IMG/VR virus record: IMGVR_UViG_3300048833_000741
Location: 1-30,493 of that record
Length of the DNA stretch: 30,493 bases
From: a virus
Taxonomy: Duplodnaviria; Caudoviricetes
Direction: 5' to 3' (one strand)
Positions within the stretch are counted from its first letter, which is position 1, and the number at the start of each line of letters is the position of its first letter. A model generated the notes under the pieces. That model worked only from the letters and a program-made list of their open reading frames with translations. It had not been told where the DNA came from and did no database searches. A program made the position numbers and the translations under genes. This document shows, one piece after another, positions 1 to 30,493 of the stretch.

Positions 1-1914
1 AGCCACCTTGGGACGCCCACCCTGATTGTGGAGAGTGGCGGCCGCACGCCCGAGGGTGCTGCCAAGCTGCATGTCTGGTGGAAACTGACCGAACCCGCCT
101 ATGGCGAGGATCTGGCCACCCTGTGCCGCCTGCGCGGAGACATCGCCGTCAAGGTCGGCGGCGACACCCACTTCCGCTCGGCGCACCAGCCGATCCGTGT
201 GGCAGGAACGGTCTATCACAAGCACGGTCACCAGCGGCTGGTGCAGATCCGCGACCACCATCAGATCGAGGTCGATCTGGCGGATTTCGCGGAAAGGGTG
301 GCCGACATGCCACCGCTGCCGGGCGTGGGCATGGCCAGTCCCCCGCTGTCCATAGCCAAGCCGGGCGTCGATGCAGTCCTGACCACCCCGGTGCGCGAGG
401 GCGCGGTGGATGACTGGTCAAGGTTTCAAGGGGCAAGCGCCGCCATCGGACACTACATCCGGCTGGTGCATGATGGGCGGCTTGACCCCACCGAGGGCTG
501 GGAAGCGATCTGCGGCTACAACGCTGCCATGCTGCGCCCCGGATGGCCGCTTGATCGGCTGCAGGCCGAAGCCGAACGCCTTTGGGCACTGCATGTAAAG
601 CGCAACGGCCCGCCGCTTATTCGCGTTGCCCGCCCCAACGCCCCCGTAGGCCCGCTGCCGACGTTCAGCCTTGGCGCGCTGCTCGATGATCGCAGCCCGA
701 TGCCCGACGACATCATCGCGCCGCGCGTCCTGACGCCAGGCGGGCTGTTGGTGCTCGGCGGCGCGCCCAAGGTCGGTAAAAGTGACTTCCTGATCTCGTG
801 GCTTGTCCACATGGCGGCGGGGGTGCCGTTTCTCGGCTTCACGCCGCCCCGGCCGCTACGGGTGTTCTATCTGCAGGCGGAGATCCAGTATCACTACCTG
901 CGCGAACGGATGCAGCAGATCAGCCTGTCGCCCGGGGTGATCGCGGCCGCACGCGACACCTTCATCGCCACCCCAAAACTGAAGCTGCTGCTGGATGCCG
1001 ACGGTGTTACCCGCATCGTCGAGGCCATCCGGGCCGCATTCCCCGATGCACCGCCCGACGTCATCGTCATCGATCCGATCCGCAACCTCTTCGACGGCGG
1101 CCCCGAAGGCGGCGGTGAAAACGACAACACTGCGATGATGTTCTTCCTTAAGGACCGGGTCGAGGTGCTGCGCGAAGCGGTCAATCCGGACGCCGGTGTC
1201 ATCCTCGCCCACCACACCCGCAAGGCGGCCAAGCATCAAGTCAAGGACGATCCCTTCCTCGCCCTGTCCGGCGCCAGTGCGCTGCGTGGCTTCTATACCT
1301 CGGGTTTGCTGATGCATCGGCCCGATGAGGATAGCACCCAGCGTCGCCTGGAAATCGAGTTGCGCAACGGCCCCGCACTGGCGGGCAAGCTGATCGACAA
1401 GGTGGCAGGTCGCTGGGTCGAGTTGAACCCGTTGAACGAGCGGCTGGTGCGCAAGGAAGTCGGGGCCAAGTTCGACGCCGAACGGCTGCGCAAGCATGAT
1501 GTCATCCTCGGCATGTTGCTCGATGAGGCGGCGGGTGAGCGGCTCTACACCGCCATGCAGTTTGCCGAGACCTTCGAGAACCGGGGTGGTCTGGGCAGCA
1601 AGCACACCATCCGCGAACGCCTCTCTGTGCTCGCCACCAAGGGCTTCGTGAAGTTCCTGCGTGACCCTTCGGGCTTTGGCTTTCCCGTCACCCGGTCGCG
1701 GTTTGGCTATCTCTGCGTGGAGGGCATGCAGTTCGGGTTGCCCGTCGAAGAGGTCGATCCGACCACGGGCGAGGTCACCACCGATGCCCGTCCGGTCCTG
1801 CCCAGCCACTTCAAATGCCCCCAGTCCGGCCTCAGCCTGCAGGTCGAAAATCCGGCTGTCTGGGTCTACCAGGACGGCCTCGAAGACGACCTAACTCATA
1901 TGAGTGAGGCCTGA
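1..1914 (+). CDS. Primase-helicase (RepB'-like primase N-terminus + AAA_25/RepA-like helicase), 5'-truncated
   Basis: Frame open from base 1; primase-like IVESGG..KLHVWW and IRVAGT; Walker A GGAPKVGKS, Walker B VIVID, LAHHTRK and LSGASAL typical of RepA/AAA_25 helicases. Confidence 0.88.
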   Translation, partial: SHLGTPTLIVESGGRTPEGAAKLHVWWKLTEPAYGEDLATLCRLRGDIAVKVGGDTHFRSAHQPIRVAGTVYHKHGHQRLVQIRDHHQIEVDLADFAERVADMPPLPGVGMASPPLSIAKPGVDAVLTTPVREGAVDDWSRFQGASAAIGHYIRLVHDGRLDPTEGWEAICGYNAAMLRPGWPLDRLQAEAERLWALHVKRNGPPLIRVARPNAPVGPLPTFSLGALLDDRSPMPDDIIAPRVLTPGGLLVLGGAPKVGKSDFLISWLVHMAAGVPFLGFTPPRPLRVFYLQAEIQYHYLRERMQQISLSPGVIAAARDTFIATPKLKLLLDADGVTRIVEAIRAAFPDAPPDVIVIDPIRNLFDGGPEGGGENDNTAMMFFLKDRVEVLREAVNPDAGVILAHHTRKAAKHQVKDDPFLALSGASALRGFYTSGLLMHRPDEDSTQRRLEIELRNGPALAGKLIDKVAGRWVELNPLNERLVRKEVGAKFDAERLRKHDVILGMLLDEAAGERLYTAMQFAETFENRGGLGSKHTIRERLSVLATKGFVKFLRDPSGFGFPVTRSRFGYLCVEGMQFGLPVEEVDPTTGEVTTDARPVLPSHFKCPQSGLSLQVENPAVWVYQDGLEDDLTHMSEA

Positions 1915-2110
1915 CTCATATGACAGCGCCAACTTTGCGCTCAATGAAATCAACGGGTTACGCGCAAATAAGAGTTAGGTCCCTAACTCATGCCCGAAGA
2001 CTTCATGAAGTCTTATTCCTAAACAAAATCAACGTGTTGACTCAGCTCGAACAGTTAGGTGCTGAACCCCCATACTACGTATGGGATGGCCCCACCCAAG
2101 GGTGGGCCAC
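1891..2110. repeat. Cluster of palindromes, hairpins and two IHF-consensus sites; putative replication origin
   Basis: ACTCATATGAGT 1894-1905; GAGTTAGG-TC-CCTAACTC 1972-1989; perfect 18-bp AAGACTTCATGAAGTCTT 1997-2014; WATCAANNNNTTR matches at 1948-1960 and 2027-2039; CCCATAC-tac-GTATGGG and CCCACCC-aa-GGGTGGG hairpins ~2069-2107; AT-richer than flanks. Origin function is inferred. Confidence 0.6.
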
Positions 2111-2253
2111 TCATCCCATGCGTAAGGGCTTGGCGCGTGGGCCGCCCTGATGCGTTCCCCATCCCCCGATCCGACGACGGCGGCCCGTACCGCCAAGCAC
2201 ATGACCGCCGTCGTCTTCCACCAGGACCAGCCCCCCAAGATAGGAGAGCCATC

Positions 2254-2793
2254 ATGGCTGCGACGACTCTGATCCCCAAATCCGACTGCGCAAGGTTTGA
2301 ATTGCAGCCCGTCACCAGTTCAAGCCACCGCTGCATCCTCGCCCTCGATCTGGGCACCACAACCGGCTGGGCCCTGCGCGGCCACGACGGTCTGATCACC
2401 AGCGGTACAGCGAGCTTCCGCCCCGGCCGCTTCGACGGCGGCGGCATGCGCTATCTGCGCTTCACCAACTGGCTGGGAGAACTGGACCGGCTGTCCGGTC
2501 CCATCGCCGCCATCTGGTTCGAGGAGGTCCGTCGCCATGTCGCGACCGACGCCGCCCATGTCTATGGCGGCCTCATGGCCACGCTGACCGCATGGGCTGA
2601 ATTGCGGGGCGTGCCTTACGAGGGGGTGCCGGTCGGCACGATCAAGCGCCACGCCACAGGCAAGGGCAATGCCGACAAGGATGCGATGATCGCCGCCGCC
2701 CGGGCGCGGGGCTTCAGTCCCGCTGACGACAACGAAGCCGATGCCATCGCGCTTCTGCTCTGGGCCATCGCAACGAACGGGGGTGTCGCATGA
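2254..2793 (+). CDS. RuvC-like Holliday junction resolvase (phage type)
   Basis: AGGAG RBS before ATG 2254; ILALDLGTTTGWA, WFEEV, IKRHATGKGNADK and DDNEADAIA match the RuvC acidic motifs. Confidence 0.88.
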   Translation: MAATTLIPKSDCARFELQPVTSSSHRCILALDLGTTTGWALRGHDGLITSGTASFRPGRFDGGGMRYLRFTNWLGELDRLSGPIAAIWFEEVRRHVATDAAHVYGGLMATLTAWAELRGVPYEGVPVGTIKRHATGKGNADKDAMIAAARARGFSPADDNEADAIALLLWAIATNGGVA

Positions 2794-2990
2794 GGTGGCA
2801 TCCCCACGGCTATGGCGGCCAGCGTCGCGACCCCGATCAGGTCAAGCGCGAGGGCTGGCACGAACAGGGCGTGCTGGCGGTGTCTGCCGACGATCAGCGG
2901 CTGACTTGGCCAGAACGCGAACTGGTCCGCCAACTTGGCGAGAAGCTTTACGGGCGACGCCCGATGGGCAAGGAGGTTCGGCATGGCTGA
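2790..2990 (+). CDS. Small hypothetical phage protein (66 aa)
   Basis: ATGA overlap with the upstream stop; overlaps the next gene's RBS and start. Confidence 0.75.
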   Translation: MRWHPHGYGGQRRDPDQVKREGWHEQGVLAVSADDQRLTWPERELVRQLGEKLYGRRPMGKEVRHG

Positions 2991-3363
2991 CCGCATCTGG
3001 ACGGCCGAGTGCGTGGCCGATCATTTCGAGGAGGCGTTCCGCACCCTGCGCAAGCTGCCACCCGTCAAGGCGCAAGGGTTCTTCAACGCCTGGCCGCAGA
3101 TCGTCCGCACCAGTCGCGAGATCGCCGCGATGGAGCCCGAGCCCATGCGGGTCTGGCCATCGGCCGCAGCCATCACCCGGCTGGAGCAGACCTCGGACTG
3201 GGTGCTCTGGATCGAGGAGGCCGAGCGCAAGCTCGTCTGGTCGCGCGCCGCCCGTGTGCCGTGGAAGCAGATCAGCGGTGAGATGGGCTGCGACCGCACC
3301 ACCGCATGGCGGCGCTGGCAGCTGGCGCTGACCAAGATCGCGGCGCGACTGAATGCCAAGTGA
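2983..3363 (+). CDS. DUF6362-like helix-turn-helix protein; candidate late-gene regulator
   Basis: AGGAGG RBS before ATG 2983; C-terminal sigma-region-4-like HTH (ERKLVWSRA..PWKQISGEMGCDRTTAWRRW); last gene before the late control region. Confidence 0.8.
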   Translation: MADRIWTAECVADHFEEAFRTLRKLPPVKAQGFFNAWPQIVRTSREIAAMEPEPMRVWPSAAAITRLEQTSDWVLWIEEAERKLVWSRAARVPWKQISGEMGCDRTTAWRRWQLALTKIAARLNAK

Positions 3364-3370
3364 CTCCAAT

Positions 3371-3431
3371 GTGTTGCAACACTTTTCCCTTCGACATCTG
3401 CAACATGTTCGTGCTATTCCGAAGGCAAGAT
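3371..3431 (+). promoter_or_regulatory. Putative late promoter with operator-like repeats
   Basis: TCGACA (3391-3396), 18-nt spacer, TGn-TATTCC (3412-3420); palindrome GTGTTGCAACAC 3371-3382; TGCAACA direct repeats at 3375 and 3399. Confidence 0.5.
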
Positions 3432-3472
3432 GGGGAGAGTGCGCCGAAGGGTTCGCTCTCCCCTTTGCTTTT
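3432..3472 (+). terminator. Rho-independent terminator
   Basis: GGGGAGAG (3432-3439)/CTCTCCCC (3456-3463) stem followed by TTTGCTTTT. Confidence 0.7.
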
Positions 3473-3497
3473 GGGCGGATGCGGCTGGATTTCGGGT

Positions 3498-3764
3498 TGG
3501 CTTCCGGGGTCCAGAGAGGGTCCAACCGGGGTCCATCCCGCTGATCCACTGATTTCTGGTTCCTTCCTGGCCATATTCGTATGCTGGCGGGCGAAGCGCG
3601 GCACATCGCTAGCGACAGGGCCGGATTTTTGGGAAGCCACCCGGAAGCCAGCACCGCCTGAATTCGCCTGAAACACTGCAAATTCAAACCCTTGAAGCTG
3701 GACACCCCCGGTGGCCACTGGACCCTGCGTGGAGTCCAGTCTGGACCCCAGAGTCCGGAAGCCA
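3498..3764 (+). other. Putative cos packaging site (cosQ/cosN-like core with flanking terminase-binding repeats)
   Basis: GGTTCCT (3558-3564)..TATGCTGGCGGGCGAAGCGCGG..TCGCTA resembles lambda GGGTCCT..TACGGGGCGGCGACCTCGCGG..TCGCTA; GGGTCCA and GGAAGCCA repeats in opposite orientations on the two sides; gpA-family terminase downstream. Confidence 0.65.
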
Positions 3765-3799
3765 GGGGTATCCCCCTTGATCCGAGGAATGACCCGCTG

Positions 3800-5140
3800 A
3801 TGACGCTGAGCTTCGCCCCCGAGCGGATCGAGATGTGGCCGCTGGCCAAGCTCCAGCCCTACGCCCGCAATGCCAAGGCGCATGGGGCGGACCAGGTCGC
3901 GAAGATCGCCGCCAGCATGGCTGAGTTCGGCTGGACCGTGCCCTGCCTCGTCGGAGAGGACGGCGAGTTGATCGCGGGCCATGGCCGGGTCCTGGCCGCC
4001 ACGAAGTTGGGTCTGACCGAAGCGCCGGTGATCGTGCTGGGCCATCTGACCGAGGCGCAGCGCCGGGCCTACCGGATCGCGGACAATAAGCTGACCGAGC
4101 TCGGCACTTGGGACGAGGCGCTGCTGTCGGCGGAACTGAACGACCTGCTGGCCGAGGATTTCGACCTGTCGTTGGTCGGGTTTTCCGATGGCGAACTGGA
4201 CAAGCTGCTGGCCTACGTCGCGGAAGACGACGGTGAAGAAGGTGGCGCCGGGGGCTCCGTGCCGCCGGTGACCATCCCCGAACCGCCACGCAACCCGGCG
4301 TCGCGCACCGGCGATCTTTGGATCCTCGGCGATCACCGGCTCCTTTGCGGCGACAGCACCAGTGCTGCTGATGTGCGCCGCCTGATGAACGGCGAGCGGG
4401 CGATCCTGTTTGCGACCGACCCGCCGTATCTTGTGGACTATGACGGCTCGAACCATCCGACCCGCAACAAGGACTGGTCGGCGTCCTACGGCACGACCTG
4501 GGATGACAGTTCACAGGGGGCCGAGCTTTACGACGGCTTCATCGCGGCTGCCGTTTCGGAAGCCATCGCTGAAAATGCCGCTTGGTATTGCTGGCACGCG
4601 TCACGCCGCCAGGCGATGCTGGAGGCTTGCTGGGAAAAGGCCGGGGCCTTCGTGCATCAGCAGATCATATGGGTGAAGGACCGCGGGGTTCTGACCCGGT
4701 CGCATTACCTGTGGAAGCACGAACCCTGTTTCATGGGCTGGCGTCGTCCGAACCGCCCGCCCAAAGTGGCCGAGGAAACCCTGCCATCGACATGGGCGCT
4801 GCCCAGCTTCGCCAAGGACGAACGGCCCGACCATCCCACGCCGAAGCCGCTCGATGCCTTCGGGATCCCGATGCGCCAGCATGTGGCGCGGGGCGGGCTT
4901 TGCTACGAGCCGTTCTGCGGTTCGGGTTCGCAGATCATGGCGGGCGAGGCCAACGGCCGCCGCGTGTTCGCGATGGAAATCAGCCCGGCCTACATCGATG
5001 TCGCCGTCGAACGCTGGCAGGCCGACACGGGACGCGACGCAATCCTCGACGGCGACGGTCGGACCTTCGCGCAGGCGAAAACCGAGCGGCTGGGGTATGC
5101 TCCGTCCGCGCCTGAAACCGATCCTGAAGTCGCCGCGTGA
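3800..5140 (+). CDS. ParB-like domain fused to an N6-adenine/N4-cytosine DNA methyltransferase (beta class)
   Basis: N-terminal PYARNAKAH..FGWTVP..LIAGHGR..YRIADNKL (ParB-like); TDPPY catalytic motif before HPTPKP and EPFCGSGS SAM motif; GAGG upstream of ATG 3800. Confidence 0.93.
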   Translation: MTLSFAPERIEMWPLAKLQPYARNAKAHGADQVAKIAASMAEFGWTVPCLVGEDGELIAGHGRVLAATKLGLTEAPVIVLGHLTEAQRRAYRIADNKLTELGTWDEALLSAELNDLLAEDFDLSLVGFSDGELDKLLAYVAEDDGEEGGAGGSVPPVTIPEPPRNPASRTGDLWILGDHRLLCGDSTSAADVRRLMNGERAILFATDPPYLVDYDGSNHPTRNKDWSASYGTTWDDSSQGAELYDGFIAAAVSEAIAENAAWYCWHASRRQAMLEACWEKAGAFVHQQIIWVKDRGVLTRSHYLWKHEPCFMGWRRPNRPPKVAEETLPSTWALPSFAKDERPDHPTPKPLDAFGIPMRQHVARGGLCYEPFCGSGSQIMAGEANGRRVFAMEISPAYIDVAVERWQADTGRDAILDGDGRTFAQAKTERLGYAPSAPETDPEVAA

Positions 5141-6336
5141 CATGCATGACCTGGCTTTACATCCCTCCGGACGCGCTTCCGGGACCGGAGATGCATCCCT
5201 CTTCGGCCTTTCCCTCTGCTCCGGCGCGGGCGGTCTCGACCTCGGACTCACCATCGCCCTTCCTGGATATCGTGCTGTGGGCCATGTCGAACGAGAAACC
5301 TTCGCCGCAGCCACTCTCGTGGCGCGGATGGAAGACGCGTCCCTGGATCAGGCTGTTGTCTGGGACGACGTTGGAACCTTCGACGGCCGCCCGTGGCGCG
5401 GCGCGGTGGATATCATCACTGCGGGCTATCCGTGCCAGCCATTCTCCGTCGCAGGCCGACGGCTCGGCAGCGAGGATCCACGCCATCTCTGGCCGCATGT
5501 CGCCCGCATCATCGCCGAGGTTGAACCGCCTTTCGTCTTCCTTGAAAATGTCGCCCATCATCTCCGCCTCGGCTTCCCCGAAGTCGCCAGCGGACTGGTC
5601 GGCATGGGCTACCGCCTTGCGGCAGGCCTCTTCACGGCGGCGGAAGTGGGTGCGCCCCACAAGCGCGAACGGCTGTTCATCCTTGCCATTCGTGAAGGGG
5701 ACGACCTGGCCGACCCCGCGCGCCTGCTCTGGCACCCGGTCGAGTGGCGGGAACCGGACGGAACTCCTGCGGCTGTGGCCGACGCCTCGGGCCAGCGCCA
5801 ACGAGAACCGGCAAACGAAGCCGACGCCGTCGCAGGAAGCGGGCCAGCATGGCATGAACCTTGCGACGACGGCAGCCTTATGGCCGACGCCGCAGACCGA
5901 CAGTTTCCGCAGCCGGGGTGGCGAACGGAAGGACGAGAAGGGTCTGGACCGAATGGCGCGCGACTGGCCGACGCCGATGGCAAACGACGGGTGCAAGCCG
6001 AGCGCGGGCAACCGGCGGACTGCGGACCTGACTCATGCGGCCGGAATGTGGATGACGCCGACAGCGCGGGACCACAAGGATGGAGCGACCACATTGGCGA
6101 ACACGCCGGTGAACGGTCTGCTTGGCCGCCAGGTCCTGGCGACGCCGATAGTTGGGAGCAATACCTGCGATGTGCGCCGGACCTTGAACCCGCTGTTCGT
6201 CGAGGCGCTGATGGGCTGGCCCACCGGGTGGACCGGCTTCGCCTCTGTGGCAACGGAGTGGTCCCGCTGGTTGCAGCGCATGCGCTGCGAACTTTGGCGG
6301 CTGAATTGCTGGCCGATGGTTGAGGTAGCGGGATGA
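5137..6336 (+). CDS. Overlapping +1-frame protein: putative methyltransferase beta polypeptide (WPTP repeats + motif IX)
   Basis: 399 sense codons fully overlapping alpha; GTG 5137 overlaps the upstream TGA (alternative ATG 5146); TGA overlaps the downstream ATG 6333; RRTLNPLFVEALMGWPTGWT (6175-6234) is motif-IX-like. True start uncertain. Confidence 0.75.
   Translation: MTCMTWLYIPPDALPGPEMHPSSAFPSAPARAVSTSDSPSPFLDIVLWAMSNEKPSPQPLSWRGWKTRPWIRLLSGTTLEPSTAARGAARWISSLRAIRASHSPSQADGSAARIHAISGRMSPASSPRLNRLSSSLKMSPIISASASPKSPADWSAWATALRQASSRRRKWVRPTSANGCSSLPFVKGTTWPTPRACSGTRSSGGNRTELLRLWPTPRASANENRQTKPTPSQEAGQHGMNLATTAALWPTPQTDSFRSRGGERKDEKGLDRMARDWPTPMANDGCKPSAGNRRTADLTHAAGMWMTPTARDHKDGATTLANTPVNGLLGRQVLATPIVGSNTCDVRRTLNPLFVEALMGWPTGWTGFASVATEWSRWLQRMRCELWRLNCWPMVEVAG
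5142..6323 (+). CDS. C5-cytosine DNA methyltransferase, alpha polypeptide (motifs I-VIII and X, no motif IX)
   Basis: LSLCSGAGG (I), AGYPCQPFS (IV, 5430), FLENV (VI, 5544), PHKRERLFI (VIII, 5655), RLRLCGNGVV (X, ~6249). Confidence 0.92.
   Translation: MHDLALHPSGRASGTGDASLFGLSLCSGAGGLDLGLTIALPGYRAVGHVERETFAAATLVARMEDASLDQAVVWDDVGTFDGRPWRGAVDIITAGYPCQPFSVAGRRLGSEDPRHLWPHVARIIAEVEPPFVFLENVAHHLRLGFPEVASGLVGMGYRLAAGLFTAAEVGAPHKRERLFILAIREGDDLADPARLLWHPVEWREPDGTPAAVADASGQRQREPANEADAVAGSGPAWHEPCDDGSLMADAADRQFPQPGWRTEGREGSGPNGARLADADGKRRVQAERGQPADCGPDSCGRNVDDADSAGPQGWSDHIGEHAGERSAWPPGPGDADSWEQYLRCAPDLEPAVRRGADGLAHRVDRLRLCGNGVVPLVAAHALRTLAAELLADG
5707..6147 (+). repeat. Six degenerate repeat units headed by TGGCCGACGCC (W-P-T-P)
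   Basis: Unit starts 5707, 5776, 5881, 5965, 6049, 6136; spacings 69/105/84/84/87 nt, all multiples of 3. Confidence 0.85.
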
Positions 6337-6566
6337 AGCAGTCGCGCGTCATGTCGCTGGTCGAGTCCCTAGCCAATGTGATCGTGGGCTACGGCGTCGC
6401 CGTCGTCACGCAGATCCTGATCTTCCCGATCTTCGGGCTGCACACGACGCTGGCCCAGAACCTGAAGATGGGCGCGGTGTTCACCGTGGTCAGTATCGCG
6501 CGGTCCTATGTACTGCGGCGGCTGTTCGAGGCAATCCGGGTTAGAGGCTGGAGGTTGCGGTCCTAG
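6333..6566 (+). CDS. Small membrane protein (two predicted TM helices), phage hypothetical
   Basis: GAGG RBS; hydrophobic segments VIVGYGVAVVTQILIFPIFG and MGAVFTVVSIA. Confidence 0.8.
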   Translation: MKQSRVMSLVESLANVIVGYGVAVVTQILIFPIFGLHTTLAQNLKMGAVFTVVSIARSYVLRRLFEAIRVRGWRLRS

Positions 6567-7393
6567 GCGATTGGCACACCACGCTGATTTGCTGCTTGCT
6601 CCAGTCTGGGCCGTGTGAATTCAGACACCGGCGTAACCATGTAGCCATTGGTCAAGTCACCGAGCATAGCTGAACAGGAGACTGGCCCGGCCCGCCACGC
6701 CAGACCGATCAGAGCGCAGAGGGCTGCGTCCAGCTTGTCCTGATCGGCCTTCCGAGGCTGAGAGAGCGCGTGCATACGGTCCGACCAGTCGGCGAGGCCA
6801 CTCACGTCGAAACCCTGTGCGGTAGTTTGGACTACGCGCGTCACGGACCGCCAGTCTTCCAGACGGAATTTCCTCCGGTTTTGCGGGTTGTACTTTGGCG
6901 CGCGTAAACGCTGAGAAAAGGCATCCTCGAACGCGGGGAGAGCAAGCGCCGGAAACACTTCGATCAGAAAATGTCCGGCAGGTGCCGTGCGCGCCTCGAT
7001 AGGATCTTGCGTCGCATTGAGATCCGAAAGGAAAGACCAAACGGGCGAGTCGTCACAGAACATGCCGATCTTGCTACGGTTGGCAGGCTGAACGCCTCCG
7101 CCGACAAATGAAACCAACGACCCGGCAACCTTGTCAACCGGACGACTTCCTGCGGAATTGGGCACGACCGTTGGTTGATCAAGTGCGACGAGGCTCACAG
7201 AAAAATCTTGACGGAGCGATCCGATGAAGGCACGCGCATCTGCAAATGAGACGAGACGAGGTTCATGAAACTCGACTTGGCCACGTTCATCAAACGCGAT
7301 GGCACAGATTGCTCCCGGCGCTTTTGCGGCATCTGTCCACGCTGAGTCGAAACCGAAGATGATCGTGCTGCTTTGCGGGTTCCGGTAATCCAT
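6563..7393 (-). CDS. DUF429-like predicted RNase H-fold nuclease (moron)
   Basis: GGAGG RBS; IFGFDSAW, LVALDQP, LIEVFPA and DKLDAALCA acidic motifs; AT-richer and antisense to the flanking late genes. Confidence 0.8.
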   Translation of the reverse strand: MDYRNPQSSTIIFGFDSAWTDAAKAPGAICAIAFDERGQVEFHEPRLVSFADARAFIGSLRQDFSVSLVALDQPTVVPNSAGSRPVDKVAGSLVSFVGGGVQPANRSKIGMFCDDSPVWSFLSDLNATQDPIEARTAPAGHFLIEVFPALALPAFEDAFSQRLRAPKYNPQNRRKFRLEDWRSVTRVVQTTAQGFDVSGLADWSDRMHALSQPRKADQDKLDAALCALIGLAWRAGPVSCSAMLGDLTNGYMVTPVSEFTRPRLEQAANQRGVPIA

Positions 7394-7443
7394 GTGGTCC
7401 TCCGCAAAGCAGCATAGCCAAAAGGTGCTGCGAATAAAGGCGA

Positions 7444-7959
7444 TTAGTTGGCCAGTCTATACACCCGCCCGCGCCCCTCCACCTTCTCCGAGGTCACCTC
7501 TAGCCCGAGCTTCTTCTTCAGAGCACCGGCCATCGCGCCGCGCACCGTGTGCGACTGCCAGTCCGTCGCTGCCATGATCTCCTCGATTGTGGCGCCGTCC
7601 GGTGCCCGCAACATTTCAATCAGCGCTTCTTGCTTGGTGCCCTTCCGGCGTGGGGAAGATGTGGTGACGTTTTCGGCTGGTGTCGTGGTGGCATCGTGCT
7701 CGGTGATCCCGAGCAGGCTCTGTGCCAGCGGCGTTGCGCGCAGGGTGATCGGGCCGCGCGCCTCGTCGTGCCGCCAGACGGTGTTGAGGTTGGTGGCGAG
7801 GATTTCCTCGATCAGCCCGAGCTTCAGGAGGCTCTTGCAGACATTGCCGACAGCGCCGCCCTTCAGCTTGGCGGTGACGGGAAAGACCGCGCCCTCGTCG
7901 CGCGCGCAGGCCGCCGAAAGGATAAGGGCTTGGGTGTCGGTCAGCTGGATCTGGGTCAT
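7444..7959 (-). CDS. DUF3489 domain protein (winged-HTH-like)
   Basis: TKQEALIEMLRAPDGATIEEIMAATDWQSHTVRGAMAGALKKKLGL..GRVYRL signature; GGAG RBS. Confidence 0.88.
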   Translation of the reverse strand: MTQIQLTDTQALILSAACARDEGAVFPVTAKLKGGAVGNVCKSLLKLGLIEEILATNLNTVWRHDEARGPITLRATPLAQSLLGITEHDATTTPAENVTTSSPRRKGTKQEALIEMLRAPDGATIEEIMAATDWQSHTVRGAMAGALKKKLGLEVTSEKVEGRGRVYRLAN

Positions 7960-8055
7960 GGGGTCGTCTCCGTTCTCAGGGCCGCGACTGCCGCTGCCCT
8001 CCTACGACCCCAAGCCGCGCTGGGCGCGCGGCGAGAATTCTGGCGTTGCGGATGG

Positions 8056-8280
8056 TCACTCGGCGTGTTCGCCTTCCTTGAAGGCGCTGTCGGTGATCTC
8101 GCGCAGCTTGGCGCGGTAGTGGTTCAGGGTGCCGACGTGGCCCCAGTGGATCTTGTCGGGGCTGGTTTCGAAATGGTCGGCGCTGAGGGCAGCGAGGCGT
8201 GCCAGCATCGCGTCGATCTCGGTCTTCGCGGTGATGAACGCATCGAGGGCTTTCGTGTTGTCGGTCGCGCGGCGGGTCAT
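8056..8280 (-). CDS. Hypothetical phage protein (74 aa)
   Basis: GGAG RBS before ATG; helical protein with HF..PD.I.WG.VG motif; co-oriented with DUF3489. Confidence 0.75.
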   Translation of the reverse strand: MTRRATDNTKALDAFITAKTEIDAMLARLAALSADHFETSPDKIHWGHVGTLNHYRAKLREITDSAFKEGEHAE

Positions 8281-8340
8281 CTTGGTGGCTCCGTAGTGAG
8301 TTGCATCGCTTTGTCGGAGACACGTTCGCTCTGTCCGGGA

Positions 8341-8361
8341 CGCTTATCAACGAGATAAGCG
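8341..8361. promoter_or_regulatory. Inverted repeat in the divergent promoter region
   Basis: CGCTTATC-AACGA-GATAAGCG in the AT-rich gap between the leftward 74-aa gene and terminase small subunit. Confidence 0.45.
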
Positions 8362-8391
8362 CATGATCTTGAATGATAATTGGAGCTGTCA

Positions 8392-8952
8392 ATGCAGGGC
8401 ATGAGCGAGCGCCAATACGCCGCGCATGTTGGCTTGTCGCGGGGCGCGATCCAGAAGGCCAAGACGGCCGAGCGGTTGGTTCTGTTCGCGGATGGCAGCA
8501 TCGATGCTGAGGCCAGCGATGTGCGGCGGGCGGAAACGACCGATCCTTCGAAGACCCGGAAGCCGTCTGAACCGAAGCTAAAGCCGGTCTCCGAGGCGGC
8601 CGTTGCTGCCGTCGGCGATACGCTGCGCGAACAGGGGCTGGCGGTGCCAGCCGTCGGCGGTGGCACGACCTACTTGCAGGCCAAGACCGCCAACGAGGTT
8701 CTGAAGGCGCAGGAGCGGCGGATCCGGCTGCAAAAGCTGAAGGGTGAGTTGATCGAGCGGGCCCGGGCGCTGTCGCTGGTGTTCCGGCTGGCGCGCGAGG
8801 TGCGGGATGCTTGGGTAAACTGGCCTGCACGGTCGTCTGCGCTGATGGCAGCGGAACTGGGGGTCGAACCGGCCGCGATGCAGAAGGCCTTGGAAAAACA
8901 TGTACGCGCCCACCTCGACGAACTTGCCGAGGTCCGGCCTGACTTCCGTTGA
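8392..8952 (+). CDS. Terminase small subunit (Nu1-like)
   Basis: GGAG RBS; N-terminal HTH (MSERQYAAHVGLSRGAIQKA); coiled coil LKAQERRIRLQKLKGELI; directly upstream of terminase large subunit. Confidence 0.8.
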   Translation: MQGMSERQYAAHVGLSRGAIQKAKTAERLVLFADGSIDAEASDVRRAETTDPSKTRKPSEPKLKPVSEAAVAAVGDTLREQGLAVPAVGGGTTYLQAKTANEVLKAQERRIRLQKLKGELIERARALSLVFRLAREVRDAWVNWPARSSALMAAELGVEPAAMQKALEKHVRAHLDELAEVRPDFR

Positions 8953-10906
8953 AACTGGCGACGACCTGACCGACTTCGACGGCGCGGCAGAAATCCTGCG
9001 CACCTGGGGCGTGGGGCTGACGCCCGATCCTGATCTCACAGTGTCACAATGGGCGGACCGGCATCGGATGCTGTCGGGTCGCGCATCGGCCGAACCGGGG
9101 CGCTATCGCACCGCGCGCACGCCCTACATGCGCGAGATCATGGACCGGCTGTCGCCGGGCGATGTGATGCAGCGCATCGTGTTCATGAAGGCCGCACAGG
9201 TCGGCGCGACTGAAGCGGGCAACAACTGGATCGGCTTTGCCATCCACCAGGCACCGGGCCCGATGTTGGCGGTCCAGCCGACCGTGGAACTGGCCAAGCG
9301 CAACTCGCGCCAGCGGATCGACCCGCTGATCGACGAAAGTCCCGACCTGCGGGAGAGGGTCAAACCGGTCCGGTCACGCGACGCGGGCAACACCATGCTG
9401 TCCAAGGAATTCGCGGGCGGGATCCTGATCATGACCGGGGCGAACTCGGCGGTTGGGCTGCGCTCGACCCCGGCGCGCTACATCTTCCTTGACGAGGTCG
9501 ATGCCTATCCGGCCTCGGCCGACGAGGAAGGCGATCCGGTTACGCTGGCCGAGGCCCGATCCCTGACCTTCGCCCATCGGCGCAAGGTGTTCCTGGTCTC
9601 GACGCCGACGATCCGGGGACTGAGCCGGATCGAACGGGAATACGAGGCGTCCGACCAACGCCGGTTCTTCGTGCCGTGCCCGCACTGCGGCCATGACCAA
9701 TGGCTGAAGTTCGAGCGGCTGCGCTGGCAGAAGGGCAAGCCGGAAACGGCGGAATACCACTGCGAGGGCTGTGACCAGCCCATCGGTGAACACCACAAGA
9801 CGGCGATGCTGGAAGCGGGAGAATGGCGGACGACGGCCGTTGCCGCCGATCCGACCACAGTCGGGTATCACCTTTCGGCGCTCTATTCTCCGATCGGCTG
9901 GCTGAGTTGGGAGCGGATCGTGCGGTCATGGGAAGCGGCCCAAGGGTCGGACGAGGCGATCAAGGCGTTCCGCAACACGATCCTTGGCGAGACATGGGTC
10001 GAAACCGGGGAAGCGCCGGACTGGCAGCGGCTCTACGACCGGCGCGAGCGCTGGAAATCCGGCACGGTGCCAGCGGGCGGGTTGTTCCTGACCGCCGGAG
10101 CCGACGTGCAGAAGGACCGGATCGAGGTCGACGTCTGGGCTTGGGGTCGCGGTCTGGAAAGCTGGCTGGTCGATCACATCGTGATCGAGGGCGGGCCGGA
10201 CCGGCATGACGCGTGGTCGGAACTGACTGCGCTGCTGGACCGGTCCTGGCCACACGAACGCGGCGCGCATCTGCGCATCGCGCGGCTTGCCATCGACACG
10301 GGCTATGAGGCCCCGGCGGTCTATTCCTGGTCGCGGGCGCAGGGGTTCGCGCAGGTGTCGCCGGTCAAGGGTGTCGAGGGGTTCAACCGCTCCAGCCCGG
10401 TCTCGGGACCTACCTTCGTCGACGCGACCGAGGGCGGCAAACGTCTGCGGCGAGGGGCGCGGCTCTGGACCGTGGCGGTGTCGACCTTCAAGGCCGAAAC
10501 TTACCGGTTCCTGCGGCTGGAACGGCCGACCGAAGAAGACATGACCGAAGGGGCCGCGTTTCCGCCGGGATCGGTGCATCTGCCGCACTGGGTCGAGAAT
10601 GAATGGCTGAAGCAGTTCGTGGCGGAACAGCTGGTGACGGTCCGCACGAAGCGGGGCTTCGCCCGGCTGGAATGGCAGAAGCTGCGCGAACGCAACGAAG
10701 CGCTGGATTGCCGGGTCTATGCCCGCGCCGCCGCCTGGATCGCGGGCGCGGATCGCTGGACCGACGAGAAATGGCGCGACCTCGAGGATCAGCTCGGGGC
10801 GGCGCCAACGGAAAGGGATGGCGCGGGGCGGGTCAACCGGCCGCAAGCCGCACCCCAGGGAAAACGGCAATCGGATTGGCTTGGCAGACGCGGAGGATGG
10901 TTCTGA
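8900..10906 (+). CDS. terL: Terminase large subunit, lambda gpA family (start uncertain)
   Basis: VFMKAAQVGATE Walker A, YIFLDEVD Walker B, VSTPT, CPHC..CEGC, GADVQ nuclease motif, RNEALDC. Confidence 0.96.
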   Translation: MYAPTSTNLPRSGLTSVETGDDLTDFDGAAEILRTWGVGLTPDPDLTVSQWADRHRMLSGRASAEPGRYRTARTPYMREIMDRLSPGDVMQRIVFMKAAQVGATEAGNNWIGFAIHQAPGPMLAVQPTVELAKRNSRQRIDPLIDESPDLRERVKPVRSRDAGNTMLSKEFAGGILIMTGANSAVGLRSTPARYIFLDEVDAYPASADEEGDPVTLAEARSLTFAHRRKVFLVSTPTIRGLSRIEREYEASDQRRFFVPCPHCGHDQWLKFERLRWQKGKPETAEYHCEGCDQPIGEHHKTAMLEAGEWRTTAVAADPTTVGYHLSALYSPIGWLSWERIVRSWEAAQGSDEAIKAFRNTILGETWVETGEAPDWQRLYDRRERWKSGTVPAGGLFLTAGADVQKDRIEVDVWAWGRGLESWLVDHIVIEGGPDRHDAWSELTALLDRSWPHERGAHLRIARLAIDTGYEAPAVYSWSRAQGFAQVSPVKGVEGFNRSSPVSGPTFVDATEGGKRLRRGARLWTVAVSTFKAETYRFLRLERPTEEDMTEGAAFPPGSVHLPHWVENEWLKQFVAEQLVTVRTKRGFARLEWQKLRERNEALDCRVYARAAAWIAGADRWTDEKWRDLEDQLGAAPTERDGAGRVNRPQAAPQGKRQSDWLGRRGGWF

Positions 10907-11115
10907 TGACCGACTGGACGGAAACGGAGTTGGCGGCCCTGCGCCGGGCCTATGCCAGTGGCACGACCCGGGTCAGCTATGATGGAAAATCTGTCGACTA
11001 TGGCTCAGCCGAGGATCTGCTGGGCCGCATCCGGACCATTGAACGCGCTATCGCGGGGACCGCGCGGCCGCTGCCGGTCGCCGGGTTGGCGGGCTTCAGC
11101 CGCGGGGATCGCTGA
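10906..11115 (+). CDS. Head-to-tail joining protein, gpW-like
   Basis: TGATG coupling, GGAGG RBS; 69 aa with RVSYDGKSVDY..DL between terminase and portal, as for lambda W. Confidence 0.88.
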   Translation: MTDWTETELAALRRAYASGTTRVSYDGKSVDYGSAEDLLGRIRTIERAIAGTARPLPVAGLAGFSRGDR

Positions 11116-12635
11116 TGCCCGCGAATTGGATGGACCATGCCATCGCATCCGTCGCCCCACGCATGGCCGCCCGGCGCGTGCTAGCACGGCAGGCCTTCGA
11201 GACCCTGACGCGCGGCTATGATGGCGCGTCCAAGGGGCGGCGGACGGACGGCTGGCGTGCACCGGGGTCCTCGGCCGACACCGAGATCGGCGTGGCAGGC
11301 GCGCTACTTCGGGACAGGATGCGCGACTTGGTCCGCAACAATCCACATGCGGCCAAGGCGGTGGCGGTATTGGTGAACAACATCGTGGGCTCGGGCATCA
11401 TGCCCCGTGCGGCCAGCGGCGACGACAAGCTAGACCGCAAGGTCGATGCCCTGTTCACCCGCTGGACGGCAGATTGCGATGCCGACGGCCAGCTGGATTT
11501 CTACGGGCTGCAGACGCTGATCTGCCGCGAGATGGTCGAGGCAGGCGAGGTGCTCGTGCGGCGCAGGTTGCGGCGGTCGTCGGATGGTCTGCCGGTGCCG
11601 TTGCAATTGCAGGTGCTCGAGGCAGACTTCCTCGACGCCACCAAGTCCAGCAACGTCGGCGCAGGCCGCATCGTACAGGGCATCGAGTTCGACCCGGTCG
11701 GCAAACGTCGCGCCTATTGGCTGCATCCCGAACACCCCGGCGATGCGCATGGGGCCTTGCGTGGCGGCATCGACAGCCGCCCGGTTCCCGCGACCGAGAT
11801 CGCCCATGTCTATGAAAAACAGCGCACGCAGGCGCGCGGCGTGCCTTGGGGCGCACCGGTGATCCGGTCCCTGCGCGACCTCGACGACTACGAAGTGGCC
11901 GAGCTGGTCCGCAAGAAGACCGAGGCCTGCGTCACCGCCATCGTCTTTGGCGATGACGAGTCCCAGCAGGGCATCGCGCCCACCGTGGTGGATGCCGATG
12001 GCAACAGGGTCGAGCAGTTCGAACCGGGGCTGATCGCCTATGCGCGCGGCGGCAAGGACATCCGGTTCAACCAGCCTTCCGCCACCGGCGGCTACGGCGA
12101 ATACAAGCGGGCCAGCCTGCACACGATCTCGGCCGGGTTTCGGGTGCCTTACGAACTGCTGACCGGCGATCTCAGCCAGGTCAATTATTCCTCGATCCGG
12201 GCGGGGCTGGTCGAGTTCCGTCGACAGATCGACGCCGTGCAGTGGCAGTTATTCATCCCGATGTTCTGCGCGCCCGTGTGGCGCTGGTTCACCGAAGCGG
12301 CATGGGCGGCGGGCCAGATCCCGACACCGGACGTGCCGGTAGAATGGTCGCCGCCGAAGTTCGAGGCGGTCGATCCGCAGAAGGACGCAATGGCCAACCT
12401 GCTGTCGATCCGGTCTGGCACCATGACGCTGGCAGAAGTGATCGCCCGGCAGGGTCGCAACCCCGATGCGGTGCTGGCCGAGATCGCCGCGACCAACGCC
12501 AAGCTGGATGCCCTCGGCCTCGTCCTCGACAGCGATCCGCGCCGGGTGACCAAAACCGGCAGTGCCCAGACCAGCGACCCGGCCAACGATCCGACAAACG
12601 ACCCGGCGCAACCCGACGCCTCCCAACAGGACTGA
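11115..12635 (+). CDS. Portal protein, lambda family
   Basis: RMRDLVRNN, RGVPW, YELLTGDLSQVNYSSIRAGL and VDPQKD motifs; position. Confidence 0.96.
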   Translation: MPANWMDHAIASVAPRMAARRVLARQAFETLTRGYDGASKGRRTDGWRAPGSSADTEIGVAGALLRDRMRDLVRNNPHAAKAVAVLVNNIVGSGIMPRAASGDDKLDRKVDALFTRWTADCDADGQLDFYGLQTLICREMVEAGEVLVRRRLRRSSDGLPVPLQLQVLEADFLDATKSSNVGAGRIVQGIEFDPVGKRRAYWLHPEHPGDAHGALRGGIDSRPVPATEIAHVYEKQRTQARGVPWGAPVIRSLRDLDDYEVAELVRKKTEACVTAIVFGDDESQQGIAPTVVDADGNRVEQFEPGLIAYARGGKDIRFNQPSATGGYGEYKRASLHTISAGFRVPYELLTGDLSQVNYSSIRAGLVEFRRQIDAVQWQLFIPMFCAPVWRWFTEAAWAAGQIPTPDVPVEWSPPKFEAVDPQKDAMANLLSIRSGTMTLAEVIARQGRNPDAVLAEIAATNAKLDALGLVLDSDPRRVTKTGSAQTSDPANDPTNDPAQPDASQQD

Positions 12636-12639
12636 CCCC

Positions 12640-14679
12640 ATGGACACGATGATCGAATTGCCGGCCATGCGCCGGACAGCGGAGCTTGCGCCGAACACGG
12701 CCGATGCGACCGCCCGCACCGTCGAGGTGGTCTGGTCGGCCGGGGCCCGCGTTCGCCGCGCCAGTTTCTTCGGCGAGCCTTACGACGAGGAACTCAGCCT
12801 CGACCCCACCCATGTGCGGCTGGAACGACTGAACGCGGGCGCACCTTTCCTGAAGGTGCACGAGTTGGGCGCGCTCGACGCGGTCATCGGCTCGGTCGTC
12901 CCCGGCTCGGCCCGCCTTGAAAACGGCCGGGGCATCGCGCTGGTCCGCATCTCCGAACGCGACGATGTCGAGCCGATCTGGCGTGACATTCAGGCCGGAC
13001 ACATCCGGGCGGTGTCCATCGGCTACCAGGTTCACCGCTTCGAGGTCTCCAAGCCCGATGGCGGCCGCGAGTTGTGGCGCGCCGTCGACTGGACACCCTT
13101 CGAGGTCTCCGCCGTGCCGGTCGGGGCCGACCCAGCGGCAGGCTTCCGCACCCAGCAATCCCTTCACGATTGCGTCCTTCATCGCCGGGACGCTTCCAAC
13201 ACCCGACAAGGAGCATCCCCGATGACCGACCCGACCCAGACCCAGTCCCCGGCCGCAGCGGCCGCCGAACCCCATGCGACCGAGGAGACCCAGATGACCG
13301 ACCCCACCAATCCCGCTGCCGAACCGCAGGCGCGTGCCGTCGAGACGCGAGCGCTGCCGCAGGCCGCCCCGACGACCCCGCCTGACACCGAAGCCATCGC
13401 CACGCGGGCGCGCGAGAGTGAACGCGACCGCGTCTCGACGATCTACGATCTGGCGGGCCGCCTGAACCTCGAGCGCGGCTTTGCCGAGGATCTGGTCAAG
13501 CGCGGTGTCACCGTCGATGAATCCCGTCGCCTGATCCTCGACCAGGTCGCAGCCAAGTCGGACGAAACCCGGACCTTCCCACATGTCTCGATCCCCCTCG
13601 GCGGCCGGGATGAACGCGTGACCCGCCGCGACGCCGTGGCCAATGCGCTGTTGCACCGCTACAGCCCGACACTGTTCCAGCTTGACGACTCTGCCCGCCA
13701 GTACCGCGGCATGTCGCTCCTGGAACTGGCCCGCGAAAGCCTGACCAATGCCGGGGTCAACACGCGCGGCCTGTCGCGCGACGAGGTGGCGACGCGCTCG
13801 CTGCATTCCACCTCAGACTTCCCCGAAATCCTGTCCGCCGTCACCAACAAGACCCTGCGGCAGGCCTACGAGACCTATCCCCGCACCTTCATGCTGTTCT
13901 GCCGCCAGGTGCTGGCCACCGACTTCAAAGCGATGAACCGGGTGCAGTTGGGCGAGGCCCCGCAGCTTCTGGAAGTGGGCGAGAGCGGCGAGTTCAAGCG
14001 CGGCACACTTGGCGAGAGCAAGGAGAGCTACAAGGTCAAGACCTATGGCCGGGTGGTCGCGATCACCCGCCAGACCGTGATCAACGACGATCTGGATGCC
14101 TTCACCCGGATCCCGGCGATGTATGGCAATTCCATCGCTCAGCTGGAAAGCGACGTGGTCTGGGGCATCATCACCGCCAACCCGGCGATGGCCGATGGCA
14201 ACGCGCTCTTCCACACCACGCACAAGAACCTGGCCGCGACCGGCACGGCACTGGCGGTCGATGCCGTGGGTGCCGCGCGGGCGGCGATGGCGCTGCAGAC
14301 CGGCTTCGACAAGAAGACCGTGCTCAACATCCGCCCCGCCTTCCTGATCGTGCCCGCCGCGCTGGAACTGAAGGCCGAGCAGTTGGTCGCCCAGAACCTC
14401 GTGCCCGCCGACAGCAGCAAGGTGGTGCCGCAGTCGATCCGCACCCTCAGCCCGATCAGCGAGCCCCGGCTCGATGCCGCCAGCCCCACCGCCTGGTATC
14501 TGGCCGCCAACCCGAACCAGATCGACACTATCGAATACGCCTATCTGGAAGGCCAACAGGGTGCCTACGTTGAAACCCGCAACGGCTTCGATGTCGATGG
14601 GGTCGAGATCAAGTGCCGCCTCGACTTCGGGGCAAAGGCCATCGATTGGCGCGGCCTTTACCGAAATTCCGGCGCGTAA
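12640..14679 (+). CDS. Prohead protease / major capsid fusion protein
   Basis: N-terminal protease (FLKVH, VSIGY, EVSAVPVGADP), Pro/Ala/Thr-rich linker, capsid domain (TSDFP, TYGR..ITRQ..INDDL, DFGAKAIDWRG). Confidence 0.93.
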   Translation: MDTMIELPAMRRTAELAPNTADATARTVEVVWSAGARVRRASFFGEPYDEELSLDPTHVRLERLNAGAPFLKVHELGALDAVIGSVVPGSARLENGRGIALVRISERDDVEPIWRDIQAGHIRAVSIGYQVHRFEVSKPDGGRELWRAVDWTPFEVSAVPVGADPAAGFRTQQSLHDCVLHRRDASNTRQGASPMTDPTQTQSPAAAAAEPHATEETQMTDPTNPAAEPQARAVETRALPQAAPTTPPDTEAIATRARESERDRVSTIYDLAGRLNLERGFAEDLVKRGVTVDESRRLILDQVAAKSDETRTFPHVSIPLGGRDERVTRRDAVANALLHRYSPTLFQLDDSARQYRGMSLLELARESLTNAGVNTRGLSRDEVATRSLHSTSDFPEILSAVTNKTLRQAYETYPRTFMLFCRQVLATDFKAMNRVQLGEAPQLLEVGESGEFKRGTLGESKESYKVKTYGRVVAITRQTVINDDLDAFTRIPAMYGNSIAQLESDVVWGIITANPAMADGNALFHTTHKNLAATGTALAVDAVGAARAAMALQTGFDKKTVLNIRPAFLIVPAALELKAEQLVAQNLVPADSSKVVPQSIRTLSPISEPRLDAASPTAWYLAANPNQIDTIEYAYLEGQQGAYVETRNGFDVDGVEIKCRLDFGAKAIDWRGLYRNSGA

Positions 14680-14708
14680 GCCGGGACAATTCCCTCACCT
14701 GAACCCTG

Positions 14709-14736
14709 ACAGGCGGCCCTTACGCCGCCTGTTTCC
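14709..14736 (+). terminator. Stem-loop after the capsid gene (weak terminator or mRNA stabiliser)
   Basis: ACAGGCGGC-CCTTAC-GCCGCCTGT with only a short T tract. Confidence 0.45.
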
Positions 14737-14759
14737 ACGTTCGCGAAAGGACATCCGCC

Positions 14760-15095
14760 ATGAAGAACTACGTCCAACCCGGCAATACCATCACCCTGAC
14801 CGCACCCTATGCTGTCACGTCCGGCGATGGCCTGCTCGTCGGCTCCATCTTCGGTGTGGCTGCTGGCACCGCTATCCTTGGCGATCCGGTCGAAACATCA
14901 GTCGAAGGCGTCTACGATCTGAAGAAGGTCGCCTCGCAAGCGTGGGCCGCAGGCGACAGGATCTACTGGGACAACACCGCCAGGCAGACCACCAAGACCC
15001 TGACCGCGAACACGCTGATCGGCGTCGCGACCGAGGCTGTCGCAGGCGGGGCCACCGACCTGATCGGCCGGGTGCGCCTGAACGGCGCATTCTGA
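14760..15095 (+). CDS. DUF2190-like capsid decoration/cement protein
   Basis: AAGGA RBS; MKNYVQPG..GVA..GVYDL.K..GDRIYWD..IGVA..VRLNG signature. Confidence 0.88.
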   Translation: MKNYVQPGNTITLTAPYAVTSGDGLLVGSIFGVAAGTAILGDPVETSVEGVYDLKKVASQAWAAGDRIYWDNTARQTTKTLTANTLIGVATEAVAGGATDLIGRVRLNGAF

Positions 15096-15406
15096 TGAGC
15101 GCCTTCGCCGCCGCCGTCGGCGCACTTTTTGCCGATCCGAACATGGGGCGGGACGCGGTCTACACTGCCGATGGCGGCGCGCCCGTTCTCGTGCGCGTCG
15201 TCGCCCGGCGTGCCGATGCCGTCACCGACTTCGGTGATGCACGGCTTTGGTCCGAAACCACGCGCATCGATCTGCGCGTGGCCAAGGTACCGAACCCGCG
15301 CCCCGGTGACCGCATCGAGATCGACGGGGACGCCTTTCTCATCCAGGGCGAGCCCGTGCGTGACCGCGAACGGCTGGTCTGGACCGTCGATCTGAGGCCC
15401 GCGTGA
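15095..15406 (+). CDS. Head-tail joining protein (gpFII-like)
   Basis: TGATG coupling; PRPGDRIEIDG..FLIQGEP beta-rich pattern; position. Confidence 0.8.
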   Translation: MSAFAAAVGALFADPNMGRDAVYTADGGAPVLVRVVARRADAVTDFGDARLWSETTRIDLRVAKVPNPRPGDRIEIDGDAFLIQGEPVRDRERLVWTVDLRPA

Positions 15407-16038
15407 AACTGAAGCTCGCCATCGAACCGGACATCGTCACCCTGATGGCGGCCGAGGTCGCGGCAGGGGAACGCGCCGTCACAGCCGCGATGCGCCAGGC
15501 GGGCACCGACCTGAAATCCGCCTGGCGCACCCAGATCACTGGCGCGGGGTTGGGCACACGCCTCGCCAACTCGATCCGCTTCGCCAGCTTCCCAAAATCC
15601 GGCGAAAGCCTGAACGCGGCGGCACTGGTCTGGTCCAACGCCCCGGTCATCATCGGCGCGCATGACACCGGCCCATTGATCCGCTCGAAGAATGGCTTCT
15701 GGCTGGCGATCCCCACGCCAGCGGCGGGCAAATCCACGCGCGGCGGCCGGATTACCCCCGGCGAATGGGAACGCCGCACCGGCCTGCGCCTGCGGTTTAT
15801 CTATCGCCGTCGGGGACCGAGCCTATTGGTGGCAGAAGGGCGCCTGAACACCAAGGGTCGCGCCGTGGCGTCACGGTCGAAAACCGGCCGGGGCGTCGTG
15901 ACCGCGCCGATCTTCCTGCTGGTGCCGCAGGTGAAGCTGCCGAAACGGCTGGATCTGGCGCGGGATGCAGAGCGGGCTGTAGACGGTGTGCCGGGGCTGA
16001 TCGTGGCGAACTGGGTGGAAAACTTGGCAAGTCGTTAG
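15403..16038 (+). CDS. DUF6441-like neck/tail completion protein
   Basis: GTGA overlap; basic 211-aa protein in the head-tail connector position. Confidence 0.75.
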   Translation: MKLKLAIEPDIVTLMAAEVAAGERAVTAAMRQAGTDLKSAWRTQITGAGLGTRLANSIRFASFPKSGESLNAAALVWSNAPVIIGAHDTGPLIRSKNGFWLAIPTPAAGKSTRGGRITPGEWERRTGLRLRFIYRRRGPSLLVAEGRLNTKGRAVASRSKTGRGVVTAPIFLLVPQVKLPKRLDLARDAERAVDGVPGLIVANWVENLASR

Positions 16039-16051
16039 AAAACGCGAACGA

Positions 16052-16753
16052 CTAGGGATTGTCAGGCACGACCGGCGCGGCCCTGCCTGCAAGCTTCTTC
16101 CAATCAGGGTTGTCGATCAGCGTTGATCGGTAGATTTTGATTTTTGAACAACCATCGATCGCCTTGAGCGTGCCCTTTACGGATTCAGCTAGCGGAGCTG
16201 CCAGCCAAGGGCTCAATGTGATGCGCTTTATATGACTGAGGCTGATGGGAACGTCATGGAATGGCTTGGAAACATCGCGGTCGACATACACTGCGCGATA
16301 CTCTGCCTCATCGCCATATGGCCACCTTTTCAGGAAGGGAAGCTGTTCGATATCGACATCGGCCATGCTCTTCGCCTGCTTGAGAAGGGTGTAATTCATG
16401 ACGCCGTGCCGAACACCCCGATCATGGTTGAACGCGCCCAACAACCCGTCTTTGTCGAACTCGATGCAGACACCGTCTGAACCATGCGAAAACACCCTCC
16501 AGTGGTGATAAGTTTCATGGCTCTCAGCAAAGCAGAGTGCCAACACGGAGGCGGCATTCGCTCGCCGCTTGTACTCTGACATGAAGTAGGCGTCATTCCT
16601 GTCATCCCACGTTGAGGGATCGAGGAGCGTGATCTTGCGCTTCTGCAGGAGATGAATAGCTGCGGCCAAATTCGTGTAGCGTCGAAAGGTTGTACTTGTC
16701 ATTCCACCCAACACCCTGCGTTGTTCTGCGATCTTGGAATTTGAGCGCAGCAT
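16052..16753 (-). CDS. DUF2971-like protein (moron; start may be 16702)
   Basis: RRYT..L....W.D.ND, LCF......HW..F....GVCIEF and FLKR..Y..E.EYR pattern; AT-richer and antisense within the tail operon. Confidence 0.75.
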   Translation of the reverse strand: MLRSNSKIAEQRRVLGGMTSTTFRRYTNLAAAIHLLQKRKITLLDPSTWDDRNDAYFMSEYKRRANAASVLALCFAESHETYHHWRVFSHGSDGVCIEFDKDGLLGAFNHDRGVRHGVMNYTLLKQAKSMADVDIEQLPFLKRWPYGDEAEYRAVYVDRDVSKPFHDVPISLSHIKRITLSPWLAAPLAESVKGTLKAIDGCSKIKIYRSTLIDNPDWKKLAGRAAPVVPDNP

Positions 16754-16805
16754 GATCTTTCACATATCGCAGAATCCATGTGACTGAAATCTTGGAAATC
16801 CAAAG

Positions 16806-17225
16806 ATGCCCACCCCCCGCGAAACCATCCTCGCCGCGCTGCACGCGCGGCTTTCGGCGTTGCCCGCCACCGCCCTGCGCGGCGACGTGCTGCCAGAGCG
16901 CGTGCCAACCCCAGGCCTCCTGATCCTGCGCGACGGCGAACCGGGGGAGCCCGAGGTGACGCTTTCGCCGCTGCGCTATCACTACCAGCACAGAGCGGAG
17001 ATCGAGGCCGTCGTGCAGGGTGCCACCCGTGATGCCACTTTCGACACGCTCTGCGCCAGTGTCGGCGCGGCGATTGCCGCCGACCGCACGCTGGGCGGCC
17101 TTTGTGACTGGGTCGAGGCGGAAGCGCCGCGTCCGGTTGACCTGCCCGTGGAGGGTGCTGCCAGCCTGAAGGCGGCGGTCATCCCCGTAATCCTGCACTA
17201 TTCCACGGCCGACCCACTCGGCTGA
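16806..17225 (+). CDS. Putative tail terminator protein
   Basis: MPTPRETILAAL..DRTLGGL; 139 aa immediately before the tail tube gene. Confidence 0.72.
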   Translation: MPTPRETILAALHARLSALPATALRGDVLPERVPTPGLLILRDGEPGEPEVTLSPLRYHYQHRAEIEAVVQGATRDATFDTLCASVGAAIAADRTLGGLCDWVEAEAPRPVDLPVEGAASLKAAVIPVILHYSTADPLG

Positions 17226-17249
17226 CCCCAATCACGATAGGAGAACACG

Positions 17250-18188
17250 ATGGCACGAGCCCATGGGGCGCGGGCGCAGATGGCGCTTGCGTTCGAAACC
17301 GTCTATGGCACCGCGCCCGCCACGGGCTATCGCACCGTGCCCTTCGCCAGCACCACGCTCGGCTCCGAACAGCCTCTGATCGCCTCGGAGTTGCTGGGCC
17401 AGGGGCGCGATCCGCTTGCTCCGATCAAGGATGCGGTCACTGCCGATGGCGATGTCGTCGTGCCGATCGACGTCGAGAACCTTGGGCTGTGGCTGAAGGC
17501 GGCATTTGGTTCGCCTACGACTTCCGGCACCACGCCCAAGACCCACACCTTCCAGTCGGGCAACTGGACGCTGCCCTCGATGGCCATCGAGACGGCGATG
17601 CCCGAGGTGCCGCGCTACGCGATGTACAGCGGTTGCGTCTGCGATCAGCTTTCGTGGCAGATGGCGCGCTCTGGCCTGCTGACCGCGACCGCACGGCTGG
17701 TGGCGCAGGGAGAAAACGTCGCAGCCACCACGGCCGCTGGCACGCCGACCTCGCTGGCGCTGCAGCGGTTCGGGCATTTCAACGGGGCGATCACGCGCAA
17801 TGGCTCGCCGCTCGGCAACGTCATTTCGGCCGAGGTGACCTATTCCAACGGCCTCGACCGGATCGAGACCATCCGTTCGGACGGACGCATCGAAGGGGCC
17901 GACCCTGGCATGGCTGCGCTGACCGGCCGGGTGGAGGTGCGTTTCGCCGACAGCACGTTGATCACGCAGGCCATCGACGGCACGCCGTGCGAGCTGGTCT
18001 TCGCTTGGAGCCTCGGAGCCAACGCCAGCTTCACCTTCACCGCCCATGCCGTCTACCTGCCGCGTCCTCGGATCGAGATCCCGGGCCCGCAGGGCATCCA
18101 GGCCACCTTCGACTGGCAGGCCACCAAGGCCGTCAGCCCCGCCCGCATGTGTACCGCCGTCCTCGTCAACACTGTTGTGAGCTATTGA
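17250..18188 (+). CDS. Tail tube (major tail) protein
   Basis: AGGAG RBS; AFETVYG, HTF and YSNGL motifs; beta-rich, 312 aa; upstream of the chaperone and tape measure. Confidence 0.88.
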   Translation: MARAHGARAQMALAFETVYGTAPATGYRTVPFASTTLGSEQPLIASELLGQGRDPLAPIKDAVTADGDVVVPIDVENLGLWLKAAFGSPTTSGTTPKTHTFQSGNWTLPSMAIETAMPEVPRYAMYSGCVCDQLSWQMARSGLLTATARLVAQGENVAATTAAGTPTSLALQRFGHFNGAITRNGSPLGNVISAEVTYSNGLDRIETIRSDGRIEGADPGMAALTGRVEVRFADSTLITQAIDGTPCELVFAWSLGANASFTFTAHAVYLPRPRIEIPGPQGIQATFDWQATKAVSPARMCTAVLVNTVVSY

Positions 18189-18190
18189 TC

Positions 18191-18628
18191 ATGATCAGAC
18201 TGAACCTGACTGCCCACCCTTCATGGCTGGCCCTCGCCCCCGGCCTTCGACTGCAAGTCGCTCCGCTGACCACCGCCTTGATGGTCTCGGCGCGTGCCGA
18301 CCCGGCCATCGAAGCCCTGCCGGACACCGCGACGCAGGAGGAACTGGCGCTGGCCATGGCCAAGGCAGTCGCCCGGCGTGCCGTGCTGGATTGGGAGGGC
18401 GTTGGCGATGACGCGGGTGATCCTGTCCCGGTCTCGCCCGAAGGCATCGATGCAATGCTGGAAATCTGGCCGGTCTTTGAAGCCTTCCAGACCCAATATG
18501 TCGCCAAAGGCCTGATCCTGGACGCGGAAAAAAACGTCTCCGCGCCCTTGCCGAATGGTCCTTCGGCGGGGGCGACCGGTACTGCGCGGCCTGCGCGGGG
18601 CGCTGCCTCGACTGCCCTGCAAGACTGA
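18191..18628 (+). CDS. Tail assembly chaperone (gpG-like)
   Basis: VLDWEGVGD motif; position; contains the A-AAA-AAC slippery site. Confidence 0.85.
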   Translation: MIRLNLTAHPSWLALAPGLRLQVAPLTTALMVSARADPAIEALPDTATQEELALAMAKAVARRAVLDWEGVGDDAGDPVPVSPEGIDAMLEIWPVFEAFQTQYVAKGLILDAEKNVSAPLPNGPSAGATGTARPARGAASTALQD

Positions 18629-18855
18629 ACAAGCCGCAGACAGAAGATGGCTGGCAGGTCTGGGATCTGGTCGGCCGCCTTGGGGGCCAATTGCGCGTGA
18701 TCCCCGGCGCGGTGCTCGGCTGGGACATGGGCGCGGCGCTGGCTATGGCCCATGCCCTCGGGATCGACGCCCTGATCGCCGCCGAACTGCTGCCCGAGAT
18801 CGAGGCGGTCATGGTGCGCAAGCTGAACGAACAGATCGGAGAGGGACATGGCTGA
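18191..18855 (+). CDS. Tail assembly chaperone gpGT-like product via -1 frameshift at 18529-18535
   Basis: -1 frame open from the slippery site to TGA 18853-18855 (RLRALAEWSF..GWQVWDL..LLPEIEAVMV..), overlapping the tape-measure start. Confidence 0.82.
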
Positions 18856-21295
18856 GAAGAGGGTCTCTGTCCGGCTGGTCGCGGAAGGCGGCCGTCAGGT
18901 CCGGGCCGAGTTGGAAGGGATCGGCGAGGCGGGCACGCGCGGGTTTGGCCGCTTGTCGTCGGAGATGGAACAGGCCAATGCCCGACTTGGCAGCTTTGCC
19001 CGGAAAGCCGGGATTGCGCTGGCGGCGGTGGCGGCCGCCGCAGCCGCTGCGGGTGTGGCGATGGTCCGTTCGGGGCTCGACGTCATCGGCGCGCAGGCGG
19101 ACATGGCAGCCTCGCTCAGGACCACGGTCGAAAGCCTGCAGGTGCTGACATGGGCTGGGGAACTGGCCGGTGTGTCGATGGGCGAGATCGAACAGGCGAC
19201 CAAGAAGTTAACCACGCGGTTGTCGGAAGCGGCGGCTGGGTCCGGATCGGCTGTTGGGGCCTTGCAACGGCTGAACCTGACGGCCGCCGAACTGCAAGCC
19301 CTACCGCTCGACCAGCGCATTGTCGCCATTCAGGGAGCGCTGAACCAGTTCGTGCCCGAGGCCGAACGCGCCGCCGTGGCATCTGATCTTTTCGGCGACC
19401 GGGCCGCACTGGCCTTTCTGCGCATCGACGCCGCCACCTTGCGGGAAGCGGCGCAGGACGTGCAGGAATTCGGGGTGGCGGTGAGTGCGGCCGACGCGAT
19501 GCAGATCGAACGCACCGGCGATGCCATCGCCAAGTTGAGCCTGATCTGGCTTGGCCTGACCAACCGCCTGACCGCTGCCGTCGCCCCGGCGCTGGAGACG
19601 GTGGCGACTGCACTGGCCGATATGGCGCGCGGCACCGGGCCCATCGGCGGTGCAATCACCGTCGTCTTTGACAATCTCGCACGGCTTGCCACCTATGCGG
19701 CGACCTTCGCCGCCTTCATGGCCGGTCGCTGGGTGGCAGGGCTGGCCGTCGCCGCGCTGTCCGTGCGCGGCCTCGCCACGGCGCTGGTCTTCCTGCGCGG
19801 CGCACTGATCCGAACCGGCATCGGGGCGTTGATCGTTGGCGCGGGGGAACTGGTCTATCAGTTCTCGCAGCTTGTGACCCGTGTCGGCGGTGTGGGCGAG
19901 GCCTTCCGCCTGCTGGGTGATCTCGCAAAGGAAGTCTGGTCGCGCATCGGCCTGTCACTCGATGCGCCCTTTGCTATTATGGCCGCTGGCTGGGAGGGTT
20001 TGAAAGCTGCCGGGCTGTCGGCGCTCGAAGGCACCATCGCGGGCGTGGTCAGCTTCGGCGACCGGACAGCCGCCATTTTCCAGGGGGCATATGACGCGGC
20101 GGTGGCGATCTGGGGCAGTCTGCCCGGCGCCATCGGCGATTTTGCCTTCCAGGCGGCGAATGGACTGATCTCAGGTGTCGAGGCGATGCTGAATGGCGTC
20201 GTCACGCGCATCAACAATTTCATCAACGGGCTGAACGCGGCCTTGGAACTGCTGCCGGACTGGGCGGTGGGCGAAGGTGGGGTGCGGATCGGTACGCTCG
20301 ACCCAGTGGAACTGGCGCGGATCGGGAACCCGTTCGAGGGTGCTGCGACGGCCGCAGGCGCTGCCGCCGCCGATGCCTTTTCGGCCGCGCTGTCGCAGAC
20401 TTACCTCGAGCCGCCTGACCTCGGCCTCGGTGCCATGGCCGAGGATGCCCGAGCCCGGGCCGACGGCTATCGCGAGGCCGCAGGCATGCTGGCCGATGCC
20501 GCCGGTCGGCCGCTCGCCAGCTGGCAGGCGCTGAAGGATGCGGTGACCGGCACGGGGACCGAGGCAGAGACCGCCCTGGCAGATGCCGCCGCCTCGGCCG
20601 ATGCCCTGACCACCGGTCTGAACGATACGGCCACCGCCGCCGACGGCGCTGGTGGCGCAGCACGCAACGCGGGCGTTGCAGCCGCCGAGGGCGCGGATAC
20701 GGCCCTCACGGGCTGGCAGGCCGTAACCGCTGCTTTGGCCGACTACGCCGCCAAGGCGCGCGACATTGGCGGAGACATCGGCAGCGCGCTGGTCGGGGCT
20801 TTCACGTCCGCCGAGAACGCGGTGGGCGAGTTCGTCAAGACCGGCAAGCTCGATTTCCGCGATCTGGTCACGTCGATGATCGCCGATCTGGCCAAGCTGG
20901 CGGCGCGGACATTCATCCTAGGCCCCATCGCAAACGCACTGTCCGGAGCCCTTGGCGGTGCGGGCGGGATCTTCGCCAACATCCTGCATTCGGGCGGCAT
21001 GGTCGGATCGCCGAGCCCCGGTCGTATGGTTCCCGCGCTGGCCTTTGCCAATGCCTCGCGCATGCATGCGGGCGGATGGGCCGGGATCAAGCCAGACGAG
21101 GTTCCGGCGATCCTGCAGAAGGGCGAGCGTGTCCTCTCTCGACGCGAGGCTGCTGGATATGGCCAAGGCTCATCCAGCGCACCCGCCGTCAATGTCACCA
21201 TCATGGCGCGCGATGCCGAAAGCTTCCGGCAGTCCCGGACGCAGGTGGCAAGCGACATCGCTCGCGCCGTGTCGCTGGGTCGGAGGGGCATGTGA
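18848..21295 (+). CDS. Tail tape measure protein
   Basis: 815 aa, Ala/Gly-rich helical; FVKTGKLDFRDL C-terminal region and HAGG..DEVPAILQKGERVL. Confidence 0.93.
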   Translation: MAEKRVSVRLVAEGGRQVRAELEGIGEAGTRGFGRLSSEMEQANARLGSFARKAGIALAAVAAAAAAAGVAMVRSGLDVIGAQADMAASLRTTVESLQVLTWAGELAGVSMGEIEQATKKLTTRLSEAAAGSGSAVGALQRLNLTAAELQALPLDQRIVAIQGALNQFVPEAERAAVASDLFGDRAALAFLRIDAATLREAAQDVQEFGVAVSAADAMQIERTGDAIAKLSLIWLGLTNRLTAAVAPALETVATALADMARGTGPIGGAITVVFDNLARLATYAATFAAFMAGRWVAGLAVAALSVRGLATALVFLRGALIRTGIGALIVGAGELVYQFSQLVTRVGGVGEAFRLLGDLAKEVWSRIGLSLDAPFAIMAAGWEGLKAAGLSALEGTIAGVVSFGDRTAAIFQGAYDAAVAIWGSLPGAIGDFAFQAANGLISGVEAMLNGVVTRINNFINGLNAALELLPDWAVGEGGVRIGTLDPVELARIGNPFEGAATAAGAAAADAFSAALSQTYLEPPDLGLGAMAEDARARADGYREAAGMLADAAGRPLASWQALKDAVTGTGTEAETALADAAASADALTTGLNDTATAADGAGGAARNAGVAAAEGADTALTGWQAVTAALADYAAKARDIGGDIGSALVGAFTSAENAVGEFVKTGKLDFRDLVTSMIADLAKLAARTFILGPIANALSGALGGAGGIFANILHSGGMVGSPSPGRMVPALAFANASRMHAGGWAGIKPDEVPAILQKGERVLSRREAAGYGQGSSSAPAVNVTIMARDAESFRQSRTQVASDIARAVSLGRRGM

Positions 21296-21921
21296 TGGCA
21301 TTTCACGAAGTTCGTTTCCCCGACAACATCAGCCGCGGGGCGCGCGGGGGACCGGAACGGCGCACGCAAGTGGTCGAACTGGCCTCTGGCGACGAGGAGC
21401 GCAACGCCAGCTGGGCCAACTCGCGCCGCCGCTATGATGTCGCCTACGGCATCCGCCGCGCCGACGATCTGGCGGCGGTCGTGGCCTTCTTCGAAGCCCG
21501 CAACGGCCGCCTGCATGGCTTCCGCTACAAGGACTGGGCGGACTACAAGTCCTGTCAGCCGTCGCAGGCGGTGGCCCCGACCGACCAGCCCATCGGCACC
21601 GGCAATGATGCTGTCACCACCTTCGCCCTGCTGAAGCGCTACACTTCTGGGGCGCAAAGCTGGACCCGCGCCATTGCCAAGCCGGTGGCCGGCACGGTCC
21701 GCCTCGCCCTGAACGGCGTCGAGCAGATGTCCGGCTGGAGCGTCAATACCACCACCGGCAGCGTCACCTTCACCACCGCCCCCGGCGCGGGCGTGGCGAT
21801 CACGGCTGGCTTCGAGTTCGACGTCCCGGTCCGCTTCGACACCGACCAGCTCGACGTCACGCTCGATCTCGAGCGGCTGGGGTCGATCACGTCCATTCCA
21901 CTGCTGGAGATCCGGCGATGA
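21295..21921 (+). CDS. DUF2460/TIGR02217 distal tail protein (RcGTA g12-like)
   Basis: TGATG coupling; FHEVRFP..GGPER..FFEARNG..GFRYKDW..FDVPVRFD. Confidence 0.92.
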   Translation: MAFHEVRFPDNISRGARGGPERRTQVVELASGDEERNASWANSRRRYDVAYGIRRADDLAAVVAFFEARNGRLHGFRYKDWADYKSCQPSQAVAPTDQPIGTGNDAVTTFALLKRYTSGAQSWTRAIAKPVAGTVRLALNGVEQMSGWSVNTTTGSVTFTTAPGAGVAITAGFEFDVPVRFDTDQLDVTLDLERLGSITSIPLLEIRR

Positions 21922-22268
21922 ACGAAGAAACCGGCTTTGTCGCGGCTGGGCTGCGTGACTTGGCGACCTCCACCGCCGTCATCCTGGCGGCCTGGGGCGC
22001 GCTCGGCGGAGCGACCAATGCCCTGACCACCCGGATGCGGCTGCGCGACGCCCTGCGCCACATCCTGCTCGGCGGTCTGATCGCGGCAGGGATGGGCAGC
22101 CTGTCCATGGCGGTGATCACCGCCTGGCTCAGCCTGCCGTCGCAGGCGATCCCGGCCGGGGGGGCGGCGGGGTCGGCCGCCTATCTTGTCGGCGTCTTCG
22201 GTCCCGCCTTCATCGAGGTCGTGCTCGCCCGGCTGCGCAGCGGCAAGGGGGGCACCCCCGATGCATGA
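21918..22268 (+). CDS. Putative holin (about 3 TM helices)
   Basis: Hydrophobic 116 aa with a basic C-terminus, upstream of the lysozyme. Confidence 0.65.
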   Translation: MNEETGFVAAGLRDLATSTAVILAAWGALGGATNALTTRMRLRDALRHILLGGLIAAGMGSLSMAVITAWLSLPSQAIPAGGAAGSAAYLVGVFGPAFIEVVLARLRSGKGGTPDA

Positions 22269-22395
22269 ACTGATCCGTCTCGCGCGCGCCATTCGTTGCG
22301 ATGCCGTCGGTCCCGCGCAGGCCTTCAGCCACCGCCTGCGCATAGGCCTGCTGGTCGCCGCCCTGATCCTGATCCTTTCCTCCGTCTTCGGGTGA
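22261..22395 (+). CDS. Small membrane protein (44 aa) in the lysis cassette
   Basis: Overlaps the holin stop; C-terminal TM IGLLVAALILILSSVFG. Confidence 0.55.
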   Translation: MHELIRLARAIRCDAVGPAQAFSHRLRIGLLVAALILILSSVFG

Positions 22396-22399
22396 TCCC

Positions 22400-23068
22400 A
22401 TGCACATGACCGACCGGGGCCTGCTGGCCCTTGTCCGGCACGAAGGACTCGTGCCCGGACCCTATCTCGATGTCAAAAACGTCTGGACCTTCGGCATCGG
22501 CCACACTGCCTCGGCGGGGAGGCCCGATCCGGCCCAGCTGCCGCGCGGCATGCCCGCCGATCTCGATGTAGGGATCCGCGAAGCGTTCCGGCTCTTCCGC
22601 GCAGACATTGTGGCCTACGAGGCGGAGGTGTCGCGCGCGGTGAGGGTGCCACTGGAACCGCACGAGTTCGATGCGCTGGTCAGTTTCCACTACAACACTG
22701 GCGGCATCGCCAAGGCATCGCTGACCCGTCATCTGAACGCGGGCAACCGCGCCGCCGCTGCACAGGCATTCATGGGCTGGCTGCGCCCCGCCGCGATCCG
22801 CTCACGGCGCGAGGCCGAACGCGATCTGTTCCGCGATGGCCGCTATCCGGCCGGCACCATCCCGGTCTGGGCGGTGGATCGCAACGGCCGGGTCGATTTC
22901 TCGCGGCCGGTCCGACGGCTGACCGAGACCGAGGCGCTGGCATTGCTGCGCCCGGCGAGCCAGCCGGTGCCGCCGCCCCTGCCAATACCAGTGCCAAACC
23001 AATCGCCTGGCACCCGGTCGTGGTGGCAGCGGCTGATGGATTCTCTCAAAGGAAAGGCAACATCATGA
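22400..23068 (+). CDS. Endolysin, GH24 phage lysozyme
   Basis: E-x8-D-x5-T triad (HEGLVPGPYLDVKNVWTFGIGHT), FDALVSFHYNTG, RREAERDLF. Confidence 0.93.
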   Translation: MHMTDRGLLALVRHEGLVPGPYLDVKNVWTFGIGHTASAGRPDPAQLPRGMPADLDVGIREAFRLFRADIVAYEAEVSRAVRVPLEPHEFDALVSFHYNTGGIAKASLTRHLNAGNRAAAAQAFMGWLRPAAIRSRREAERDLFRDGRYPAGTIPVWAVDRNGRVDFSRPVRRLTETEALALLRPASQPVPPPLPIPVPNQSPGTRSWWQRLMDSLKGKATS

Positions 23069-23274
23069 ACTGGAACCTTGCACGCGGGCTGGTCTATCTG
23101 GCTTGTCTAGTCGCATCTGGCCTGGCCATGGCCGGGCTGGCGGATTTCGATCTGGCGACCGGCAGCTTCGACCTGCGTCCGTTCAATCTCTACGCCCTGA
23201 CCGGCACGGCCGGGGGCGTGGTCTCGTCCGCGCTGGCCTCGGTCGCCCTGTGGCGCGGTTGGGGGCGGAAGTGA
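23065..23274 (+). CDS. Small membrane protein (69 aa, two hydrophobic segments)
   Basis: ATGA overlap with the lysozyme stop, GTGA overlap with the next gene; purine-rich RBS. Confidence 0.7.
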   Translation: MNWNLARGLVYLACLVASGLAMAGLADFDLATGSFDLRPFNLYALTGTAGGVVSSALASVALWRGWGRK

Positions 23275-24155
23275 AGGCCCTCCCGCCCGCACTGCAAGCC
23301 CACCTCGACGAGGGCACGACCACGCTGGCCTGGTGCTGGCGGATCATGCGGGCCGATGGGGTGACGTTCGGCTTCACCGATCATGATCGCACCCTAAGCT
23401 TCGATGGCACCGATTTCGAACCGGAGAGCGGCTTTGCGGCCTCGGAGGTGCGCTCGGGATCCGACCTTTCCGTCGATGCGCAGGATGCCCAAGGTGTCTT
23501 GTCATCCGACCGGATCACAGAAACCGACATCCTCGACGGCCGCTGGGACAATGCGGCCGTCGAGGTCTGGCGGGTGAACTGGGCCGCGACATCCCAGCGA
23601 TTGCTGATGCGACGCGGCGCCATTGGCCAGATCAGGCGGGGACGGCTGGCCTTCGTGGCCGAGGTGCGATCGCTGGCCCATGTCCTCGGCCAGACCGTCG
23701 GGCGGACGTTTCAGGCGACATGCGATGCCGCCCTTGGCGACGCGCGCTGCGGGGTCGATCTCGAGGCCACAGCCTTCAAGGGAACAGGCGCGATCATCGA
23801 CCTGCTGCGCGACCGCGCCTTCACCGCCTCGGGGCTTGCCGGTTTCACCTCCGGTTGGTTCACCTTCGGCACCCTCGACTGGACCAGCGGGGCCAATGTC
23901 GGGCGGCGGGCCGAGGTATTGTCGCACGACCTCATCGACGGCGTCGCCGTGCTGACGCTGCTGGAAGCCCCGGTGCGCGCCATTGCCGGGTCGGACACCT
24001 TCACCATTCGCGCAGGATGCGACAAGCGCATCGCGACCTGTGGCACGAAGTTCGCCAATGTCGCCAACTTCCGGGGCTTTCCCAATATCCCCGGCCAGGA
24101 TGCTGTCCTGCGCTATGCCACCACTGACGGCGGCCACGAGGGGGCGGTGTTGTGA
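23271..24155 (+). CDS. DUF2163/TIGR02218 baseplate hub protein (RcGTA g13-like)
   Basis: GFTDHD, CDAALGDARC and GCDKRIATCGTKFANVANFRGFP. Confidence 0.93.
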   Translation: MKALPPALQAHLDEGTTTLAWCWRIMRADGVTFGFTDHDRTLSFDGTDFEPESGFAASEVRSGSDLSVDAQDAQGVLSSDRITETDILDGRWDNAAVEVWRVNWAATSQRLLMRRGAIGQIRRGRLAFVAEVRSLAHVLGQTVGRTFQATCDAALGDARCGVDLEATAFKGTGAIIDLLRDRAFTASGLAGFTSGWFTFGTLDWTSGANVGRRAEVLSHDLIDGVAVLTLLEAPVRAIAGSDTFTIRAGCDKRIATCGTKFANVANFRGFPNIPGQDAVLRYATTDGGHEGAVL

Positions 24156-24586
24156 AAGCGGCCGATCCCGATACGGTCATCGCCGTCGCCCGGTCCTAGC
24201 TCGCTACGCCCTACCACGATCAATCCAGCCTGAAGGGCGTCGGCTGTGATTGCCTCGGCCTTGCGCGCGGTGTCTGGCGCGAGGTGGTGGGCCCCGAACC
24301 ATTCCCGATCCCGCCCTACAGTCGGGACTGGGGCGAAAGCGGGCAGCGCGATGTGCTGGCTGAGGGCGCGCGCCGGATGATGCCGGAGATTGCGCCCAAC
24401 GACGCGTCACCCGGCGCGCTGATCCTGTTCCGCATGATGCCGCGCGCCATTGCCAAGCATGTGGGCATCCTGACCGGCCCCGACACCTTCCTGCACGCCT
24501 ACGAGCGCCTTGGGGTCATCGAGGAACCGCTGACCCCAACGTGGCGACGCCGCATCGCCTTCGCCTTCTTCTTTCCCAAACGCTGA
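24152..24586 (+). pseudogene. NlpC/P60 tail peptidase (RcGTA g14-like) with in-frame TAG at 24197-24199
   Basis: Reads MKAADPDTVIAVARS*LATPYHDQSSLKGVGCDCLGL..KHVGI..FLHAY; the stop sits where W of the usual W-x-G-T-P-Y motif is expected. Confidence 0.85.
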
Positions 24587-24595
24587 GAGTTTTCC

Positions 24596-27500
24596 ATGGC
24601 AACCCTCGTCCTCGGCGCTGTCGGCACTGCCATCGGCGGGGCCTTTGGCGGCGCGATCCTCGGTTTCTCCGGCGCAGCCATCGGCGGCTTCATCGGATCG
24701 ACCGTGGGTTCCGTGGTCGACAGCTGGATCGTGTCCTCGCTGGCCCCGGCACAGCGGATCGAGGGTGCACGGCTCGACACACTGCGCATCACCTCGGCCA
24801 CCGAAGGTGCGGTGATCCTGCGGCTTTACGGCCGCATGCGCATCGGCGGCAACATCATCTGGGCCACCGATTTCCGCGAGGAGACCAAAACCACGACCCA
24901 AGGCGGCGGCAAGGGTGGCGGGGGTGGCAAGGTCAAGACCACCGAATACCTCTACTATGCCAGCTTCGCCGTGGCGCTGTGCGAAGGGCCGATCACCGGC
25001 ATCGGCCGCGTCTGGGCCGACGGCAAGGCGATGGACATGACCGGCGTGACCTGGCGGTGGTATCCCGGCAACGAGACGCAGACCGCCGATCCCTTCATCG
25101 CCGCCAAGATGGGGGCGGCCAATACGCCCGCCTATCGCGGCACGGCCTATGTCGTGTTCGAGGATCTGGCGCTGGCCACCTTCGGCAACCGCCTGCCGCA
25201 ACTGTCGTTCGAGGTTTTCCGCCCGCTGGCCGATGCCGACACCGCAGAGGGGCTGACCCGTGCCGTCACCCTGATCCCGGCCTCGGGCGAGTTCACCTAT
25301 GCCACTGACGCCATTCGCAAGGGCAGCGGCGGTGCCACTGTCGCGGAGAATCTGAACGCGCTGCCAGATCAACCGGACATCGTTGTGGCGCTGGACCGGC
25401 TGCAGGCCATGGCCCCGGCGGTTGAAAGCGTCAGCCTCGTCGTTGCCTGGTTCGGCAACGACCTGCGCGCGGGATTCTGCAAGGTGAAACCGGGTGTCGA
25501 GGTTGCCACAAAGGCCACAACGCCCACCAACTGGTCGGTGAACGGGGTCAGCCGGGCCAGCGCCCATCTGGTCAGCCGCGACGCCGAGGATCGCCCGGTC
25601 TATGGCGGCACGCCGGCGGACTTTGCCGTGGTGCAGGCGATCCAGGAGTTGAAGGCGCGCGGGCTTCGGGTGACCTTCTATCCCTTCCTGCTGATGGATG
25701 TGCCCCCCGGCAACACCCTGCCGAACCCCTACAGCGCCAACGCCGCCACGCCCGGCCAGCCTGCCTTCCCGTGGCGGGGGCGGATCACCTGTTCTCCGGC
25801 TGCTGGCTTTGTCGGATCGGTCGACAAGACCGGCACGGCCGCAACGCAGGTGTCGGCGCTGTTCGGGGCGGCGACACCGGGGAATTTCAGCGTGTCGGGC
25901 GAGAGCGTCAGCTTCACCGGTTCGCCCAGCGACTGGGGTCTGCGCCGCATGGTGCTGCATTACGCGCACCTTTGCGCGGCTGCGGGCGGAGTCGATGCTT
26001 TCCTGATCGGCACCGAGATGCCCGGCCTAACCACCATCCGCTCGGGGACCAGCAGCTATCCCGCGGTCACCGCCTTCAAGACCCTCGCGGCCGACGTGAG
26101 CAGCATCCTCGGGGCAGGCACCAAGATCGGTTATGCCGCCGACTGGTCGGAATACTTCGGTCACCATCCGCAAGACGGCAGCAGCGATGTTTACTTCCAC
26201 CTCGACCCGCTCTGGTCGGATGCCAACATCGACTTCGTGGGCATCGACAATTACCTGCCGCTATCCGACTGGCGCGACGGCTTCGACCATGCCGATGCCC
26301 TTGAAGGCTGGCCCGCAATCTACGACCGCGCCTATCTGCAGGCGAACATCGCCGGGGGCGAAGGCTTCGACTGGTTCTATGCCAGCGCCGCCGACCGCTC
26401 CGCGCAAGTCCGCACGGCCATCACTGATGGCGCGGCGGGGAAGCCGTGGGTTTTCCGCCCAAAGGATATCCGCGCTTGGTGGCAGAGCCAGCATTTCAAC
26501 CGGCCGGGCGGGGTGGAAAGCGGCTTGGCCACCGCTTGGGTGCCGCAATCGAAACCCATCCGCTTCACCGAACTTGGCTGCCCGGCCATCGACCGGGGTA
26601 CGAACCAGCCGAACGTCTTCTTCGACCCGAAGTCGTCTGAGAGCTTCACGCCGTATTTCTCGCGCGGATGGCGCGACGATGCGATCCAGCGCGCCTATCT
26701 GGAAGCCAGCTACCTGCATTGGGGAGACCCGGCCAATAACCAGCTGTCGTCTGTCTATGGCGGCCGCATGGTGCACTTGCCGGAATGCGCTGCATGGACC
26801 TGGGACGCGCGGCCCTATCCTTTCTTCCCCGAACTGACGGACGTCTGGACCGATGGGCCGAACTGGCGGCTGGGCCACTGGCTGACCGGGCGGCTGGGGG
26901 CGGTGTCGCTGGCCGCGCTGGTTCGGCATCTCTGCCTGCGCGCCGGGATGCCGGAGGCGCTGATCGATGTCACCGGGCTCTGGGGGGCTGTCGAAGGCTA
27001 TGCCATCAGCGCACTGGAAGCGCCGCGATCTTCGATCAGCACGCTGGCCCGGCATTTCGGGTTCGATGCGATCGAGACGGAAGGCATGATCCGCTTCGTC
27101 ATGCGCGGGCGGGCGTCGGTTCTGACCTTGGCACATGACGACCTTGTGGCGTCCCGCGAAGGCGAGGCACTGGAACTGGTCCGCGCGCAGGAAACCGAAC
27201 TGCCGCAGGCGCTGAAATGGCAGGTGGCCCGGGCGGACGAGGATTATGACGCGGCCCTTGTCGAAGCGCGCCGCATCACCGTCGACACCACCCGCATCGC
27301 GTCCGAGTCCTTTCCGATGGCAATCCCGCCCGAGGAGGCCGAACGCCGCTGCCGCCGCGCGCTGATGGAAGCCTGGATCGGCCGCGAAAGTGCGACCTTC
27401 CGGCTGCCGCCTTCTCGGCTGGCGCTGGACCCAGCCGACGTGATCCGGCTGGTCCATGACGGCCGCGAGATCGAGTTGCGCCTTGTGTCCATCGCCGATT

Positions 27501-28561
27501 CCGATGGGCGGGGCGTTGAGGCCGTCCGCCAGGACCGCGCTGCGTACGACCTGCCGCCCGGCGATCCGCGACCGGCCTCGCTGACCCGGTCGGTGGTGTT
27601 CGGCGCGCCGGACGTCGTGCTTCTCGACCTGCCGCAACTGTCCGAAGACCAGCCTGCGCATCGGCCGATGGTCGCGGCCTATTCCGTTCCTTGGCCGGGC
27701 GAGATGGCCGTATTCCGCAGCCCCTCCACCGATGGGTTCGCCTTGCTGACCACCTTCGGTAGTCGTGCCCGGATCGGTACACTGGTGTCGGACTTCTACC
27801 CGGGCCCGACCTCTCGCTTCGATCTCGGCAATGCGCTGGTCGTCGATCTGACCTCCGGCACGCTGGAAAGCGTCACCGATCTGACCCTGTTCGGCGGTGC
27901 CAATGCGCTGGCAGTGGAATCCACACTGGGCAAATGGGAAATCGTGCAAGCGGGTGTCGCCGAACTGATCGCCCCCGGTCGCTATCGCCTGACCCGCCTG
28001 TTGCGCGGTCAGCGTGGAACGGAAGGTGCTATTGGCAATCCGACCCCGCTAGGCGCGCGGGTGGTTGTGCTGGACTCTGCCCTTGCCCCGCTGCCGATCG
28101 CCGAAGCCGATCTCGGTCTGCCGTGGAACTGGCGCATCGGCCCTGCGGCGCGGGCGGTGAGCGACGCAAGCTACACCGCGCTGGCCTTTACGCCAGCCGG
28201 TCGCGGTCTCGTACCCTTCGCCCCGGTCCATGTCGCGCAGCCGTGGCGCACGGCACGCAGCCCGGGCGATTTGACAATCCGCTGGACGCGCCGGTCGCGC
28301 GCGCTGGTGGCCGATGCCTGGGAGCAGGTCGAGGTGCCGCTGGCCGAGGACCTGGAAAGCTACGACGTCCAGATCCTTGATGGTGCTGCGGTCAAGCGGA
28401 CGCTGACCAGCAGCACGACCTTCGTCCTCTACAGTGCAGCCCAGCAGGCGGCCGATTGGGGCGCACCGCTTGGGCCCGGCCAGACTTTGGCCATCCGCAT
28501 CTACCAGCTCTCGAACCGCCTCGGTCGCGGCGATCCCGCCACCGTCACCCTCCAGTTCTGA
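24596..28561 (+). CDS. Baseplate multidomain 'megatron' protein (GTA TIM-barrel + tail domains; RcGTA g15-like)
   Basis: YGRMRIGGNIIWA, PAYRGTAYVVF, YGGTPAD, YAADWSEY, FTELGCPAIDRGTNQPN, WTWDARPYP, LLRGQRGTE. Confidence 0.95.
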   Translation: MATLVLGAVGTAIGGAFGGAILGFSGAAIGGFIGSTVGSVVDSWIVSSLAPAQRIEGARLDTLRITSATEGAVILRLYGRMRIGGNIIWATDFREETKTTTQGGGKGGGGGKVKTTEYLYYASFAVALCEGPITGIGRVWADGKAMDMTGVTWRWYPGNETQTADPFIAAKMGAANTPAYRGTAYVVFEDLALATFGNRLPQLSFEVFRPLADADTAEGLTRAVTLIPASGEFTYATDAIRKGSGGATVAENLNALPDQPDIVVALDRLQAMAPAVESVSLVVAWFGNDLRAGFCKVKPGVEVATKATTPTNWSVNGVSRASAHLVSRDAEDRPVYGGTPADFAVVQAIQELKARGLRVTFYPFLLMDVPPGNTLPNPYSANAATPGQPAFPWRGRITCSPAAGFVGSVDKTGTAATQVSALFGAATPGNFSVSGESVSFTGSPSDWGLRRMVLHYAHLCAAAGGVDAFLIGTEMPGLTTIRSGTSSYPAVTAFKTLAADVSSILGAGTKIGYAADWSEYFGHHPQDGSSDVYFHLDPLWSDANIDFVGIDNYLPLSDWRDGFDHADALEGWPAIYDRAYLQANIAGGEGFDWFYASAADRSAQVRTAITDGAAGKPWVFRPKDIRAWWQSQHFNRPGGVESGLATAWVPQSKPIRFTELGCPAIDRGTNQPNVFFDPKSSESFTPYFSRGWRDDAIQRAYLEASYLHWGDPANNQLSSVYGGRMVHLPECAAWTWDARPYPFFPELTDVWTDGPNWRLGHWLTGRLGAVSLAALVRHLCLRAGMPEALIDVTGLWGAVEGYAISALEAPRSSISTLARHFGFDAIETEGMIRFVMRGRASVLTLAHDDLVASREGEALELVRAQETELPQALKWQVARADEDYDAALVEARRITVDTTRIASESFPMAIPPEEAERRCRRALMEAWIGRESATFRLPPSRLALDPADVIRLVHDGREIELRLVSIADSDGRGVEAVRQDRAAYDLPPGDPRPASLTRSVVFGAPDVVLLDLPQLSEDQPAHRPMVAAYSVPWPGEMAVFRSPSTDGFALLTTFGSRARIGTLVSDFYPGPTSRFDLGNALVVDLTSGTLESVTDLTLFGGANALAVESTLGKWEIVQAGVAELIAPGRYRLTRLLRGQRGTEGAIGNPTPLGARVVVLDSALAPLPIAEADLGLPWNWRIGPAARAVSDASYTALAFTPAGRGLVPFAPVHVAQPWRTARSPGDLTIRWTRRSRALVADAWEQVEVPLAEDLESYDVQILDGAAVKRTLTSSTTFVLYSAAQQAADWGAPLGPGQTLAIRIYQLSNRLGRGDPATVTLQF

Positions 28562-28570
28562 AGGCCCGTC

Positions 28571-30493
28571 ATGTCCGACACCTCCACCCACCTTGGCCTG
28601 CCATACCTGCTGGCGGCCCAAGCCCAGAAGCATGTCACCCACAACGAGGCCCTGCGCCTTCTGGACGCAATGGTTCAGCTTTCAGTCCTCGACCGGACGC
28701 GCACTACGCCCCCGGTCAGTCCCACCGATGGCGACCGCCACCTCGTGGCATCGGGCGCGACGGGCCTCTGGGCCGGGTGGGATCTGAACGTGGCCTTCTG
28801 GGTCGATGGCGTCTGGATGCGCCTCGTGCCGCGCCAAGGCTGGCTGGTCTGGATCGCGGCCGAGCAGGCGTTCCAGGTCTGGAATGGCAGCGCCTGGGAC
28901 CCTGTCGGTGTGCCGCAGGATGTATCCGACGCAATCTTCAGCCTAGTCAACGACACCGATCCGACGAAGAAGGCGCTGTTTTCGCTGTCGGGGATAACGA
29001 CTGGCACAACCCGGACCTTCACACTGCCGAACACCGCTTCGGAACTGGCGATCCTGGCGGGCACCCAGACCTTTACCGGCAACAAGACCTTCTCCGGGAC
29101 ACTGACCGCCTCGGGCACTGTGACGGTCTCGGCGGCATCGGCCAGCATCGGTACGGCGACGACGACTGCTACCTACGGCATGGGCACCGGGGCGACGACC
29201 ACCGGCGTCACCAAGACCGTGAACCTCGGCACCGGTGGCGCATCCGGATCGACCACGGTCGTCAACATCGGTTCGGCCACCGCAGGGGCCGGGGGCACCA
29301 CGGTCGTAAACACGCCGACCGTCACCTTCGCCAATGCGGTGACGCAGGTCGGCATGCCCCAAGCCAACCTGACCGCCCAGCTTCTGGGCCTCGGCGGGGC
29401 GACGGCTGACAGCTTCAACCGCGTGTCGGTCAACACCCCGGCACTGCTGTTCAACAACGCAGGCGCCGGGATTGAGGCCACCGTCAACAAGGCGGCGGCC
29501 GGGAACGATGCTGCCTTCGCCTTCAAGACCGGGTTTTCGGCCCGGGCGCTGATCGGCCTCTTGGGCAACGACGATTTCAGCTTCAAGGTCAGCCCGGATG
29601 GCTCGGCCTTCTTCGATGCCATCAAGGTGGATCGCACCAATGGCCAGGTGGAACTGCCGCAACCCACCATCCTGCCGGGTCTTGGCGCCGCACCGACCCC
29701 ACCGCCCACCGGCAAGGCGGCGATCTATGCGCGCAACAGGGCGGGGGCCCCGTGGATCGACGTCATGCGCCCCTCCGGCCGGGATTTCCCGCTGCAGCCG
29801 CACTTCGGGGTCAACCGGATCGCCAACTGGTCGCCCTCGGTCACCACCACGATCACCACCGAAGGCCTGCCCATCACCTCGGTCGGCACCGTTTCACACC
29901 CGACCCTCGCAGCTACCAACCTGGCCGCCAGCATGCGCCGCTGGCGGCTGACCTCGGCAGCAGTGGTGGATTCGGCCGCCGACCAGCGTTCTGCCGGCTG
30001 GGCATGCTGGCGTGGCAACGCCGCAGGGTTGGGCGGCTGGACCTTCGTCACGCGGATTTCGCTGACGACCCTACAGGCGACTGGCATGGGGTTCTTCGGA
30101 CTTTACGGATCGACGGCCGCGCTGGCCACCACCCTAACACTGGCCGCCGCCACCAACTGCATCGGCATCGGTTTCCAGCGCGGCTCCCACACCCGCTGGC
30201 AACTGGTCGCGAACGACGGCACCGGTGCACCGACGCTGACCGACATGGGGGCGAGTTTCGCCATCGCGACGGGTGGGGTGCTGACCCTGTTCATCGCGGC
30301 ACCGCCTAATGGCAGTTCGGTCTGGGTGCGGGTGGTCGACGAGGTGTCGGGCGCAGTGTTCGAGCAGGAGATCACCGCCGATCTACCTACCAACACACAG
30401 TTCCTGTCACCCCGGCTGTTCATGAACAACGGGGCAACGGCGGCAGCAGTCGCCTATGATTGCTCGGGGGTGTATGTGGAGACAGATTACTGA
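28571..30493 (+). CDS. DUF2793-domain tail fibre/spike protein
   Basis: LPYLLAAQAQKHVTHNEAL..LD N-terminus; Thr/Gly-rich beta segments; GLLGNDDFSFKVSPDG; stop at the window end. Confidence 0.88.
   Translation: MSDTSTHLGLPYLLAAQAQKHVTHNEALRLLDAMVQLSVLDRTRTTPPVSPTDGDRHLVASGATGLWAGWDLNVAFWVDGVWMRLVPRQGWLVWIAAEQAFQVWNGSAWDPVGVPQDVSDAIFSLVNDTDPTKKALFSLSGITTGTTRTFTLPNTASELAILAGTQTFTGNKTFSGTLTASGTVTVSAASASIGTATTTATYGMGTGATTTGVTKTVNLGTGGASGSTTVVNIGSATAGAGGTTVVNTPTVTFANAVTQVGMPQANLTAQLLGLGGATADSFNRVSVNTPALLFNNAGAGIEATVNKAAAGNDAAFAFKTGFSARALIGLLGNDDFSFKVSPDGSAFFDAIKVDRTNGQVELPQPTILPGLGAAPTPPPTGKAAIYARNRAGAPWIDVMRPSGRDFPLQPHFGVNRIANWSPSVTTTITTEGLPITSVGTVSHPTLAATNLAASMRRWRLTSAAVVDSAADQRSAGWACWRGNAAGLGGWTFVTRISLTTLQATGMGFFGLYGSTAALATTLTLAAATNCIGIGFQRGSHTRWQLVANDGTGAPTLTDMGASFAIATGGVLTLFIAAPPNGSSVWVRVVDEVSGAVFEQEITADLPTNTQFLSPRLFMNNGATAAAVAYDCSGVYVETDY

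Follow-up and report, generated by a model that had tools for sequence, protein, structure and literature searches.

Two conserved overlapping reading frames in a phage genome, likely encoding the two chains of one orphan cytosine-C5 methyltransferase

The double-frame gene and its neighbours

The window, that is, the whole stretch of viral DNA analysed (30,493 nt, with a GC content of ~66%), carries on its plus strand two reading frames that stay open over the same ~1.2 kb, as the earlier note had claimed: frame A (5142..6323, 393 aa), assigned by family (PF00145) and fold matches to a catalytic, alpha-like chain with motifs I–VIII plus motif X, and the +1 frame B (5146..6336; 396 aa from the ATG at 5146, the open span reaching back to 5137), which would encode a beta-like chain. 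Frame B begins 4 nt after A and ends 13 nt beyond it, the same-strand overlap being full-length. The gene is located ahead of the terminase genes, between a ParB-fused N6/N4 methyltransferase gene (3692..5140, plus strand; present in 159/160 close loci) and a DUF7220 gene (6333..6566, plus strand; in 154/160), and no restriction gene was seen next to it. The coupling of frame B to the downstream gene holds beyond the window, since the ATGA at 6333-6336 that joins the B stop to the DUF7220 start is kept in 82 of 94 non-redundant copies, with GTGA in a further six. Neither promoter-like nor terminator-like sites were found within 2700-7600, and palindrome avoidance in the window points to no methylation target. 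A contig in a public run matches positions 3600-6700 exactly and may be the window's own source. Metatranscriptome contigs of relatives span the locus in three studies, but strand, level, and frame cannot be read from them and RNA libraries can contain DNA, so that they were not counted as expression.

Both starts had been proposed to abut the upstream stop. In the double start (5137..5148, plus strand), this is the case for A, whose ATG (5142) follows the TGA at 5138-5140, but frame B most likely initiates at the ATG at 5146 and not at 5137, because the ATGNATG arrangement is invariant in the 158 extracted genes while the second residue of A varies among H, N, Y, and D, and because a TGA lies directly ahead of the B ATG in four loci. 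The GTG at 5137 was discarded as a start, given this TGA between GTG and ATG and the absence of the GTG itself in several loci. No Shine-Dalgarno-like word precedes the A ATG in any of the 94 copies, which makes translational coupling at the double start likely.

Features of the two predicted chains

The hallmarks of C5 DNA methyltransferases (PF00145), together with the catalytic fold, all fall in frame A, confirming the assignment of motifs I, IV, VI, VIII, and X to this frame. The PF00145 match covers residues 23-189 (E 2e-31), the fold matches M.HaeIII/M.HhaI (E 1.8e-12), and the score against NCBIfam dcm (92.8) is below the cut-off of 100.65. On the plus strand, motif I, the SAM-binding loop (5208..5246), is followed by motif IV at 5424..5447, with the catalytic Pro-Cys (Cys98 at 5433-5435; P97, C98, and Q99 invariant in 72 alignment rows), by motifs VI (ENV) to VIII (RxR) at 5544..5678, and by motif X (GNGVV) at 6234..6263. 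The interval between VIII and X had been described as featureless and devoid of motif IX; motif IX is indeed absent from A, and residues 186-325 are unconstrained (201-324 predicted to be disordered, with pLDDT below 50, against block values of 69-98 over residues 21-200), but the last 35 residues of the interval are conserved. They include an A-specific PPGP...W segment (6126..6155, plus strand) just ahead of motif IX of B, in which W338 is invariant in 71/71 distant copies although the B residue read over it is variable, indicating that frame A is still needed at this point.

Frame B carries, within the VIII–X interval of A, the WPTP repeats and the motif-IX-like segment that had been noticed in the sequence. 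Five WxTP units (5707..6135, plus strand), starting at 5707, 5776, 5881, 5965, and 6049, with a degenerate sixth at 6136, precede the IX-like residues 344-363 (6175..6234, plus strand). The units, mostly of 23-41 aa, have fixed ends and variable cores, have diverged apart from an 18-nt head, and are not reported as an array by Tandem Repeats Finder; unit 3 (84 nt) is precisely deleted in some relatives. WxTP is present in 72/73 B chains and the strict TL pattern PT[ILV][TASV] in 19/73; as the published TL consensus is matched only in part, the units are called candidate recognition modules. The idea that frame B is featureless beneath the conserved motifs of A does not stand, its N-terminal half being conserved (MxWLY and then residues 58-89; 5146..5412, plus strand) where it overlaps motifs I–III of A, with a predicted packing on A.

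Database searches with B returned no match in Pfam or NCBIfam, a match to PHROG 1008 'DNA methyltransferase' (E 1e-17), 739 homologues in the homologue search, and 42,238 sequence clusters (50%) at E<=0.001, or 4,955 at E<=1e-30. The repeats and IX of B match the VIII–X interval of three actinophage enzymes (probability 97.4, E 1.5e-11) that have IX and X in one chain. The B profile found no significant match among PDB sequences, where the MS2 coat protein appeared with weak scores only and was taken as chance, and HMMs of the C-terminal parts of B gave nothing significant against seven plasmid methyltransferases, with IX correctly aligned in two of them at E near 2. The segment is thus called IX-like on the basis of the actinophage homologues and the complex model, and not of a significant match to canonical enzymes. 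The ESM Atlas placed B with C5 methyltransferase clusters (0.96), an observation that was not counted, since reading a genuine gene in an incorrect frame can give such a score as well.

Frame B alone is poorly predicted (pLDDT 54.7, pTM 0.22). In the predicted A+B complex, residues 355-357 of B (motif IX) touch residues 374-376 of A (motif X), with a score of 0.87 against 0.00 for the best of three controls, a mark reached by 116/157 solved pairs and 2/215 mismatched pairs; no less than 66% of the contacts are common to the runs, with a partner pLDDT of at least 53. Contacts of B300-310 in the model hint that the last repeat unit may be the only one to read the DNA. The complex amounts to a known fold divided between two chains, and its score may profit from likeness to solved monomeric enzymes.

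Constraint on both frames

The close sample comprised 160 loci selected by A, averaging 91% identity. Frame A lacks internal stops in 159 of them and is broken in one. Frame B is stop-free over the whole span in 151/160; the stops in the other nine loci lie just before the B ATG in four and past motif IX in three, leaving two truly broken frames and 158/160 loci in which B is intact from ATG through motif IX. The stop avoidance predicted for homologues is thus seen in both frames, whereas the third frame (+2) is open in none of the 160 loci and the +1 frame of ten other genes of the window, used as control, contains 6.7-11.9 stops per 390 codons. After random synonymous re-coding of protein A, B stays open in 2% of 5000 trials, and over the 94 copies three B stops were seen against ~193 predicted from 4233 codon opportunities, a count that is not independent, as the copies are related.

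Substitutions, analysed in the same 94 copies for alleles present in at least two, change frame by region, which bears out the suspected switching of constraint: in the repeat zone, 174/307 B-silent/A-changing substitutions are tolerated against 20/323 A-silent/B-changing ones, and under motifs IV–VIII the pattern is flipped (25/284 and 117/242, respectively). The constraint on B under motifs IV–VIII is modest (0.48, versus 0.69 in the control), but at A41-80 A-silent/B-changing alleles are clearly suppressed (23/91 versus 334/487 in the control gene; Fisher p 2e-14), and L71 of B is invariant where A72 is variously P, V, or A, the third base of its codon staying unchanged. In two zones, 5262-5412 and 6117-6221, the same bases are under constraint in either frame.

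The layout extends to distant viral loci, 97 of the 107 scored having IX in the +1 frame; the remaining ten fall outside this layout. In those 97, motif X is in A in 87 and in B in none, B is open back across motif I in 88, and A closes ahead of IX in six. A B-like +1 frame was also found in all 12 annotated phage loci checked, including Paenibacillus phage Xenia (47% GC). Of these 12, one is annotated with both frames, nine with A only, and two with B only; many phage methyltransferases may thus be annotated by one half alone. A literature search thin on subscription journals turned up no article that presents this phage family as dual-coding.

Interpretation and alternatives

The reading favored here, to which we give a probability of about 80%, is that each of the two conserved frames likely yields a chain of its own, A from the ATG at 5142 and B from that at 5146, and that the two chains assemble, as predicted, into one orphan phage cytosine-C5 methyltransferase, as the earlier note had proposed; stop avoidance, regional switching, and the predicted complex all support it. 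The A chain, as its family and fold matches show, supplies motif X and the domain for SAM binding and catalysis, and the B chain would supply the motif IX that packs on motif X, while the WxTP repeats of B would likely be the small domain that reads the DNA and its N-terminal helices are predicted to clamp onto A. Ribosomes ending the ParB-methyltransferase gene could re-initiate at either ATG and produce both chains from one message. The enzyme would introduce 5mC into the phage DNA around the time of packaging and blunt host restriction, a role suggested by its place ahead of the terminase genes and by the lack of a restriction gene.

Four alternatives have been weighed against these two chains. 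It is unlikely that B is a real but accessory or regulatory partner and that A methylates alone, perhaps with low specificity: the three actinophage loci, which retain a B-like frame despite having IX and X in A, hint that B may do something else than provide IX, and B shows no significant similarity to canonical small domains, but A lacks motif IX here, its residues 201-324 are unconstrained and predicted to be disordered, a TL-like or WxTP word occurs in its VIII–X interval in 2/73 loci against the WxTP of 72/73 B chains, and the model places IX of B against motif X. A single programmed +1 frameshift, giving an A-to-B fusion (I–VIII, repeats, and IX) that acts with full-length A, seems decidedly improbable. 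The catalytic PCQ does appear, as chimeras, in 11 of the 120 B homologues listed; however, their junctions are scattered from ~A130 to A310, none of the 11 carries motif X, and the majority are one-sequence clusters, as expected for indels or assembly errors. Moreover, no slippery heptamer or run of five was found in the window's gene, and the conserved ATG and N-terminal half of B would be needless for a fusion.

Two compensating frameshifts, joining A (I–VIII), B (repeats and IX), and A (X) in one chain, would account for the colinear order of the motifs along the DNA, in which X starts at 6234, the position where IX stops. Nevertheless, one chain cannot use both frames at 5262-5412 and 6117-6221, where both are constrained, and it would be left unexplained why the stretches skipped in either frame avoid stops; separate chains are favored over frameshifting because of this constraint on the same bases, and the double event, already regarded as less likely from the sequence, retains very little probability. 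The view of B as a shadow frame, open through high GC and the close kinship of the copies, finds some basis in the GC content of the window, in the identity among close copies, and in residues forced by the opposite frame (G358 and A360 of A, and G73 of B), but it is hardly credible in view of the stop avoidance, the regional switching, the 97/107 distant loci, and the 12/12 annotated phages, and the +1 frames of six single-gene plasmid methyltransferases carry 10-39 stops, one of these genes being at 63% GC.

A further and more tentative proposal, rather doubtful at present, is that B, a protein overprinted on the catalytic gene, has taken over an array of short recognition modules that can be swapped like cassettes. 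As frame A tolerates nearly any change in this interval, phages could gain, lose, and swap units in frame, retuning or broadening the set of methylated cytosines; the handover would be caught at different stages in related phages (both repeats and IX in A; repeats in either frame; repeats in B and IX in A; all in B), and M.EcoHK31I would belong to a very large family of phage enzymes and be no oddity. Should the repeats be modular recognition units, they would provide a 5mC writer that is compact and tunable, and a way for phages to counter restriction. In any case, a 1.2-kb same-strand overlap encoding two chains predicted to be interdependent offers a natural test case for the origin of overlapping genes and the division of constraint, and codon-optimised cloning would close frame B, with possible false negatives.

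The multispecific C5 methyltransferases of Bacillus phages are single chains with tandem recognition domains and longer modules. The phage gene shares with them a tandem series of modules between VIII and IX whose ends are fixed and whose cores vary, and differs in the size of the units (mostly 23-41 aa), in the word WxTP instead of PT[ILV], and in their location in a second frame. The last full unit begins 45 residues before IX, inside the 10-50 residue range quoted for the TL motif of those recognition domains (PMC2413257). The Paracoccus prophage 'ParB-Tls' loci also place m5C methyltransferase genes beside a ParB-fused methyltransferase and ahead of the terminase, and two of the genes listed there have, at 1182 and 1098 nt, just the lengths seen in the present loci, a match in length only; they are, however, listed as single genes of unconfirmed activity, and the word 'overlap' is absent from the main text of that article (PMC6536676). 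Paracoccus JCM7686_0772 and JCM7686_2655 were rejected as tested relatives, being 2.1-kb genes with a different N-terminus, and their relaxed specificity is therefore not transferable to the phage gene.

According to PMC3404938, M.AquI (CYCGRG) is likewise a C5 methyltransferase of two polypeptides, with part of the variable region and IX in the second chain; its motif X is in the small chain, whereas here it is in A (87/97 loci, versus 0/97 in B). The closest published layout is that of M.EcoHK31I (E. coli, YGGCCR), whose record was not found among the plasmid matches looked at. As described in PMC2836561 and PMC3404938, its beta chain is encoded in an alternative frame within the alpha gene, alpha has I–VIII and X together with the predicted recognition domain, beta has IX, and the N-terminal part of beta is needed for association. 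Compared by this layout, the second chain here is also wholly in the other frame, the motifs are divided in the same way, and the N-terminal part of B is predicted to touch A; in contrast, the beta of M.EcoHK31I is smaller and nested, while B is as long as A and overlaps it in full, the repeat array is in B with the A interval mostly unconstrained, and the phage gene is an orphan. The phage gene is thus a variant of the M.EcoHK31I layout and not a copy, and a two-frame arrangement proven for one E. coli enzyme likely recurs, mostly half-annotated, in many phages.

Constraint on two overlapping frames

Two same-strand frames described in the earlier note as open over the same ~1.2 kb were seen there and across related loci, frame A (5142-6323, + strand, 393 aa) as the catalytic chain and frame B (5146-6336, + strand, 396 aa), the +1 frame, lying one base ahead of it. 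In our reading, to which we give roughly four chances in five, the A/B gene is a real, selected, full-length overlap that most likely encodes a predicted two-chain orphan C5 methyltransferase; the selection on two frames and the complex model speak, to that degree, for the heterodimeric phage enzyme proposed earlier.

Among 160 close loci (80 viral and 80 genomic, the best of 418 and 340, respectively, confirmed by similarity to A only), no internal stop occurs in A in 159 or in B across the span in 151, while the third frame is stop-free in 0 of 160 and holds a mean of 9.7; the stop avoidance in homologues suggested as a check is thus found. The nine B exceptions comprise four with a TGA directly before B's ATG, three stopping nine codons early, after motif IX, and two true breaks. 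The +1 frames of ten window genes contain 6.7-11.9 stops per 390 codons, and those of six single-gene plasmid methyltransferases used as controls, where motif IX is in frame, contain 10-39.

The 160 loci yielded 158 extracted genes, 119 unique ones (window included), 105 at full length and finally 94 non-redundant genes, <97% identical to each other (mean 91%). In these, the codon position that varies is the third of A under motifs I and IV-VIII, and over A codons 201-320 it is the third of B. By allele classes, the repeat zone tolerates 174 of 307 B-silent and 20 of 323 A-silent changes, the IV-VIII zone 25 of 284 and 117 of 242, and the upstream control gene (74 copies) 26 of 600 and 334 of 487, in the same order; A41-80 (A-silent, 23 of 91) and A326-360 (13/83 and 13/84 for two allele classes) are doubly constrained. 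The copies are related and hence not independent, so Fisher p values overstate certainty; the direction of the pattern across regions is unambiguous, tolerated changes swapping frame between the IV-VIII and repeat zones as the proposed regional switching implies.

ATGNATG is present in 158/158 genes (variable base C in 152, A in 4, T in 1, G in 1), so the second residue of A varies and B's ATG stays. In 94/94 a stop triplet lies just upstream, its last base 1, 3 or 4 bases ahead of A's ATG, in line with the abutting starts reported earlier, and a Shine-Dalgarno-like word is seen before A's ATG in 0/94 and before B's in 13/94; this stop adjacency and the scarcity of such words make re-initiation after the upstream gene the likely route by which both frames would be translated. 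The overlap with the next gene, ATGA or GTGA, closes B and not A in 88/94, which extends the ATGA coupling of B first noticed in the window. Upstream, frame A continues without a stop for another 96 codons (4854-5141), beneath the end of the ParB-methyltransferase gene; since most homologues in databases begin at Met 5142, this opening is probably due to chance.

Predicted roles of the two chains

Frame A matches PF00145 at residues 23-189, and its model, confident over ~21-200 and 371-390 with pLDDT <50 over 201-324, resembles M.HaeIII, M.HhaI and DNMT1-type structures over ~170-210 columns. Frame B carries a motif-IX-like segment (6175-6234, + strand), preceded by five WxTP units (5707, 5776, 5881, 5965 and 6049, + strand) whose spacing is always a multiple of three. 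Across 168 B chains there are 1 to 7 units per chain, and a crude sorting of 348 internal units gave 84 types, whose ends are fixed and whose cores vary; 11/158 close genes are 1098 nt long, and the nine unique ones among those listed lack exactly unit 3.

B gave no significant direct match to canonical small domains, and three links underlie its putative identification. PHROG 1008 (DNA methyltransferase) covers B with its profile positions 40-207 and motif X of A with 294-319; the repeats and motif IX can be aligned with the stretch between VIII and X in three actinophage enzymes (probability 97.4, E 1.5e-11); and the predicted A+B complex, also put forward earlier as a check, scored 0.87 in three runs vs 0.00 for the best of three controls, although two halves of a solved fold may pass by likeness, so that the model represents a fit and no proof of binding. 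The score mark is reached by 116/157 solved pairs and 2/215 mismatched pairs; with the analyst's own alignments supplied, contacts agree between runs to at least 66% and partner pLDDT is at least 53. B355-357 is modelled against A374-376 with the lowest expected error. Further contacts with A come from B1-10, 65-96, 138-162 and 300-310, the last of these being the final full repeat, and the first four repeats have no placement. The repeats share the PT core of the TL consensus for recognition domains, as given in PMC2413257, and differ in the following residue; with this partial match, DNA recognition is their likely role.

Frameshifting would yield one chain from A and B, and the earlier note judged a double event less likely. 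Across 71 distant copies A W338 is always TGG, whereas the B residue that overlaps it can be A, D, V, T, I or G; A P330 behaves alike. B L71, for its part, never changes, and A72 may there be P, V or A, always with T as its third base; forced-shadow invariants (A G358, A A360, B G73) were left out of the count. The same bases are thus constrained in both frames, and one chain cannot use both, which argues against frameshifting and sustains that judgement. Eleven chimeric database proteins, with scattered switch points and no motif X, likewise offer it no help, and two chains remain the preferred reading.

Distribution and genomic setting

B homologues numbered 739 among 8000 candidates scored, and among the 120 listed an MxW[LI][YFH] start is seen in 90 and the IX segment in 102; a profile of 81 reached 42,238 clusters at E <=0.001 and 4,955 at 1e-30, rough numbers given composition bias and gene-caller choices. 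Two distant B queries retrieved 155 viral loci, of which 107 were scored; 34 duplicates were set aside, as were 9 loci lacking the IX pattern and 5 lacking the catalytic one. Motif IX lies in the +1 frame in 97, in +2 in 2 and in the frame of the first catalytic match in 8; because retrieval was through B, these loci illustrate the layout and say nothing of how common it is among phage methyltransferases as a whole. Within the 97, motif X belongs to A in 87 and to B in 0; A stays open beyond IX in 91, and in 88 B is open far enough back to cover motif I. At L174, L175, L176, L180, L181 and L191, A closes before the IX position and the B segment with IX is present, which points to damaged copies or faulty assembly.

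Twelve phage loci with annotation were checked, ten drawn from the A search and two from the B search, and in every one a +1 segment fits the B profile (E <=1e-7). Motif IX lies in B in nine of them, and IX and X lie in A in the other three, all actinophages. Both frames are annotated in one (PhiXhv-28), only B in two and only A in nine, so that in most of these loci annotation omits the putative second subunit, as the earlier note expected. In Acidovorax phage Alfacinha3 (L163:802-1968) the annotated CDS, named cytosine methyltransferase, is the B frame, and in phiKX1 (L170:1258-1866) it is part of B, the catalytic frame being unannotated in both. The Gordonia and Mycobacterium phages (L165, L167, L172), with IX and X in A, still have the B-like +1 frame; the repeat units, confined to B in L165 and present in both frames in L167 and L172, suggest that units may move between frames. 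In phage phi1026b (L161:2008-4128) B lacks a stop and continues in frame into an annotated ParB-like gene; the resulting 706-codon ORF reflects either fusion of B to ParB or the loss of a stop codon. A Bacillus thuringiensis plasmid (L330:1498-2689), the seventh plasmid gene in the control set, has a phage-like C5 methyltransferase annotated as two pieces, one with I-VIII and one with IX-X, and a 165-codon +1 segment matches B's N-half.

The window is a lambda-type prophage region with the order AAA protein, RuvC-like, ParB-fused N6/N4 methyltransferase, A/B gene, DUF7220, DUF3489, terminase, portal, capsid and tail, and close relatives occur in Rhodobacterales, Hyphomicrobiales and Sphingomonadales genomes. 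Neighbours are stable in the 160 close loci, 95 of which are at least 7 kb long: ParB-methyltransferase in 159, DUF7220 in 154, DUF3489 in 139 and terminase small subunit in 126. A DUF429 gene (6563-7393, - strand), in opposite orientation between DUF7220 and DUF3489, is found in just 3/160 and is therefore likely recent cargo. Among the tail genes, a 233-aa ORF (16052-16753, - strand) in a low-GC patch (56%) has PHROG 1762 (function unknown) as its sole, weak match. No restriction gene was recognised among 35 ORFs scanned in the window. GC-rich 6-bp palindromes are strongly depleted over the whole window, both strands counted (observed vs expected: GCCGGC 10 vs 72, CGATCG 12 vs 71, CCGCGG 10 vs 58, GGCGCC 18 vs 66), consistent with restriction-site avoidance.

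Comparison with known systems

The literature searched, which covered few subscription journals, gave no description of this dual-frame phage methyltransferase family. The gene is notable for the breadth of its family, the repeat array and the intermediate layouts in other phages. PMC6536676 (Paracoccus virome) counts 21 m5C genes at such loci as single untested genes, the enzymes of PMC3925955 and PMC5537653 belong to a different family of ~700 aa, and the out-of-frame HNH insertion in actinophage methylases of PMC11855218 is a different element. The gene is not of the M.AquI type. The motif order used for A and B follows PMC3404938, and PMC2836561 and PMC3404938 describe an M.EcoHK31I alpha chain with I-VIII, X and the predicted recognition domain, and a beta chain with IX, encoded in another frame, both being required. 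The A/B gene, known here from sequence and model, is alike in layout but differs from M.EcoHK31I as described there in one feature, the recognition region in alpha.
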